Origin: a virus
Lineage: Duplodnaviria > Caudoviricetes
Virus record (IMG/VR): IMGVR_UViG_3300021963_000022
DNA length: 64,000 nucleotides
Direction: 5' to 3' (one strand)
In this document: positions 1-64,000 of the stretch, one piece after another
Numbering within the stretch: the first letter of the stretch is position 1
How the letters are laid out: every line of letters begins with the position of its first letter
The notes under the pieces: generated by a model
What the model was told of the DNA's origin: nothing
Seen by the model: the letters and a program-made list of their open reading frames with translations, nothing else
Databases searched by the model: none
Position numbers and translations under genes: made by a program

Positions 1-96
1 TGGGATGATGATTCTGAATTACCCGATCATATTACTAAACGACTAGAACAAATTAGAGACCAAGCTCTACAAAAATATAGAGAAGTTATGTTATAA
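1..96 (+). CDS. 3' end of hypothetical protein (partial)
   Basis: Open frame WDDDSELPDH...YREVML ending TAA 94-96. Confidence 0.6.
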   Translation, partial: WDDDSELPDHITKRLEQIRDQALQKYREVML

Positions 97-181
97 TCTA
101 TATACAAGTGATAAATACTTGTGAAGTTAGGGGTTCTTCATAAAAACCCACTTTTAAACACACACATATAGGAGATATAAA

Positions 182-469
182 ATGTTTAACACAGCAACTT
201 ACGCCCTTATTGACGGCGTTTCAGACTTCAAAAAGAAATTCGTAGAATCAACAGTTCAACACGATGGCATCAAAACAGCATTGAATGGTTTTATTGATGC
301 ACAAACAAAATACACTAAAGCAGCCGCAGACGCAGGAATGCAATCAGCAATGGCTTTAGGCATGATTTTCACAAGTAAAGATTTTTACACAGAATTAGCA
401 GACCAGTATAAAGCAATGGTTCCTGCTTTCAATAGTATTAAGTCTGCAAAATCTACAAAGGCTAAGTAA
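182..469 (+). CDS. Phasin-like helical protein
   Basis: 95 aa Ala-rich amphipathic helical sequence (LNGFIDAQTKYTKAAADA); GGAGA RBS; TAAATA upstream at ~111. Confidence 0.4.
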   Translation: MFNTATYALIDGVSDFKKKFVESTVQHDGIKTALNGFIDAQTKYTKAAADAGMQSAMALGMIFTSKDFYTELADQYKAMVPAFNSIKSAKSTKAK

Positions 470-470
470 T

Positions 471-638
471 ATGAAGAAAATTCTAGGAATGCTAGTAGTG
501 TTCCTAGGTTTCTCTACAGACACCTATGGCACTGAGTTAGAAAAATATATAGTCGGCCGAAATCCACAAGATATAGGCGACATTGAGCGATTGACCTACG
601 AGTTCCATCGCAAACAATCAGATTGGAGATTTCTATGA
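471..638 (+). CDS. Small protein, DUF3563-like
   Basis: MKKILGMLVVFLGFSTDTYGTELEKYIVGRNPQDIGDIERLTYEFHRKQSDWRFL; not in ORF track; ends in ATGA overlap. Confidence 0.55.
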   Translation: MKKILGMLVVFLGFSTDTYGTELEKYIVGRNPQDIGDIERLTYEFHRKQSDWRFL

Positions 639-718
639 ACACACTTAAAAAACTATTTCAAAGCCTATTAGAGGCAATTCAGTCTATCAAAGACTACAAA
701 GCGAGTAAGATGAAATGA
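635..718 (+). CDS. 27 aa mini-ORF
   Basis: MNTLKKLFQSLLEAIQSIKDYKASKMK; ATGA overlaps at both ends, GGAG upstream. Confidence 0.5.
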   Translation: MNTLKKLFQSLLEAIQSIKDYKASKMK

Positions 719-813
719 ATTTCATTAACGACCTAATTATGCTAATTAAATGGGCTAAAGAAGGTTGGGAAGTTCATCCAATCATTGACAATGAATTTAA
801 GGGTTGGATATGA
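715..813 (+). CDS. 32 aa mini-ORF
   Basis: MNFINDLIMLIKWAKEGWEVHPIIDNEFKGWI; ATGA-coupled to the previous ORF. Confidence 0.5.
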   Translation: MNFINDLIMLIKWAKEGWEVHPIIDNEFKGWI

Positions 814-870
814 TTAATTGGTGGCCTGTATCAGATGAAGAATGGGAGCAATTAAATTTTCCCGAAAGAT

Positions 871-899
871 TTGAACAACCTAAAAAAATGTCATATACT
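871..899 (+). promoter_or_regulatory. sigma70-type promoter
   Basis: TTGAAC-17-TATACT upstream of 930. Confidence 0.5.
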
Positions 900-929
900 A
901 TATGAACATTAACACACAAAGGAAATATA

Positions 930-1202
930 ATGTCAGACTTTACACCAAAACTACCCGAAGTTAAATTCAATAAAAATGGCTACGAAATTCGTACCGATAT
1001 TTTATCAATGGCTAAAGACCTAGTAGGTCAAGAGTATCATGCTAAATATATGGGATGGGAAGTCAGTGCCGAGCGTGATAAAAAAACTGGACAAATTGTT
1101 AACAAAGTGAACATGCCGGAGTTTCCAGGTCTAGACAAAATCCTAGAAACTGCTGAAAAAATGTACGGTTTTGTTAATCAAAGTACTAATACTAAAAAGT
1201 AA
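930..1202 (+). CDS. Hypothetical protein
   Basis: AAGGA RBS, 90 aa, followed by terminator. Confidence 0.8.
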   Translation: MSDFTPKLPEVKFNKNGYEIRTDILSMAKDLVGQEYHAKYMGWEVSAERDKKTGQIVNKVNMPEFPGLDKILETAEKMYGFVNQSTNTKK

Positions 1203-1216
1203 TACTTTTAGTTCTC

Positions 1217-1247
1217 AAAAAATGCCCCGTTTTTGGGGCTTTTTTTT
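1217..1247 (+). terminator. Intrinsic terminator
   Basis: GCCCC-loop-GGGGC stem followed by T8. Confidence 0.75.
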
Positions 1248-1256
1248 ACCCAAAAT

Positions 1257-1317
1257 TTGACAATAAATGGATCTTCTGCTACAATAGAATCTTAGACAGT
1301 TAGATAAAGGAAACGAA
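1257..1317 (+). promoter_or_regulatory. Early promoter/RBS repeat, copy 1
   Basis: TTGACA 1257-62, 17 bp, TACAAT 1280-85, then AGAATCTTAGACAGTTAGATAAAGGA. Confidence 0.9.
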
Positions 1318-1653
1318 ATGACTACATTCATCAAAGGCAATTTCTACGGTACTGAGTACGTTGATTACACAAACCCAGTTGACGGTACTACAAAGTTTGT
1401 AGCCCGTTTCAAATATGTTCGTGGTACTAAAGCAAGTTTCCTTACATTCCTTACAAAGAACTTTACAGTTGAGGAATACTTTGGTCGCTTAGAAAAGGGT
1501 GAAGCACCCCTTGAAATCGTTGGATCCAAGGGTTTTATTCAACCCCATATCAAAAAGATGTTGAAAGCACAGGGTTACCCAGTTTCCAAAGCAGGATTTG
1601 AGCAATTAGTCCAAGATAATGTTGCAAAAACGCAACAAAGATTGGCCGCTTAA
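1318..1653 (+). CDS. Hypothetical early protein
   Basis: Lies between promoter repeats; RBS AAAGGA. Confidence 0.85.
   Translation: MTTFIKGNFYGTEYVDYTNPVDGTTKFVARFKYVRGTKASFLTFLTKNFTVEEYFGRLEKGEAPLEIVGSKGFIQPHIKKMLKAQGYPVSKAGFEQLVQDNVAKTQQRLAA
1620..1637. promoter_or_regulatory. Palindromic operator-like site TGTTGC-AAAAAC-GCAACA
   Basis: Identical 18-mer at 17280-17297; both lie just upstream of a promoter repeat. Confidence 0.55.
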
Positions 1654-1655
1654 AT

Positions 1656-1716
1656 TTGACAATAAATGGATTTGGGTATATAATAGAATCTTAGACAGTT
1701 AGATAAAGGAAACAAA
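1656..1716 (+). promoter_or_regulatory. Early promoter/RBS repeat, copy 2
   Basis: TTGACA-17-TATAAT-AGAATCTTAGACAGTTAGATAAAGGA. Confidence 0.9.
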
Positions 1717-1929
1717 ATGTCATACGGAATGTTTAGCGAAGAAGGCAACAAACAAATTGCCGATATCATTGAATTCCACAAAAATTACAAAAGCGACTGG
1801 GCCACAGTCTACCAAAATTTGCGTGACCTGGCTGATAGTGACTACGAGAAATTTGGCGAAGCAATGGATACTGAAGTCCGTGAAATTGTCTACACAAAAT
1901 TGGGTTTTAAGTCAGATTTCTATATTTGA
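1717..1929 (+). CDS. Hypothetical early protein
   Basis: Cassette gene; its TGA stop lies inside the next TTGACA. Confidence 0.85.
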   Translation: MSYGMFSEEGNKQIADIIEFHKNYKSDWATVYQNLRDLADSDYEKFGEAMDTEVREIVYTKLGFKSDFYI

Positions 1930-1988
1930 CAATAAATGGTTTCGGGTGTATAATAGAATCTTAAACAGTTAAACAACAGGAGTTAGAA
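1926..1988 (+). promoter_or_regulatory. Early promoter/RBS repeat, copy 3
   Basis: TTGACA-17-TATAAT-AGAATCTTAAACAGTT...AGGAG. Confidence 0.9.
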
Positions 1989-2255
1989 ATGAAAGCATTG
2001 CAAAAATTCATTGACCAGAAGAATCACTGGAATAGTATTTTCAAAGGTGAGCAGTACGAAATCACCACTCATGCTGGTCGTCAGCGTGTTGCGGACATGA
2101 TTGATTCGGCTCTTAGCCCAGAGAATCTTACATGTGATGGTGAATTGCCCCGTGCAGAAGTTAACCGTCGCTGGAAAGAGTTGATGACTGCCGCTAAACA
2201 ATTGAAACAGTTGGACCCGTCTGTTAAGTTTTACGAATACGAATCTGAAATTTAA
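1989..2255 (+). CDS. Hypothetical early protein
   Basis: AGGAG RBS; cassette gene. Confidence 0.85.
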   Translation: MKALQKFIDQKNHWNSIFKGEQYEITTHAGRQRVADMIDSALSPENLTCDGELPRAEVNRRWKELMTAAKQLKQLDPSVKFYEYESEI

Positions 2256-2265
2256 GGAGAAGACA

Positions 2266-3009
2266 ATGCCTGGATTTGCTAATGTAACAAACATGACTAG
2301 CCGTCAAATTCAACGCATGGGTCATGCAGATGATACCGGTAGTGATTACTATCGTATCAAAACTAAAACACAAAAAGTTTCGGTAAATCATAATGCCGAT
2401 GATGTATGGAGTGCGGCATGTGCGGCACAACGTATCAACGGTAGTTATATCAAGTTAAGTAGAATTTCAGAAACACCGGATGTTACTAAGTTATCCAATC
2501 GTATGATTGTTGAACAACTGTTAGCTGATCCATTCATCATGACCGATGAGGATCGTGAGCAAGGTAAAAAGGTTCGTGCATTCTATCAGGCATTGACTTT
2601 CAAAATCTTGCAAGGTAAACAACTAAATGAGTTTGATAACAATGCAATGTTGATTGCCAATCGTGATATTATTACTAGCACCTATGATATTGCAGTTATT
2701 GCTAGTTTGCCATCATGCTATGAGCGTGGTGTTGAACGTCAATCAGTAGACCAGCGTGTCAATTTTGCACGTGGCGGATATATTAGTACTGTTGGTAACA
2801 AGATATCACTTACTGTTGAAGTATTGAAATCAATCTATTCACAAAAGTGGATGACACATTACATTACCGGTATTACTAGTGATGACCAAGTAGTGTTCTT
2901 TGCTTATAAAAGTGAATTGCCAGCTGGTAAGATGTTTGAAATTTATGGTACTGTTAAAAGTCATAGAGATAACACTACTCAACTTAATCGTGTGAAGGTT
3001 AATGTATGA
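2266..3009 (+). CDS. Hypothetical protein, possible C-terminal OB-fold
   Basis: AAGGAG RBS; C-terminus GxVKSH...TQLNRVK has an OB-like pattern. Confidence 0.6.
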   Translation: MPGFANVTNMTSRQIQRMGHADDTGSDYYRIKTKTQKVSVNHNADDVWSAACAAQRINGSYIKLSRISETPDVTKLSNRMIVEQLLADPFIMTDEDREQGKKVRAFYQALTFKILQGKQLNEFDNNAMLIANRDIITSTYDIAVIASLPSCYERGVERQSVDQRVNFARGGYISTVGNKISLTVEVLKSIYSQKWMTHYITGITSDDQVVFFAYKSELPAGKMFEIYGTVKSHRDNTTQLNRVKVNV

Positions 3010-3230
3010 ATATTCTATTTAAAGAATTTGCCGAAAAAGCTGATATTGTGTTTGGTGTTGACAAGAATGGTGATCCAGAGGTAATATGTGCTACAACTGA
3101 TATTGAAAAATTCGCACAATTGATTGTTCAGGAATGCAATCGTTATGCATGTAGTGCATGGGAACATGGTCCGTTGTTAGGTAGAGATTTGTTAATACAT
3201 TTTGGAATGGTGGAGTTGAATGATGAATAA
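3006..3230 (+). CDS. Hypothetical protein (EKFAxLIVxEC family)
   Basis: Motif EKFAQLIVQEC shared with 6035..6298. Confidence 0.7.
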   Translation: MNILFKEFAEKADIVFGVDKNGDPEVICATTDIEKFAQLIVQECNRYACSAWEHGPLLGRDLLIHFGMVELNDE

Positions 3231-3453
3231 TGATGTTGAAAAACTTTTTAAACAAGCCAAGGGTTATGTTGAAGTAGACGGTGAAGGTAATCGTTCTACA
3301 TATACATATGATTTTGATCCTGATCAATTTGTTAGTTTGATTATAGAAAATTGTATTCAAACACTAGTCAATCATGGCTATACAGATGCGGCAACTCTGT
3401 TAAAAACAGAGAATGCTGAGGATTGGAAAAAATACGAATTTCCAAATATTTAA
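3220..3453 (+). CDS. Hypothetical protein
   Basis: Overlapping operon gene; DQFVSLIIENC. Confidence 0.7.
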   Translation: MMNNDVEKLFKQAKGYVEVDGEGNRSTYTYDFDPDQFVSLIIENCIQTLVNHGYTDAATLLKTENAEDWKKYEFPNI

Positions 3454-3468
3454 TTAACGGAGAGTAAA

Positions 3469-3897
3469 ATGGGACTTGATATGTATGCTTATGTTGCCAG
3501 CAAGAAAGGTCAACAAAATGAGTATTATGACACTGCAGAGTTTGATCAAACAGTTAATGAATTTGTAAGTACAACTGTTACTAAGCCATACGAGATTGCT
3601 TATTGGCGTAAGCATCCTAACTTGCATGGTTGGATGGAACAGCTTTGGCGAAGCAAGGGTATGCCAGGTACAGGTAATAAAGATGCTACATTTAATGGCA
3701 TTGAGTTAGAACTAACTTGGGATGATTTGGATAAACTTGAACAAGCTATTCGTCATGGTCAACTTCCGAATACAACGGGTTTCTTCTTTGGCAATCCTGC
3801 AGACAATCATTACTATGAACAAGACCTTGAGTTTGTGAACAACGCTAAGGCAGAAGTGTTCTTAGGATTAAAAGTATTTTATAACAGTAGCTGGTAA
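3469..3897 (+). CDS. Hypothetical phage protein (MGLDMY type)
   Basis: GGAG RBS; YWRKHPNLHGWM motif. Confidence 0.8.
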   Translation: MGLDMYAYVASKKGQQNEYYDTAEFDQTVNEFVSTTVTKPYEIAYWRKHPNLHGWMEQLWRSKGMPGTGNKDATFNGIELELTWDDLDKLEQAIRHGQLPNTTGFFFGNPADNHYYEQDLEFVNNAKAEVFLGLKVFYNSSW

Positions 3898-4010
3898 TGT
3901 ATATTACAAACAAATATCAGTCAGTGAGGTTACCATATAGCCCTGAGATGTTAGAGTGGCTATTGGTAACTTACCCTCATTCTAAATACTACATTGTAGA
4001 AGGAAAATAA
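3897..4010 (+). CDS. 37 aa small protein
   Basis: TAATG-coupled; MYITNKYQSVRLPYSPEMLEWLLVTYPHSKYYIVEGK fills the gap exactly. Confidence 0.55.
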   Translation: MYITNKYQSVRLPYSPEMLEWLLVTYPHSKYYIVEGK

Positions 4011-4011
4011 A

Positions 4012-4536
4012 ATGGCAATACTATATCGTATTAAACCAGCAGATAAAAAATCAGTAGAAGCATTCTATGATGTTTATAAAAAAATGCCTGATGGCATTAT
4101 CCGTGGTTGGAGTGTAACCGAACTATATCGTTGGGGTCAAGGGTTTGTAGAAGATGAATCCGAGTTACCATATAGCGATGATCGGTATCATTCTGTCGAT
4201 CCTACAATTGGTTGGGGTTGTGAACTCGAGGACCTTTGTGCAGTAGACTTTGAGTTTGATGAATCCTTCACCGATGAAGAAAAAGAAGAAATTGAAGAAC
4301 TTTGGGCAAATGGCGACCCGAATGATGAATATGAACGTAGTGGTGCGGCATGGCTATATGACTATAGTGATTGGGAAGTAGAAGAAGATACTATTACTAT
4401 TTTGGGTCCGTTTGTTGTTGACAAAATTGATGAGGACGTGTATAATGAGAGCATAGAAACACTAGAACTTAAACCCCGTCCACCTTTTGTCGCAACAACA
4501 GCGTGGCCCTTTTCAACAGCACAGAAAGAAGATTAA
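4012..4536 (+). CDS. Acidic hypothetical protein
   Basis: AAGGA RBS; D/E-rich; C-terminal AWPF. Confidence 0.8.
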   Translation: MAILYRIKPADKKSVEAFYDVYKKMPDGIIRGWSVTELYRWGQGFVEDESELPYSDDRYHSVDPTIGWGCELEDLCAVDFEFDESFTDEEKEEIEELWANGDPNDEYERSGAAWLYDYSDWEVEEDTITILGPFVVDKIDEDVYNESIETLELKPRPPFVATTAWPFSTAQKED

Positions 4537-5871
4537 ATGTCCGCTTCATGGATTAACAAACTGAATGAATCAGATAGTCGCCTGCACAAGGAAGATGTTA
4601 TTAAACAAGCATTAGAGGCAAGTGTCCTCGGTAGCACAAATGCTCAGATTTTTTTGGGTCTGACTAAGGCTTGTTACAATCCCTACGTTACATTTGGTGT
4701 ACGTAAAGTCCCTGATACTGTAGGCATTATTGATGCTGAAAATCCTTGGAGTGATTTTAATACATTGCTTACACTATTGTCACACCGTGATTTGTCAGGC
4801 AATGCCGCACTTGATGCTATCAATGAAATGAGTGAACGATTTGATAGTAGTGAATGGAATACATTTTGTGCCCCTATCATTCGTAGGGATTTACGTGCTG
4901 GAGTATCTGAAAAAACAATCAATAAAATCTGTAAAAAAACAGAATACGAGATTCCTGTATTTGGTTGTCAACTAGCAACTAATAGTGAAGGTCGTCCTGA
5001 GATGAAGGGCACTAAACGTTTAGAGCCTAAGTTAGATGGTGTGCGTGTATTGATGTTTGTAATACCCGGAGCAAGTGAGGGTGTCACTACTGTTTGTTAT
5101 AGCCGTAATGGTAAAGTGTTTGATAACTTTACACACATTGAAGAACAAATTAGTAGTAACTGGATTAAAATTGCTAGAGGTCATCAGAACGCATTGATTA
5201 ACGGATTTGTATTAGATGGCGAAGTGATCGGTAATACATTCCAAGAACTAATGCGACAAGCACGCCGTAAGACTGATGTACAAGCAGATGATAGTGTGTT
5301 TAATATCTTTGATATTATTCCTTTAAGTGATTTCCGTGAAGGACATTGGAATGCTCAACTACGTAAACGTATTGCTATACTTGAACACATTCGCCACGTA
5401 GTTGACACTATGCCTAACGTTGAACTACTACCACACATTATGGTTGACTTAGATACAGCCGCAGGTAAGGATCAACTTGAACGTTATGCTAAAGACAATG
5501 TGAACGCAGGGTTTGAAGGCATTATGATTAAAGAATTAGAAGCTCCATATATCTGTAAGCGTAGTACTGACTGGATGAAGTGGAAGCCAACGTTAACTGT
5601 AGACTTGGAGGTCGTAGGTGTTGAAGAAGGTACTGGTAGAAACTTAGGAAGACTTGGAGCATTAGTTTGTCATGGAGTTGACGACGGGAAAGAAATTACA
5701 GTCAATGTAGGTAGTGGCTTTAGTGATGGTGATAGGGATGACTATTGGACTAATCGTAATCTGGTCATTGGTCGAACTGCTGAAGTCTTATGTGATGTAA
5801 TTACACAGAACCAAGATGGTACTTACAGTTTGCGTTTCCCTCGCTTTGTTCGTTTTAGGGATGACAAATGA
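4537..5871 (+). CDS. ATP-dependent DNA ligase
   Basis: EPKLDGVR (KxDG), LDGEV, EGIMIK, WMKWK, C-terminal OB domain LRFPRF. Confidence 0.95.
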   Translation: MSASWINKLNESDSRLHKEDVIKQALEASVLGSTNAQIFLGLTKACYNPYVTFGVRKVPDTVGIIDAENPWSDFNTLLTLLSHRDLSGNAALDAINEMSERFDSSEWNTFCAPIIRRDLRAGVSEKTINKICKKTEYEIPVFGCQLATNSEGRPEMKGTKRLEPKLDGVRVLMFVIPGASEGVTTVCYSRNGKVFDNFTHIEEQISSNWIKIARGHQNALINGFVLDGEVIGNTFQELMRQARRKTDVQADDSVFNIFDIIPLSDFREGHWNAQLRKRIAILEHIRHVVDTMPNVELLPHIMVDLDTAAGKDQLERYAKDNVNAGFEGIMIKELEAPYICKRSTDWMKWKPTLTVDLEVVGVEEGTGRNLGRLGALVCHGVDDGKEITVNVGSGFSDGDRDDYWTNRNLVIGRTAEVLCDVITQNQDGTYSLRFPRFVRFRDDK

Positions 5872-6050
5872 ATGAACTAGAAACTGCATTAAAAGACCAT
5901 AACTGGGGTCATGAAGGATACACTACAAGACCTAAAGTAGACCAGTTAATGAAAAGTCACAGTGATCCTGCTGAGGCTAAACAACTTTGGGAGCAATATT
6001 GCCCTTGGAGTAATACTAATGGTGGCTATGTCAAATGGACGAAGAAATGA
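5868..6050 (+). CDS. Hypothetical protein
   Basis: ATGA-coupled to ligase. Confidence 0.65.
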   Translation: MNELETALKDHNWGHEGYTTRPKVDQLMKSHSDPAEAKQLWEQYCPWSNTNGGYVKWTKK

Positions 6051-6298
6051 ATGATTTAAAATTTACAACTGCAAGCGATTATATGAATATCGGTACTAAA
6101 TTTGATGATCTAATGTATCATGCAGGACTAACCGCACAGGGTTGCTGGGATGAAATGGATGAATATGACCGTAATGCTATACAAAAGTTCGCCGAGTTGA
6201 TTGTTCGGGAATGTGTTGAAATTAACAAGCAAGAACTGTCATTTAATGCATTTGAACGATTGATGAATAAATACCAAGATCATTTCGGAGTTGAATAA
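6035..6298 (+). CDS. Hypothetical protein (KFAELIVREC family)
   Basis: QKFAELIVREC motif. Confidence 0.7.
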   Translation: MDEEMNDLKFTTASDYMNIGTKFDDLMYHAGLTAQGCWDEMDEYDRNAIQKFAELIVRECVEINKQELSFNAFERLMNKYQDHFGVE

Positions 6299-6537
6299 TG
6301 GCAAGTCTATCAGAATATTTTAAGATACATCGATATCAATCAAAATACAATATCGGTGATCGTGTTACAGGCAAATGGAACAAGATTCCTTTTGTGGGTA
6401 CAGTGGGCAATGATACTGAAATCAATCAGATTGAAGGCCCTCGTATTAGTGTGCATTTAGATTTACCAATCAAGTATCAGAACAAATTTCATACAATTAT
6501 ATTTGTTAAGCATAAGGATGTTAAATATTTCAAATGA
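6298..6537 (+). CDS. Hypothetical protein, SH3/KOW-like
   Basis: YNIGDRV...FVGTV pattern; coupled start. Confidence 0.6.
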   Translation: MASLSEYFKIHRYQSKYNIGDRVTGKWNKIPFVGTVGNDTEINQIEGPRISVHLDLPIKYQNKFHTIIFVKHKDVKYFK

Positions 6538-7379
6538 TACGACATGATTGGACACAACCATTACCAAAATCTGAGATTTTAGATTTGTCCAATAATGTAT
6601 GCTATGATAAGTTTTTAGACAGAAACGTTGAACATAGCGTATCTACCTATCCGGATGATGCAGAAGCATATAGATTGTTATCTCAATACTATAGTATTTC
6701 TCCTTATAACATAGCTATAGGTTATGGGTCATCTGATATAATACTACGTATCTTAAAATTATATCAAGGTAACTCTTTAAAGATTGTTAGCCCAACTTGG
6801 CAACTGGCTCAACTATATGCACATCATATAGGGTATGAGATTAAAGATGATGCAGATATTTTATACATAGCAAACCCTAACGGCTTGACCGGTAAAGCCT
6901 TATCTAAAAATGAAATCTTGTCCCTATTACCCACTTACAAGTTAGTCATAGTAGATGAAGCCTATTGTGATTTTAGTGATTGCTCTGTACTGGATACTTC
7001 TATTACTGCTGACAATTTAATTGTAGTGAAAACACTAAGCAAAACGATAGCATCTCCTGGATTAAGATTTGGATACTGCTTTTCTAATTCAGATATAATT
7101 AATAGAATACAAAACGTAAGACCAGGCTATGTAACTACAAATGCTACTATACCTGCTCTTAACAAACTGTTACCTCAAATAGGTATGCATATTAGTCGTA
7201 TGTTAGAAACTAGAAACTACATTGAGGATAAGTATGATGTAGTACCTTCTGAAGGAAATTATGTATTGTTTAAAACTAGATATAGTTTACCTGTTAAGAT
7301 GAAGGAAGTTAACGAGTTGTTTAGAATGTCGTTAACTGATATTGATACATTCAAGAAATTCGAAAATGAACTCAGATGA
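6534..7379 (+). CDS. PLP-dependent aminotransferase/decarboxylase, HisC/CobD-like (short)
   Basis: ANPNGLTG, VDEAY, KTLSKT..PGLRFGY. Confidence 0.85.
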   Translation: MIRHDWTQPLPKSEILDLSNNVCYDKFLDRNVEHSVSTYPDDAEAYRLLSQYYSISPYNIAIGYGSSDIILRILKLYQGNSLKIVSPTWQLAQLYAHHIGYEIKDDADILYIANPNGLTGKALSKNEILSLLPTYKLVIVDEAYCDFSDCSVLDTSITADNLIVVKTLSKTIASPGLRFGYCFSNSDIINRIQNVRPGYVTTNATIPALNKLLPQIGMHISRMLETRNYIEDKYDVVPSEGNYVLFKTRYSLPVKMKEVNELFRMSLTDIDTFKKFENELR

Positions 7380-8169
7380 GTTAAGACGCCTGCAAGAACA
7401 GGGTGCGGTTGATTTATATTCTGCATTACGTAGTGTAGAAATCAATCCTACGGAACTATGTAACAGAGCCTGTTCCTTCTGTCCTCGAGTTGATCCTAAT
7501 ATCTACAAGAATCAGAAAAAACATATTGATCCCGATCTATGTACACTATTAGGTGAGCAGTTATCAACATTTGGGTTTGATGGCAGGATAGGCTTTGTGG
7601 GTTTTGGTGAACCATTGTTACATCCTAATATAGCAGAATGTGTGCGTAATATCAAACAATCATGCCCAACAGCTAAATGGATAGAGATTAATACAAACGG
7701 TGATTTGTTAACTAGAGACATTGCTATTGATCTTGCTAATGCAGGATGTACTACTATAACAGTTAGTATGTATGACACAGATGCTACTACTTATTTTATT
7801 GAAATGTTAGATGGTGTAAAGATAGAGCTAGTGTTAAAACATCAATATGATATTGCTAACATAAAAATAATTAATAGGATAGATATCATACAACAGACCA
7901 AGGTACTAAACATATCTCGTCCTTGTTACATCCCGTTTTATAAAATATTTGTTGATTGGAATGGAGATTACTTACTATGCCAACAAGATTGGGGCAAAAC
8001 TACCAATGTGTATAACATAAAGAATACCCCGGTCATTGACTATTGGTTATCCAAATTGACTGAGTATAGAACGAATCTATCAATGGGTAATAGGATACAA
8101 AATCCATGTGACAAATGTGACATTGACGGGACTGTATATGGGAAATCTAGTTTTGATTTGTTCGTATAA
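7366..8169 (+). CDS. Radical SAM protein with SPASM/twitch domain
   Basis: CNRACSFC (CX3CX2C), GFGEP, NTNG, C-terminal CQQDW...CDKC; ATG 7366 preferred over 7342. Confidence 0.9.
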   Translation: MNSDELRRLQEQGAVDLYSALRSVEINPTELCNRACSFCPRVDPNIYKNQKKHIDPDLCTLLGEQLSTFGFDGRIGFVGFGEPLLHPNIAECVRNIKQSCPTAKWIEINTNGDLLTRDIAIDLANAGCTTITVSMYDTDATTYFIEMLDGVKIELVLKHQYDIANIKIINRIDIIQQTKVLNISRPCYIPFYKIFVDWNGDYLLCQQDWGKTTNVYNIKNTPVIDYWLSKLTEYRTNLSMGNRIQNPCDKCDIDGTVYGKSSFDLFV

Positions 8170-8233
8170 TGTGTGTCCAAACTAGTAGATGTTATACCAC
8201 AGTTGAGTTATAATAGATTCTAGAGGAATAAAA

Positions 8234-8365
8234 ATGACTTTAAACGAAGGCATATATTTTATCGCCGGTATATATTTGGGTGGATGGTTAGTTCGTCCAC
8301 TAGTAGATATAGTTAAGAAAATTTACCAGAACGCTAAGGAGGCACAAAATGGTAACAATAGTTAA
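8234..8365 (+). CDS. Small single-TM protein
   Basis: GAGGA RBS; MTLNEGIYFIAGIYLGGWLVRPLVDIVKK...; 43 aa. Confidence 0.55.
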   Translation: MTLNEGIYFIAGIYLGGWLVRPLVDIVKKIYQNAKEAQNGNNS

Positions 8366-9848
8366 ACACGAATGGCATCAACATGATCGTCAATATGCTA
8401 TTGAAATTGATGAAGCACTATTAAGTGAAATCTATCCTGACAAGGAAGAAGATGAGATTAAAGTAATACTAGATGGTATTAGTGATGGTACATATGATTA
8501 TGAAGATGTTATTAATGATGCCTACGAGAATGATGTAGAGATTGAATGGGAGTTTCAATATGATGATTGTTGGACTGACCGTAAAGGTGGATACGATGTT
8601 ACCTACGAACTAGGTGATGAGTCTAGTTGGGTAATTGAGCCTGAACCGGCGCCACACACTCACAAATGCACTAAGTGTAAGTGGACTGGTTACAGTTATG
8701 ATGCTGACTGGGAATGGCCAGAAGATGATGAGACAGGAAAACTAGAAGCTAAGAAAGTATGCCCATACTGTGAGAGCGATACCTCTTTAACAGAAGCCGG
8801 TGTTGCAGACGAAGTAGCACGTAAAGAACGTGAAGCACGTTGGTCTAAGGAAGCGGCAGAGGAAGAAATTCCTTGTTTTAGTTGCGGTGCTATGCACAAA
8901 GAAAGTGAACTACCTGAAATCAAAGAGAGTGGTTACTATTGTCCTGATTGCAATGAAAGTTGGATTATGATGGAAGATCGGCCGACAGATGAAGAACCAG
9001 TTGATGAAGCTGATTTAGAAGCTGACTTGGAAGAGTTAAAACGAGAATTTGAACAACTAACAGTAGATAATCCTCCTGCTAAATGGCCATTTGAAAATTC
9101 TACATTGGAAGAAGATGAAAAAGATAGTAATCCTCCTGCACACTGGCCCACACCAAATAGTGATTTTGTAGAGACTGCTAAGTGGCCCTTTGAAAACGAC
9201 ACAGAAGATAACGACTCATTAAAAGAAAGTTATCCTGAAGATAGTTACACTATTCGTATCTGGGGTCGCACACGTGAGATTGGCGTACACAAGATTAAGA
9301 AACAACAATATGATTATTGGAGTGATGAGGATCACGAAGATGATTTAAGTGATGCTCTTAATGAGAGCTACGATTACGATGAAAATAATACTCCTAAAGC
9401 GGCACGATTTGATAGTCCTTACTATGAGTATCAGGACAAGATTTCATTCTGGGGCTTTGACCAAGATGATACTCACATGACTATTGAGAATAGTGAGGGT
9501 GAGATAATCTACGAAGGTGATTTGGAATCATTTGTTAGTGAAGCAAATGATGAAGATAGTTATTATGATGCTGTAGAAGAACAAGAAGAACTATATCCAC
9601 ATTACTTAGGTAAAGGTTATTGGTTGTATTGGACTCAAGGTGGTAAAGGCAGTTGTATTCAAACAACTATTGAGGGTGTGTTTGAGCCTAAGAAACTTAA
9701 AGTGTTGAACTGGGATGTTGAAGGTACTAGTGTTGTTACACGGTTAGTTTATAATGGTGTAGAACTTAATGACGAGGGTATGGATAGTGAACATGATAAC
9801 TGGCGTGGCCAGTGGAGTACATTTAGTGTACACCACAACACAAAATAA
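8349..9848 (+). CDS. Acidic protein with two zinc ribbons and WP(F) repeats
   Basis: AAGGAGG RBS; CTKC/CPYC and CFSC/CPDC pairs; PPAKWPFEN repeats. Confidence 0.8.
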   Translation: MVTIVKHEWHQHDRQYAIEIDEALLSEIYPDKEEDEIKVILDGISDGTYDYEDVINDAYENDVEIEWEFQYDDCWTDRKGGYDVTYELGDESSWVIEPEPAPHTHKCTKCKWTGYSYDADWEWPEDDETGKLEAKKVCPYCESDTSLTEAGVADEVARKEREARWSKEAAEEEIPCFSCGAMHKESELPEIKESGYYCPDCNESWIMMEDRPTDEEPVDEADLEADLEELKREFEQLTVDNPPAKWPFENSTLEEDEKDSNPPAHWPTPNSDFVETAKWPFENDTEDNDSLKESYPEDSYTIRIWGRTREIGVHKIKKQQYDYWSDEDHEDDLSDALNESYDYDENNTPKAARFDSPYYEYQDKISFWGFDQDDTHMTIENSEGEIIYEGDLESFVSEANDEDSYYDAVEEQEELYPHYLGKGYWLYWTQGGKGSCIQTTIEGVFEPKKLKVLNWDVEGTSVVTRLVYNGVELNDEGMDSEHDNWRGQWSTFSVHHNTK

Positions 9849-9850
9849 TT

Positions 9851-10075
9851 ATGACACATGATTTAGTAGGTAAGAAGTATACGTTTGATGATGGTAATGT
9901 CATTGAAGTAATTCAAGTCAAAGAACGTAATATCAATGAAGACGGTGCTGTGTTATATGTTACATATTACATATATCAAGGTAGAAGCCTTCCTAGAAAA
10001 CTAGTAATGCATATGCCCGAGTTTGTTAACACATACGGGCACTTGTTTGGTTATCCCAATGAATACAATCAGTAG
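9851..10075 (+). CDS. Hypothetical protein
   Basis: Operon position. Confidence 0.7.
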   Translation: MTHDLVGKKYTFDDGNVIEVIQVKERNINEDGAVLYVTYYIYQGRSLPRKLVMHMPEFVNTYGHLFGYPNEYNQ

Positions 10076-10087
10076 ACATATTTTAGA

Positions 10088-10093
10088 TAAATA
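10088..10093 (+). promoter_or_regulatory. Late-type promoter TAAATA (representative)
   Basis: TAAATA 5 nt before ATG 10099; recurs at 15041, 43801, 55548 (+) and 51557, 54699, 55498, 62713, 63896 (-). Confidence 0.65.
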
Positions 10094-10098
10094 CTAGG

Positions 10099-11589
10099 AT
10101 GTATAAAAAATATTTGTCCCTATCTTCCCTAACACTGTTAGTAGCACTAGCATTAAGTACAGTAGCAGCCTACTATAGTATTATTGGTTTAACTGCTATC
10201 TTTGCTGGTGCGGTTATTCCTGTTATTATAATGGGAGGTATACTAGAAATAGGCAAGATTACTACTACGGTATGGTTACGAAAATATTGGAATCGTTGTG
10301 GCTTCCTACTTAAACTCTATCTTGTACCTGCTGTTATTGCATTAGCATTACTTACTAGCATGGGTATATTTGGCTTCCTAAGTAAAGCACATATGGATCA
10401 AGGAATTACAACAGGGGATATACAAGCCAAAATTGCAATCTACGATGAGAAGATTAAAGTATCACAGGACACTATAGATGTTAATCGCAAAGCACTTAAA
10501 CAACTTGATGAGGCAGTGGACCAAGTTATGGGCCGCTCGACTTCAGAAGCGGGTGCAGATAAAGCCGTTGCTATACGCAAAACTCAAGCAAAGGAAAGGA
10601 CTAGACTCCTTACGGAAATTGCGTCCGAACAGAAAACAATTACTAGAATACGAGAAGAACGAGCGCCCATTGCGGCTGAAGTACGCAAGGTCGAAGCGGA
10701 AGTTGGCCCTATCAAATACATTGCCGCATTGATTTACGGAGACAATGCCGACAATAATATGTTAGAGTCGGCCGTACGTTGGGTTATTATTTTACTTGTA
10801 ATTGTATTTGACCCACTTGCTATCGCTTTAGTATTAGCTGCCAATGCAAGTAGAGAATGGGATAAAGAGGAGGGTGACAGCCCTCTAGGGACCGAAACAC
10901 CAACGACTCCCACTGTCACTGAACCAGCATATGAGCCTGATGATGGGCCTTTAACAGAAGAACAAATTGAAGAAATACAAGATTCTGCGGAACCACCTAT
11001 AGGCGAGGTAGTAACTAAAGACGAATTGTTTCCTGAAGAATCTGTCTTAGACAAACATCCTTACCTAGCCAAACCGTTTGTTCATTTTGAAAATCTAGAA
11101 CCTATTGTAGGAAAAAAAGAACCTGAACCAAAGAAATTTGACATAGATAATATAACAGTTGATTCTACTGAGATAATTGTTGCTACTATAAAAGAACCTG
11201 ATATTGTGACAACTGAATATTCAGTTACAGGAGATTACATCGAAGTTGAAGGTAAACAGATGCACAAAAGGATAGCAGGAGACTTATATCCCGACATGTT
11301 AAAAATTGTAGTAGATGGTGAGAATTCAATTAGTGTTAATTTTGGTACTGCATTCCCTAAATATGCAAAGCGAGGTGACCTGTTTACCCGTGTAGATTCA
11401 TTACCAAATCGTGTATACAAATTTGACGGATCACGTTGGTTAGAAGTTAACAAAGAAAATAGCATATCATATCTGACACAAACTAAGTATGTTGAATATC
11501 TTATCAACAAAATTGCAACAGGTGAATATGATCCTGAGTTATTAACTGACGCAGAAAATCAAGCCATCACAGAATTCATAAAAAAATAA
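10099..11589 (+). CDS. Membrane protein with coiled coil and acidic tail
   Basis: N-terminal TM helices, heptad coiled coil, further TM, acidic Pro-rich C-half. Confidence 0.8.
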   Translation: MYKKYLSLSSLTLLVALALSTVAAYYSIIGLTAIFAGAVIPVIIMGGILEIGKITTTVWLRKYWNRCGFLLKLYLVPAVIALALLTSMGIFGFLSKAHMDQGITTGDIQAKIAIYDEKIKVSQDTIDVNRKALKQLDEAVDQVMGRSTSEAGADKAVAIRKTQAKERTRLLTEIASEQKTITRIREERAPIAAEVRKVEAEVGPIKYIAALIYGDNADNNMLESAVRWVIILLVIVFDPLAIALVLAANASREWDKEEGDSPLGTETPTTPTVTEPAYEPDDGPLTEEQIEEIQDSAEPPIGEVVTKDELFPEESVLDKHPYLAKPFVHFENLEPIVGKKEPEPKKFDIDNITVDSTEIIVATIKEPDIVTTEYSVTGDYIEVEGKQMHKRIAGDLYPDMLKIVVDGENSISVNFGTAFPKYAKRGDLFTRVDSLPNRVYKFDGSRWLEVNKENSISYLTQTKYVEYLINKIATGEYDPELLTDAENQAITEFIKK

Positions 11590-11632
11590 CACATGATATA
11601 CTTTGATAAGTATTTCATATCTACCTTAAATA

Positions 11633-12832
11633 ATGACAGAAGAAACCAAATTAAAACATTGTAGCTTTTGCGGCAACAGTAAAGAAGCAGTTAAAAAATT
11701 AGTTGTAGGTGAGAATGTAGCTATATGTAGTGATTGTGTAGAGCTATGTCAAGACCTTATTGCTGATGAAGTAGGCGACACCAAAGAAGAATTACAACCC
11801 GAATATGATGCTGAAACTATTAAAAAGTTTTTAGATGAGCATGTTATTGGGCAAGATTCAGCTAAGATGGTTATGAGTGTTGCTATTGCAAATCACTATA
11901 AACGTATTACTAATCCTCCAAAGAACTTAGAGATTCAAAAGGGAAATGTTCTTATAGTAGGACCTACGGGTTCAGGTAAAACATTATTAGCTAAAACAGC
12001 TGCCAAGTATCTAAACGTCCCTTTCATAGTAGCTGACGCAACTAGCTTAACAGAAGCAGGTTATGTCGGTGATGATGTAGAATCAATGATTAGTATGCTA
12101 TTGAATGCCGCCGGTGGTGACAAAGACTTAGCAGAACGTGGAATCGTATTTGTTGATGAAATTGACAAGATTGCACGTAAGGGTGAAAGTACTAGTATTA
12201 CCCGTGACGTATCCGGAGAGGGAGTTCAACAAGCATTACTAAAGTTAGTTGAAGGTACTGTATGTCGTATTCCTAATAGTGGTGGAAGAAAACATCCTGG
12301 ATCTGATATGTCTGAGATTAATACTAAAAATATCTTATTCATTGCAGGTGGTGCGTTTGTTGGATTAAAAGAACTTATCACCAATCGTGTTAATGGTACA
12401 AGCATTGGATTTAATGCTAGTGTTAAAGACACTAGAATTGAAGGTGACATGCGTGATGTTCGCCCGGATGATTTAACTAAATTTGGTATGATTCCTGAAT
12501 TTATTGGACGTTTTACTACTACTGTCAGCATTGACAATCTTAATAAAGAACAATTAATAAGGGTCTTAACTGACGTTAAGAACAATTACATTAGCCAATA
12601 TAAATATCTATTTGAGTTAGATAATATTACACTAGAATTTACTGACAATGCGTTGGATCAAATTGCAGAAAACACTATCTCTCTTAAAACAGGGGCACGT
12701 GGACTTCATACTGAGATTGAAAGAGTATTGATGCCACATATGTTTAAAGTAAGAACGTATGCTAAAAACGGGATTAAAACACTAAATATAGATAGAGTTG
12801 ATGTAATTACACCAAAACCATTGTATGAGTAA
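11633..12832 (+). CDS. clpX: ATP-dependent Clp protease ATPase ClpX
   Basis: C4 zinc finger CSFC...CSDC, GPTGSGKT, DEIDK, RDVSGEGVQQALLK, IGF loop, GARGL. Confidence 0.97.
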   Translation: MTEETKLKHCSFCGNSKEAVKKLVVGENVAICSDCVELCQDLIADEVGDTKEELQPEYDAETIKKFLDEHVIGQDSAKMVMSVAIANHYKRITNPPKNLEIQKGNVLIVGPTGSGKTLLAKTAAKYLNVPFIVADATSLTEAGYVGDDVESMISMLLNAAGGDKDLAERGIVFVDEIDKIARKGESTSITRDVSGEGVQQALLKLVEGTVCRIPNSGGRKHPGSDMSEINTKNILFIAGGAFVGLKELITNRVNGTSIGFNASVKDTRIEGDMRDVRPDDLTKFGMIPEFIGRFTTTVSIDNLNKEQLIRVLTDVKNNYISQYKYLFELDNITLEFTDNALDQIAENTISLKTGARGLHTEIERVLMPHMFKVRTYAKNGIKTLNIDRVDVITPKPLYE

Positions 12833-13046
12833 AAAAGGCAGACGAATTTTTGTTACAGACGGAAATGTAGATAAAGCTCTACGCAAGTTTAAGAAAAAGA
12901 TAACCGAATTAGGTTTACTTCAAGAAGTCCGTGACCGCCAAGAATTTGTCAAACCTACTGTCAAACGTAAAATAGCAAAAAGCCAAGCTGTTCGCAGGTG
13001 GAAAAAGCACTTGCGTGACCAATCATTACCACCAAAACAGTTTTAA
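12825..13046 (+). CDS. rpsU: 30S ribosomal protein S21
   Basis: NVDKALRKFKKK...EVRDRQEFVKPTVKRK. Confidence 0.9.
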   Translation: MSKKGRRIFVTDGNVDKALRKFKKKITELGLLQEVRDRQEFVKPTVKRKIAKSQAVRRWKKHLRDQSLPPKQF

Positions 13047-13095
13047 CCTAAATACTATATTTTTTTACGTATTTGTGTTATAATAAATACATATT

Positions 13096-13153
13096 GTAGA
13101 TGCCGATGGTCGGGTCTACACATAGTCATCTTGCTTAATAGGAGAAAAACATG
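13096..13153 (+). promoter_or_regulatory. ROSE-like RNA thermometer in sHSP 5' UTR
   Basis: GTAGA/TCTAC hairpin, then TCTTGCT-TAAT-AGGAGA hairpin pairing the SD with a bulged G. Confidence 0.75.
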
Positions 13154-13588
13154 ACAAAAACTTTAACCCTTCGTTCCCTCGACATTCCGTCAATTCACAA
13201 ATTTGGTATCGGTTTCGATAATATGTTTGATGAACTAATGCGAATTAACAATCAACAATCACTTAACTATCCCCCATACAACATTATAAAAACATCAGAA
13301 GATACCTTTTATATTGAAGTAGCAGTGGCTGGTTTCGGTGAAGGTGAAGTTGAAATTAACATTGACAATCAAGTGTTAGTTATCAAAGGTAAAAAAGAAG
13401 CAGAAATTATTGCTGAATATTTACATCAAGGGATCAGTAACAGGGACTTCATGCGTGAATTTACTTTAGCAGAACATGTTGAAGTAGTTAATGCTGTCAA
13501 TATGAATGGTATTCTTACTATCTATTTGGAGCGCAAACTCCCTGAAGAAAAGAAACCCAAGTCTATTGCAATTTCTTACACTAAATAA
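13151..13588 (+). CDS. ibpA: Small heat shock protein (IbpA/Hsp20)
   Basis: IGFDNMF, NYPPYNI, AVAGF, YLHQGIS.RDF.REFTL, NGIL. Confidence 0.95.
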   Translation: MTKTLTLRSLDIPSIHKFGIGFDNMFDELMRINNQQSLNYPPYNIIKTSEDTFYIEVAVAGFGEGEVEINIDNQVLVIKGKKEAEIIAEYLHQGISNRDFMREFTLAEHVEVVNAVNMNGILTIYLERKLPEEKKPKSIAISYTK

Positions 13589-13612
13589 TATAATAGTGTT
13601 TCGTTAAATAAA

Positions 13613-13636
13613 AGTGTGCGAGGAAACTTGCACACT
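13613..13636 (+). other. GNRA-capped intergenic hairpin
   Basis: AGTGTGCGAG-GAAA-CTTGCACACT; no U-tract. Confidence 0.5.
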
Positions 13637-13653
13637 ACTTCAAGGTATAAATC

Positions 13654-13959
13654 ATGGCACAGACCGAATCAAAAATTAAAATTAAACCTAATCTTAAATT
13701 ACCAGAACCATCTATGTTCAAGGTAATTTATATGAATGATGAACATACTAGTATGGATTTCGTAGTGCGTAGTTTAGTAGATCATTTCGGTCACAATACT
13801 GATACTGCCGCACATATTACTACAGGTATACATGAGCAGGGCAGTGCTGTCGTAGCAGTTCTACCGTATGAAATTGCAGAACAAAAGGGTATTGAGGTAA
13901 CACTTGATGCACGTAACGAGGGATTTCCGTTACAAGTAAAGATTGAGCCAGAAGTTTAA
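13654..13959 (+). CDS. clpS: Clp protease adaptor ClpS
   Basis: FKVIYMNDEHTSMDFVV...IHEQGSAVV...FPLQVKIEP. Confidence 0.92.
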   Translation: MAQTESKIKIKPNLKLPEPSMFKVIYMNDEHTSMDFVVRSLVDHFGHNTDTAAHITTGIHEQGSAVVAVLPYEIAEQKGIEVTLDARNEGFPLQVKIEPEV

Positions 13960-14651
13960 ACTTCTATTTCTATTCGTTTTGGCCAATATGGATTTTTGTT
14001 AAAACAAGCGTTATTAACATAGTTGATACCGTTAATATTGGTATCAACCATTTTGTTTGAGTTACCATATATCCAAGTAACTATCTTGTTTTCTGTATCA
14101 TTAATTAGAGCAGAGTTCAATCCAACGTAATCAGGTAAATTAGGTTCTTCCCCGTAGAATAAGTCAGCACAGGGAACACAACTAGACACAATTACAATCT
14201 TTTTTACATCCACGTGTAATTGCAATTTTTCTATAGTTGTGTGTAGATAGTCTTGATCACCGTGTGAGTGATACCCAAGACGTATTTCATCGTCGGGATC
14301 TATCGGGGTATAGTTGCCATACCAACCGTTAACTGCAACTAATGCTATACCATCTACGATAACAACATTGTTATGAAGATATACAACATTTTTTATTTTA
14401 CTGGCTATCTTAGCTATTTGGTCTATCCTAGATGCTTGTAACATTAATGACCCTATCTCCATAGAACCGTCAATGAAGAATACTCCATGATACTGGGCAC
14501 TTAAATGTTCTAAAGTTTCTTCTAAAACTTTAAAATCATCGGTTATATTGCCTGCTACAATACAAAATAAACTAGTTGGTTTTCCTTCCCAATCTAGTTT
14601 ATATTTGTAAGATAGTTCTAGGTCGCTAATTATATCGAAACCTACCACCAT
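13956..14651 (-). CDS. Metallophosphoesterase-fold protein with degenerate active site
   Basis: SDLE/AGN/GSME/SSCVP/YGNSN align to SDLH/GD/GNHE/HHxP/GHxH. Confidence 0.6.
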   Translation of the reverse strand: MVVGFDIISDLELSYKYKLDWEGKPTSLFCIVAGNITDDFKVLEETLEHLSAQYHGVFFIDGSMEIGSLMLQASRIDQIAKIASKIKNVVYLHNNVVIVDGIALVAVNGWYGNYTPIDPDDEIRLGYHSHGDQDYLHTTIEKLQLHVDVKKIVIVSSCVPCADLFYGEEPNLPDYVGLNSALINDTENKIVTWIYGNSNKMVDTNINGINYVNNACFNKNPYWPKRIEIEV

Positions 14652-14659
14652 GCAGTTTA

Positions 14660-14980
14660 TTACTGGGTAGCTTTTGGTGCTTTGGGTTTTGCTGGGGCTT
14701 TTTTAGCAACAGCTGGGGCTTTTGGCTTTGCTGGGGCTTTTGGCTTTGCTGGGGCTTTTGGCTTTTTAGATATCGGTGCTTGCTCAACTACCCCTGCAGG
14801 TACTACAGCTTCTGGAACAACTACAACGGTTTCAACAGCTGGTGCAGAATTGACAACCAAAGGAATTGGTGTAGTAGCTGCCGGCTCCGGTACTTTGTAC
14901 GGGGCTGACACGTTTGCCTCAGTTGTTTCTACAGGTTTGGCTTCAGGAACACCAAATAATTTTTTCAAAAAGTTTAACAT
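14660..14980 (-). CDS. Ala/Pro/Lys-rich protein with histone H1-like tail
   Basis: AAGGAG RBS before ATG 14980; KAPAKP repeats. Confidence 0.7.
   Translation of the reverse strand: MLNFLKKLFGVPEAKPVETTEANVSAPYKVPEPAATTPIPLVVNSAPAVETVVVVPEAVVPAGVVEQAPISKKPKAPAKPKAPAKPKAPAVAKKAPAKPKAPKATQ
14712..14765. repeat. 18 bp tandem repeat x3
   Basis: GCTGGGGCTTTTGGCTTT, three perfect copies. Confidence 0.9.
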
Positions 14981-15054
14981 AATTTTCTCCTTATACATCT
15001 ATTTACTCTAGGAAAACCATAAAGATAAAATTTATAATCATAAATACAAGTACT

Positions 15055-15546
15055 ATGTTTCACGGATCACCTACTCTAAAAGAACTAATGGCTTTGCCAT
15101 TACCCACTATGCGTGAGCAAAAACGTCTAATGTTTAGGCCCTCACAATGGCAAGTTTCACACGTTTATACACTGATAAACGATAATGTTTTTCATAATAT
15201 GTTAAAAAAACCGGAACTCATACTAAAATCAAGATGTAGAAAATATTGGGGAATGTGTATAGGATCACATGACAAGTTAAAAAACGGTAGTTATTGTAAG
15301 ATTGAACTTATGGACAAGTGGATTAGTCCACAATGGATGATAGCTACATTGGCACATGAAATGGTTCATCAATATCAATGGGATATAGCAGGGCCTGAAC
15401 GTGAGGCAGAGGGATTAAATGCTATTATGAGTCATGGTCCAAGTTTCTTTCAGTTTCGTGATTTATTAAAAGAACACAATATCCCATTAAAAACGGCGCA
15501 TTCTCAGCGCCGTTGGTATAAGCATCAAAGCTTGTTCAAATGCTAA
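15055..15546 (+). CDS. SprT-like metallopeptidase
   Basis: TLAHEMVH plus downstream HG..F. Confidence 0.8.
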   Translation: MFHGSPTLKELMALPLPTMREQKRLMFRPSQWQVSHVYTLINDNVFHNMLKKPELILKSRCRKYWGMCIGSHDKLKNGSYCKIELMDKWISPQWMIATLAHEMVHQYQWDIAGPEREAEGLNAIMSHGPSFFQFRDLLKEHNIPLKTAHSQRRWYKHQSLFKC

Positions 15547-16626
15547 TTACTTTTTGATATTAGGATTGTCTACTACATTCCCGTTAACATCAACAAGAAT
15601 AACATCTTTAGTACCCTTCTTACCGATAGCACGATTCAATACAGATGCCATTGGTCTGATACCTCGAATACCCAAAGCCTTACTTAAACGACCTTTGTTA
15701 TTACGTAATAACCAAACCATCATGTGACTTGTAGGGATATCTTCTTTACGAGTAATAACAGCATGACATTCAATACTAATGTTGTTCTCCACCTGATGAT
15801 AATGTTTAGGCTCAAAGTCTTGGATAACAATGCCACCATGAGGATTAATGTCACTACCAAAAATAGCACTCATTGCTTCTTCTTCAGTAGGTTCAATAAC
15901 AATCTCTTTACTTAGGAAATAACTTTTACCGTCAGGTTGTAATATAAGTTTAACTACTTTATCTTTTACTAATTTATCAATTATTTCACGTGCTTTGGCC
16001 CCAAACAATGAATCAGCAGATTCCCATGTTTCAGCACTTAGTTCTTTGATAGATACAGGTAATCTGCTCTTAGAGCTAGCTAATACAATATCTGCTTTCT
16101 TACGTTCAGCAACGTCAGAACCAGTTGGATATACTTGGTCAACGTTCTTAATTGTCATTGTTTTTCCACGTGGGTCTTTAAAAGTAACATTGATTAGTCC
16201 ATACTTCTCAACCATACTTGCTAAGTATGAAGCAATTTCAGCTTCATTGCCTACACCAGCACTCTTTTCACCCTGTTGACCTGCATCTTTAATAATAACT
16301 TGTACAGGGCTACCGTCACCAAAAACGACACCACCTAAGCTACTCTTGGCCGCTGCCGAATACTCTGGACCTGCATCTGGTAAATACTTTTTCAATATAG
16401 CCAAAACATCTTGTAGCAACGATGACCTAAACTCACCCTTTTTAGCACCGTCTGGTATCTGTGTAACTACGCCGATTACATTACCATTAGGTTTTAAGTC
16501 TTCATACCCTGCTTGACGTAATACTTGTTCAACCTGTGCCTTTGTAACGGGCGATGGTTCTTGCGAGTTCACTACTGTCGGGGCTTTTGCTTCAACCAAA
16601 GTGTTTGCAAATTCAATGTATCTCAT
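15547..16626 (-). CDS. Hypothetical protein, possible PD-(D/E)xK nuclease fold
   Basis: E...KADIVL...VSIK motif; N-terminus MRYIEF; TAAATA upstream. Confidence 0.45.
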   Translation of the reverse strand: MRYIEFANTLVEAKAPTVVNSQEPSPVTKAQVEQVLRQAGYEDLKPNGNVIGVVTQIPDGAKKGEFRSSLLQDVLAILKKYLPDAGPEYSAAAKSSLGGVVFGDGSPVQVIIKDAGQQGEKSAGVGNEAEIASYLASMVEKYGLINVTFKDPRGKTMTIKNVDQVYPTGSDVAERKKADIVLASSKSRLPVSIKELSAETWESADSLFGAKAREIIDKLVKDKVVKLILQPDGKSYFLSKEIVIEPTEEEAMSAIFGSDINPHGGIVIQDFEPKHYHQVENNISIECHAVITRKEDIPTSHMMVWLLRNNKGRLSKALGIRGIRPMASVLNRAIGKKGTKDVILVDVNGNVVDNPNIKK

Positions 16627-16708
16627 ATATAATATCTCAAATAGTTGATGAAGTGCTAATTATAGCACCGATTTAGTATTTATCGCAAATTTTTAATAAA
16701 GGAAAGAT

Positions 16709-17305
16709 ATGAGTTTAGTGCCTATCGTTGTTGAGACTACAAGTAAAGGTGAACGTAGTTACGACATTTATTCACGTTTGATGCGTGACCGTGTAATTTT
16801 GCTTGAAGGCGAAGTACATGACCAAATGGCAAATTTAATTGTTGCCCAACTATTGTTCTTAGAAAGTGAAGATAGTCATAAAGATATTTCAATGTATATC
16901 AATAGTCCAGGTGGTTCAGTTACTGCTGGTATGGCAATCTATGATTGTATGCAATTTGTTAGCCCTGATGTACAAACAATTGTTATGGGTCAAGCCTGTT
17001 CAATGGGTAGTTTGCTTGGTCAAGCAGGAGCTAAAGGTAAGCGTTTTATCCTGCCCAATGCACGACATATGATTCACCAGCCCTCAGGTGGCGCACGTGG
17101 TCAAGCTACTGATATGGAAATTCAGGTTAAAGAGATTTTAGCCATGAAAAAGACATTGACACAAATCTATGTAGACCATAATAGTGCAGGAAAATCGTTT
17201 GAGGAGCTTGCAAAAGACATGGAACGTGACTATTTTATGAGTGCAAGTGAGGCCGTAGCATATGGCCTAGCTGATAAAGTGTTGCAAAAACGCAACATGT
17301 CCTAA
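16709..17305 (+). CDS. clpP: Clp protease proteolytic subunit ClpP
   Basis: [27 protein letters not shown]. Confidence 0.97.
17280..17297. promoter_or_regulatory. Palindromic operator-like site, second copy
   Basis: Identical to 1620-1637; lies in the clpP 3' end in a different reading frame. Confidence 0.55.
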
Positions 17306-17307
17306 AT

Positions 17308-17368
17308 TTGACAATAAATGGGTTTGGGTATACAATAGAATCTTAGACAGTTAAATAAAGGACAGTAA
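17308..17368 (+). promoter_or_regulatory. Early promoter/RBS repeat, copy 4
   Basis: TTGACA-17-TACAAT-AGAATCTTAGACAGTTAAATAAAGGA. Confidence 0.9.
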
Positions 17369-17635
17369 ATGACTAAGAAAATTTCTATCAAAGTATTTGG
17401 TGACCCAGGACACGCTTGGGCACGTTTCCCCAAAGCTAAGTTGGTTAGTCTTGGTATTGCCGACAAGATTACTCCCTACAGCTATCAAAATGGTACTAAT
17501 GCTTTCCTTGAGGAAGACTGTGACCTGTCAACATTGTTGGCGGCTCTTAAAGCCAAGGGTTATGAAATAAAATTCAACGAAAGCTTTACCAATAAACAAA
17601 GCAAAATCCGTGGTTATTGCTCATACAGAATTTGA
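17369..17635 (+). CDS. Hypothetical early protein
   Basis: DPGHAW...FLEEDCD; stop inside next TTGACA. Confidence 0.85.
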   Translation: MTKKISIKVFGDPGHAWARFPKAKLVSLGIADKITPYSYQNGTNAFLEEDCDLSTLLAALKAKGYEIKFNESFTNKQSKIRGYCSYRI

Positions 17636-17690
17636 CAATAAATGGTTTTGGGTCTATAATAGAGTCTTATTCAGTCAAAAGGAGTTAGCA
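17632..17690 (+). promoter_or_regulatory. Early promoter/RBS repeat, copy 5
   Basis: TTGACA-17-TATAAT-AGAGTCTTATTCAGTCAAAAGGAG. Confidence 0.9.
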
Positions 17691-17978
17691 ATGGGTTTAC
17701 GATACGATACACTGGGCGAAATGATTACTCTAAATGAGCAAGAAAAACGTCAAGTCCGCATGTATGGCGTTACCGAAGCAGGTATGCGTCAGGCTGTAGA
17801 ACAAAGTATTACTTTTCGTCATTCTGGTCCTGCTATGATGGCCGCTAGTCTCATGTCCGATGCACAGGAAATGATTAATACCGAGTACGGTGACATTGAC
17901 TATATGCGAGCCGAAGACGCCCGGCAAGCCCTGAACCGTGCAAAATGGATACTTTTTGAGTATTGCGACAAACGTTAA
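17691..17978 (+). CDS. Hypothetical early protein
   Basis: Start placed at ATG 17691 after AAGGAG. Confidence 0.85.
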   Translation: MGLRYDTLGEMITLNEQEKRQVRMYGVTEAGMRQAVEQSITFRHSGPAMMAASLMSDAQEMINTEYGDIDYMRAEDARQALNRAKWILFEYCDKR

Positions 17979-17981
17979 AAT

Positions 17982-18041
17982 TTGACAATAAATGATTTTG
18001 GGTATATAATAGAATCTTAAACAGTCAACTAAAGGACACAA
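17982..18041 (+). promoter_or_regulatory. Early promoter/RBS repeat, copy 6
   Basis: TTGACA-17-TATAAT-AGAATCTTAAACAG. Confidence 0.9.
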
Positions 18042-18302
18042 ATGAAACAAGTTACAGCAATCAAAGTTATCCAAAAAGATGCAGAATTTTTGGGTATGAG
18101 TTTTATCTCAATGGTTAAGTTTATTGAAACTAACCCATTAGCACAAACCGCTAAGACTTTGGAAGCCTTCAAGGTTCTTAACCCTGGCTTTGTTTTTCCC
18201 AAGAAAACCGTCAAAAACTTGATGACCGGCAAACTTGTTCAAATTGATGCGGATACCCCCAACTGTTGCAACCCCGCTAGCGAGACTTACTGGTCTATGT
18301 AA
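18042..18302 (+). CDS. Hypothetical early protein
   Basis: Cassette gene; C-terminal CCNPASETYWSM. Confidence 0.85.
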   Translation: MKQVTAIKVIQKDAEFLGMSFISMVKFIETNPLAQTAKTLEAFKVLNPGFVFPKKTVKNLMTGKLVQIDADTPNCCNPASETYWSM

Positions 18303-18303
18303 T

Positions 18304-18364
18304 TTGACAATAAATGGGCATTGTGCTATAATAGAATCTTAGACAGTAAAGAAAAGGACTACAA
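18304..18364 (+). promoter_or_regulatory. Early promoter/RBS repeat, copy 7
   Basis: TTGACA-17-TATAAT-AGAATCTTAGACAG. Confidence 0.9.
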
Positions 18365-18637
18365 ATGCGTACACCAACTATCATCGACGGATTCAAAAAC
18401 TCACAGAAATTCCGTGTAATTTTTAAGGGTGACGGATCCGAAAACGATATCGGTATGTATATGACCATCAAGCAAATGACCGAGCAATTTGCTACTGTTA
18501 CGGCCCGTACAGTTTGCTGGGAAGCATTGCTGAAATTGTCTTACATGCGTTACATGGAAAAGAAACATGGCGGACTTGTGCCCGTAGGTCTGTGTGCTAC
18601 TATTCGTGGCAAACAGGTTCAAGTTGATTTAGTTTAA
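18365..18637 (+). CDS. Hypothetical early protein
   Basis: Cassette gene, AAGGA RBS. Confidence 0.8.
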   Translation: MRTPTIIDGFKNSQKFRVIFKGDGSENDIGMYMTIKQMTEQFATVTARTVCWEALLKLSYMRYMEKKHGGLVPVGLCATIRGKQVQVDLV

Positions 18638-18645
18638 GGATTTAT

Positions 18646-18849
18646 ATGGCGTATACTGTTTTCAAACACAATAAAGAATTCGGGCCACGTAAAGGTCTCG
18701 AAGGACCCTTTCACTACCCAAATGGTCAAGTGTTGTATTATGACAACAAACAAGGTGAGTATTACGACCCACTGACCGACTTCTACGTACCGGACGAGGA
18801 CGTGGCCCAGCTTCAAAATATGATTTTTGATGCACTACGAAAAGGTTGA
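18646..18849 (+). CDS. Hypothetical protein
   Basis: GLEGPF...YYDP.TDFY; stop inside next TTGACA. Confidence 0.8.
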   Translation: MAYTVFKHNKEFGPRKGLEGPFHYPNGQVLYYDNKQGEYYDPLTDFYVPDEDVAQLQNMIFDALRKG

Positions 18850-18908
18850 CAATAAATCACTTTGGGTATATAATAGAATCTTAAACAGTTAAATAAAGGA
18901 CTTACAAA
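18846..18908 (+). promoter_or_regulatory. Early promoter/RBS repeat, copy 8
   Basis: TTGACA-17-TATAAT-AGAATCTTAAACAGTTAAATAAAGGA. Confidence 0.9.
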
Positions 18909-19406
18909 ATGGCTACTCGTTCTACAATCGCATTAGAATTCGCTGATGGTACTATCGGTCAGGTATATTGTCACTGGGATGGTTACTTGGCTCACAACGG
19001 TAAAATGTTGATGGAGTACTATTCTAATCCCTTTATCTTGCGTGACTTGATTGACCTCGGTGACTTGTCAAGTTTGCGTCCACAAATTGGTACAAAACAT
19101 CCCTTCAGTCACTATGATGTGGAAGACATGACATTGGTTGAATATTCTCATTTGTATAAAGACATGACTACATTCTATGGTCGTGATCGTGGTGAAGTAG
19201 CTTGCGAGGCTCGCTATTACAATGATATCAATGATTATTTTAATAAGTGCGAACATCAGGAATATGACTATATCCTGCGCAACATTGATGGCAAAGCTGT
19301 TTGGTTTGTTTGTGACCACGACGGAGCCTTTGTTACGTTAGAGTCCGCAATTAAAGACGAAGAAGATCGTATTGCACAAGAAGAAACAGACGAGGTAGCT
19401 TATTAA
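18909..19406 (+). CDS. Hypothetical phage protein (YCHWDGY family)
   Basis: MATRSTI...VYCHWDGY. Confidence 0.8.
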   Translation: MATRSTIALEFADGTIGQVYCHWDGYLAHNGKMLMEYYSNPFILRDLIDLGDLSSLRPQIGTKHPFSHYDVEDMTLVEYSHLYKDMTTFYGRDRGEVACEARYYNDINDYFNKCEHQEYDYILRNIDGKAVWFVCDHDGAFVTLESAIKDEEDRIAQEETDEVAY

Positions 19407-19407
19407 T

Positions 19408-19737
19408 ATGGAAGCAGTAGTAGAAACAACAGTATGGAATGATAGCAACAATGCTAATCATACTTACTTGCTCGACGGTAGCAAAATGGTTGCATACATC
19501 AAGGTTGGTTCTACTACTCCTGTATATTTTAAAAACCCGATCACAATCGACAAGCGTGGTCGTAAGTTTGTAACAGCTAAACCCAATCCTTTCAAGGCAG
19601 TTAAAGAAAAGAGTACAATTATCAAAGTGACCGGCAGTAAAGGTAATATATATTCTATTGACACCGAAGATAAAACATGCACATGCCCTGGATTTATGTA
19701 TCGTGGTAATTGTAAACATATTATGGAGTTAGTATGA
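19408..19737 (+). CDS. SWIM zinc-finger protein
   Basis: CTCPGFMYRGNCKH. Confidence 0.8.
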   Translation: MEAVVETTVWNDSNNANHTYLLDGSKMVAYIKVGSTTPVYFKNPITIDKRGRKFVTAKPNPFKAVKEKSTIIKVTGSKGNIYSIDTEDKTCTCPGFMYRGNCKHIMELV

Positions 19738-19871
19738 AATACATTATCAATTGGTCACAAAGTTATACATCATGGGTGACACATGCTGAAAAACTTTTAG
19801 AGTTAAGAATTGAACTAAGTGGTCTAAAAGACGCAAAAAAAGTAATTGAGAATATTAAAAAGAATTTATGA
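19734..19871 (+). CDS. 45 aa small protein
   Basis: ATGA-coupled at both ends; MKYIINWSQSYTSW... Confidence 0.55.
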   Translation: MKYIINWSQSYTSWVTHAEKLLELRIELSGLKDAKKVIENIKKNL

Positions 19872-20716
19872 AGATAGCATTGTGTAGTGACTTACACTTA
19901 GAATTCGAAGATATCAACCTCATCAATATAGAAAATGCTGAGGTTCTTATCCTTTCAGGTGACATTATGTTAGCGGAAGATTTACATAATCATCCTCCTA
20001 CTGTAGTTAGCCCATACGAATCTTATACTGAATTAGGTACAAGACAAAAAGCCGCACAACGATTCCGTAATTTTCTCAGTAGAGTAAGCAATGAGTTCCC
20101 TCATGTTGTTTATGTTGCAGGTAACCATGAATTCTATCACGGCAGATGGAATCAAAGTTTAGAACATCTACGTACTGAATGTGCCAGATATCCTAACGTT
20201 TACTTTTTGGAACGTGAGATTAAGGTTATCAATGAAGTGTCCTTTATTGGTGCTACACTATGGACTGATTGTAATAAAAGTGACCCATTAACATTACATG
20301 CATTATCCGACATGATGAATGATTACCGTGTCATTCGTAATGATGATTTAAATTACAGTAAATTACGTCCTGCACATACTGTAAAACGTCACCAAGAAAC
20401 ACTAGGTTATTTGAAAGCAGTTCTTCCTGATATTAAATACAATAAGATTGTATTTGTTGGGCATCATGCTCCCAGTGCAATGAGTACCCATGATAGATAT
20501 AAACACAACGTTCATTCTATAATGAATGGTGGTTATCATAGTGAATTGAGTGAGTTCATTTTAAATCATCCTGAGATTGTATTATGGACACACGGTCACA
20601 TGCATGACCCATTTGATTACATGATTGGAACAACAAGAGTGGTTTGTAATCCACGCGGGTATTTAGGGGCTGACCCGCAAGCAGAAGTTTTTAAATTAAA
20701 ATTTATTGATATATGA
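19868..20716 (+). CDS. Calcineurin-like metallophosphoesterase
   Basis: SDLH, SGD, GNHE, GHH, HGHMH all intact. Confidence 0.92.
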   Translation: MKIALCSDLHLEFEDINLINIENAEVLILSGDIMLAEDLHNHPPTVVSPYESYTELGTRQKAAQRFRNFLSRVSNEFPHVVYVAGNHEFYHGRWNQSLEHLRTECARYPNVYFLEREIKVINEVSFIGATLWTDCNKSDPLTLHALSDMMNDYRVIRNDDLNYSKLRPAHTVKRHQETLGYLKAVLPDIKYNKIVFVGHHAPSAMSTHDRYKHNVHSIMNGGYHSELSEFILNHPEIVLWTHGHMHDPFDYMIGTTRVVCNPRGYLGADPQAEVFKLKFIDI

Positions 20717-21420
20717 ACCATTTATTTGTTATTAGTAGTGCAATTAACACAAAGTTTGGTGTGTTTGATAGTAACCAAAGATTGCTTCAAACTTACCGAA
20801 CCTTTAAGTCGGTGTATGACAGAGTGCCAGGTGCTAGATTAGCAGTGATTGAGTCTAGCGGCTACCCTTTAGACAAGGAAATTGTTGACGCATTACACGG
20901 AGTAGTACATTGCTTAGTCGATATGAGCAAGAGCCCTGAGGTATACAGGATTCATAGCAGTACACCTAATTGGGATATTGTAAAAAACGCATGTGAGATT
21001 ATGTGTTTTAGTGAGGGGTTTAAGCTGATGGATAAAACCGGAGTGCTTGACGGTATTGATAGGATACATAAGTTGTCAGGAAGATACTTATTGACTGATG
21101 ATTTTGACCTATCTGTGTATGAGAAGTATCCAGATAAAATTATCATTACAGAAAAACTTCCCACACCATTTGGGGAACGTGTTAATATTCCACATCAATA
21201 TGTATCTAGATTATGGTCATGGCCTGTTCAACACCATGAACGAATTAAACAGTTTTATTTTGATGCTATCATTGAGTTAAAGGATCGTATTACCAACGGA
21301 AAATATGCTGATATTGAGCACCTTATGTACCTTCTGATTCCTCAGGACCTTATACAAGAGATTCCTGTAATAGGTGTTGAAGGATTGATCGGTGGAAATA
21401 GACGTTATGTTAGAAATTAA
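20713..21420 (+). CDS. Hypothetical protein (KLSGRY, glycosyltransferase-fold-like)
   Basis: Coupled ORF; HKLSGRY...DIEH. Confidence 0.5.
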   Translation: MNHLFVISSAINTKFGVFDSNQRLLQTYRTFKSVYDRVPGARLAVIESSGYPLDKEIVDALHGVVHCLVDMSKSPEVYRIHSSTPNWDIVKNACEIMCFSEGFKLMDKTGVLDGIDRIHKLSGRYLLTDDFDLSVYEKYPDKIIITEKLPTPFGERVNIPHQYVSRLWSWPVQHHERIKQFYFDAIIELKDRITNGKYADIEHLMYLLIPQDLIQEIPVIGVEGLIGGNRRYVRN

Positions 21421-21443
21421 TGGCTATATTGCTAACAAAAATC

Positions 21444-21518
21444 GGTTACCTAGGTAACCATATATCTTGAGATTTATTCGTAGTAGTGTTATAATTCATG
21501 TACGTTGTGAAAACAACG
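21444..21518 (+). promoter_or_regulatory. Promoter flanked by two palindromes
   Basis: GGTTACCTAGGTAACC 21444-59; TTGAGA-17-TATAAT 21467-95; CGTTGT-GAAA-ACAACG 21503-18. Confidence 0.6.
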
Positions 21519-21538
21519 AAATATTTAAAAGGAAAAAT

Positions 21539-21781
21539 ATGATGATTACTAAAAGCGAACGCCTAGTACAGGCACTTTCAAAAGGTGAGCAACTCACCGC
21601 AGCCCAAATTAAGTCACGATTTGGTATTGCTAATCCAACTGCTACTGTGAGCGATTTACGCTTGCGTGGTGGATTTGCAGTCTATGCAAACGAGACTAAA
21701 GGTACTGTGAAGTATCGTTTGGGTACTCCTAGTCGTGCAGTGGTTGCTGCCGGCTATCGTGCATTGTCACAAACTGTTTAA
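21539..21781 (+). CDS. Small helix-turn-helix DNA-binding protein
   Basis: LTAAQIKSRFGIANPTATVSDLR; start at 21539 after AAGGA. Confidence 0.7.
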   Translation: MMITKSERLVQALSKGEQLTAAQIKSRFGIANPTATVSDLRLRGGFAVYANETKGTVKYRLGTPSRAVVAAGYRALSQTV

Positions 21782-21851
21782 TCAACAGTAAAAGGTTTAG
21801 CGGGCACCTGAAGCCCGTTCAAAATTTTTAATATCTGTCTAAGGAGTTTCT

Positions 21852-22364
21852 ATGAGTTTGTTTCACAAGATTATGAATAAGTTAGGCAGATACCGCCTTA
21901 TCCCAGATCGTAGAACAGGTGCTGACTATATGCACCGTTATTATCTTTTTCTCAAAGACCGTATTTGTTTCCCCTTTAATGTCACATTACACAAGATTGT
22001 TCGTAGTGATGATCCTATTATGCATGATCATCCCTGGGCTTACATAACTATTATATTGAAAGGTGGTTATTGGGAGCATACACCTGTGTTTAATAATGAT
22101 GGCAAAATTCTTACAGAATTTCAAACATGGCGTGGTCCTGGTAGTATCATTAAACGTAGTGCAGGTGAATATCACTGGCTTGAACTTGATGAAAATGTAG
22201 GTCCTGTAACAACACTATTTTTTATGGGGAAGCAACAACGTGAATGGGGATTTTTAGTACAAACTAAAAAAGGCATACATCGTTGGATTAAACATACGGA
22301 CTATCTAAGTGATTGGAAATCCTATCACGAAAAATATGTAGTAGCTAAGTCAAAGAAAATATAA
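21852..22364 (+). CDS. Cupin-like protein
   Basis: LH...HDHPW...GGYWE...YH. Confidence 0.6.
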   Translation: MSLFHKIMNKLGRYRLIPDRRTGADYMHRYYLFLKDRICFPFNVTLHKIVRSDDPIMHDHPWAYITIILKGGYWEHTPVFNNDGKILTEFQTWRGPGSIIKRSAGEYHWLELDENVGPVTTLFFMGKQQREWGFLVQTKKGIHRWIKHTDYLSDWKSYHEKYVVAKSKKI

Positions 22365-22594
22365 TGTTCATATCACTAACAAATGCTAACGAAGCACACA
22401 AAGGCAATAAAATTGCAATAAACATTGACCTAATTGCTACTGTTTATAACACGGCCAATCTTGTTAAAAAACAAGATGGTATTATTGAAAACGTTACTTA
22501 CGTATTTTGCCCTCCTCATGGTACATGGGAAGTAGAAGAAACAGTTGAAGAAGTAATTTCAGAATTAAATAACTATCGATGGAATAAAAAATGA
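22364..22594 (+). CDS. Hypothetical protein (FlbD-like pattern)
   Basis: ISLT...IAINIDLI...VEETVEEV. Confidence 0.5.
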   Translation: MFISLTNANEAHKGNKIAINIDLIATVYNTANLVKKQDGIIENVTYVFCPPHGTWEVEETVEEVISELNNYRWNKK

Positions 22595-22872
22595 ATGAAG
22601 AAACTAGAGAAGTATTATTGATTCTACAGGAAGAATGTGCGGAAGTAGCTCAAGCTATTAGTAAATGTTTTCGTTTTGGACCCGATCAAATGAAACCAGG
22701 TAAAGATTTTACAAACATAAATATGCTAGAAGAAGAAATTGGAGATCTATTTGCTATGGTAGAGTTGTTAACTGATTTGAACATTGGTGTGACAGTTACG
22801 GGAGTTCAAACAGCTAAGATGAAAAAGTTTGAAAAACTAAAGCAGTGGTCTAATCTGGAGATTAACAAATGA
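22591..22872 (+). CDS. MazG-like NTP pyrophosphohydrolase
   Basis: LQEECAEV...LEEEIGDL. Confidence 0.8.
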   Translation: MNEETREVLLILQEECAEVAQAISKCFRFGPDQMKPGKDFTNINMLEEEIGDLFAMVELLTDLNIGVTVTGVQTAKMKKFEKLKQWSNLEINK

Positions 22873-23213
22873 TTGAGATTATAGTGTGTTTGGTTGTAGG
22901 ATATATTATCGGCAATGTGCATACAATCTGGAAGTTACGTAAGATACTAAAAGATGAAAGAATTGATATTTTACCTACTTCTATTGAATTAGAAAAATCA
23001 AAAACTCTAGTACGTAAACTGAATATAGAAGAAATAGATAACATGCTATATCTATACGATAAAGAAACGGATGATTTTATTTGTCAAGCAAATTCTATTG
23101 AAGATTTAGCAAAGTCTTGTAATGAATATAAGAACATTACTGTTGCTACGGTAATACACGACACTAAAATTTTTATCTTTACTAACGGAAAGTATCAAGA
23201 GTATAACGGATGA
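22869..23213 (+). CDS. Hypothetical protein, N-terminal TM
   Basis: ATGA-coupled. Confidence 0.7.
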   Translation: MIEIIVCLVVGYIIGNVHTIWKLRKILKDERIDILPTSIELEKSKTLVRKLNIEEIDNMLYLYDKETDDFICQANSIEDLAKSCNEYKNITVATVIHDTKIFIFTNGKYQEYNG

Positions 23214-23749
23214 AAGTTAATATTAAACCTTTTCCCAAGAAAGGTGGTCGCAGAAAAATCAATGTTCAAATTGAACGACATGATACATGGAGCTTAGACC
23301 ACACTCTTGCAATTATAATCTATCCTGCATTAATTCAGCTTAAAGCTACTAAGCATGGTGTTCCTAGTGGCTTAGTAGATGATGTAGGTGGGGAAGATTG
23401 GAGTCAACAAGAATGTTTTGATTTCTATAAAGAAACACACAATGAATCATGGGAAATCGCTGCCAAACGCTGGGACGAAATACTAGACAAAATGATCTGG
23501 TCATTTCAGCAATTAGCCGAAGATGATTACTCAAAATTCTATCATCACGGTAAGGGTGAATATGATTGGTTGAAGACTGATAAACTATATCCAAACCCTA
23601 TTACAGGTAAGGATGAAGCAACTTGGCAAATGGTTGACAAGAATCCCAATGAACATTGGTATGACCATGTTGGTCATCAATTGCATGAGACACGTATCCA
23701 AGAAGGTTTAGAACTATTTGGTAAGTATTACAGAAGTTTGTGGGATTAA
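23210..23749 (+). CDS. Hypothetical phage protein
   Basis: DTWSLDHTL...GLELFGKYYRSLWD. Confidence 0.8.
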   Translation: MKVNIKPFPKKGGRRKINVQIERHDTWSLDHTLAIIIYPALIQLKATKHGVPSGLVDDVGGEDWSQQECFDFYKETHNESWEIAAKRWDEILDKMIWSFQQLAEDDYSKFYHHGKGEYDWLKTDKLYPNPITGKDEATWQMVDKNPNEHWYDHVGHQLHETRIQEGLELFGKYYRSLWD

Positions 23750-23750
23750 G

Positions 23751-23990
23751 ATGTTTGATAAAATGGTAGATCAATTAAGAATACAGACATTAGGTAAAGG
23801 TAAAAAAGATTTTAAGATTAGTAAACAAGAGTTTGCTGATTTTTGCAAAGAGTTTCTATTTGAACAGATTAAAGGTGAGTACAAATTAGGTGAAGCTTTT
23901 TGTAAAAAATATGACGAACCAAATTATGTACTAAGTATTTTACCCGATCATAGTGCGAAGGCACATATTAAAAAATTCTACGTTAAATGA
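23751..23990 (+). CDS. Hypothetical protein
   Basis: Start placed at ATG 23751. Confidence 0.7.
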   Translation: MFDKMVDQLRIQTLGKGKKDFKISKQEFADFCKEFLFEQIKGEYKLGEAFCKKYDEPNYVLSILPDHSAKAHIKKFYVK

Positions 23991-24487
23991 AACAAAAATT
24001 TATAGACTATTATATGGATATAGCTGACCTAACTAGTAAGCTAAGTTCAGCTATCAGATTAAATGTAGGTGCTGTAATCGTTAAAGGCAATAAGATTCTA
24101 GGTACAGGTTACAACGGTATGCCAACTGGATGGACTAACGAATGTGAATATAAAGAATACATGCCGGGTGATACTTGGGATGGACAATTATATCCATTTG
24201 AAGAATATGATAGTTCTGTAGAAAGTAATCGTAGATATCGTTTAGTTACTAAGGATGAGGTATTACATGCAGAAATGAATGCAATTGCTAAAGTGTCCGC
24301 AAGTACAGAATCTAGCGAAGATGCTACATTGTTTGTTACACATGCACCATGCATACATTGTGCAAAAGCTATCTATCAATCTGGTATCAAAAATGTGTTT
24401 TATAGAGAAGCATACAGAGATACTAAAGGACTAGAGTTTCTTGAACAAGGTGGAGTAATTGTTAACAGATACCCAACACAAGATTGA
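23987..24487 (+). CDS. dCMP deaminase
   Basis: GYNG, HAEMNAI, PCIHC. Confidence 0.92.
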   Translation: MKQKFIDYYMDIADLTSKLSSAIRLNVGAVIVKGNKILGTGYNGMPTGWTNECEYKEYMPGDTWDGQLYPFEEYDSSVESNRRYRLVTKDEVLHAEMNAIAKVSASTESSEDATLFVTHAPCIHCAKAIYQSGIKNVFYREAYRDTKGLEFLEQGGVIVNRYPTQD

Positions 24488-24659
24488 TCTCAATATAGGG
24501 TACGGTGGTCTTGGTCCTATAGTGGAATGGGCTAAAGAAAACTGTACAAATAATTGGAACTATGAGATAATAGAATCAGCTGGTAAAGATGCCGGTATCT
24601 ATCGTTTTTACTTTGTAGAAGAAATAGATTACATAAAATTTACATTATGGAAAACATGA
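24459..24659 (+). CDS. Hypothetical protein (start uncertain)
   Basis: Fills operon gap; YRFYF..FTLW pattern. Confidence 0.55.
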   Translation: MLTDTQHKIDLNIGYGGLGPIVEWAKENCTNNWNYEIIESAGKDAGIYRFYFVEEIDYIKFTLWKT

Positions 24660-24895
24660 GATACATAACTTTCTTCAGACAAAATAACGACTTTACTGAT
24701 ATAATAGCCGACCCCACTATTAAAAAAGCAATAGACGAAAAGATATCATTCCTTAATCATTTGATTTTAGGTATAACTGATGATGATAAAATATTCAGCT
24801 ACATTACATTAAAATACGGTGATAACATAGTCACTAACAATATTAAAGACTACAGACCTATACCACATGTAGACTATACACCCATACGTAGATGA
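24647..24895 (+). CDS. Hypothetical protein
   Basis: Operon position. Confidence 0.65.
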   Translation: MENMRYITFFRQNNDFTDIIADPTIKKAIDEKISFLNHLILGITDDDKIFSYITLKYGDNIVTNNIKDYRPIPHVDYTPIRR

Positions 24896-25263
24896 AAATG
24901 GAAACAGTAATTCTTCAACTTCTTATCTTACTTTATATCAAACACTGGTACATTGATTTTGTTAATCAGAACGATGCTGAGATAGCTAGTAAAGGTATCT
25001 ATGGTGACAAACTAGGTATATTACATAGTGCCAAGCATGGCATTCTCACAGCACTATGTGTATTTTTTGTCACTGGATATATGTATTTGATTTACGCAAT
25101 CATTTTAGGTGTGATTGACTTTGTTGCACATTATCATATTGATTGGGTCAAATCAAATTATGGTAACAATAACATCAAAACTAAAGAGTTTTGGAATCAT
25201 TTAGGATTAGACCAACTAGCTCACCAATTGGTTTATCTATTCATTGCTTACATGATAAGTTAA
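24892..25263 (+). CDS. DUF3307-like membrane protein
   Basis: KHWYIDF...HSAKHG...HYHIDWVK...DQLAH. Confidence 0.75.
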   Translation: MKMETVILQLLILLYIKHWYIDFVNQNDAEIASKGIYGDKLGILHSAKHGILTALCVFFVTGYMYLIYAIILGVIDFVAHYHIDWVKSNYGNNNIKTKEFWNHLGLDQLAHQLVYLFIAYMIS

Positions 25264-25571
25264 GTACTTGGTTTTCTAGTATAATCAACTAAATTAAAAT
25301 CTTCGCCAGAACCCACTAAACAAGTGATATCACCTTTAGTAGTGATTATAGACCAAGATTTAGTATTTGGATTAATCCACAAAGACATTATACTACGAGC
25401 TTGGTCTGCTGTTTTGCCAATCAACAGTGGGCTCTCTCTGTATTTCTCTTTGAGTTTACCTACAATTTCTTTTGTATCTGAACAATAAAGTTCAGCGGTA
25501 ATCATCTCTCCGGCGTTACTTTGTAGTGGCACGATAGACGCCATCCCAATCAGTAGGTAAATTGTTTTCAC
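25260..25571 (-). CDS. Small secreted protein
   Basis: Signal-like N-terminus, two Cys; AGGAG RBS before GTG. Confidence 0.7.
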   Translation of the reverse strand: MKTIYLLIGMASIVPLQSNAGEMITAELYCSDTKEIVGKLKEKYRESPLLIGKTADQARSIMSLWINPNTKSWSIITTKGDITCLVGSGEDFNLVDYTRKPST

Positions 25572-27567
25572 GTAGTTCTCCTATTCTTTCTATCATTATA
25601 TCATAATAGTCATCCATATGCGAATCAAATTCACCCTTTAGTTGGTCTATCATATGCAATGCCTGATCCCATTTCTGTTCACGGTAATAATCTATCATCA
25701 AATCATGTATCTCACGTGCTGATAGATATTCTGTAATAGTACTAGGATCAGTCTTTAATGGTGTGTAGATATTCAATCCAATTGTCTTACCCTTTACAGC
25801 AATACAATCTAACTCTAATGTAAAGATTTCATCTTTAACTTGCTCATTAGTATTAGGACCAATGATACATAACACACCATATCCTTTAGTCTGGCCTTCT
25901 AGCCTAGCCGCAGTAGATACACTATCACCTAATACGTCATAACCAAACTTAGTTTTAGCACCAATGTTACCGATCAATGTTTCACCTGTGTTAACACCGG
26001 CACCCATACCAACTGGTGGACGACCACTCGCTGTTAACTCTTTATTGAATTCTTCAATAGCATCAATCATTTGCATTGCAGTTATAACCGCTGTTACTGC
26101 ATGTTTAGGATCGTCTAATGGTGCACCATGTACATGTAAACTTGCATCACCGATGAACTTAATTAATGTACCATCGTTCTTTAATACAGGAACACTTAAT
26201 GCAGTCATGTAGTCATTCATAATCTGTGTCAAGCCTTCAACGTCATCTCCGAATGACTCGCCTAAACTAGTGAATCCACGCAAATCAGTCATAACAATAG
26301 ATAATTCTCTACGTTCTCCTCCTAACTTAATTAGTGAAGGATCTTTCTGTAATCTTTCAACTATAGTTGGATTGACATAACTTCCAAACTGTTTCTTAAT
26401 TTGTTGTTTCTGTAAGAATTCACTTACAAACTTGACAGTATAAGCATGAAGATAAACCAAACCAATCCCAGTAACAGGGGCGGTAATATCATAGAGCCAT
26501 AGATTGGATGTGAATAGATACGATGCAATAAAATGACTAGAACCAAGAACAATAATAACTGGAATAAAAGCATATGTCCACCTTGATAATAATATAACTA
26601 ATAAACCTAAAGCTAGTATAGCGATAAGTTCCACACCATCAGCATAATCAGGACGCACAATAACAACATTGTTAAGCATCGTTCCTATTATACTAGCTTG
26701 AACATCATGTGGCCATACTGATCCTTTACTTGTCGGTACAGGATTGTTTAATCCACTCGCAGTTAAGCCCACTATAACAATAGCACCACCAAAGTCTTTT
26801 GGTAGATCCATTAAACTTACTGGTTTGCTTTGTTGACTGTAATCAATCCAAATACGTCCTAAATTATCAGTAATAATAGTACCAAACTTTGGTATACGCA
26901 TTTTTTCTACACCATTCTCGTTAAGCTTAACTTGGAATGTTGTATCTCCTGCGGCCACTCTTAGTACTTCCATACTTAAACTTGGGTAGAGTTTACCATC
27001 TACACTAGCAATCAATGGGATACGTCTATTGACACCATCTATCTCTGGTAATGTATTAGCTGTACCTACACCATATGCACTGTTTTCTAATAGAGGAACG
27101 TTAGCAATGATTCCTGGATACTGAACTATTCTATCTAACCATTCAGGAGCTAATACTGCTGCACCTGGATTACGTGGAATATTCTTTGTTTTGTCACTAG
27201 GTATATTAGGAAGAATAACAGGATACTGTTTCATAATATATGCTAACTTACCATCTTGACCACTTCTATCACTATCAGGCATTAGTACGTTGAATACAAC
27301 AAGACCTGCATTACGTTTGTATAAGTCTTCTATTATTTTAGCGTATTCGTTGCGTGGTAATGGCCACTGACCATACTTGTCCAATGTTGCTTCATCTACA
27401 TTGACTGTGTAGATGTTGTTTTCTGTTGGAGCTTTATTAGTGATAAGAGTATCAAAATATCTTAATCTAACTGATTCTATGAATTGAGAATCTGCTACAC
27501 GAACCGAAAGAACTAGTACTAGCGTTAGTAGCGCCGACCAGGGACTGAGAATTATTTTTTTAATCAT
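25516..27567 (-). CDS. CHASE2-domain class III adenylate cyclase
   Basis: GQWPLPR CHASE2, three TM helices, DLRGFT, KFIGDA, YDVLGDSVSTAARLE. Confidence 0.93.
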   Translation of the reverse strand: MIKKIILSPWSALLTLVLVLSVRVADSQFIESVRLRYFDTLITNKAPTENNIYTVNVDEATLDKYGQWPLPRNEYAKIIEDLYKRNAGLVVFNVLMPDSDRSGQDGKLAYIMKQYPVILPNIPSDKTKNIPRNPGAAVLAPEWLDRIVQYPGIIANVPLLENSAYGVGTANTLPEIDGVNRRIPLIASVDGKLYPSLSMEVLRVAAGDTTFQVKLNENGVEKMRIPKFGTIITDNLGRIWIDYSQQSKPVSLMDLPKDFGGAIVIVGLTASGLNNPVPTSKGSVWPHDVQASIIGTMLNNVVIVRPDYADGVELIAILALGLLVILLSRWTYAFIPVIIVLGSSHFIASYLFTSNLWLYDITAPVTGIGLVYLHAYTVKFVSEFLQKQQIKKQFGSYVNPTIVERLQKDPSLIKLGGERRELSIVMTDLRGFTSLGESFGDDVEGLTQIMNDYMTALSVPVLKNDGTLIKFIGDASLHVHGAPLDDPKHAVTAVITAMQMIDAIEEFNKELTASGRPPVGMGAGVNTGETLIGNIGAKTKFGYDVLGDSVSTAARLEGQTKGYGVLCIIGPNTNEQVKDEIFTLELDCIAVKGKTIGLNIYTPLKTDPSTITEYLSAREIHDLMIDYYREQKWDQALHMIDQLKGEFDSHMDDYYDIMIERIGELRENNLPTDWDGVYRATTK

Positions 27568-27628
27568 ATGTTAGAATGTTTTCTAAGTCTGTCATTTTGT
27601 TTCCTTTGTAATAAATGTGTTTATTATT

Positions 27629-28500
27629 TTAAGTTGATGAATAACCTGCGGCTGCTAATTCAAATCTAGCAGTACCAACACCTGCAGTATCACCGGCTAC
27701 GACACCTGTATTACTTACTTTGTTGGTTATTGATGTTAGGCCAAGACCATATCCAAATATAGCTTTATCAGAGCCATAACCTGCGGCTGCTAAATTAGCC
27801 CTAGCAGTGCCTACACCGGTAGTATCAGTAGCTACAACTCCTGTGTTTGATACTTTGTTGGTTATTGATACATAAGCACCTGACGGTACTGTTACATGAC
27901 CATATCCAAATATAGCCTTGTCAGTACCATAACCTGCGGCTGCTAATCCACTTCTAGCAGTCCCTACACCTGAGGTATCAGTAGCAACTACACCGGTATT
28001 TGATACTAGGTTGGTTATTGAAGTGGACGGGCTGAACCCATATCCAAATATAGCTTTATCAGTACCATAACCTGCGGCTGCTAATAAAGTTCTTGCAGTA
28101 CCAACACCTGCGGTATCAGTTGCCACTACACCTGTGCTTGATACTAGATTGGTCATTGACACGTATTCGAAGGTTTCGCCATATCCAAAAATAGCTTTAT
28201 TACCACCATAACCTGCGGCTGCAAGACGATGCCTAGCAGTACCAACACCTGTTGTATTACTAGCAACCACGCCTGTATTTGATACTAGATTGGTTATTGA
28301 TTGATTCAAGGCAGAGTTATTACCACCATATCCAAATATAGCTTTATCACCACCATAACTTGCTGCCGCCAATCCATATCTACCAGTACCAACACCAGTA
28401 GTGTCTGTAGCAACTACACCGGTGTTTGATACTAGATTGGTCATTGAGACACCATCACCAGCAGACCCATATCCAAATATAGCTCTTTGAGTAGGAAGAG
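27629..28500 (-). repeat. About six ~46-47 aa repeats (AAAGYGxDKAIFGYG...TNxVSNTGVVATDTxGVGTAR)
   Basis: Visible in both protein and DNA. Confidence 0.85.
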
Positions 28501-31500
28501 AAGCCGTACTAGTATCATTAATCGTCACAGTACTACTTGTGGCAACTATGGTACCACTGGTACTATCGGTTCTTAATGACACTGTAAATGTTTCTGCTCC
28601 TTCTGTTGTTGCATCATCTGTTGTAGTTACAGTAAATGAACCGGCATTAGAGGTTATTGTAAATGAACCTGAACTGGCTGAAAAATCATTTGCCGCAGTT
28701 GAGATATTATTAATTGACCAGTAATATGTTCCATTAATAATATTTGTTCCACCAACATTAAATGTCAATGTACTTACCTCATTAACACTTGAAGATGCCG
28801 GTGTTATGGTGTAAGTAGGTGTCAAACTAATATCATTAATTGTCACCGGAATACTTGTGGCAACTATATCACCACTAACACTACCGATTCGTAACGACAC
28901 CGTAAATGTTTCTGCTCCTTCAGTTAATTGATCGGCTGTCGGTGTTACTGTAAATGAACCGGCATTAGATGTAATTGTAAAAGATCCAGAGCTTGTTTCA
29001 AAATCACCGACATTTGAATTTATTGTCCAGTAATATGTTCCATTGATAATACCTATTCCACCTGCATTAAATGTCAATGCTGAACCTTCATTAACACTTA
29101 AAGATAGCGGTGTTATAACATAAATAGGCGGGTCCGATGTAGTAAATGTTATTGAGCCTGAGCTTGTAAATGTATAATATCTATATCCGTCACGTTGTAT
29201 TGTTGATACTGTACCGGTCGTTACTGATGCCGGTGCATATGAGTCCAAGTATCGAAGGACAACAGCTCCGGCAGCTCCGTTGAAACCATCGTAAGGTGCA
29301 CCGCCAGAACGTCCGCCGCCTCCGCCGCCACCGCTATTAGGAGACCCTGAACATCCTAATATAGTACCAGTATTGATATGAAAAATAGTAGCTTGACCAC
29401 CTCCGCCAATTCCACCGAGACCTGTTCCAGTACTAGTATTAGATTGTGCTCCACCACCGCCACCGCCGTAATATTTACCATCAAAGGCCTGCAATCCTGG
29501 ACCACCGTTGCCGGTGCCATCAAGAGGAGTGCCAGTACTATCCGATCCTGCCCCGCCCGCTCCACCACCGCCTCCGGTATCAACAGTCTGACCGGTGCCG
29601 CCATCATATCCTTGACCAATAGTGCCGGCACCGCCAGCTGCATAACCACTAACAGACGAGCCGCCACCGCCTGAACCACCTGCGCTTCCACTTTGGATAC
29701 TACCACCTCCACCTCCCCCTATAGCAGTAATAGATCCAAATACAGAATTGGATCCATTATTGCCAGGTTGAGTTGAATCTACTGACCCAGTACCACCTTC
29801 ACCAACTATCACTGTAATAGGTACACCGGGTGTAATGCTATATCCTGTTCCCGTCAAGAAGCCACCACCACCACCGCCACCGCCACCGCCGTAGCCACCA
29901 CCACCACCGCCGGCTACAACTACATAATCAATTGTTGTTGGTATTGTAGTTGATGTAACGACAGAAACTGAATTACTAGGAACACTAGTGCCTATACTAT
30001 TAGTAGCAGTTACTGTAAATGTATAAGTTGTGTCAAGGGTCAAATCACTAAACACTGTGCTACCACCATCTATACAATTGACAGTATTAATAATCCCTAA
30101 CGGATATTGAACATTGCCGGGAAGACGAGTTATACTATATGTAGTGATCGGTGAATTTCCATTACTGATTGGAGCAAGAAAATCAACTGTAGCTGTAGTA
30201 GCATTAATTAATGTTGCACTTAATATGATAGGAGCAGAAGGAGCAGTAGTAGTTCCTGCTATCGCCCCTACTACATCCCTAGCTGGAGAAGCTGGTAATA
30301 CATTTACCCAATTAGTACCACTACCTATTTGAGTTGGACTACTACGAGGGATGATATTGCTTAATCCCAGTATACCACCAGAATTAGAGCCCCAACTCCA
30401 CAATGTGCCGTCAGATTTAACACCTACAACAGAAGAATATCCTGCATTTACAATAGACCAATTGGTGTCGCTACCTATCTGAGTTGGACTACTTCTTTCG
30501 ATAGAAATTGAATTCAATCCGGTTTGGCCATGCCTAGAATCCCCACATACCCACAACGTACCGTCTGTTTTTATTAAAAAATTAGTATCTGATCCAGTCG
30601 ACTGGGTTTTAGATATTCTAGCCCATGTAGTTAATGAGCCAACTTGTACTGGACTACTTCTAGAGATTGTAGTATTATCACCTAAGGTACCAAATGTATT
30701 ATCTCCCCAAGACCATAATGTACCGTTTGTTTTAATTGCCAATACATTCTGCGTATTACCACCTATACTGATCCAATCAGTATCAGCACCGACTTGAACT
30801 GGACTACTTCTAGCTATTGTATTGTTTGTACCCAACTGACCAGCAGAATTATCTCCCCATGCCCATAATGTTCCATTTGTTTTTAGTGCAAAAGTAGAAT
30901 ATGGACCACTAAACACACTAGACCAATTTGTGTCAGACCCTAATTGCACTGGGCTACTTTTGTTTGTACTATTTGAGTTGCTTATTCCGGATATAGATAT
31001 AGGCTCGCCCCATACCCATAATGTACCATCTGTTTTAACAGCAAGTGAAACTGCGTCCTGACTTACTGCTGTCGCAGAAACTACTCTCCAATTAGTCAAG
31101 CTGCCAACTTGTACTGGACTACTTCTAGTCACATTATCGTTAACACCTAATTGACCAACACCATTGGGACCCCATGCCCACAATGTACCATCTTTTTTCG
31201 TTGCTAACACATGTTTATATCCTACACTAATAGTAGACCAAGTACTAGCACTACCGACTTGAACTGGACTACTTCTAGCTATTATATTATTTGTACCCAT
31301 TTGTCCGTTTGCATTCAGTCCCCAAGTATACAATTCGGTAGTGGGTATATTAGTTGTAACACTATTACTTGCACTACTAGGTAAGCTTTCACCGACACTA
31401 TTTGTTGCAGTAACTGTAAATGTATAAGTTGATTGTGGATTTAATCCAACTACAGTAATTGGTCCGAGCACAGTTGAGTAAGCTTTGATATTATCCGGAG

Positions 31501-34471
31501 TACTTGTTACCGTATATTGTACGATATCACTCCCGTTATCAGATAATGGTCTAGTAAATGATACACTGACTGTACTTATACCTGTAACTGTTGCGACTAC
31601 ATTTGTAGGAGCTGATGGTTTAGCTGCGGTACCTTTAATAAGCATTGCGGTACCTCCTGTGAATTCAGAACTAGCTCTTAACCAGTTAGTGTCACTACCA
31701 ATTTGTACCGGACTACTTCTGCTAACTACATCACCGAGTCCTAATTGACCAACACCATTGGGACCCCATGACCATATTGTACCATCAGTCTTGATGGCTT
31801 TTGTTGTACGGCCGGCACTAACCACAGTCCAGCTACTTGTACCAAGTTGAGTCGGGCTACTACGATGCACTGTATCATTTAATCCCAATACTCCGAATGC
31901 ATTCTCCCCCCATGTCCATAATGAACCATTATTTTTAATAGCGGCTGCATTGTATCTTCCTCTTGATATTTTTACCCACGTAGTTTCTGAACCTATTTGC
32001 ACAGGACTACTGCGAGTTACTACATCGTTTAGTCCTAACTGTCCGTAACTATTAGAGCCCCATGCCCACAATGTGCCATCTATTTTTTTAGCAAAAACAC
32101 TACTACTAGCAACATCATCGCCACCTGTGCTAACATAATCCCAATTAGTATCAGTACCAATCTGGGTCGGACTTGATCGAGATACAGTAGAGATCAAACC
32201 TAAAGGCGGTCCGCCATAGCCTGTAACCCATAGTGTACCATTTGTTTTAACAATGTACATGTTAACAATACCTGCTCTTAAATTTCTCCAGTCAGTATTA
32301 CTACCAATTTGAGTTGGGCTACTACGATACACTTGATCGTTTAGTCCTAACTGTCCCCATGCATTGCTACCCCAGGTCCATAAACTACCATCTTTCTTGA
32401 TTGCCGCGGCGTAGATGCCGGCCGACACAGTAATAGCTTCCCAATCAGAACCATTTCCTATTTGCACAGGGGCACTACGGTATATCGTATCACCCAAACC
32501 CAGTTGACCTGAATCATTAGGACCCCAAGCCCATAATGTACCGTCAGTTAAAAGTCCTAATGACATAGCTTGTGTAGCATTTGGCCCGCCGCTTAATACA
32601 GTTTTCCAACTTCTAAGCTGACCGACTTGTACCGGACTAGACCTGTTGATAGTGGAGTTTATACCTAGTTGCCCTTCTTGATTAGCACCTACTGAATATA
32701 AATATAATTCAGGATTAGGAGTATCTACAGGTATAACACTATCACTTGCGCTACTTGGTGCACTAGTACCTATACTATTAGTTGCTGTTACTGTAAATGT
32801 ATAACTTGTGCCTGGTATTAAGTTATTAACAATAATACCGCCACCACCTGACTTGTTAGATAGTGTACCTGTATATCCACCCGGTGTGCTTGTTGCAGTA
32901 TATGTTACATAACTATATGTACCTGTAACAATTGGAGCCGCAAAGCTAACACGTACGCTAGTAGATGATACTGCTTCTACAGCTAATATAGTTGGTGCAC
33001 TTGGTGCAGTTTTACTACCATTAAGAGCCATGACATAATTTTCACCTGAACCAACACTATTAACCCAAGTTGTAGAACTACCCACTTGTACTGGACTACT
33101 ACGATATACTAAATCATTTTGTCCTAGTTCTCCTGTTTGATTTCCGCCCCAACTCCACAATGTGCCATCTGTTCTGTTTGCAATAGTAAATTGAGTAGAG
33201 GTAGTAGTTACTACTTTTCCGGCAGTAGTTATATTATTCCAGTTAGTATCTGTTCCTATTTGTACTGGACTACTTCTGTTAATAACAGTATTGTCACCCA
33301 CACTACCAAACTGATTATTACCCCAGCCCCATAGTGTACCATTAGTTTTTGTAGCAAATACACTAGTTTGTGTTGTAAAAAATCCACTAGACGATTTAAC
33401 AATCTTATACCAATTAGTTAGTCCTCCAATTTGTACTGGACTACTACGTAATATTACAGAATTAATACCTAACTCTCCGTTGCTGTTGTTACCCCAAGAC
33501 CAAAGTGTTCCGTTAGTACGAGTTGCCAATGCATTGTATGCCCCCCCACCTATATTAACCCAATCAGTATCATTTCCAACTTGTATAGGGCTATTGGCAC
33601 CAATTGGTGAATTTGTACCTAGTTGTCCATACGTATTATCACCCCATGCCCATAGAGAGTTATCTGTTTTTATGCCCAAACCAAAACTTTGAGTTTGAAA
33701 TATATCAACCCAATCAGTGTCTGATCCAATTAATACCGGACTAGATACTCCAAATAATAGTCCTATTGACGCTCCATTCAACGGTCCACTTCCAAATTGA
33801 CCCCATGACCAAAGAGTACCATCAGTTTTTATTGCAGTAGATGTATAGTAACCTACACCAACGTTATTCCATGTAGTTAATGCCCCAACTTGAATAGGGG
33901 AACTTACATAACTTACACCACTACCTAATCCAAATCCGCCATTATCAGCACGTCCACCCACAGCCCATAAAGTGCCATTATTTTTTGTTGCTAATGTATA
34001 TCTGTATCCTACAGCTAGCGTACTCCAATCTCCAGTTGATCCTATTTGTGTAGGACTACTTCTAGGTACGGTATCACTTAACGCTAATTGATAATATTGA
34101 TTTGTACCCCATGAATAAGGATTTATAGCAGGAGCACTTGTTGTAATGCTATTACTTGCACTACTTAAAGAACCACTACCTATACTGTTTGTTGCATATA
34201 CAGTAAATGTATAACTTGTGCTTGGTACTAATCCGTTTACTGTGATAGTACCAGAATCACTTTGTACTAATGTACCTGTGATATTGCCCGGTGTACTTAT
34301 TGCTGTATAGCTAATGATAGTACTATTACCGTTACTTGCAGGGGCAGTAAATGCTACCGTAGCACTATTTGCACCTGTTGCAGTTGCTGTACCTATAGTA
34401 GGTGCATCTGGCACATTAGTAGTAGGTAATGCGTTAAATCCGCCTGTAATCGTTATTCCGGTAAAATCCAT
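27629..34471 (-). CDS. 2280 aa FN3/RCC1-repeat virion-surface or adhesin-like protein
   Basis: Four FN3-like domains (YTFTVTATNSIG), three blocks of RCC1 repeats (DGTLW.WG.N..GQLG...SSPVQ), Gly-rich segment, two EGAETFTVSL domains, C-terminal repeats. Confidence 0.85.
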   Translation of the reverse strand: MDFTGITITGGFNALPTTNVPDAPTIGTATATGANSATVAFTAPASNGNSTIISYTAISTPGNITGTLVQSDSGTITVNGLVPSTSYTFTVYATNSIGSGSLSSASNSITTSAPAINPYSWGTNQYYQLALSDTVPRSSPTQIGSTGDWSTLAVGYRYTLATKNNGTLWAVGGRADNGGFGLGSGVSYVSSPIQVGALTTWNNVGVGYYTSTAIKTDGTLWSWGQFGSGPLNGASIGLLFGVSSPVLIGSDTDWVDIFQTQSFGLGIKTDNSLWAWGDNTYGQLGTNSPIGANSPIQVGNDTDWVNIGGGAYNALATRTNGTLWSWGNNSNGELGINSVILRSSPVQIGGLTNWYKIVKSSSGFFTTQTSVFATKTNGTLWGWGNNQFGSVGDNTVINRSSPVQIGTDTNWNNITTAGKVVTTTSTQFTIANRTDGTLWSWGGNQTGELGQNDLVYRSSPVQVGSSTTWVNSVGSGENYVMALNGSKTAPSAPTILAVEAVSSTSVRVSFAAPIVTGTYSYVTYTATSTPGGYTGTLSNKSGGGGIIVNNLIPGTSYTFTVTATNSIGTSAPSSASDSVIPVDTPNPELYLYSVGANQEGQLGINSTINRSSPVQVGQLRSWKTVLSGGPNATQAMSLGLLTDGTLWAWGPNDSGQLGLGDTIYRSAPVQIGNGSDWEAITVSAGIYAAAIKKDGSLWTWGSNAWGQLGLNDQVYRSSPTQIGSNTDWRNLRAGIVNMYIVKTNGTLWVTGYGGPPLGLISTVSRSSPTQIGTDTNWDYVSTGGDDVASSSVFAKKIDGTLWAWGSNSYGQLGLNDVVTRSSPVQIGSETTWVKISRGRYNAAAIKNNGSLWTWGENAFGVLGLNDTVHRSSPTQLGTSSWTVVSAGRTTKAIKTDGTIWSWGPNGVGQLGLGDVVSRSSPVQIGSDTNWLRASSEFTGGTAMLIKGTAAKPSAPTNVVATVTGISTVSVSFTRPLSDNGSDIVQYTVTSTPDNIKAYSTVLGPITVVGLNPQSTYTFTVTATNSVGESLPSSASNSVTTNIPTTELYTWGLNANGQMGTNNIIARSSPVQVGSASTWSTISVGYKHVLATKKDGTLWAWGPNGVGQLGVNDNVTRSSPVQVGSLTNWRVVSATAVSQDAVSLAVKTDGTLWVWGEPISISGISNSNSTNKSSPVQLGSDTNWSSVFSGPYSTFALKTNGTLWAWGDNSAGQLGTNNTIARSSPVQVGADTDWISIGGNTQNVLAIKTNGTLWSWGDNTFGTLGDNTTISRSSPVQVGSLTTWARISKTQSTGSDTNFLIKTDGTLWVCGDSRHGQTGLNSISIERSSPTQIGSDTNWSIVNAGYSSVVGVKSDGTLWSWGSNSGGILGLSNIIPRSSPTQIGSGTNWVNVLPASPARDVVGAIAGTTTAPSAPIILSATLINATTATVDFLAPISNGNSPITTYSITRLPGNVQYPLGIINTVNCIDGGSTVFSDLTLDTTYTFTVTATNSIGTSVPSNSVSVVTSTTIPTTIDYVVVAGGGGGGYGGGGGGGGGGFLTGTGYSITPGVPITVIVGEGGTGSVDSTQPGNNGSNSVFGSITAIGGGGGGSIQSGSAGGSGGGGSSVSGYAAGGAGTIGQGYDGGTGQTVDTGGGGGAGGAGSDSTGTPLDGTGNGGPGLQAFDGKYYGGGGGGAQSNTSTGTGLGGIGGGGQATIFHINTGTILGCSGSPNSGGGGGGGRSGGAPYDGFNGAAGAVVLRYLDSYAPASVTTGTVSTIQRDGYRYYTFTSSGSITFTTSDPPIYVITPLSLSVNEGSALTFNAGGIGIINGTYYWTINSNVGDFETSSGSFTITSNAGSFTVTPTADQLTEGAETFTVSLRIGSVSGDIVATSIPVTINDISLTPTYTITPASSSVNEVSTLTFNVGGTNIINGTYYWSINNISTAANDFSASSGSFTITSNAGSFTVTTTDDATTEGAETFTVSLRTDSTSGTIVATSSTVTINDTSTASLPTQRAIFGYGSAGDGVSMTNLVSNTGVVATDTTGVGTGRYGLAAASYGGDKAIFGYGGNNSALNQSITNLVSNTGVVASNTTGVGTARHRLAAAGYGGNKAIFGYGETFEYVSMTNLVSSTGVVATDTAGVGTARTLLAAAGYGTDKAIFGYGFSPSTSITNLVSNTGVVATDTSGVGTARSGLAAAGYGTDKAIFGYGHVTVPSGAYVSITNKVSNTGVVATDTTGVGTARANLAAAGYGSDKAIFGYGLGLTSITNKVSNTGVVAGDTAGVGTARFELAAAGYSST

Positions 34472-34587
34472 ATGTGTTTATTCTATTAAAGAGTATTTAT
34501 CTCACTTAGGATTATATATTTGTATAGTAATCTTAGTTTAGCCTCATTATCTTGTATTTAGTTTAAGAAATAACGAGAGTTGAAATA

Positions 34588-35076
34588 TTATCTAAAAACA
34601 ATAGTTACTGTTGCTAACATCACAGGCACACCCATAGCCATACAACTTAGACCTATCAATACACGGTCAATCATATCAGCATGTGCCTTAGCAATTGTTT
34701 CTTTGCGTTTTTTCTCGGCTGCGGCACGTTCTTTATACATACGGACACGTTCAGCCATCATTTCATCCCATACATCTTTATTGCCAGACCATATTAATAA
34801 GTCTTTCAAATCTTTCTCTGCTTCTCTAAGTGCTTTACTATGCATAGCAATCTGCAAAGCGTGTGCTCGTATCTGACCATCAGTTAACATTGAATTATCA
34901 ATTTTTTCTTTTAAATCTGTACTAGCAGAATGCACTGTATCACAGTTTATAAAAAAACTACTAAATTGTTTATAAAGACTATTAACATCTTTACCCAAAG
35001 CTACAGCTTGTTTAATGTAGCCTACTGTTTTCTGTGCAGTTGCAAAAGCAATACCAATTGTGATAGGGTCAAGCAT
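34588..35076 (-). CDS. Hypothetical protein with C-terminal TM
   Basis: MLDPITIG... coiled coil plus TM. Confidence 0.75.
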   Translation of the reverse strand: MLDPITIGIAFATAQKTVGYIKQAVALGKDVNSLYKQFSSFFINCDTVHSASTDLKEKIDNSMLTDGQIRAHALQIAMHSKALREAEKDLKDLLIWSGNKDVWDEMMAERVRMYKERAAAEKKRKETIAKAHADMIDRVLIGLSCMAMGVPVMLATVTIVFR

Positions 35077-35230
35077 TTTTCTTAGGCTCCTTATTTTTTG
35101 GAGGAGGTTTATCCCATTCTAAACACACAACTCTACGGTTGTATACATCGCCAGTCCAAGTCCATCTTATACAACGAGGCTCTTTGGCTAGCATTCCTAC
35201 TAGCATCATTGAAGCAATAGCATTAACCAT
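35069..35230 (-). CDS. 53 aa small protein
   Basis: MVNAIASMMLVGMLAKEPRCIRWTWTGDVYNRRVVCLEW...; coupled at both ends. Confidence 0.55.
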   Translation of the reverse strand: MVNAIASMMLVGMLAKEPRCIRWTWTGDVYNRRVVCLEWDKPPPKNKEPKKNA

Positions 35231-35231
35231 G

Positions 35232-36350
35232 TTATTGGCCCTGTGTTACTGTGATTTTAGCGCACCCACCTACTGTCGCACAGTTGAAATTGATTGAATA
35301 GAAGTTCTGAGTAGAACCACTCTGACTTAAACTTAAATCTGTAGTAGTACCTGATAATGTAACTTTAGCCATGTGACTAGCACTACCTTGTTGAAGTATG
35401 TCTACGTTTTTGCTTCCACCAAATAGACTAACATCAGCATAATGACTTCCGCTATCTTTCTGTTGAATTAACAATGTGTTATTATTGTTATTCACTGTAG
35501 CAAATATACCTTTGCCTCCACCGGTGCTTTGTTGTTGTAAATTTACATTGTTACTATTGCCAACGACTGAAGCATCTATATAATTTGCTTGTGTATTACT
35601 ATTACCTGATTGAGTAATTGTAATAGTATTACTACTACCATTACTGTAATATTTTGTATAGTTGTTTTTTGTACCTGTTTGATTGACAGTAATTGTATTT
35701 TGATTACCAAGTTGTTCTATATAAACCTGACTGTCTTGTGTTGTACGATTAATAAATGCTTGAACTTTTGCAGTATTATTAGGATCAGCACTAAATGCAG
35801 TAGAACTACCACCGCAACATAGACTCGGTGCAGCCGGTGCGGCTGTTTGTCCTGCGGCTAAAGGTTCAGTAGAATATGTTGCATTAGCATATGCATCTGC
35901 TTGTGCTATAGTAGGGTTCAATGTTCCAGTCCAAGATACACCACTAGTATTTGCCATTCCAGAACTACCACTAAACAATTGACCTGTATTGTTATCACTA
36001 CCTACAAAGAAAAAATAGTCAGGTCCCATGTTAACAATCTTACCGCTACCTAATGTAGCTTTTAGACTCCCTGCACTATTATATTGTTTTGCTGTATAGG
36101 GAAATGATGCATTGCCACTTAATTCAAACTTAACATAATCACCAGTAGCCCATTGCACTTGTCCACTAGTCCATGGTATCTTGTATGCGACACCGGGTTG
36201 TTTACTATATATTTGACAGGTAGTTGTATATAAACAAGCACTTACATTCCATTGACTATCAGCGATTTGGTATCTGCCAAATTTAACATCTGTTAAACTA
36301 GCAAAAGCATTACTACACAAAAATAATAGTAATAAGAATATCTTTTTCAT
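35232..36350 (-). CDS. Secreted protein with C-terminal curlin-like repeats
   Basis: Signal peptide; VYIEQLGNQNTITVNQTG-type Q/G/N repeats. Confidence 0.75.
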   Translation of the reverse strand: MKKIFLLLLFLCSNAFASLTDVKFGRYQIADSQWNVSACLYTTTCQIYSKQPGVAYKIPWTSGQVQWATGDYVKFELSGNASFPYTAKQYNSAGSLKATLGSGKIVNMGPDYFFFVGSDNNTGQLFSGSSGMANTSGVSWTGTLNPTIAQADAYANATYSTEPLAAGQTAAPAAPSLCCGGSSTAFSADPNNTAKVQAFINRTTQDSQVYIEQLGNQNTITVNQTGTKNNYTKYYSNGSSNTITITQSGNSNTQANYIDASVVGNSNNVNLQQQSTGGGKGIFATVNNNNNTLLIQQKDSGSHYADVSLFGGSKNVDILQQGSASHMAKVTLSGTTTDLSLSQSGSTQNFYSINFNCATVGGCAKITVTQGQ

Positions 36351-36520
36351 TTGTTGTTTTTAACAAACCAATAATGTTTCTGTAACTCTCTAAGTACTTC
36401 GCTTTCCGGCTGCTTGAACTGTCTTGCCGCCATTTCAACAAAGTCTAACCATCTAAAATCATATTGTTCATTACCCTGGCACCATTGCTGATACATTAAT
36501 TGTAATTCTCTTCCCGTCAT
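36347..36520 (-). CDS. 57 aa small protein
   Basis: MTGRELQLMYQQWCQG...; ATGA-coupled at both ends. Confidence 0.6.
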   Translation of the reverse strand: MTGRELQLMYQQWCQGNEQYDFRWLDFVEMAARQFKQPESEVLRELQKHYWFVKNNK

Positions 36521-37611
36521 CTTTTTCTTATTCCTGAATTCTGTTTGATAAAGACCATATTACCTCCCGGTGATCCATCACCAATAAGTTCCGATGCTAA
36601 TGTATCGTTATGAATAATAGTAACTAATGTGTTTGAACTGTATCCCAGTGTTTTTACTTCAGCATAATGTTCATTCTCTGTATTACGATATGCCACACCC
36701 TTACCCCTACTTTGTATCTCTGATTCATTTTTTTCCCAGATGACGCAGACATTTGTAGCAGAATTACAATTCTTGTTTACAAACCCAGTAGTAAGATTTA
36801 ATATCCTTGCTTGTGTCTCATCACTATCTTTTTGTATAGCTTCATTTAACTTACGTGCTTGCTCTTGTTCTTCTTGTTCTTGTTCCATTTCTTTTTTGCT
36901 CTTACCATTTTGATTGTTAATAGCTTTAATAATTTCCAATGGCTTTGCAATAATCAAGTTGTTTGATATTTTTCTCTCAGTTATATTCATTACAACTGGT
37001 ATAGTAGGTGCTATATTATTACTTGTAACAAATGTACCATGAAATGCTTGATCCAATACAACTTTGCCAACCAATGTCTCTACTTCAATACTACCTACAC
37101 GGCATTTGTTTTCTTCTAATTCGTAATCTTTCACTTTTTCATCTTCTTTACAGCTAGGAACTAATACGATTAAGCTCTGTCCTGCTTCATCTACTGTCAT
37201 AGTGAAGTCAGTACCACGTACTGCAATACTTGCTGTTGGAGTTTTGATTGCTACTTGTTGACTATTTGTTTTAGCAATTTGTCCTGATGCATAGCGTACT
37301 GTACCCATACCAACTTTAAGTGCTAGTTTTCCTGCATCACTTTTATTGGGGTCAAACACAAAATCGTCTATAAGTAAACGACTATTCTCGGTTACTTTGA
37401 CTTTAGTATCATCTTTGAAAATTAATTGTACTGTGCCGTTTTTAGTAGAATAGATATCATTACTTTCGATACCAACACCTTTATTGCCTACAACTTTGTT
37501 TTTTCCACGAGTAATTTCACCAGGAGCACCTGTAAATTCCGATACGTTACCTATGTTAGCATTTGCTGTTATACATAATAGCAAAGACAACAATATGAAT
37601 AACTTACGCAT
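36517..37611 (-). CDS. FecR-domain secreted protein
   Basis: Signal peptide; F.DDT.V.V.ENSRL, GTVRY, IKTPTASIAVRGTDF. Confidence 0.85.
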   Translation of the reverse strand: MRKLFILLSLLLCITANANIGNVSEFTGAPGEITRGKNKVVGNKGVGIESNDIYSTKNGTVQLIFKDDTKVKVTENSRLLIDDFVFDPNKSDAGKLALKVGMGTVRYASGQIAKTNSQQVAIKTPTASIAVRGTDFTMTVDEAGQSLIVLVPSCKEDEKVKDYELEENKCRVGSIEVETLVGKVVLDQAFHGTFVTSNNIAPTIPVVMNITERKISNNLIIAKPLEIIKAINNQNGKSKKEMEQEQEEQEQARKLNEAIQKDSDETQARILNLTTGFVNKNCNSATNVCVIWEKNESEIQSRGKGVAYRNTENEHYAEVKTLGYSSNTLVTIIHNDTLASELIGDGSPGGNMVFIKQNSGIRKR

Positions 37612-37613
37612 TA

Positions 37614-38411
37614 TTATCTCGGTACTGCTGTTCTTGGTGTTGATATTGTACTTGCGCTACTAGTTCTCACAGTAATAGTATTGTGATCACCCGTAGTTTT
37701 AATGTCAACAGTTGTATCATTTGTACCTTGTTGTTGAGTAATAATACTATTGTAGTTACCTGCAATAACTTGTTTCAAGTTATGGCCATTTGCACCACTA
37801 GCATCAAATTGTTCAATGTCAAGTTTGTTATTACTACCGGTGATACTGATATCACTTATACCAAAACTACTTTTTAAATCTTTAGTAATTTCATTAGTGC
37901 TACCTGTAATTAATAATGTGCTTTGAATATCACTACCAATTAAGTTTTGAATAACAGTATTATCGTTACCAGTAATTGTTTCAGTAATGATGTTACGTAA
38001 ATTACTTGCATTTTGTACATCACCAACTGTTAGTTTGGTCTTATTGTTGTTTCCAGTAACTGTACTAGTGTAGTCGTTGTTATTACCTTTAATGTTATAT
38101 TGACCTAAATTGTTGTCACCTTTTTGAATCATAGTAATAGTGTTGCTATTACCACTAATAGTGGCATAGTTAGTATTACTAGGTGTGGCATTATCTACCC
38201 CACCGATGTTGTTAGTTCCACCTGTTTGTTCAAGTGTGACTGTGTTGGTATTACCAACTTGTTCAATATAAACTTTATTAGGGCCTGTAGCGGCAGTTTG
38301 TACCTGCGCCATACTAGTTCCTGTTAGCAATGATAATGCTAATGCTGAAAGCACCGTCTTATAGTTTTTATAATGCTTCATTAAAATACAGTAATCAGTT
38401 GTCCTGATCAC
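37614..38411 (-). CDS. Curlin-repeat (CsgA/B-like) secreted protein
   Basis: Signal peptide; ~23 aa repeats xxQxGxxNxxxxxQxG; start may be 38381. Confidence 0.8.
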   Translation of the reverse strand: MIRTTDYCILMKHYKNYKTVLSALALSLLTGTSMAQVQTAATGPNKVYIEQVGNTNTVTLEQTGGTNNIGGVDNATPSNTNYATISGNSNTITMIQKGDNNLGQYNIKGNNNDYTSTVTGNNNKTKLTVGDVQNASNLRNIITETITGNDNTVIQNLIGSDIQSTLLITGSTNEITKDLKSSFGISDISITGSNNKLDIEQFDASGANGHNLKQVIAGNYNSIITQQQGTNDTTVDIKTTGDHNTITVRTSSASTISTPRTAVPR

Positions 38412-38498
38412 GCTCCTTGGGTTTTACCCTTATTTTTATTACCTACTTCTTTTTAGATATTTGATAGACTGTAGGCTTTTTGGTCTACCAAACATTGT

Positions 38499-39497
38499 TT
38501 ATTCTTTTACTTCTTCTTTCTTTTTACTGAATTTGAATATGTTTGTGAATCCTTCTGAGACCTTATTCCAGAAACTTCTAATTTCGTTTCCTTTAATATC
38601 TTTTCCGTTGTCGGGCTTAGATGGTGCGGTTGTAATTTTGGGGGTGTCTTTAGGTGAGGCTTTCTCTTGAACCAACTCATTTTTTTTCTCCTCTTTTTTA
38701 AAATTCCAATGTCCCTTACGAGCACCTTCACGTATTGTATCTATGACGGCTGCTTGTATGGCCATACTTGTAGCCTTGTTAATGCTTTCATTAATACTAA
38801 CACCAACTTCAGCTTCAATACTACTTGTACCTTCACTAGCAAAACGTAATACGCCTGCTTTGTCCATATAACTTAATACGGTTTTAGTAACTGTTACACT
38901 AGTTAATACTTCGCCTGTGCTAACGCTTACTGTTCTTAAATTGATAGTTACTGTGTCTGACTGATATTGTGTGCTAGTCCCAATACCTAATACTCTGACA
39001 CCTGAACCACCTGTTAATGTGTTGCTATCATAACCAACAATACCACCTTCAACCAATACACCGGCAAACATCATTGGGGGTAATGGTTTAGCATCACGTC
39101 CTTGATATTGTTCACGCATCTGACGTATCATTTGACGTTCTTTGATTAAGTTATCTAATCCAACACGTTCTAATACAACAAACCACTTGCTCTCACCTAC
39201 ATCTTGTAATGCTTTAATCAAGTAGCTTTCTGCACCCTGTGTAACTGCTGAACTTAAGCTAGCAATATTCTGTGTACTTTTACGTTGTCCTGTTTTATCT
39301 GAAAACCCATAGACAGCAATAGTAATAGGACCATCATTTGGTGGCAGTAACTTATTGTTATCTTTTTTCATATAAACGTTTTGTTCTATAACAGGCTCAT
39401 CAAATTGTTTACCCGTGATTGCATTTCTAGTACTGCTACTGATGGCACAACCAGAAAGGATAAGCACGACCGATAATAATAGTAATAGTTTTTTCAT
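38499..39497 (-). CDS. csgG: Curli secretion channel CsgG-like lipoprotein
   Basis: Lipobox LSGC; IAVYGFSDKTGQRK, VTQGA, FVVLER..L..ERQMIR, GGIVGYD. Confidence 0.92.
   Translation of the reverse strand: MKKLLLLLSVVLILSGCAISSSTRNAITGKQFDEPVIEQNVYMKKDNNKLLPPNDGPITIAVYGFSDKTGQRKSTQNIASLSSAVTQGAESYLIKALQDVGESKWFVVLERVGLDNLIKERQMIRQMREQYQGRDAKPLPPMMFAGVLVEGGIVGYDSNTLTGGSGVRVLGIGTSTQYQSDTVTINLRTVSVSTGEVLTSVTVTKTVLSYMDKAGVLRFASEGTSSIEAEVGVSINESINKATSMAIQAAVIDTIREGARKGHWNFKKEEKKNELVQEKASPKDTPKITTAPSKPDNGKDIKGNEIRSFWNKVSEGFTNIFKFSKKKEEVKE
38507..38680 (-). CDS. 57 aa basic protein nested in csgG 3' end (alternate frame)
   Basis: GAGGAG RBS 8 nt before ATG 38680; MSWFKRKP... Confidence 0.45.
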   Translation of the reverse strand: MSWFKRKPHLKTPPKLQPHHLSPTTEKILKETKLEVSGIRSQKDSQTYSNSVKRKKK

Positions 39498-39979
39498 TAG
39501 AAGTAAAATGTCCCCGCTGGTACCTTCATTGTTGTTGTTTGTGATGGGTTAGCATTGTTAACAATAGTGATAATGATTAAACCATTATCTGCTCCATCAC
39601 CTAATTTCCAACTGATAGTATTGCCACCTAAATCAGGAATAGTTCCACAAATTACACCTTTTGTAGTGCAAGTTGATCCTTCACCGAACATACTATCAGT
39701 CAACTGTTTGGCTAGTTGACTATAAATTCTTGACTCTAAATTAGCTAAAAATCTAGCTTGAGGTGTATTAAGGGCATCACTCTCTACCTTTGCTTTTAAT
39801 GCATCGGCTAATGCCTTATTCTTGTCTTTTTGTAGGTCTTCTAACTGTTTTAACGTTAGTACATGGCTACTATAACCCTGTCCGCTGAAACTAGGGCTAT
39901 TAAACTGATGCGTTAATTCAGCCGAATAGGCTAACACAGCGAGCATCATTAGGGTACTTACTGTTATACCTCTTATCAT
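39497..39979 (-). CDS. csgF: Curli assembly factor CsgF-like
   Basis: Signal peptide + AELTHQFNSPSFSG...F.ANLESRIY.QL. Confidence 0.85.
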   Translation of the reverse strand: MIRGITVSTLMMLAVLAYSAELTHQFNSPSFSGQGYSSHVLTLKQLEDLQKDKNKALADALKAKVESDALNTPQARFLANLESRIYSQLAKQLTDSMFGEGSTCTTKGVICGTIPDLGGNTISWKLGDGADNGLIIITIVNNANPSQTTTMKVPAGTFYF

Positions 39980-40065
39980 TATCTGCTCCGATCCGATAAA
40001 TATTATATATATATATTTAGTTGATTTACATCAAAAGATATAGTGTAATACATAAAAGGATATTT

Positions 40066-40347
40066 ATGGGAGATATATTTAAGATTATAGGTGACTTAGG
40101 GTTTCCAATTGCGGTTGCCCTTGCCGGTGGTTACTTTGTTTATTTGACTATCAAACTACTATTACAGGGTGTTCTAGGGTCAATCAAAGGTATGGCCGGC
40201 ATCATTACTGCACTTGATAATCGTGTAAAAACTATGAACCATGATGTTATTCGCATTGATACCATTGTTAGTAATGCTCTAGGTTTACGTCCAGATGCGG
40301 AACGTATAGCCCGTGCTGATGGTAAAACTGATGCTCGGAGGGATTAA
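40066..40347 (+). CDS. Single-TM coiled-coil protein
   Basis: LGFPIAVAL...LDNRVKTMNHDVIR; paralogue of 41531..41851. Confidence 0.7.
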   Translation: MGDIFKIIGDLGFPIAVALAGGYFVYLTIKLLLQGVLGSIKGMAGIITALDNRVKTMNHDVIRIDTIVSNALGLRPDAERIARADGKTDARRD

Positions 40348-40559
40348 TGATTCAATATTGCGTTTATACTAGAGATGACAAATTTTTAGAAGTTGCTAGT
40401 TGGATATCAACTAACAATATAAAGTTTGAACCTCACTTAAATCGTACAAGATTTTGGATTCCGGATGGTGTATTAATGACAGAATTTTTATTAAAGTATG
40501 GTGACATTTGTCCTAGAGTTATGGAGTCTTCGGAGGGATACACATATGCTACATTATGA
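40347..40559 (+). CDS. Hypothetical protein
   Basis: Coupled start. Confidence 0.7.
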   Translation: MIQYCVYTRDDKFLEVASWISTNNIKFEPHLNRTRFWIPDGVLMTEFLLKYGDICPRVMESSEGYTYATL

Positions 40560-40734
40560 TTACACATGGGATCTAAATCCGAATAGTTTAATTTTTGATA
40601 AAGAATTAGACGTAGATCGATTTGGATGGGAAGAAGGTGACTACTTTAAGCTAGTAGAAGATAGAGAACTAGGTATTAAAAAGTTAGTCAAAGTTGATGT
40701 ATTAGAAAAATTTATCCTACAGGGAAAAAAATGA
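40546..40734 (+). CDS. Hypothetical protein
   Basis: GGAGG RBS; start placed at 40546. Confidence 0.65.
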   Translation: MLHYDYTWDLNPNSLIFDKELDVDRFGWEEGDYFKLVEDRELGIKKLVKVDVLEKFILQGKK

Positions 40735-40979
40735 TTATCACTATAGACCTATCTTGGTTATTAAACATAGGACCAAGTTTATATGAATTACTACCGTATT
40801 TCTTATTAGGTCTAGGATTTGGTATGGCATTTTATTATATGTTCTATGATAAAAATTCAATGACCGATTTAGCTCGAAAAAAACACGACTTAGAAGTAAA
40901 AAAAGAATGGTTTCGTATGTTAGCCGAACAGCAAAAAGAGAAGGCTAAAAAAGAAAAATGGAAGAAAAGTTATTATTAA
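40731..40979 (+). CDS. Small TM protein
   Basis: Hydrophobic segment plus basic tail. Confidence 0.65.
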   Translation: MIITIDLSWLLNIGPSLYELLPYFLLGLGFGMAFYYMFYDKNSMTDLARKKHDLEVKKEWFRMLAEQQKEKAKKEKWKKSYY

Positions 40980-40992
40980 AAGGAGAATAAAA

Positions 40993-41529
40993 ATGGCAGA
41001 AGTAAAAACATTATCACGTTCAGAACGTGAAGCACAGCTTAAAGATAGAGCAGGATGGGTCATTACCGTCATTGCACTACTATTAGCAATTACAACTTAC
41101 ATGGCTAGTGGATTTAGTAGCAAAATATTATCTAACACTATTAAAGCGAATGATACTTGGAATTTTTATCAGGCTAAGTCAATTAAGCAATCTATTGCTG
41201 AGGGTCAATTAGAAGCCACCGCAGATCCAAAACGTAGGGAACAACTACAAGCTAAGATTGACAGGTATGAATCCGAGCCTGATAAAGGTGAGGGTAAGAA
41301 AGAGTTGATGGCTAAAGCATTAAAGATTGAAGCAGAACGTGATGAAGCCAAAAAACATTCACCTTGGTTAACATTTGCGGCAATGGCATTTCAGTTAGCT
41401 ATTGTGCTATTATCAGCTAGTATTTTAGCTGTTGATAAACGTATGTTTTGGGGTAGTATTGGTGTTAGTATATTTGGTTCATTACTATTAGCCCAAGGAG
41501 TTTGGCTTTTAGTCCCGTTGGTGATATAA
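40993..41529 (+). CDS. DUF4337-like membrane protein
   Basis: ANDTWNFYQAKSIKQ flanked by TM helices. Confidence 0.8.
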   Translation: MAEVKTLSRSEREAQLKDRAGWVITVIALLLAITTYMASGFSSKILSNTIKANDTWNFYQAKSIKQSIAEGQLEATADPKRREQLQAKIDRYESEPDKGEGKKELMAKALKIEAERDEAKKHSPWLTFAAMAFQLAIVLLSASILAVDKRMFWGSIGVSIFGSLLLAQGVWLLVPLVI

Positions 41530-41530
41530 T

Positions 41531-41851
41531 ATGGATGTAGTAGAACTAATTAATAAATATGGCTTCCCGATTGTTATGGCAGTTGGGATGGGCTTCATTA
41601 TCAAATATGTTTGGGAATGGGCCACAAAAGAAGTTAAGCCAGTTATTAGTGATGCTAACACTGTTCTTATTGCATTGATTGACCGTATCAGGATGTTAGA
41701 TAATGACTTGATACGTTTAAATCAAAAAGTTAATACTGTACTTCATTTACGTGGTAAAACAATTGAGTTTGAACGTGTAGAAGCAGAAAAGCAAATTAAC
41801 AATATTAAAAAAACTGAAGATGATAAGGCTGCAAGTAGCGGAGAAGGTTAA
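41531..41851 (+). CDS. Single-TM coiled-coil protein
   Basis: YGFPIVMAV...LIDRIRMLDNDLIR. Confidence 0.7.
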   Translation: MDVVELINKYGFPIVMAVGMGFIIKYVWEWATKEVKPVISDANTVLIALIDRIRMLDNDLIRLNQKVNTVLHLRGKTIEFERVEAEKQINNIKKTEDDKAASSGEG

Positions 41852-42414
41852 TGAAAATTATTGAAGACACAACTAAAAAAATTCCCCATCTATACCTAGA
41901 TATGGATGGAGTACAGGCTGACTTTTTTGGTGCTTGGGCAGATAAGCACGGTGTCTCTCATTGGAAAGCTATACAAGATAAAGAAGGCGAGATTGAAGAT
42001 TTAGCCAATAGTACAGCCGAACAAGTATATGATTTTTTCCGTAAACTCAAACCACTTAGTGGTGGTATGGAAGTTGTTCGTTGGGCACAGCAACACAATA
42101 TTCCATATACAGTCTTATCAGCTCCATTACGTGGACCATTTGCTGATGCAAGTAAACAAGCAAAAAAAGATTGGTTAGACACATATCATCCTGGTTCTAG
42201 TAGTAATGCAATCTTTACGTCAGCTAAGTTTAAATATGCAGTTAGTGATGGTGTAGCAAATGTATTAGTAGATGACTTTGGTCCATACATTCAGAAATGG
42301 ACTGATGCCGGTGGTATACCAGTTAAGCATGAAGATGAGTCAGAGGTATCAAGTGCGGCACAAGATACTATTAATAGACTAGAAAAAATCTACTCACCTT
42401 TTCTGACTAAATAG
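41851..42414 (+). CDS. HAD 5'(3')-deoxyribonucleotidase
   Basis: LDMDGV, LSAP, KxxWL, LVDD. Confidence 0.88.
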   Translation: MKIIEDTTKKIPHLYLDMDGVQADFFGAWADKHGVSHWKAIQDKEGEIEDLANSTAEQVYDFFRKLKPLSGGMEVVRWAQQHNIPYTVLSAPLRGPFADASKQAKKDWLDTYHPGSSSNAIFTSAKFKYAVSDGVANVLVDDFGPYIQKWTDAGGIPVKHEDESEVSSAAQDTINRLEKIYSPFLTK

Positions 42415-42479
42415 TATGTTGGTAAACTAATTTGCCCAATAAACTTTTAATAATACAAACTAACCTGCTATAATATTAC

Positions 42480-42662
42480 ATGGGCAAAAAATACGACAAT
42501 TCTAGGTATGAGGTCATTACTCAGGAAGATCCTGACTCGGGTGACTTAATGGTACCATTACCACCTGAGCTACTTAAACAGTTAGGTTGGATAGAAGGGG
42601 ATACTATCGATTTTTCAATTGATGATAAGGGTCGTTATGTTCTAAAGAAAATATCTAAATGA
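42480..42662 (+). CDS. AbrB/SpoVT-like DNA-binding protein
   Basis: DLMVPLPPELLKQLGWIEGDTIDF. Confidence 0.75.
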   Translation: MGKKYDNSRYEVITQEDPDSGDLMVPLPPELLKQLGWIEGDTIDFSIDDKGRYVLKKISK

Positions 42663-43102
42663 TAAATCCAAACGACTTATTCAACACAATGATGGGTAAT
42701 GTAACTGACACTACAACCATCACTTCCACTAGCCCAACATTTTCAATTACTGATAATACAGTCTCTAGTGGTCTATATTGGGGATTAAACGGGACGAGTG
42801 CTATCCCCGGACAAGTATTAACCACAGACAATACTTGGGGAAATATATCATTGGCTAATCCTAACTTAAACGGTGCAACACTTAGTGTTAAAGGTAATGC
42901 TGATTTTGAAGGTGAAGTAACTATTAAGGGAAAAAACCTATCTGATATGTTTCAAAAGATTGAAGAACGATTAGCTATTCTTCACCCAAACCCTGAACTA
43001 GAAGATAAATGGGATGAGTTAAAAGAATTGGGTAAACGCTATAAAGAACTTGAAGCCGAAATCATTGAAAAAGAGAAGATTTGGTCAATACTAAAGAAAT
43101 AA
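42659..43102 (+). CDS. Hypothetical protein
   Basis: ATGA-coupled; C-terminal coiled coil. Confidence 0.75.
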   Translation: MINPNDLFNTMMGNVTDTTTITSTSPTFSITDNTVSSGLYWGLNGTSAIPGQVLTTDNTWGNISLANPNLNGATLSVKGNADFEGEVTIKGKNLSDMFQKIEERLAILHPNPELEDKWDELKELGKRYKELEAEIIEKEKIWSILKK

Positions 43103-43105
43103 GAT

Positions 43106-43134
43106 TTGACAAATAATCCATATTACGCTATAAT
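43106..43134 (+). promoter_or_regulatory. sigma70 promoter
   Basis: TTGACA-17-TATAAT. Confidence 0.85.
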
Positions 43135-43166
43135 AGAAACTGTTTACTAACTATGATCCTTACATT

Positions 43167-43562
43167 ATGACAATGCATCTAGCACATCCCGCACTAACTA
43201 TGGGCGGTAAACGCAAAGGCAAGATTAAATTCCGCAATAGTGCAGAAGCACAAAAAGCACGCCAACTTGATACTGAGTGGAAAGAACTACAGGCTAAGTG
43301 GGGTGTTGATGCAGAAGAAAAGAAACGCAAACGGGCATTAGCGGCAGAACCGTTATCATATACATTATCCGCACCTGCAGGTCGTGAGACCAAACGTATT
43401 GCTAGTTTAGATACTGGTCATTCGGGTGCTGTACGTACAAAAGATATCCCACAATATACCGGTACCAAGATTCTTGGTATTGGTACAATGCACAAAAGTA
43501 ACGCTGTCCCTATTTTCTCCGATGAGGAAGCTAAGGCAATCAGCACTATGCGTAGGAATTAA
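43167..43562 (+). CDS. Hypothetical phage protein
   Basis: YTGTKILGIGTMHKSNAVP. Confidence 0.8.
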   Translation: MTMHLAHPALTMGGKRKGKIKFRNSAEAQKARQLDTEWKELQAKWGVDAEEKKRKRALAAEPLSYTLSAPAGRETKRIASLDTGHSGAVRTKDIPQYTGTKILGIGTMHKSNAVPIFSDEEAKAISTMRRN

Positions 43563-43583
43563 AAGGAGCTTAAAGCAAAACAC

Positions 43584-43799
43584 ATGGCAAAAGAAGAAGG
43601 TATTAAGATGGATGGTAGGGTAATCGATGTATTACCCAATGCCGTCTTTAGAGTCACTCTTACCAGTGGGCCCACTGTCACTGGTTACATATCAGGTAAA
43701 ATGCGTAAGCATGATATTAAAATTCTACTAGGTGATACAGTAGAGGTAGAATTCAGCCCATATGATTTGACAAAAGGTCGCATCACTCGCCGACGTTGA
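43584..43799 (+). CDS. infA: Translation initiation factor IF-1
   Basis: MAKEE...LPNA.FRV...ISGKMR...[18 protein letters not shown]. Confidence 0.97.
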
Positions 43800-43813
43800 C
43801 TAAATACTCTACT

Positions 43814-44365
43814 ATGTATGACGTTGTAGAGAAGATCACTGAATCCCAAAAAAGAAAAATAGAGATTGTATCACTCTCTTATTCCAGCACCGACCTCAAC
43901 CCTGTACTAAGCAAAAAGACAATGGACTATCACTACGGTGATTTAGCACATAAGTATGCTGAGAGATACAACAAGGGTGAGGGTGATAAAGACTTTAACT
44001 ATGCTGGTGCATTTTTACACAACATCTATTTCAGTCAATTCAGAAAGCCACAAGATAGTGGCACACCAAACGGTCCTGTACTTAATCTAATAAAACGTAA
44101 GTATGGCTGGTGGAAAGACTTCAAAGAACAATTCAAACTAGAAGCTATGAAGATACAAGGAAGTGGATGGATTTACATGTCCTTTTCCGGAGAAATAAAA
44201 ACTATACAAAATCATGAGGTACGTGATGATATATTGATATTAGTTGACTGGTGGGAACATGCCTGGGCACTTGACTACCAGGCTGACAAAAAGAAATATT
44301 TAGAGAACATTTGGAAAATAATGAATTGGAATGTCATTAATACCCGATGGGGTAAAAATTTATGA
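43814..44365 (+). CDS. Fe/Mn superoxide dismutase
   Basis: DYHY..LAH, FLHN, GSGW, DWWEHA; metal specificity not determinable. Confidence 0.88.
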   Translation: MYDVVEKITESQKRKIEIVSLSYSSTDLNPVLSKKTMDYHYGDLAHKYAERYNKGEGDKDFNYAGAFLHNIYFSQFRKPQDSGTPNGPVLNLIKRKYGWWKDFKEQFKLEAMKIQGSGWIYMSFSGEIKTIQNHEVRDDILILVDWWEHAWALDYQADKKKYLENIWKIMNWNVINTRWGKNL

Positions 44366-44380
44366 GAATAAGGAAACAAT

Positions 44381-44764
44381 ATGGCATACTCACAACAAGT
44401 TATAGATCACTATGAAAATCCCAGGAATGTTGGATCTTTTGACAAGACTGATACTGATATTGGTACTGGTATGGTTGGCGCGCCTGCATGCGGCGATGTT
44501 ATGAAATTACAAATAAAGGTTGACAATGTTACAGGTATTATTACAGATGCGAAATTTAAAACGTATGGCTGCGGATCGGCTATTGCGAGTTCAAGCCTCA
44601 TTACAGAATGGGTCAAAGGAAAAACACTTGACGAAGCCGGATCAATCAAAAACTCCGAAATCGCCGAAGAACTAGCATTGCCTCCGGTAAAGATACATTG
44701 TAGCATATTAGCTGAAGATGCCATCAAAGCCGCTGTAGAAGACTATAGAAAAAAAATAAAATGA
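44381..44764 (+). CDS. iscU: Fe-S scaffold IscU
   Basis: DHYENPRNVG, GAPACGDVM, YGCGSAIASSS, KIHCS. Confidence 0.97.
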   Translation: MAYSQQVIDHYENPRNVGSFDKTDTDIGTGMVGAPACGDVMKLQIKVDNVTGIITDAKFKTYGCGSAIASSSLITEWVKGKTLDEAGSIKNSEIAEELALPPVKIHCSILAEDAIKAAVEDYRKKIK

Positions 44765-45087
44765 TAACTCTTACTGAAAAAGCATATGATAAAGTAAAAA
44801 ATCAACTTAAAAAACGAGGTAAAGGAGTTGGGATTAGACTAGGTGTAAGGACTACTGGTTGCAGTGGGTTAGCATATACAATGGAATATGTTGATAATTA
44901 TGAAGCAGAAGTAGGAGTAATTAACTATTCACAAAAAGATTTTGTGATATTAGTGGATTTGAAAAGTGATGTGTACCTTAGGGGTCTCACAATGGATTGG
45001 GTTCGTAATGGACTTAATGAGGGATTTGATTTCAAAAACCCTAATGAAAAAGACCGCTGTGGTTGCGGGGAAAGTTTTAGAGTATGA
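44761..45087 (+). CDS. iscA: A-type Fe-S carrier IscA
   Basis: [19 protein letters not shown]. Confidence 0.93.
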
Positions 45088-45407
45088 TAACAATAACAGA
45101 ATCAGCAAAAATAAAAATATTGGATCTTCTAGCTGAAGAAGGTAATCCCGATTTAAAATTACGTACATTCGTACAAGGTGGCGGGTGTTCAGGGTTTAGT
45201 TATGGTTTTACATTTGATGAGATAATGAATGAAGATGATTTTGAAATGCCGTTAGGTGACTCCAAAGTTCTAATCGATGCCATGAGTATGCAATATTTAC
45301 AAGGTGCAAGCATAGATTATAAAGAAGACCTACAAGGATCAGAATTTAAAATAACTAATCCAAATGCACAATCCACATGTGGATGCGGTAGCTCTTTTTC
45401 TGTTTAG
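45084..45407 (+). CDS. erpA: A-type Fe-S carrier ErpA
   Basis: [35 protein letters not shown]. Confidence 0.9.
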
Positions 45408-45422
45408 ATGAGGTAATAGTGT

Positions 45423-45831
45423 ATGAAGTCTAGAGAATTCATTACAGAAAAAATAAACCCAGACATACTTACTCTTAATTTTTACCATGAGCAAGAGATA
45501 GATGGCAAAGTATATAGTGCAAAGACAGTAAAAGAAGGTTGGAATAAACGCAACAAAGAGTTATATCTAAGCATAGAATGCAAAGATAATAACAAGATTA
45601 TTGCAGGTGCGCTTTTTCCTAATATTAAATATTAGGTCTAATCAGTGGTTAGAAAGTGTGGATACGTGGGTTAATGATGCATATAAACAATCCGGAATCG
45701 CTAGAACAATGTATGCTTATGCTAAAATGCTAGGAAATGATGTCCGTCCCAGTACTGTACAGACTCCTGACGGACAGGCTATGTGGAAGGCATGGAAAAA
45801 GTCCGGAGAAGCTAAACACCTTATAAGGTAG
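45423..45831 (+). pseudogene. GNAT-like protein split by a +1 frameshift near 45613
   Basis: ORF 45423..45635 continues in another frame into V.DAYKQSGIARTMY...QTPDGQAMW. Confidence 0.6.
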
Positions 45832-45869
45832 GACACTTTGCGATAAATACAAGATAAGGAAGATTAATC

Positions 45870-47339
45870 ATGGCAATCTCAGGACAAGAGACATTACAAA
45901 TAGGCGCACAAAATAGCCCCACTAATAGCGATTCATTGTGGGTAGCGTTTAATAAAACACAGAATAACTTTAGCACACTTTTTAGTCAGGCTAGTCCATA
46001 TGACATTTTTACTAGTCAAGCAGGTATATCAGTAACGTCTAACGCATCGACTGGTACAGTCACTATTACAAATACAGGTGTTCTTAATTTAATACAAGGT
46101 ACCGGCATCACATTATCGGGTGCAAATGGTAATATCGTTGTATCAGCTACAGGTGGAAACGGGACAAGTGGAGTAACGAGCGTAGGTATTAGTTCAAATT
46201 CACTATCAATAACAAATACTCCAATAGTAAGTTCCGGTGTCATTAGTGTTGATCTACCGGTTCAAACTAATATATTAGCAGGTAATTATATTGCGCCAAC
46301 TGTAACAATTGACCAATATGGTAGAATTACTAATATTGCAAATGCATCTTCATTCGGTACTGTAACAAGTGTAGCAGTTTCCGGTAGTGATGGTATTAGC
46401 GTAAGTGGTGGTCCTATAACTAGTAATGGAACTATTACTCTTACTAATACTGGTGTCACACGACTTACAGCTGGATCGGGTATTGTTTTAACTAGCAACA
46501 CAGGTAATATTACTATTACTTCTACCGCGGCAGGCGGAAGTGTGAATGCCGCGGGTAACACAAGTGAAATTCAATTTAACTTAACAGGAACATTTAGTTC
46601 TAGTGCTAATTTGACATATGATTCAAGTAATAACATATTACGTGTAGGTAATTTAGAATCTACCGGCGATTTATTACCTTCAGCTAATATTACATATGAT
46701 TTAGGTAGCCCAACAAAACGTTGGAAGGATCTATACCTAAGCAATAATTCTATTCTATTAGGTGAAAGTACAATAAGCGTTGATGATGGTGCATTGAAAG
46801 TTAATGGTAACCCACCTGATGCTGTATTTGAGTCATTACCGTTCGGAGAAGGTTCAGGTGTTAGTTGGGTTGCATGGGAAGGCGCCAATTTAACTGTACG
46901 TGGACCAAATGCTAGTATATTATCTACATTACAAAAAGTTGGTGTAGGTATGAAAATTAAACTACTAACACCACCAGCAGTAGCAGGTAACACTTTAACT
47001 ACTACAAGTAGATTAGAATTAACCAGTAATGCTACTCCTGGCTTTTATGAATATACATTTAATGTAGCAGAATCATCAGCTAATTTAGTATATATATACA
47101 GTGCCGAGATTGCATATACTAATACAGTATCTGTTGCATCAGATGGTAACATTGTGTTACCTGGATCAGATTCATCTATTACTTACATCGATGGGTCATT
47201 GGCTGCGCCACAAATTATCGGTGTACCTGCTAATGCTACGGCAAACGGAGTGCCCGGACAGACAGCGTTTGATTCTAATTACATATATATTTGTACTGCC
47301 GCAAATACATGGAAACGAGCGGCAATCGCTACGTGGTAA
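45870..47339 (+). CDS. Fibre-like virion protein
   Basis: TAAATA promoter; GVTSV/G.GITL repeats; C-terminal DSNYIYIC...WKR. Confidence 0.75.
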   Translation: MAISGQETLQIGAQNSPTNSDSLWVAFNKTQNNFSTLFSQASPYDIFTSQAGISVTSNASTGTVTITNTGVLNLIQGTGITLSGANGNIVVSATGGNGTSGVTSVGISSNSLSITNTPIVSSGVISVDLPVQTNILAGNYIAPTVTIDQYGRITNIANASSFGTVTSVAVSGSDGISVSGGPITSNGTITLTNTGVTRLTAGSGIVLTSNTGNITITSTAAGGSVNAAGNTSEIQFNLTGTFSSSANLTYDSSNNILRVGNLESTGDLLPSANITYDLGSPTKRWKDLYLSNNSILLGESTISVDDGALKVNGNPPDAVFESLPFGEGSGVSWVAWEGANLTVRGPNASILSTLQKVGVGMKIKLLTPPAVAGNTLTTTSRLELTSNATPGFYEYTFNVAESSANLVYIYSAEIAYTNTVSVASDGNIVLPGSDSSITYIDGSLAAPQIIGVPANATANGVPGQTAFDSNYIYICTAANTWKRAAIATW

Positions 47340-47362
47340 AAAAAGCCCCTAGGGGCTTTTTT
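47338..47362. terminator. Bidirectional terminator
   Basis: A-tract-GCCCCTAGGGGC-T-tract between convergent genes. Confidence 0.8.
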
Positions 47363-47369
47363 ATTTAAA

Positions 47370-47591
47370 TTAACTTTTTCGAGTTTTTATTGTACGTTCA
47401 AGCATGAAGTCAGTAAACTTACTAGCGCACATTGCAGGAACATCAATGAACGGATCCTCAAGATAGAATGGGCAACCACTTTTCCATTTACCTTTATCCT
47501 TAAAATATTTCAATTCTATCAAATCCTCATTTCTAGCTGGATTGAATTCTCTACGTGGAGAAAACGTTCTTCGAAAAGTATTAAGTAACAT
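47370..47591 (-). CDS. Hypothetical protein
   Basis: RREFNP...CPFYLE. Confidence 0.7.
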   Translation of the reverse strand: MLLNTFRRTFSPRREFNPARNEDLIELKYFKDKGKWKSGCPFYLEDPFIDVPAMCASKFTDFMLERTIKTRKS

Positions 47592-47592
47592 A

Positions 47593-47781
47593 TTAGGTTC
47601 GTGGCATTTTAGAGGCTTCTGAGATAACTACAAATACATCATCTAATGTATTGCACATTACCTTGGCTGTTTTCCAGTCATCATTTGAGTCATTACCGGA
47701 CACTTCAACCATGAAGCCATTGTCGTAAAAATTAACAGTCAAGCTGTCATTACATTTTGATAGTTTATCTGATAGTTGCAT
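47593..47781 (-). CDS. Hypothetical protein
   Basis: YDNGFMVEV. Confidence 0.7.
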   Translation of the reverse strand: MQLSDKLSKCNDSLTVNFYDNGFMVEVSGNDSNDDWKTAKVMCNTLDDVFVVISEASKMPRT

Positions 47782-47809
47782 ATATTGTATAGGGCCGTAG
47801 CCCTATTAA

Positions 47810-48193
47810 TTAGTTAGTGCTATTAACTGCTTCGAGCACTTGCTCGGCAGTAACTTCTTTTTTCTTGCCACGTGCTTTGATAGATTCCAAGCTTGGCTTA
47901 GCACTTTTAGAAGTCTTAACTTTGACTTCTCCCTTATTGGACTCTTTAGTGCGGTCCTCAATTGCATCACCAATCAATGATTGATCGGATGCTGACTGGA
48001 AATCTGCGTGAGTTTCCAAATACTTGAGTGCTTCAAGTTTAGTCATTTCTGTAGGCAACTCTACCAAGTCAATACGACTTGCGCCACCTTTAGAGAATTG
48101 TTTGATACGGCGTACCATGTCATCAGTAAAACGCACTTTAGCGTTACCGTTGTGAATAGTAATACCGGCGACTTTGAAAGTTTGATTAGCCAT
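47810..48193 (-). CDS. Hypothetical protein
   Basis: AAGGA RBS. Confidence 0.75.
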   Translation of the reverse strand: MANQTFKVAGITIHNGNAKVRFTDDMVRRIKQFSKGGASRIDLVELPTEMTKLEALKYLETHADFQSASDQSLIGDAIEDRTKESNKGEVKVKTSKSAKPSLESIKARGKKKEVTAEQVLEAVNSTN

Positions 48194-48257
48194 TTGAGTT
48201 TCCTTTGAAGTTTAAGCTAAGTTTAAAAATGTACTGATATTGCTCAGTACTGTTATA

Positions 48258-48286
48258 ATGATAACACAAATGGAGTTTATTGTCAA
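48258..48286 (-). promoter_or_regulatory. sigma70 promoter
   Basis: TTGACA-ATAAAC...-TATCAT, 17 bp spacer. Confidence 0.7.
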
Positions 48287-48304
48287 CCATGTGTGTTACC
48301 AAAA

Positions 48305-48451
48305 TTAGTATGACTCACCCAATAATTGAGCACGTCCGATCGGGCTCATACCACGACCTAGGTTTTCCGCATCCCAGCAGGTATAGCCGGGAAGTTCAAT
48401 ATCATTCCAACGACTCTCTGATAAGAAAAGGCGCACACGAAACATTTTCAT
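48305..48451 (-). CDS. 48 aa protein
   Basis: GGAGA RBS; start placed at 48451. Confidence 0.6.
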   Translation of the reverse strand: MKMFRVRLFLSESRWNDIELPGYTCWDAENLGRGMSPIGRAQLLGESY

Positions 48452-48452
48452 T

Positions 48453-48869
48453 TTATTTCTCCAAGATATAAGGTTTATCCCATTTGCCGATGTTAACATC
48501 AACATAGTAGGCAGTGTTGAAATAATCGGTCATTGCATCCGATTCGTCATACCAATCGGCAGCTTTTAATGCCTTGAATGCTTCGGTCAAGAATGCCTTA
48601 GCCTTGCCATCATAGTGATCTTGGAACCAGTAAGGGTTAACTTGATCATAGCCATTAGTATTGGGCTTGAATCCACGAGCTACTTGATAGTGGTCATTGC
48701 CACAAACACGATTGCTGTTACCGATAAAGTCAATAGCACCGGATTTGAGGGTTAAAACAATAGTCATGTGACTACGGACACTCAAGGATCCTTTAACTTT
48801 ATACTTAGCCAAGATTGGCTTGAGTGCTTGTGCAATCTTTGCTTTGCGTTCTTGATTCATGTAAGCCAT
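48453..48869 (-). CDS. Hypothetical early protein
   Basis: Follows promoter repeat; DAMTDYF...YY. Confidence 0.8.
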   Translation of the reverse strand: MAYMNQERKAKIAQALKPILAKYKVKGSLSVRSHMTIVLTLKSGAIDFIGNSNRVCGNDHYQVARGFKPNTNGYDQVNPYWFQDHYDGKAKAFLTEAFKALKAADWYDESDAMTDYFNTAYYVDVNIGKWDKPYILEK

Positions 48870-48931
48870 TTCGTATTCCTTTGTTTAACTGTTTAAGATT
48901 CTATTGTAGCACAATGCCCATTTATTGTCAA
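48870..48931 (-). promoter_or_regulatory. Early promoter/RBS repeat, copy 9
   Basis: Reverse complement TTGACAATAAATGGGCATTGTGCTACAATAGAATCTTAAACAGTT; near-identical to copy 7. Confidence 0.9.
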
Positions 48932-48932
48932 A

Positions 48933-49064
48933 TTATTGTTCCATCGGATCACCAAGAAAATACTCGGTTACATAGGTGACAACAATGTCTTTGCCGGAAT
49001 GAATACGCAAGTACTCACCTAGAGCTTCTACATTGCGGAACAAATAACCATTTGCTTTGTACAT
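48933..49064 (-). CDS. 43 aa early cassette protein
   Basis: MYKANGYLFRNVEALGEYLRIHSGKDIVVTYVTEYFLGDPMEQ between two promoters; GAGGA RBS. Confidence 0.7.
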   Translation of the reverse strand: MYKANGYLFRNVEALGEYLRIHSGKDIVVTYVTEYFLGDPMEQ

Positions 49065-49126
49065 TTCTTAGTCCTCTTTATCAGTTTCAATACAAGTATT
49101 GTAGCACAGGATCCATTTATTGTCAA
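49065..49126 (-). promoter_or_regulatory. Early promoter repeat, copy 10
   Basis: TTGACAATAAATGG-...-TACAAT. Confidence 0.85.
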
Positions 49127-49255
49127 ATTTCACTAAATTCGCTAGAACTGTATCAGTATAGATTCCTGAGAATCCTAGCGATTTTGAAGCACCGGGACGG
49201 TGAAAATGAGTACTTTTGTATGCAAAAAAGTACTACGAAAGTACTAAAATTAGGG

Positions 49256-49423
49256 TCAACTATTGACGGTATTGTACGGGGTATAATCTTCTTCTAGGTC
49301 ATAAACCGCAGCCTGATACACCCAAGAAACCGGGATTTCTAGCATCCTAGCAATTGTTACAGGGTTAGTACCCACTAACAATAGGTTGCGGATTTCAATA
49401 TCCAAGTCTGCCATTTTACTCAT
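49256..49423 (-). CDS. 55 aa protein, HTH-like
   Basis: MSKMADLDIEIRNLLLVGTNPVTIARMLEIPVSWVY...; TAATG-coupled. Confidence 0.6.
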   Translation of the reverse strand: MSKMADLDIEIRNLLLVGTNPVTIARMLEIPVSWVYQAAVYDLEEDYTPYNTVNS

Positions 49424-49698
49424 TACAAAACCTCCAACATGTTAGCGGGCACTTTCCAACTACGGAAGTTAGCCGGCTCATCTACAATAATAAATTTACG
49501 ATTGATTTTCTTTACAACACCGGAGATTGCACCGCGCTTTGAACTAGAGAATTTAACATTAGATCCAACTGTCAATGCCGATTTGTTACGCACCACTAAT
49601 TGGGCACGGGCAAAACGCATTGCATCACCGATGCTATTCAATTCTTCGTTAGTGAAGTCACCCTGCATGATAGCAGTATTAATTTGCTTGATGTTCAT
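49423..49698 (-). CDS. Hypothetical early protein, SH3-like C-terminus
   Basis: AAGGAG RBS within promoter repeat. Confidence 0.8.
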   Translation of the reverse strand: MNIKQINTAIMQGDFTNEELNSIGDAMRFARAQLVVRNKSALTVGSNVKFSSSKRGAISGVVKKINRKFIIVDEPANFRSWKVPANMLEVL

Positions 49699-49756
49699 TT
49701 GAACTCCTTTTGACTGAATAAGACTCTATTATATACCCAAACCGATTTATTGTCAA
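49699..49756 (-). promoter_or_regulatory. Early promoter/RBS repeat, copy 11
   Basis: TATAATAGAGTCTTATTCAGTCAAAAGGAG identical to copy 5. Confidence 0.9.
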
Positions 49757-49760
49757 CCTT

Positions 49761-50000
49761 TTATTGTTTGATGTTTTTCATTGCATTTTCCATGTCTTCC
49801 AGATGCTTGCGATACTGGATACGGCCAAGATTGATATTGTACATCACATAGACTAGTATTGCAATACAAAATGAGATTCCGATATATGGAATCGCTGTTG
49901 CGGGAATGAGGGTAAGCAAATAAACTGTAGCACACCCTGCTATTGCGGCGAGTGCAATTTCTTTTGCAGTTTGTGCGACTGCTTGTGTTTTATCTGACAT
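49761..50000 (-). CDS. Two-TM small protein
   Basis: Hydrophobic segments; AAGGA RBS. Confidence 0.7.
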   Translation of the reverse strand: MSDKTQAVAQTAKEIALAAIAGCATVYLLTLIPATAIPYIGISFCIAILVYVMYNINLGRIQYRKHLEDMENAMKNIKQ

Positions 50001-50032
50001 GTTGAATTTCCTTTCTAAATTTCAATGCAAAT

Positions 50033-50061
50033 ATTATAGCACCAAAAGGATTTAATGTCAA
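50033..50061 (-). promoter_or_regulatory. sigma70 promoter
   Basis: TTGACA-17-TATAAT; upstream gene's TGA inside the -35. Confidence 0.85.
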
Positions 50062-50267
50062 CCTTTTAGTTTATGAATTAGTTCATTGTAATAAGATCCG
50101 GGTAATTCTTGTAGTGCATCTAGGAGCAATGCTTCAATCCTTCCGGTAACATACAATGCCGCATCTATTCTATTGCCTGGACGGCGATCCAAACAAGACT
50201 TAAACTGCCTAGATATAAATTCATCTACCAGTTGTTTGTGTAGTTCTTTTTTGGTAACGTCTTTCAT
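50058..50267 (-). CDS. Hypothetical protein
   Basis: GAGG RBS; coupled. Confidence 0.7.
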   Translation of the reverse strand: MKDVTKKELHKQLVDEFISRQFKSCLDRRPGNRIDAALYVTGRIEALLLDALQELPGSYYNELIHKLKG

Positions 50268-50422
50268 ACAAGTACCTCTCGGTTTGGATGTTTGTCTTTA
50301 CGACGGTATTGTACTTTGGATTGTACAACCTTAGGTTTGAACGGAGTGTTGCTACAAAACAACACTTTGTGGGCCCGATGTTTGGGCTGTTCAATAGTGA
50401 ATGATATAGTTCTTCGTTTCAT
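50264..50422 (-). CDS. 52 aa ArfA-like basic peptide
   Basis: PFKPKVVQSKVQYRRKDKHPNR resembles ArfA PLFRQRV...YMRKGKHGNR (ArfA recalled from memory). Confidence 0.5.
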   Translation of the reverse strand: MKRRTISFTIEQPKHRAHKVLFCSNTPFKPKVVQSKVQYRRKDKHPNREVLV

Positions 50423-50429
50423 AATGCGT

Positions 50430-50458
50430 ATTATAGCATAGAAACATATTTATGTCAA
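50430..50458 (-). promoter_or_regulatory. sigma70 promoter, probably leaderless transcript
   Basis: TTGACA-17-TATAAT, ATG 7 nt downstream. Confidence 0.8.
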
Positions 50459-51552
50459 CTTTCGGAAATACCTTGGTAGTTCTGTAGTAGTTTTTGTATT
50501 GCTGAATTTGCATCAGTACCATTACGTAGAGCCTCTGCTACATCATCAATGAATTCTGTTTGGAAGTCTTGTTTTGTTTCTGGACTTAAGCTACGATATT
50601 TTGCGGCTACTGCACTATTTGCTGTCATATGTTTGTTCCACAATTCTTGTGCATGACCACTACTTTGTGACATTTGACTTTGTTGTTGCTGTTGTTGAGC
50701 CTGTTGTTCCTTATCCTGTTTTACTTTGTTTGCACGTTGAATATACTTAAAGCGATTAGGATCCTTCTTCTTCAAGTCAGTGCGGCTAGCATGGTACTTA
50801 TCTGTTACAGGTCTAAACTGCCCACCATATGGATTGAACAATAAGAACTCTGCATCCTCATCACTTAGATTGCCTATCCCCTTTTGTACATCACTTTGTA
50901 GTTGCTTGATGCCTTTATTATATGCATCATAGTCTGCACCTGTTAATGTATTTGCAGGGAAATCATTATCCATATCAATTTGTGGATAGTTGGCTGAATC
51001 TTTGCTATGTAAGTAGTTCATACCTTTAGCAGTAAATTGGTCTAGTATAAAAGCTCCCTTACCCGGACGTAAAAAGTATAATACCTTTGTAAAGAAACTT
51101 ACACCTAACCCAGGAAGTAATTGTAGTTTACGCAATCTTTGAATCAGGTCAAATGCTTGTGCATTTGTTAGATCACCAAAACGTATTTCGTTTAATGCAT
51201 TGTTGACTTGTCGTCTTGCTTCTTTGTCGTTCTTTAATTTCTTGTACAGTAGTTTGGGGTTGTTAGCACGATTGACCATACCGCCCCAGGCCATAATATA
51301 GAATAACAATTTTAAACTACTATTAGCTTTATCGGCAACCATTGCTTTAACTTCAGGCTTACTGTTTGTAGTAGTTGGATAGTTTTGTGGATTGTTCATT
51401 CCAGAAACAGATGCTAAACGACTAGGGTTATACTTTGCAGGTCCCCTGGCATCCATATATTTGTTACCTTGTGGATCGCTTTGTTGAAGCATTTTCCACT
51501 CGGCTTTTAATAATTTTAAATCTTGTTTGTCAAGCACTTCATTAATACGCAT
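50455..51552 (-). CDS. OGG-like HhH DNA glycosylase-domain protein
   Basis: IMAWGG, LPGLGVSFFTKVLYF, ILDQF; N-terminus MRINEVL; Q-rich tail. Confidence 0.6.
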   Translation of the reverse strand: MRINEVLDKQDLKLLKAEWKMLQQSDPQGNKYMDARGPAKYNPSRLASVSGMNNPQNYPTTTNSKPEVKAMVADKANSSLKLLFYIMAWGGMVNRANNPKLLYKKLKNDKEARRQVNNALNEIRFGDLTNAQAFDLIQRLRKLQLLPGLGVSFFTKVLYFLRPGKGAFILDQFTAKGMNYLHSKDSANYPQIDMDNDFPANTLTGADYDAYNKGIKQLQSDVQKGIGNLSDEDAEFLLFNPYGGQFRPVTDKYHASRTDLKKKDPNRFKYIQRANKVKQDKEQQAQQQQQQSQMSQSSGHAQELWNKHMTANSAVAAKYRSLSPETKQDFQTEFIDDVAEALRNGTDANSAIQKLLQNYQGISES

Positions 51553-51580
51553 ATAGTATTTATTCTACTATGTATTAATC

Positions 51581-51865
51581 CTATAGTAGTCTGAATAGGG
51601 CAACACTGTCTATGGTTGTAAGTAACAAATAATTTGCCAACATACCAAAACTGTTACGTGACCAAGCCGCCCAAGCATACATACCACAACTAGCAATAGT
51701 TAGTGTAAGATACCATATAAAAGGAACAGCAGGTACAGAACTTGCAAACCAAATTGCTGCACCTATGCTCATGGACCAAGCTAAGGTTTCTATTACAAAT
51801 CTAATTGGATTACTTTTCCAATCCTCTTTGATCCAATTAACTGTACCAGATAATATATTGGTCAT
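51581..51865 (-). CDS. Small multi-TM protein
   Basis: Three hydrophobic helices. Confidence 0.7.
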   Translation of the reverse strand: MTNILSGTVNWIKEDWKSNPIRFVIETLAWSMSIGAAIWFASSVPAVPFIWYLTLTIASCGMYAWAAWSRNSFGMLANYLLLTTIDSVALFRLL

Positions 51866-52161
51866 TGACTACAGGTTCGTTCTCTGTATAAACGACCATC
51901 TGCTGTTTGAATCTCTTTCCACTCAGTACAAATTAATGGCTGAGGTGATTGTTGAATGACAACAGGTTGTTGGACAACTATTGGTTGTTGACGTCCTAAT
52001 TCATAACTTATGGCACCAATTACTATAGGTGCTACCCACCAACCCATGCCCGGTCCACGATGATAGCCACCATGGTGACCGTGATGACGGAATCCATGAT
52101 GTTGTGCTACTGCTGAACCTGCTAATACTAATAGTGATATTGCTACTATAATTTTTTTCAT
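51862..52161 (-). CDS. Secreted His/Gly-rich protein
   Basis: Signal peptide, HHGFRHHGHHGG, CxxW...RTC. Confidence 0.7.
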   Translation of the reverse strand: MKKIIVAISLLVLAGSAVAQHHGFRHHGHHGGYHRGPGMGWWVAPIVIGAISYELGRQQPIVVQQPVVIQQSPQPLICTEWKEIQTADGRLYRERTCSQ

Positions 52162-52188
52162 AGTATTCTCCTATATATGTATAACGTA

Positions 52189-52365
52189 TTACTCAAGTGT
52201 TCCGTTGACTTTGTGTAAGTCAATTGCTTCTTGTAATACAAGTTCTACCATTTTATTTAGCGTAATGTCACGCTTGTGTGCTTCCATAGCTAACTGATAG
52301 ATGTCATGTTCATCTAAATTCAATTCGATTTCGACTCTATTATCTTCTTTTACTGGTTCTGTCAT
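52189..52365 (-). CDS. Small ribbon-helix-helix-like protein
   Basis: LAMEAHKRDITLNKMVELVL; start placed at 52365. Confidence 0.55.
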   Translation of the reverse strand: MTEPVKEDNRVEIELNLDEHDIYQLAMEAHKRDITLNKMVELVLQEAIDLHKVNGTLE

Positions 52366-52582
52366 TTTTCTTCCTTGATTTTTTTGCAACCTCTACTAAA
52401 GGAGCAATGTTGTTGTCATAAATTTGAGCCATAGTTCTATATAACCCTGTGCGTTCTTGGGGCGTCATTCCAGCACACCAAGGTGGGTCATTCGGATCCC
52501 TGTCTAATCCATAATCATGTCTATATGTTAGACACATATCATGGATAATTTTCTCACGGTTATTGGAATCTATATTAATCAC
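52340..52582 (-). CDS. Hypothetical protein
   Basis: IHDMCLTYRHDYGL. Confidence 0.7.
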   Translation of the reverse strand: MINIDSNNREKIIHDMCLTYRHDYGLDRDPNDPPWCAGMTPQERTGLYRTMAQIYDNNIAPLVEVAKKSRKKNDRTSKRR

Positions 52583-52682
52583 AATTTATGTAAAGCTAAG
52601 ATAACAAGTAGTGCCACCGTACAAATTATACTTTCAGGAACATACACACTTTTAATTATCATTTTCTTCTTTCATTTAAATT

Positions 52683-52711
52683 ATTATACACATAAACTAA
52701 TATATTGTCAA
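52683..52711 (-). promoter_or_regulatory. sigma70 promoter
   Basis: TTGACA-17-TATAAT abutting the upstream TAG stop. Confidence 0.8.
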
Positions 52712-52957
52712 CTAGTTTAACAATCTTTTGGGCATATTAGGATTTTCATCTTCTTCCAAAGCTTGGGCTAAAGTTTCCAAATCCTCATCTCCCAACTCAT
52801 CCAAATCAATTTCTAATGCTTCATCCATGAGTTCACCGGACTCAACTAGTCTAGTAAGTTCAGAAACAAGGTCGTCTAGTTCTTCCTGTGTTCCATCAAA
52901 GTTATCAAAGCACCCGGGTGCAAATTCAATCTTAAGAGGTTTCTTTTCTTCTGTCAT
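52712..52957 (-). CDS. Acidic hypothetical protein
   Basis: FAPGCFD.FDGTQEELD. Confidence 0.75.
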   Translation of the reverse strand: MTEEKKPLKIEFAPGCFDNFDGTQEELDDLVSELTRLVESGELMDEALEIDLDELGDEDLETLAQALEEDENPNMPKRLLN

Positions 52958-52964
52958 AATCTAA

Positions 52965-53192
52965 TTATCTCCATGCGTTAAATAAACCTAATAAACAAGT
53001 GACAATAGCCACAATATTTACTACTAATTGTGGACGATTCTTTACACGTATAGTCCATATCATAAACATAATTGTACCTAATGTAAATGCTACAATGTTG
53101 TAGGGATAAACACTAGGTCCAATTGAATTACATACATGCCCAGCAATAATGAATACTGCACCTATCCATTGCAGGGTATCGTTTAATTTCAT
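52965..53192 (-). CDS. Small three-TM protein
   Basis: Hydrophobic. Confidence 0.7.
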   Translation of the reverse strand: MKLNDTLQWIGAVFIIAGHVCNSIGPSVYPYNIVAFTLGTIMFMIWTIRVKNRPQLVVNIVAIVTCLLGLFNAWR

Positions 53193-53407
53193 TCTTCAAT
53201 GCCTAAAATTTCTATAACTTCATCAATCTCTAACAGTTCAATATCATAATATTCAGTGGTAAAATTTGACTCCACGTCTGAATATAATTTCTTAGTCATT
53301 TCATTGCGGTACATTTCTAATGCATCTCTAATAATATTGCGGTTAGATACTGACAAGGTTATGTTTTTATAATCTTGTAATTCAAAAGAATATTGTGCTA
53401 TGTTCAT
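53189..53407 (-). CDS. Hypothetical protein
   Basis: Coupled at both ends. Confidence 0.65.
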   Translation of the reverse strand: MNIAQYSFELQDYKNITLSVSNRNIIRDALEMYRNEMTKKLYSDVESNFTTEYYDIELLEIDEVIEILGIEE

Positions 53408-53745
53408 TATTTTACTCCAAAAGTGTTTAATGCAGGTTGCATTGTGTTAATTAATTCTGTCTCACGGCTATGTGCTGGCTTCTTACCACGCACAACCTCG
53501 ATGACTCCAAATATAAAACTCTCGGCACCACGTTCACATAGGGCACGTGACAAACCCCAGTTTTTGTTCTCAGTCAAGGCACGTTGCATATGTTTTTGCA
53601 TACGACGGCGTAGTGTCAAAAACACATTGCCTTTATATGACAATGCAGTTAAGCCGATATAATACTCAAATGTTACAACATCTTGGATGTAGTAAATCAC
53701 TTGGTTACGATCGGTCCTACGTTTGCGGGTGCTTTTTGAGTTCAT
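53407..53745 (-). CDS. GIY-YIG family protein
   Basis: VIYYI...YYIG.T...R...H...E.ELI. Confidence 0.75.
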   Translation of the reverse strand: MNSKSTRKRRTDRNQVIYYIQDVVTFEYYIGLTALSYKGNVFLTLRRRMQKHMQRALTENKNWGLSRALCERGAESFIFGVIEVVRGKKPAHSRETELINTMQPALNTFGVK

Positions 53746-53751
53746 GTATGT

Positions 53752-53780
53752 ATTGTAGCACCATTACGAATTATTGTCAA
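53752..53780 (-). promoter_or_regulatory. sigma70 promoter, probably leaderless transcript
   Basis: TTGACA-17-TACAAT, ATG 6 nt downstream. Confidence 0.8.
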
Positions 53781-53781
53781 G

Positions 53782-54219
53782 TTAGTGGTGGCCAACTAAT
53801 TCCAATGCTTCTTTGAAGATTTTTTGTTGTCTATTTACAACATCTAATTCCCATGGTAGATTCTGATATTCCTCATAACTCATTTCTTCCGGAAGTTTCT
53901 TAGTATAGGGAATACCATGCCAATAACACATACCATTTTGTGCTATTCTCAATTTACCAGTATGTTTCTGATTAATATGTATTAACTCATGGGTTAATAC
54001 TTTAGGTAATGATTCATAACTAATATTATAGTTAATACCCAATCTATTATCTTTAAACTTATCTATTCCACCATATACATTATGTTCTAATGGATATAAA
54101 CAAACTTCTAATGATTCAGGTAATTCTATTATCTTTGATATTGCAGTAGCAAACGAGGTTATAATAACTTCGTGTTTATAGCTTTGCTGATTGTTTTTGT
54201 AAAAGAATCTAATATACAC
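53782..54219 (-). CDS. HExxH metallopeptidase-like protein
   Basis: LTHELIHINQ...LPWE. Confidence 0.7.
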   Translation of the reverse strand: MYIRFFYKNNQQSYKHEVIITSFATAISKIIELPESLEVCLYPLEHNVYGGIDKFKDNRLGINYNISYESLPKVLTHELIHINQKHTGKLRIAQNGMCYWHGIPYTKKLPEEMSYEEYQNLPWELDVVNRQQKIFKEALELVGHH

Positions 54220-54222
54220 AGA

Positions 54223-54690
54223 TTAGTTAGTATCTTCTGTTACTTTAAATCGGTTTGAATATTCATAGTTAACTGTATCTAGATTCTCACGGAAAACAAT
54301 AGCCCCATTACGTAAGTGAAATCTTCTAGCCATTTCAGTTTTAGGACTTAATGTAACAAATCTAGTAACACTAGGATATTCACGTTGAATGCCTTTTACT
54401 GCTTCAATTAATAACTCTTGACCTTTACCTGCTTTATAACTCCATATTGTGTAGAATACTGCAGTGGTCGGGACTGTTGCAGTAGTCTGCAAATCTGTAG
54501 TGTCTTGTGGTACAAAATCATGGAAACTAACACAAACCATCGCTTCTGGATTGTCTGCATTATCGTCGGTTAGTGCGGCAACCATTCTGCCGTTGCTGAC
54601 TCTAAAGTCAGTTGGTATTTCAGGCCGAACGGGATCGTCCTTAATGAAATCAAGTAGTTTATTAGTGAGGTCTTTGATGAAGTGGAGCAT
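54223..54690 (-). CDS. Hypothetical protein, GNAT-like C-terminus
   Basis: FYTIWSY..G.G...VTLSP...A.RFH..NGA. Confidence 0.55.
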   Translation of the reverse strand: MLHFIKDLTNKLLDFIKDDPVRPEIPTDFRVSNGRMVAALTDDNADNPEAMVCVSFHDFVPQDTTDLQTTATVPTTAVFYTIWSYKAGKGQELLIEAVKGIQREYPSVTRFVTLSPKTEMARRFHLRNGAIVFRENLDTVNYEYSNRFKVTEDTN

Positions 54691-54728
54691 AGTAAATGTA
54701 TTTAGTCATAGCGCATAAAATACATATA

Positions 54729-55493
54729 TTATGCACTATAAATTGTGTTTAAGAATTTTTCAACGATAATTTGTCGTTCTTTTTTAGTTTTAGCACCAAG
54801 CACAGTTATGTTATAAAGTTGGTTGTTTGATGTGACTAACAAAGTGATGCAGAATCCCGCTGCCTTAGTAAAGCCAGTTTTGATGGTGACAATACCCTCA
54901 CGTCCAGAGAATGTGCTAGTAGAATTGCTAGTAATCTTTAGTTGTTTCTTTCCCTTTGTAGTGTAAGCTGTAACTGATTTAACTTTTGCGGCATCTTTGA
55001 CTATATCGAACTCATATACTGCTTTGGTCAACAATACAATATCATTGATAGAACTATAGTTCATAGGACTTAACCCTGTAGGTTCAACAAATCTAGTATT
55101 GACCATGTTTAACTCTACTGTATGCTGATTCATTCTATTTATAAAATAGCTATATCCATACACAAAGTTTTCTGCTAGTGTTTGTGCCGCTAAGTTATCA
55201 CTTCCCACAAGTGCTAGATTAATCAAATCTAGTCTGGATAACGCTATTCCCTTGACTAATTTAGTATTGGGTGTAGTTTTACCAGTTACTGTAAGCTTTT
55301 CATGTAGGTCTTGATTCTCTTTAAGAACAGTATAAACCGTCATTAACTTGCTAATACTAGCAATACTCAGTTCATCATGGTCTAATGACCCTTCCACAAC
55401 ACGGTTGTTTGTTACGTCATACATCACCTTTGTAGTTGCGGAAAACGCAAATACGGGCAATAGTAAGAATAATGCTAGAATGATTTTGTTCAT
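54729..55493 (-). CDS. D-Ala-D-Ala peptidase S11 (PBP7/PbpG-like)
   Basis: Signal peptide; SISK (SxxK), SDN (SxN), KTG; start placed at 55493. Confidence 0.88.
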   Translation of the reverse strand: MNKIILALFLLLPVFAFSATTKVMYDVTNNRVVEGSLDHDELSIASISKLMTVYTVLKENQDLHEKLTVTGKTTPNTKLVKGIALSRLDLINLALVGSDNLAAQTLAENFVYGYSYFINRMNQHTVELNMVNTRFVEPTGLSPMNYSSINDIVLLTKAVYEFDIVKDAAKVKSVTAYTTKGKKQLKITSNSTSTFSGREGIVTIKTGFTKAAGFCITLLVTSNNQLYNITVLGAKTKKERQIIVEKFLNTIYSA

Positions 55494-55558
55494 AATATAT
55501 TTAGTGTATCTTATTAAGTGCGAATTGTCAATAGATAAGGTTAAGAATAAATACATAT

Positions 55559-56458
55559 ATGAACAATTATGAGCATTTTTCAAAGCTATGTGAGAGCATA
55601 GTAACAGAGGTTAGTACTGCTATGGCTGAGTTTAAAGGGCCCGGGGCACAGGAAGTACTAAAGTATCTACATCAAAGTCAAGCTTTTGGGCATGATGTTG
55701 ATATCAGACCATTAGCTAGACCAAAGTGGGCAGACCTTAGAAGTCCAGACTATGCTGATTCATGGTTTTTAATTTCAGGTACTAAAGGGTTTGTAGCGGC
55801 AAAATTTGCAAAAGGATCTTATCGTAATACTGGGACATTTATGATATTTGCTAGTAATGGTACACCTGATCCTGAAGAGGGTAACATAGTATATTCTACT
55901 ACAATAGATTCAGCGGTAGAGGCTAACAATTATGTCAAGTCTTTTATCGGTGATGCTAAAAAATATTATATAGCCCGATCAGAATATTCAACAACTTTGC
56001 GTAATACACGAAAAGCAAATAAACCCACAGAGATAAGCGATATGCATGTGGTCAGTAACAAGCTAGTGCAAAGATTCAAGCCGTTGTTTAACAAAATATT
56101 AGTTGCATCTAGGGCTGATGTTAACGGTGTCATTAGTTCTATGGTAAAGAATGATGCACATCATCGTGCAGAAAAGAAGATTGAGCATTTAAATCTAATA
56201 GATAGAAGTATTGATGAATTACAAGACGGGCAAATATCAGATTTTCTTAAAGATGCTGTAGGTAATAGTTTAATGATGACAGCAAGATACTACTACCCCG
56301 ATAAAACAGGTAACATTAGTAGCTCATATGGATATCGCAATTATGCATACTCATCTGAAAGTTCCGAAGGTGTTAAACAAGTATTAAAAGACATTCAATC
56401 TGGTGATAGACAAAAACTAAGTGCCGTACTTGCCTATCTAAAGAGGAGTTTAATATAA
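55559..56458 (+). CDS. Hypothetical late protein
   Basis: TAAATA 5 nt upstream. Confidence 0.75.
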   Translation: MNNYEHFSKLCESIVTEVSTAMAEFKGPGAQEVLKYLHQSQAFGHDVDIRPLARPKWADLRSPDYADSWFLISGTKGFVAAKFAKGSYRNTGTFMIFASNGTPDPEEGNIVYSTTIDSAVEANNYVKSFIGDAKKYYIARSEYSTTLRNTRKANKPTEISDMHVVSNKLVQRFKPLFNKILVASRADVNGVISSMVKNDAHHRAEKKIEHLNLIDRSIDELQDGQISDFLKDAVGNSLMMTARYYYPDKTGNISSSYGYRNYAYSSESSEGVKQVLKDIQSGDRQKLSAVLAYLKRSLI

Positions 56459-57678
56459 TGAGAGCATTAGACTTTCTAAAAGAATCTATTGATGGGACTA
56501 CTATATTAAAGGATCCCAAAGTAGCAAAAATGTTAGCTATTGCTATCAGGCACGATAAATCATTCCCTAGGAATGATGTAGCAGATATGGGTCCTAGACC
56601 AACTGTTGGTGATTATGTTGGTGCATGGACTAGGTTAGTTAATAACACACTAGCTTCAAACAAGTACGGTGATCTAAGTAAAGACGGTAAGTTTGATAAT
56701 TGGTTATTAAGACTATATATGAATCATAGTTTAGACTATGAGGATTTAAACGGTGAGGGCGGTGATGCACTAGGTGCTTGGAAGGCATTAAGCACTAGAG
56801 GATTATTACAACCTAAGGATCAAGATTTTAACAAATTCTCTACATTACGTTCATTACAGCAGGCAATGCAGAAAAGAGAATATCGTAATACATTACAACG
56901 AATCAAAGATGCCGAAGAACTAGAAAAACACAAACGAACTAGAAAAGAAATTGTATTGATTGACAACAATAGATTTTATGTTATTATACCTTTAAACTAT
57001 GGTGCTTGTTATACATTTAATAATCAAACAGGACATATGAGTCAGTTCTGTACCGGTGGCTCTGGCGGATACAATTGGTTTAACAATTATGCACCACGTG
57101 GTCCTATCATTAGTATTGTTGACAAAAAGAATATGGATGACAAGGATGGTAAGTGGCAAATGCATGCCCCTACCAATCAGCTAGTAAACAGCACACAAGA
57201 CCAGCGTTATGCTAGAGGTGCAGGTGATCAAGATTTTGCGAAATTATTCCCTGGCTTAATGAAAGAAATTGTTAAGGGTATGCTATTAAAAGCAGACGAA
57301 ATAAGAACAGGAAGTAAAGAAATTGATCCTCCCAATGGATATGATGTTAGAGAAGCGGCTAAAGATATTGTAAGAACTTTCCCCATAAGCTATAAATCTC
57401 AACCCAGCGATAAAGTTATTGACATGCCAAGTAACACAACACCTGATAATGTATTTGTAAATCAACCACCACCAGAGCCTGTAGGTCCACCTCAACCAGC
57501 TGGTCCGTTAATAGATAACTGGTATATGTATGTTGCAGGTAGAAACTTGGGTATTGTACAAAATAAAACTAAAGATCAAGCACAACAATACTTGCAAAGT
57601 TATATACAAAAGAATAGAATTCCTCGAGGTCGTGCTTATATGAAGTCCGAGGGCAATGACACAATAGTTAGATTGTAA
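56458..57678 (+). CDS. Hypothetical late protein
   Basis: MRALDFLKE N-terminus; TAATG-coupled. Confidence 0.75.
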   Translation: MRALDFLKESIDGTTILKDPKVAKMLAIAIRHDKSFPRNDVADMGPRPTVGDYVGAWTRLVNNTLASNKYGDLSKDGKFDNWLLRLYMNHSLDYEDLNGEGGDALGAWKALSTRGLLQPKDQDFNKFSTLRSLQQAMQKREYRNTLQRIKDAEELEKHKRTRKEIVLIDNNRFYVIIPLNYGACYTFNNQTGHMSQFCTGGSGGYNWFNNYAPRGPIISIVDKKNMDDKDGKWQMHAPTNQLVNSTQDQRYARGAGDQDFAKLFPGLMKEIVKGMLLKADEIRTGSKEIDPPNGYDVREAAKDIVRTFPISYKSQPSDKVIDMPSNTTPDNVFVNQPPPEPVGPPQPAGPLIDNWYMYVAGRNLGIVQNKTKDQAQQYLQSYIQKNRIPRGRAYMKSEGNDTIVRL

Positions 57679-57681
57679 TAG

Positions 57682-57707
57682 AAATAGACCCCGAAGGGTC
57701 TATTTTT
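57682..57707. terminator. Bidirectional terminator
   Basis: AATAGACCC-CGAA-GGGTCTATT between convergent genes. Confidence 0.8.
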
Positions 57708-58281
57708 ACATTGCGGGTCCGTTCCCGTTTTTGAATCCTACTTCTCCACCTTCATCTTTGATTCGTTTAATAACATCTTCAAACAATATAGGTTTATAAT
57801 CAGTATGCTCAACACATACACAATGATAGCGAGGATCAATTACATGATCACCCCATACTTCAGTCATTACTCTATTAGCATGTAGGTGACCATGAATGTT
57901 AACACCAAATCTACCCAATGATTCAGTATGAATAGGTATATGACTTAATATCATACCATTCATCACGTGATAGGCACGTAGTTCACGGAAGTGTTCTCTA
58001 TACTCATTATCACGGAAGATATCATGGTTGCCACGAATCAATACTTTGTCACCGTTTAACCGACTCATAATCTTTAATGCTTTACGGTTGATAACAACAT
58101 CACCTAAGTGATATACTTTATCGTTTGGTCGTACTGTTTCGTTCCAACGCTTAACCATTTCTTCATCCATCTCATCGGCATTATCCCATGGGCGAAGTTT
58201 AGTCACTCCATCATTACGAGTGAATCTACATACTCCGGTATGTCCGAAGTGTGTGTCCGAAACTAAAAATACTGCTGGCAT
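57706..58281 (-). CDS. Calcineurin-like metallophosphoesterase
   Basis: SDTHFGH, HLGD, GNHD, SHIP, HGHLH; start placed at 58281. Confidence 0.9.
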   Translation of the reverse strand: MPAVFLVSDTHFGHTGVCRFTRNDGVTKLRPWDNADEMDEEMVKRWNETVRPNDKVYHLGDVVINRKALKIMSRLNGDKVLIRGNHDIFRDNEYREHFRELRAYHVMNGMILSHIPIHTESLGRFGVNIHGHLHANRVMTEVWGDHVIDPRYHCVCVEHTDYKPILFEDVIKRIKDEGGEVGFKNGNGPAM

Positions 58282-58282
58282 A

Positions 58283-58480
58283 TTATACTCCGTTTTTTCT
58301 TGATATCCAACCATTGTAGTTAGGGTCTGTTACTTCATCAACCCCGAATCTACCCACAATCTCTGTTGTTCCATCTGTTATAGAGACAAACTCATTAACA
58401 AGTTTTGCCATTTCCATAGCAATAATCAGGTCTTTATTTTCACCCCTGACATGACCATTACTATCTTTTACTAACCACAT
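58283..58480 (-). CDS. Hypothetical protein
   Basis: AAGGA RBS. Confidence 0.7.
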   Translation of the reverse strand: MWLVKDSNGHVRGENKDLIIAMEMAKLVNEFVSITDGTTEIVGRFGVDEVTDPNYNGWISRKNGV

Positions 58481-58489
58481 AATAATCCT

Positions 58490-58801
58490 TCAAGCTGTTA
58501 GCCAACCTATTTCATCTTTTGTTTCAACAGATTCGGCTCCGTCATACTCATTGATTTTAAACTCAGTGCCTTCAGGTACCCAAGCAACTTCTAAGTCCAT
58601 CATACCACCATCATATATTGCAGGGTACTTCAATGCCACATATGTTTGTAGTTCGTCAAATTTTTCGTCCAATACAAATTGTGCGATAGCAGGTTCAAAA
58701 ATAAGTTCAGGCATAGTAGGGTTCCAAGTGAACCATCCTGCACCAAAGCCAGGACTATATAATACAGCTACTTTCCCATTTCTAATTAGTTTGTTCATCA
58801 T
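58490..58801 (-). CDS. Hypothetical phage protein
   Basis: VAVLYSPGFGAGW...INEYDGAES. Confidence 0.8.
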   Translation of the reverse strand: MMNKLIRNGKVAVLYSPGFGAGWFTWNPTMPELIFEPAIAQFVLDEKFDELQTYVALKYPAIYDGGMMDLEVAWVPEGTEFKINEYDGAESVETKDEIGWLTA

Positions 58802-58818
58802 ATTTTACCTCTGTGTGT

Positions 58819-58847
58819 ATTATACATCTTTTGGGAATTATTGTCAA
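58819..58847 (-). promoter_or_regulatory. sigma70 promoter
   Basis: TTGACA-17-TATAAT. Confidence 0.85.
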
Positions 58848-58859
58848 GCGCAGTAAAAC

Positions 58860-59170
58860 ACACCCTAGATGCGCTAAATGTATATTATAGTATTAAGATA
58901 AAGGAACGAGTCATTATGACTGTATGCGGTTGTTTGGCTAGGGGTGCAAGACTATTTAGCTTATAAATTTAGTGTGTCAGCTACTAGCACTACCAAGCCC
59001 TGACATGGGTTTAAGGTTCCGTCCTACATATCTACATTTAGACAGTTATGCTCTGCCTTAGTGATTTCTCAAATTGCCCCTAAATTGAAGCCTTGCAGTA
59101 GATCCTAAGCACTGTGCAGTTATCGTTACCGCAATTACGCCTTCGTTAACGGAGAAGAGTAACCCGAGTG
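58860..59170. ncRNA. Candidate structured non-coding RNA (family and strand unknown)
   Basis: ORF-free ~300 nt region with several long-range complementary segments. Confidence 0.45.
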
Positions 59171-59176
59171 TTCTTA

Positions 59177-59968
59177 TTATAGTATAAATTGTCTTTGTTG
59201 TCTACTGTTTTTGGGCAAACTGTTATCTATATCTATATCAAAAATCCAACAGTCCATGACTTCATTTCGCATGTATTCAAAGGGCATGTAGCAGTATCCG
59301 TTAAGTCCCCAGTATTTTCCAAAACTATTTCTAACTAAAAATAATTTTTTGTTCAGGTCATAACCGACAAACGTCATAGCATGTGCTCCTAATAGAGCTT
59401 CATTTTTTTCTGGCATTTTTATAGTATTACCAGAATCATATAGGTCATCAAATGAGTTGTATACATGCATACTAAAAACTACAGGGTATTCTTTATTTAG
59501 TGCGTCTAATGTATCTTCTAGGGTAGAGATACGATAGTAATTTTTAATGGTTCTATTTTTAGCATCTTCATAGCATCTAACACTAGGAGGAACTGAAAAA
59601 TCTTCTATTAAGTATGGCCACAAATCTTCTTTGCATACACCATATTGTTGTACAGCTTTGATGGCATCACGCACGTATGCACCTACATCTTCACTAACAA
59701 CATCTTCAATCATTCGTGCATTGTAATACACAAACAATCTACTTAGGTCGACAAACTTACTAGGGTCTTGTTTGTTCATCATTAACTCATATGCACCCAC
59801 AACTGCTTGACCAGTACAACTTCCCAAATGACCTTGACTTTCAATAGGACTAGCCCATTTACGTAAGTCAACTACATCACGTAATGGTTCCCTTTTAAAG
59901 GTGTAAGGCAAGTCACGCCAATCGCTTGGGTCTTGCCTTACACGGTACTTAGATTTAAGTACTAGCAT
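59177..59968 (-). CDS. Papain-like (C1A) cysteine peptidase
   Basis: QGHLGSCTG, GAHAM, RNSFG..WG. Confidence 0.88.
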   Translation of the reverse strand: MLVLKSKYRVRQDPSDWRDLPYTFKREPLRDVVDLRKWASPIESQGHLGSCTGQAVVGAYELMMNKQDPSKFVDLSRLFVYYNARMIEDVVSEDVGAYVRDAIKAVQQYGVCKEDLWPYLIEDFSVPPSVRCYEDAKNRTIKNYYRISTLEDTLDALNKEYPVVFSMHVYNSFDDLYDSGNTIKMPEKNEALLGAHAMTFVGYDLNKKLFLVRNSFGKYWGLNGYCYMPFEYMRNEVMDCWIFDIDIDNSLPKNSRQQRQFIL

Positions 59969-59974
59969 GTTTAA

Positions 59975-60319
59975 TTAAATTATACGCCATTGTCCTGCAC
60001 GGAAGACCACTGTTAAACTTGCGTTAGCAGTCAACTGCTTGAAAGGGCTACCATCAATAGTTTCAGCACCAGTACCTTGCACGTTTACTTTACCAGTACC
60101 GTTGCCACGTTCTTCTTTAATGATATACTGTCTGCCTGTTATACCTATGGGCAATGTAACAGTTACTAAACTAGTGCTATTTACTCCGATATATTCGTCT
60201 GTGGCTGTAGCAGTATAATTACTATACATCATGCAAGAATTACAGCAGCCTGTATCCTCACAAAACTCAGCATCATATCTTAATACTAACTCTCTACTTT
60301 TACTTATTGACTGATTCAC
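59975..60319 (-). CDS. Hypothetical protein, fibre-domain-like
   Basis: VTLP...GRQYIIK...ETIDG. Confidence 0.55.
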   Translation of the reverse strand: MNQSISKSRELVLRYDAEFCEDTGCCNSCMMYSNYTATATDEYIGVNSTSLVTVTLPIGITGRQYIIKEERGNGTGKVNVQGTGAETIDGSPFKQLTANASLTVVFRAGQWRII

Positions 60320-60460
60320 AATATTTTCCCATTAATTAGTAGTACTAGTACTACCGTATATACTTACAAAATTGATAATTAAATTATCGCACAATTGTCT
60401 TTTTACATAAAGATATTAGGTTAAGAACTTACAACATATATTACCACAGTGGATATGGAA

Positions 60461-60490
60461 AAAGGTTAGAGTTTTTACACTCTAACCTTT
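60461..60490 (-). terminator. Intrinsic terminator after rpoZ
   Basis: Perfect 12 bp stem AAAGGTTAGAGT/ACTCTAACCTTT plus U-tract. Confidence 0.8.
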
Positions 60491-60505
60491 ATTAAAACTT
60501 ATAAG

Positions 60506-60739
60506 TTATTTGTTTGGACGTAGATTTTCTCTAACTCTTTTTAAGTATTCACGACCAACTAATCCTGCTTCAATTTCTTGTAATGCAGTTACAGTTGGAC
60601 CTGCTTTAGTGTTAAGTGTAGAACGATGTCCACGTTTCAATTCTCTTACCCTTTGTGAGGCAATGAGAACTAAATCGAATCGATTGCCGATCATACTGGC
60701 GGCTTCTTCACTTGAATATCTTGCTCTAGATTCTGACAT
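60506..60739 (-). CDS. rpoZ: RNA polymerase omega subunit
   Basis: NRFDLVLIASQRVREL...PTVTALQEI. Confidence 0.88.
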   Translation of the reverse strand: MSESRARYSSEEAASMIGNRFDLVLIASQRVRELKRGHRSTLNTKAGPTVTALQEIEAGLVGREYLKRVRENLRPNK

Positions 60740-60741
60740 AT

Positions 60742-61278
60742 TTACCTTTTAATTCCATAAAAATACAAATCACAATGAGGTGAACCCACTTCAAATGTGT
60801 GCGAACTAAACATCTTATCAATGTCTAGGTTATCCCTGAAATCTTTTTCAGTTAGATTCTTGTAGTAGTCCCAACCTTTGTCTATAGTCAATGGACTATC
60901 GCTAGGTGATGTACGTGTAGTACCATGCTCGGGTCTACCTGTTGTAGCACATGTCATAAATATCAATCCACCTGGCTTTGTCATACGATGCATGTTTACA
61001 AATGTTTCTACCCAATAAGGATTGTGTTCAAAACATTCACAGCTACCCACTGTATCATATGTATTATCAGGATGATCTAAGGTTTGACCTTCACATACTA
61101 AATCAACATCTCTACCCTGTCCAACGTCAATACCTAAGTATTGGCAATGACTAAAAAACATTCGTATTGAGCCATTGATATTGAGACTACCTACTTCAAG
61201 TACATTGACATTAAAAAAATGTGTAGGGTACAGAAGTTTTAGTTTTTGTATATAGTTAAATTGTTGTTGATGTGCCAT
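60742..61278 (-). CDS. Class I SAM-dependent methyltransferase
   Basis: VLEVGS, GIDV, ECFEH, KPGG. Confidence 0.85.
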   Translation of the reverse strand: MAHQQQFNYIQKLKLLYPTHFFNVNVLEVGSLNINGSIRMFFSHCQYLGIDVGQGRDVDLVCEGQTLDHPDNTYDTVGSCECFEHNPYWVETFVNMHRMTKPGGLIFMTCATTGRPEHGTTRTSPSDSPLTIDKGWDYYKNLTEKDFRDNLDIDKMFSSHTFEVGSPHCDLYFYGIKR

Positions 61279-61288
61279 TAAAATTCCT

Positions 61289-61364
61289 TGGAGCGGGCGA
61301 AGAGGCTCGAACTCTCGACATTTACCTTGGCAAGGTAATGCTCTACCAACTGAGCTACGCCCGC
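61289..61364 (-). tRNA. tRNA-Gly(GCC)
   Basis: GCGGGCGTAGCTCAG...TTGCCAA...TTCGAG...TCCA. Confidence 0.95.
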
Positions 61365-61365
61365 A

Positions 61366-61515
61366 TTAACTTGGAATAACATGTGGTATATATGGTACAT
61401 TACGTGGTCCATGTCGTTGTTCAAAAAGCTTTTTAGCTTCTTGTACGGTCGGTGCATACACACGATCTTTAGTATCACCTTGTGGTGTTCTAACTGTTGT
61501 TTCATACATTGGCAT
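61366..61515 (-). CDS. 49 aa protein between tRNAs
   Basis: AGGA RBS; MPMYETTVRTPQG... Confidence 0.6.
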   Translation of the reverse strand: MPMYETTVRTPQGDTKDRVYAPTVQEAKKLFEQRHGPRNVPYIPHVIPS

Positions 61516-61529
61516 ATATTATTCCTATT

Positions 61530-61604
61530 TGGTACATCGACACGGTTTCGAACCGCGGACCCTCTCCGTGTAAAGGAGACGCTCTACCCCTGAGCTATCG
61601 ATGC
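61530..61604 (-). tRNA. tRNA-Val(TAC)
   Basis: TCTCC-TTTACAC-GGAGA anticodon arm; CCA. Confidence 0.93.
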
Positions 61605-61614
61605 CTTATTCTAT

Positions 61615-61794
61615 TTAACCACCCTGTGTGCTATCTTTAACTTTTGTTTCACTAACAATACGTTCAAATTCATCATCTTCGTTTTTGTGATCCTCAACAA
61701 TTCTTGGATCAGGCTTACGAAAGATTAAGTCAAAGTTACTATCAAATGTCTTTAATGGGACACTAAATGGTCTTGGACTAGAACCCTTACTCAT
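61615..61794 (-). CDS. 59 aa protein
   Basis: MSKGSSPRPFSV...; ATGA-coupled. Confidence 0.6.
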   Translation of the reverse strand: MSKGSSPRPFSVPLKTFDSNFDLIFRKPDPRIVEDHKNEDDEFERIVSETKVKDSTQGG

Positions 61795-61955
61795 TTGTTA
61801 TTAGTCTTTCCAGAACCACGTGAATTACTTTGTTCAATCACAGCAAAACTGCGAATGAATGCACCACGTTCATGTGCGTCACGAATTTTTGCCGCGGCAC
61901 GTTTAACTGTCTTTGAAACTTTCACTGCTTTCGCATCATATCCTCTGCATGTCAT
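61791..61955 (-). CDS. 54 aa basic protein
   Basis: AAGGA RBS; MTCRGYDAKAVKVSKTVKR. Confidence 0.6.
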   Translation of the reverse strand: MTCRGYDAKAVKVSKTVKRAAAKIRDAHERGAFIRSFAVIEQSNSRGSGKTNNK

Positions 61956-61977
61956 AATATTTCCTTTTTAATTAAAT

Positions 61978-62055
61978 TGGTCGGAATGGTGGGATTCGAA
62001 CTCACGACCCTCTGCTCCCAAAGCAGATGCGCTAACCAGACTGCGCTACACTCCG
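61978..62055 (-). tRNA. tRNA-Pro(TGG)
   Basis: CGGAGTGTAGCGCAG...TTTGGGA...CCA. Confidence 0.95.
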
Positions 62056-62062
62056 AATATTC

Positions 62063-62383
62063 TTACCAGTAGTACCAGTGTGGCTTACGGCTCACACTAG
62101 GGTAATCAATGATATCCAAATCATTGATATCTACATTCAATACAATTTTCTCCCACTGACGACCTTTTGCTCGTTGTGGTTGATTCATCATTTCACGAAC
62201 CCACCACATGGGAGTGCTCATCCAGTGATACTCTGTATCAACTTTTTTTTTCTTTTTTGTTAAAACCCCGGGGTATTGTAAATAGTCAATATACTTACGA
62301 TTACCAATGAGGTAATATTTGTAATCCCAATCTTCTTCAGGGAATCTGAGTTTACTGGGACGATCTTTGTACGTTCTAGACAT
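62063..62383 (-). CDS. Hypothetical protein
   Basis: AAGGAG RBS; MSRTYKD...W..TP.WW. Confidence 0.75.
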   Translation of the reverse strand: MSRTYKDRPSKLRFPEEDWDYKYYLIGNRKYIDYLQYPGVLTKKKKKVDTEYHWMSTPMWWVREMMNQPQRAKGRQWEKIVLNVDINDLDIIDYPSVSRKPHWYYW

Positions 62384-62432
62384 AAAGTTCTCCTTATCTA
62401 AAATCGCATATTGACCTCGCTTTCTTAATGGT

Positions 62433-62507
62433 TGGTTGCGGGGGACGGATTCGCACCGCCGATCTTCAGCTTATGAGACTGATGAGTTACTACTTCTCCA
62501 CCCCACG
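62433..62507 (-). tRNA. tRNA-Met(CAT), initiator-like but atypical
   Basis: C1.A72, A11:U24, anticodon loop CTCATAA; lacks the three G:C pairs. Confidence 0.85.
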
Positions 62508-62530
62508 GTATATATTGTTATGATGTGAAT

Positions 62531-62707
62531 TTATGCTACAATAGGACGAAACTCAACCTTGAGTCCGTCTTCAACGTTGAAGTCTGATAGCAAACCGTTT
62601 GCTTTGGCAATATTTATTTCTTGCCAATAGTCTTTGGGTTGATAGCTATCACCCGTAACAGTTATTGTTTTATAAATTTTATCATTTATTAAAATTTTTA
62701 CTCGCAT
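62531..62707 (-). CDS. Hypothetical protein
   Basis: TAAATA 5 nt before ATG 62707. Confidence 0.6.
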   Translation of the reverse strand: MRVKILINDKIYKTITVTGDSYQPKDYWQEINIAKANGLLSDFNVEDGLKVEFRPIVA

Positions 62708-62725
62708 AATACTATTTATCATATC

Positions 62726-62801
62726 TGGTGGAGGATACAGGGATCGAACCTGCGACCTATTGCTTGCAAAGCAACCGCTCTCCCAACTGAGCTAATCCCC
62801 C
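62726..62801 (-). tRNA. tRNA-Ala(TGC)
   Basis: G3:U70, TTTGCAA loop, CCA. Confidence 0.95.
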
Positions 62802-62806
62802 TAATT

Positions 62807-62891
62807 TGGTACGAGTGGCCGGAATCGAACCGGCACACCTTTCGGCGAGAGATTTTAAGTCTCTTGTGTCTACCTATTTCACCACACTCGC
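62807..62891 (-). tRNA. tRNA-Leu(TAA)
   Basis: Long variable arm; CTTAAAA loop; CCA. Confidence 0.93.
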
Positions 62892-62892
62892 A

Positions 62893-63057
62893 TTATCTCA
62901 CAAATGCCTGAAAGTAATATGTAGTTGGGTTTAATGCATACCAACTACGAACCACACTGACACCACCTTGCGGTTGCCAGCCTTCAGACAATAATTCTGC
63001 TACTAGTTTATGAAATTCATCATAACTAGCATTTATAACCTTATACTCTGTTATCAT
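62893..63057 (-). CDS. DUF1737-like small protein
   Basis: YKVI...V..LL.EGWQPQGGVS; start placed at 63057. Confidence 0.6.
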   Translation of the reverse strand: MITEYKVINASYDEFHKLVAELLSEGWQPQGGVSVVRSWYALNPTTYYFQAFVR

Positions 63058-63062
63058 AACTT

Positions 63063-63147
63063 TGGTGCTCCAGGTCGGACTCGAACCGACACGCCTTTCG
63101 GCACTGGCTTCTAAGACCAGCGTGGCTACCAATTACACCACCAGAGC
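63063..63147 (-). tRNA. tRNA-Leu(TAG)
   Basis: Long variable arm; CTTAGAA loop; CCA. Confidence 0.93.
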
Positions 63148-63173
63148 AATTAAACTTTTTAAAGAACATACAT

Positions 63174-63202
63174 AGTATATAACAATAATCATATACTGTC
63201 AA
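63174..63202 (-). promoter_or_regulatory. sigma70 promoter for tRNA cluster
   Basis: TTGACA-17-TATACT. Confidence 0.75.
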
Positions 63203-63279
63203 ACATTTTGGGTTAGAAGAACTCAGACGTATAATAATCATTTACCGGTTAGTTATCACAGAGGTCCAAGCCTTGTTAT

Positions 63280-63355
63280 TGGAGCGGGAGGCGAGAGTCG
63301 AACTCGTCTATTTCTGCTTGGAAGGCAGACGTGTAACCAAAAACACTTCACCCGC
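63280..63355 (-). tRNA. tRNA-Gly(TCC), atypical
   Basis: TCTGC-CTTCCAA-GCAGA arm, U73, CCA; A8, U6.U67 and A.C mismatches. Confidence 0.8.
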
Positions 63356-63890
63356 GTTGATCCTTTTCTTGCCATTTTTTCTTAATAGCATCTGATATCT
63401 TTCTTTTATGTTCTTCTGACTTTGGTGGTCTTGATTTATATTTTGTACCTAATTTAGATTCTGAAATATTCATACGAACTTCATCGGTCATTTTAGGTGC
63501 TGTACCATTCTTACGTCTTGCAATCAAGACTTCTGACAACCTATCTCTGGTTTCTTGACTATGGTGTTTACCTAACATCTTAGGCATACCCGACTTGTTT
63601 ATATAATCGAAGCCACCAAAACCACCTCTACGAATATTGTAAACATCTTCCCTTAATAGGAATTCATCATTTACAAGTTCTTTTTCCCTAGCAAACATTT
63701 CTTCTGCTGTATCAAAATATTCTAAAATATCTTTTTTAAAATTTTCAATTCCATATTTGTCTTTTGCATAATTTAAGATTTTACCGGATCCCATGTAACC
63801 ATCATTTAAATTCTTAGTTTTATGAGTGCCTATATAAATTTTGTTGTCTAACAAATTAGTAATTTGGTATATGTAATAATAGTATTTCAT
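63348..63890 (-). mobile_element. Seg-like GIY-YIG homing endonuclease with NUMOD3-like repeats
   Basis: YIYQITN...YIG.H...YMGSG; HSQETRDRLS, SEEHKRKIS; start placed at 63890. Confidence 0.88.
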
Positions 63891-63924
63891 ACATTTATTT
63901 ATCAATAATGTGTAATCTGCTGTT

Positions 63925-63944
63925 TTACCACTATACGAACCCCG
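63925..63944 (-). pseudogene. 5' remnant of a tRNA-Gly
   Basis: GCGGGTTCGTATAGTGGTAA with no anticodon or T arm. Confidence 0.5.
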
Positions 63945-64000
63945 CTCATAAATACTTTATGCATACATATGACGCTATCACAGCTACGGGATTATTGATA

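Follow-up and report, generated by a model that had tools for sequence, protein, structure and literature searches.

How does a nuclease gene come to share its last letters with a tRNA gene while the beginning of a second tRNA gene lies stranded in front of it? This question is raised by the end of a viral DNA stretch of 64,000 nucleotides (Duplodnaviria; Caudoviricetes; IMG/VR record IMGVR_UViG_3300021963_000022), hereafter called the window, whose final 3 kb form a minus-strand array of eight tRNA genes. Within this array, a putative homing endonuclease gene (HEG) runs into a tRNA-Gly(UCC) gene, and an orphan tRNA-Gly 5' piece lies upstream of it. A sequence-only reading of the locus had proposed that the nuclease inserted inside tRNA-Gly and rebuilt a functional gene with its own 3' end. 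Our analysis points to another history. We consider it probable (about 0.78) that a 666-bp HEG cassette overwrote most of the phage's tRNA-Gly(UCC) gene and brought its own replacement tRNA, here called type V, in the style of a cut-and-rescue element.

The HEG (63348..63890, minus strand) consists of 180 codons, from an ATG at 63890, and a TGA at 63350-63348; the list of open reading frames stretches it upstream to a TTG at 63905. Its product contains a GIY-YIG domain (PF01541, residues 4-74, 28.3 bits against a Pfam cut-off of 22.6) and the C-terminal DNA-binding module NUMOD3 (PF07460, 27.7 bits against 20.4), and the motifs YIYQITN...KIYIG, AREKE and YNIRRGG can be read in the translation. 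The match to the Pfam family SegE_GIY-YIG is weaker (22.6 bits, under the cut-off of 25), and PHROG 314, annotated as 'homing endonuclease', is matched with E = 2.5e-47. The closest proteins from cultured phages are Seg-type proteins of T4-like phages, SegD-like, with 42-46% identity; a PDB sequence search with the protein gave no meaningful match. Among GenBank phages we found no close DNA relative, the HEG alone giving matches (66-75% over about 20% of the query). The gene is free-standing, with its own ATG and out of frame with any host protein, and dN/dS values of 0.04-0.19 in every pair with its cassette relatives indicate that it is under purifying selection. We thus regard it as a Seg-like free-standing homing endonuclease of the GIY-YIG and NUMOD3 type, with a putative cleavage activity.

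The tRNA-Gly(UCC) that follows was located by ARAGORN at 63280-63355 on the minus strand (63280..63355). It is complete, with an encoded CCA, and its cloverleaf has G18 and G19, a T-loop UUC, U33, the anticodon UCC and the discriminator U73. Its Rfam tRNA score of 44.5 bits (gathering score 29) is the lowest among the eight tRNAs of the window. As the sequence-only reading had noticed, the final 8 nt of the HEG ORF (GCGGGTGA, 63348..63355, minus strand), which contain the stop codon and some letters of the two sense codons before it, are at the same time nt 1-8 of the tRNA, the TGA being nt 6-8. The mismatch U6.U67 and the A8 that it had singled out as atypical are real; U14, U21 and A49.C65, which it had passed over, are odd as well. 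The non-standard pairs in the Rfam alignment are 6-67 (U.U) and 49-65 (A.C), and in place of the universal U8-A14 tertiary pair and A21 the molecule has A8, U14 and U21. A8 and U14 could form a swapped 8-14 pair; our literature search on an 'A8-U14' tRNA pair found no paper. The same overlap between HEG and tRNA recurs in L128-131 (with TGA) and in L337 (with TAA), and relatives with as little as 61% amino-acid identity retain the physical coupling of nuclease and tRNA suggested earlier.

Type V tRNAs form a family of their own, found in 68 viral contigs representing 56 distinct contexts. Their 5' end, GCGGGTGA or GCGGGTAA (GCGGGT followed by GA or AA), is kept across these contexts, nearly all of which are nuclease-free. 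A8 is invariant (56/56 contexts), although this position was left free in the search, and U6 is present in 54/56, nt 6-8 reading CAA or CGA in the other two. The search pattern prescribed U14 and U21, from which their invariance follows. U6.U67 is found in 18 and A49.C65 in 24 of the 25 distinct sequences. Seven pairs, in the acceptor, anticodon and T stems, have changed on both sides; 91% of the stem cells are paired, as against 39-59% when the partners are slid, and none of 500 shuffles reached the observed covariation. These compensatory changes, taken with the dN/dS values, argue for selection on both the HEG and the V-type tRNA. In the tRNA-rich contigs L006 (29 tRNAs) and L007 (25 tRNAs), the sole tRNA-Gly(UCC) reported by ARAGORN is V-type, and in no locus among those examined did a V-type gene occur together with an intact gene of the other two abundant types described below (A and B).

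A Seg-like HEG lies upstream of a V-type tRNA in four contexts only, namely the window, L128/129, L130/131 and L309 (= L337). Elsewhere these tRNAs are nearly always preceded by another tRNA, a promoter-like stretch or an unrelated ORF, and several such ORFs also stop at nt 6-8 (MazG-like in L304, L306 and L335, others in L297 and L317). Since unrelated ORFs use the same stop and the sequence persists in HEG-free contexts, the stop codon is supplied by the tRNA to whichever ORF abuts it, and not the reverse. Likewise, because A8 stays in the members with CAA or CGA, it is a trait of the family, to which U14 and U21 correspond, rather than a by-product of a stop codon. We also considered that a stop codon might preserve U6-R7-A8, and rejected this idea: relaxing nt 6-8 added only the two members with CAA and CGA, each of which has a C6-G67 pair. 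Most V-type genes, moreover, have no ORF that ends there.

The orphan piece upstream of the HEG starts at 63945 and reads GCGGGGTTCGTATAGTGGTAA. The sequence-only reading rightly took it for a tRNA-Gly 5' arm, but gave it as 20 nt beginning at 63944, one G short. Its relation to the tRNA-Gly of other phages is exact: the 21-mer (63925..63945, minus strand), which corresponds to nt 1-21 with the acceptor 5' strand and the D arm, is the 5' arm of an intact tRNA-Gly(UCC) in at least 120 IMG/VR contigs. In the window, a degenerate version of the 21-mer has a single match, against 0.02 expected. The intact gene, here called type A, is 74 nt long, and all of the 120 listed 21-mers continue with TACCT, never with AACAG.

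What the locus looked like before the HEG arrived can be read from two empty-site alleles, L062 and L099. Both share the window's upstream element and, on the other side, its spacer followed by tRNA-Leu(UAG); where the window has the stump, they have a type A tRNA-Gly in intact form. Because an intact type A gene stands here between the same flanks on both sides, the insertion took place inside a former tRNA-Gly gene, and this part of the earlier proposal holds. The left flank, outside the mobile unit, is a promoter-like element (GTGATAGCGTCATA...TAAAGT..., 63946..63981, minus strand) that aligns directly upstream of tRNA-Gly in L062, L099, L028 and L316. It scores under the threshold of our sigma-70 scan, and its promoter function is putative. 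The same scan gave 4 sites between 63000 and 64000, with 4.4 expected, the one convincing site being TTGACA-17-TATACT before tRNA-Leu(UAG). The right flank, likewise outside the mobile unit, is the resident spacer (63205..63279, minus strand), which is 81-88% identical among relatives and contains a predicted conserved hairpin; it begins (ATAACAAGGCTTGGACC...) right behind the CCA in L062, L099 and the window itself, and in L132 a single G comes in between. The presence of the HEG is thus polymorphic at one locus, the window and L132/133 carrying it and L062 and L099 being empty between the same flanks. This clean empty-site comparison concerns the window's locus only; for the cassette of L161, the nearest relative, L178, was tried as an empty-site allele and set aside, as the two differ by additional ORFs.

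The extent of the mobile unit emerges from the close relatives of the HEG (88-89% amino-acid identity), which are found on four contigs in two contexts (L128/129/159/162 and L130/131/160/161). The window aligns with L159 over 63946-63280 only (88.6%) and with L161 over 63945-63277 only (86.1%), and L159 and L161 share just the same 666 bp (94%). No flank similarity was detected among the three. Downstream, the window continues with the spacer and tRNA-Leu, L128 with tRNA-Asn, and L130 with a promoter-like stretch that leads to an ORF. A unit of 666 bp (63945-63280, minus strand) therefore recurs, bounded in the same way each time, in three genomic contexts that are unrelated to one another. 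Its first letter is nt 1 of the stump, its last is nt 76 of the V-type tRNA, and it consists of a tRNA-Gly 5' half, a 23-nt leader, the HEG and the whole V-type tRNA. Type V and type A tRNAs share their 3' 9 nt, CCCGCTCCA, and the right junction lies in or just after this common end.

The stump itself is composite. Its tRNA-derived part is 32-35 nt long, and the continuation beyond the 21-mer (63914..63924, minus strand; nt 22-32, the anticodon-stem 5' strand to U33) is unlike type A and identical both to the L128 and L130 cassettes and to type B, a second abundant tRNA-Gly(UCC), which occurs in at least 120 contigs and is intact in more than 100. The stumps of L128-131 equal type B over nt 1-32 and then diverge exactly at the anticodon. 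In the window, the stump matches type A over nt 1-21 and type B over nt 16-32, nt 16-21 (TGGTAA, in the D loop) being common to both types. None of the 120 intact type A genes listed has this hybrid continuation, and the stump is therefore a recombinant between types A and B, with the crossover in TGGTAA. A resident type A gene met a cassette formerly housed in a type B gene, recombination between them produced the window's stump, and nt 22-32 arrived with the cassette.

Between the stump and the start codon lies the cassette leader (ACACATTATTGATAAATAAATGT, 63891..63913, minus strand), which is identical to that of L128 at 23/23 positions and to that of L130 at 22/23. Over the leader and the stump's type B portion together, the window and L128 are identical at 34/34 nt, whereas the third codon positions of their HEGs agree at 133 of 180 (74%); a 34/34 match by chance at the third-position rate has a probability of about 4e-5. 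This excess of identity marks the segment as functional, and it could contain expression signals for the HEG, a homology arm, or both. The predicted fold of stump and leader is not above shuffled sequence (MFE -11.5 kcal/mol, z = 0.32), and a regulatory hairpin was accordingly rejected. Of the T4-type late promoter words considered for the leader, GATAAATA shows no enrichment (8 occurrences against 5.7 expected) and TATAAATA is depleted (3 against 11.2 expected). Related leaders are found in L132, L136, L137 and L337.

More distant relatives indicate that the layout of stump, leader, HEG and tRNA is old and general. In L337, a HEG with 61% amino-acid identity is preceded by a stump that extends to the anticodon and by a leader with a perfect TATAAATA and AAGGAGG before the HEG; it is followed by a V-type tRNA whose nt 6-8, TAA, end the HEG ORF in the same frame as in the window. 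This stump belongs to a fourth tRNA-Gly type, D, which is intact in the 29 others of 30 contigs matched. At the window's own locus, between the same flanks, L132/133 carry a HEG that is 74% identical, with a stump made of type A and a B-like fragment and reaching the anticodon; here the HEG ORF continues into a tRNA-Gly of a third type, where a TAG in the D loop ends it. In L134 the HEG lacks its first 47 codons and the same third-type tRNA as in L132/133 is kept, while in L316 a lone V-type tRNA stands directly behind the window's upstream element. It is tempting to see L132/133, L337, L134 and L316 as resembling stages of invasion, decay and loss, although their ordering is our inference.

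These observations lead us to propose the following scenario for the cassette. The HEG would cut the tRNA-Gly(UCC) genes of co-infecting phages that lack it, and the cassette allele would serve as the repair template, its tRNA-derived ends acting as short homology arms. The left end would pair with the stump, and the newly made strand would anneal via the shared tRNA 3' end. In this way the resident gene would be destroyed, the HEG and a substitute tRNA with the same anticodon would be installed, and decoding of GGA and GGG would be kept, the V-type tRNA presumably being left uncut. Cleavage of the HEG-less allele and preferential inheritance in mixed infections are supported indirectly, by the recombinant stump and the purifying selection on the HEG. 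The anticodon loop of type V with the adjacent stem bases (GCCTTCCAAGC) is identical to that of type A, so that the HEG could tell V from A only by other parts of the gene, the very different D arm being the most plausible one. The overlap may also regulate the nuclease: maturation of the V-type tRNA by RNase P would sever the HEG mRNA 5 nt before its stop codon and keep expression low, one transcript yielding either a terminable mRNA or a tRNA, never both. Some points count against the proposal. The right-hand homology is a perfect match of about 9 nt, which is short for ordinary homologous repair, and V-type tRNAs are mostly HEG-free, so that the one studied here may be an ordinary phage gene that happens to lie beside a HEG. 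The phage may also have a second tRNA-Gly(UCC) in the part of its genome outside the window.

A bolder version of the cut-and-rescue proposal, which we put forward only tentatively and which we suspect is somewhat more apt to fail than to hold, is that the half-tRNA and the tRNA 3' end are portable homology arms with which the cassette can home into any phage tRNA-Gly(UCC) gene, whatever its synteny, as a natural cleave-and-rescue drive on an RNA gene. If true, this would explain the spread among freshwater phages of V-type tRNA-Gly, which is almost absent from cellular genomes, and the many HEG-free V-type genes would be leftovers after loss of the nuclease.

Other histories of the locus have to be weighed against the overwriting of the resident gene by a cassette. 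The HEG could have entered the resident tRNA-Gly at about nt 8/9, so that its last 8 nt became the new 5' end of the old tRNA body and the displaced 5' arm stayed behind upstream, as the sequence-only reading had it. The 8-nt overlap, U6.U67, A8 and the upstream 5' arm from which this idea was built are all genuine, but the tRNA body downstream of the HEG is not the resident one, types A and V differing in the D arm, the anticodon stem and the T arm. The same tRNA, GCGGGTGA included, follows other tRNAs, promoters and unrelated ORFs in more than 50 HEG-free contexts, A8 being invariant even where nt 6-8 are no stop codon and unrelated ORFs also ending at these positions. The earlier reading had itself named the presence of the atypical tRNA in relatives without the endonuclease as evidence against it, and such relatives make up all but four of the 56 contexts. 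The stump, moreover, reaches the anticodon and not nt 8. We give hardly any credence to a tRNA rebuilt in this way. Just as hard to credit is a gene split at the level of RNA, the 5' half being joined to a 3' part through a group I intron that harbours the HEG or by trans-joining, as are the halves of the split archaeal tRNAs. The break does fall in the anticodon loop, the usual place of tRNA introns, and the stump is well conserved; yet no intron or ribozyme family of Rfam matches between 61000 and 64000, even at E <= 10, the 64-kb window contains no tRNA-Gly 3' half of either type A or type B, the resident spacer directly follows the V-type tRNA, and the leader folds no better than shuffled sequence.

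A further alternative is that a SegB-like HEG merely sits between two tRNA genes, the stump being the product of a separate deletion or decay and the V-type tRNA simply the next gene. SegB-type genes do generally lie between tRNAs, V-type tRNAs are common without any HEG, and the HEGs of L136 and L137 (51-55% identity) immediately follow a tRNA 3' end that is complete, and their leader is similar (TTGATAAATA...). Under this explanation, however, there is no reason for stump, leader, HEG and tRNA to travel together with the same boundaries through three contexts that share no flanks, nor for the stump always to end at the anticodon, in lineages down to 61% identity and in four resident tRNA types. 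The 3' part of the stump and the leader are also more conserved than synonymous sites, and the V-type tRNA sits exactly where the 3' end of the resident gene was. We therefore regard a chance neighbourhood of this kind as improbable, and the replacement of the resident tRNA-Gly by a HEG cassette as the better account.

The cassette allele is present in at least 14 public DNA runs, some of them possibly from the source sample, which contain at least 0.90 of the sampled words of the stretch; they are labelled as freshwater, estuary, drinking-water and a few other metagenomes. In an independent freshwater run of 2024, contigs cover the whole stretch without any difference. Contigs assembled from RNA libraries, in which carry-over of DNA is possible, include one of 151 nt (63275-63425) that bridges the junction of ORF and tRNA and a second, subject to the same caveat, within the HEG ORF (63626-63745).

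Free-standing homing endonucleases sit between phage genes and drag neighbouring DNA along. Here, a whole HEG lineage lands inside a tRNA gene and offsets the damage with a different tRNA that has the same anticodon. Such a process would provide a mechanism for the allele-by-allele replacement of phage tRNA repertoires and would explain the orphan tRNA halves in phage tRNA arrays. The locus also draws attention to a tRNA family that is abundant in phages and in which the 8-14 tertiary pair is probably swapped. Finally, the system is small (180 amino acids, 666 bp) and its predicted substrates are defined, so that it is directly testable in vitro.

Our search of the literature on HEGs in tRNA genes, of incomplete coverage, found work on SegB and no description of a cassette with a replacement tRNA. 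SegB is a GIY-YIG/NUMOD3 enzyme from the tRNA cluster of T4 that cuts tRNA genes and drives the inheritance of the T4 tRNA region, itself and the flanking tRNA genes included; it recognises the tRNA T-loop sequence and cuts at 3' ends after CCAR (PMC2330249). In segB the stop codon falls where tRNA-Arg is processed at its 5' end, and processing between the last codon and the stop was proposed to keep the enzyme scarce (PMC2330249). Across phages, homologues of SegB show a statistical enrichment next to tRNAs (PMC13096335). The window's HEG resembles the SegB of T4 and T6 as a free-standing GIY-YIG and NUMOD3 gene in a phage tRNA array whose stop codon falls where the tRNA that follows would be processed at its 5' end. 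SegB, however, lies between intact tRNA genes and cuts tRNA 3' ends, whereas the element described here occupies the interior of a tRNA gene that is broken in the anticodon loop. What remains of that gene is a conserved 5' half, and the element invariably brings along another tRNA with the same anticodon as a substitute. The protein is also only a distant relative, its best matches being SegD-like.

HEGs such as I-Ssp6803I are encoded by group I introns that occupy the anticodon loop of tRNA-Leu and tRNA-fMet genes in cyanobacteria. Like the cassette, these introns target a tRNA gene and are inserted in its anticodon loop, a conserved RNA gene offering a widely available site. In their case splicing restores the tRNA, whereas the window has no intron and a dead interrupted gene, whose function a second, complete tRNA gene restores. 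HEG insertion also makes hybrid genes and genes in pieces, as with mobE, which splits nrdA in the Aeromonas phage Aeh1, and the fungal mitochondrial 'mORF' atp6/ORF360, which carries a replacement gene end. In these systems, as here, a free-standing HEG lies in a functional gene, the element allele keeps the function and a dead remnant is left behind. They concern protein genes, part of which is kept or replaced, whereas the window shows an RNA gene and a whole divergent isoacceptor. The synthetic 'Cleave and Rescue' (ClvR) drives, for their part, are engineered, Cas9-based and eukaryotic, and the resistance of the rescue copy is in our case only inferred. The logic is the same: a nuclease would destroy a useful resident gene while the element carries a presumably cleavage-resistant copy, and the phage cassette may thus be a natural counterpart to the engineered cut-and-rescue drives.

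The tRNA-Gly(UCC) of the window (63280-63355, minus strand) belongs to a family, termed type V, with members in 68 IMG/VR contigs, for example L002, L006, L007 and L282-L336. Across the family, the near-universal U8, A14 and A21 are replaced by A8, U14 and U21, of which U14 and U21 were set by the search pattern while A8 was unconstrained. In most members, bases U6 and U67 are also mismatched, and a conserved non-pair stands at A49.C65. According to the ARAGORN listing, a type V gene is the sole tRNA-Gly(UCC) of the tRNA-rich loci L006 and L007. Among prokaryote genomes sampled at one per species, the family gave a single match, on a 564-nt tRNA-only contig of a MAG. Our literature search, whose coverage was incomplete, found no paper on an 'A8-U14' tRNA.

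Unrelated ORFs without a stop codon of their own terminate at the TGA or TAA formed by nt 6-8 of a type V tRNA-Gly. Their products are a MazG-like protein (L304:5779-6081, L306:3636-3929 and L335:10432-10725) and two others (L297:3-581 and L317:8887-9192). A second overlap between a nuclease and a tRNA was observed on L161, a contig that also bears a tRNA-Gly cassette: an HNH-type endonuclease ORF (2128-2664, plus strand) enters the 5' part of tRNA-Leu(UAA) (2603-2690), and this ORF is missing from the syntenic contig L178. At the resident tRNA-Gly, termed type A, an insert of about 540 nt carrying an ORF (L028:9284-9823, minus strand; the same in L105) lies between the intact gene and the conserved spacer, and differs from the tRNA-Gly endonuclease cassette. 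Because this insert directly abuts the CCA, the 3' end of the type A gene is, judging from these two contigs, a second insertion hot spot.

The window's version of this spacer (63205-63279, minus strand) is 81-88% identical to its counterparts in L062, L099, L028 and L132. A long hairpin is predicted within it (GGCUUGGAC...GUCUGAGUU), with so far slight covariation, and relatives' contigs from RNA libraries touch positions 63228-63272, these being assembled contigs in which DNA carry-over is possible. The spacer may be a small structured RNA of the tRNA array. On the other side of the site, a recurrent element with GATAGCGTCAT (63946-63981, minus strand) is found again in L020, L041, L056, L062, L067, L082, L087, L099 and others. 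In many related contigs it precedes a tRNA, a small RNA or an ORF, frequently with a TATAAT-like box behind the element, and it may represent a phage-specific promoter or operator.

In L316, a related phage contig of 364 kb, ARAGORN called a tRNA whose anticodon has four bases (tttc; 3026-3100, minus strand). The call may be an artefact or may represent a frameshift-suppressor-like tRNA.

The T4 late-promoter box TATAAATA is strongly depleted in the whole 64-kb window, with 3 copies against 11.2 expected; all 100 shuffled sequences held at least 3. A perfect TATAAATA, together with AAGGAGG, precedes the endonuclease gene of the more distant cassette relative L337.
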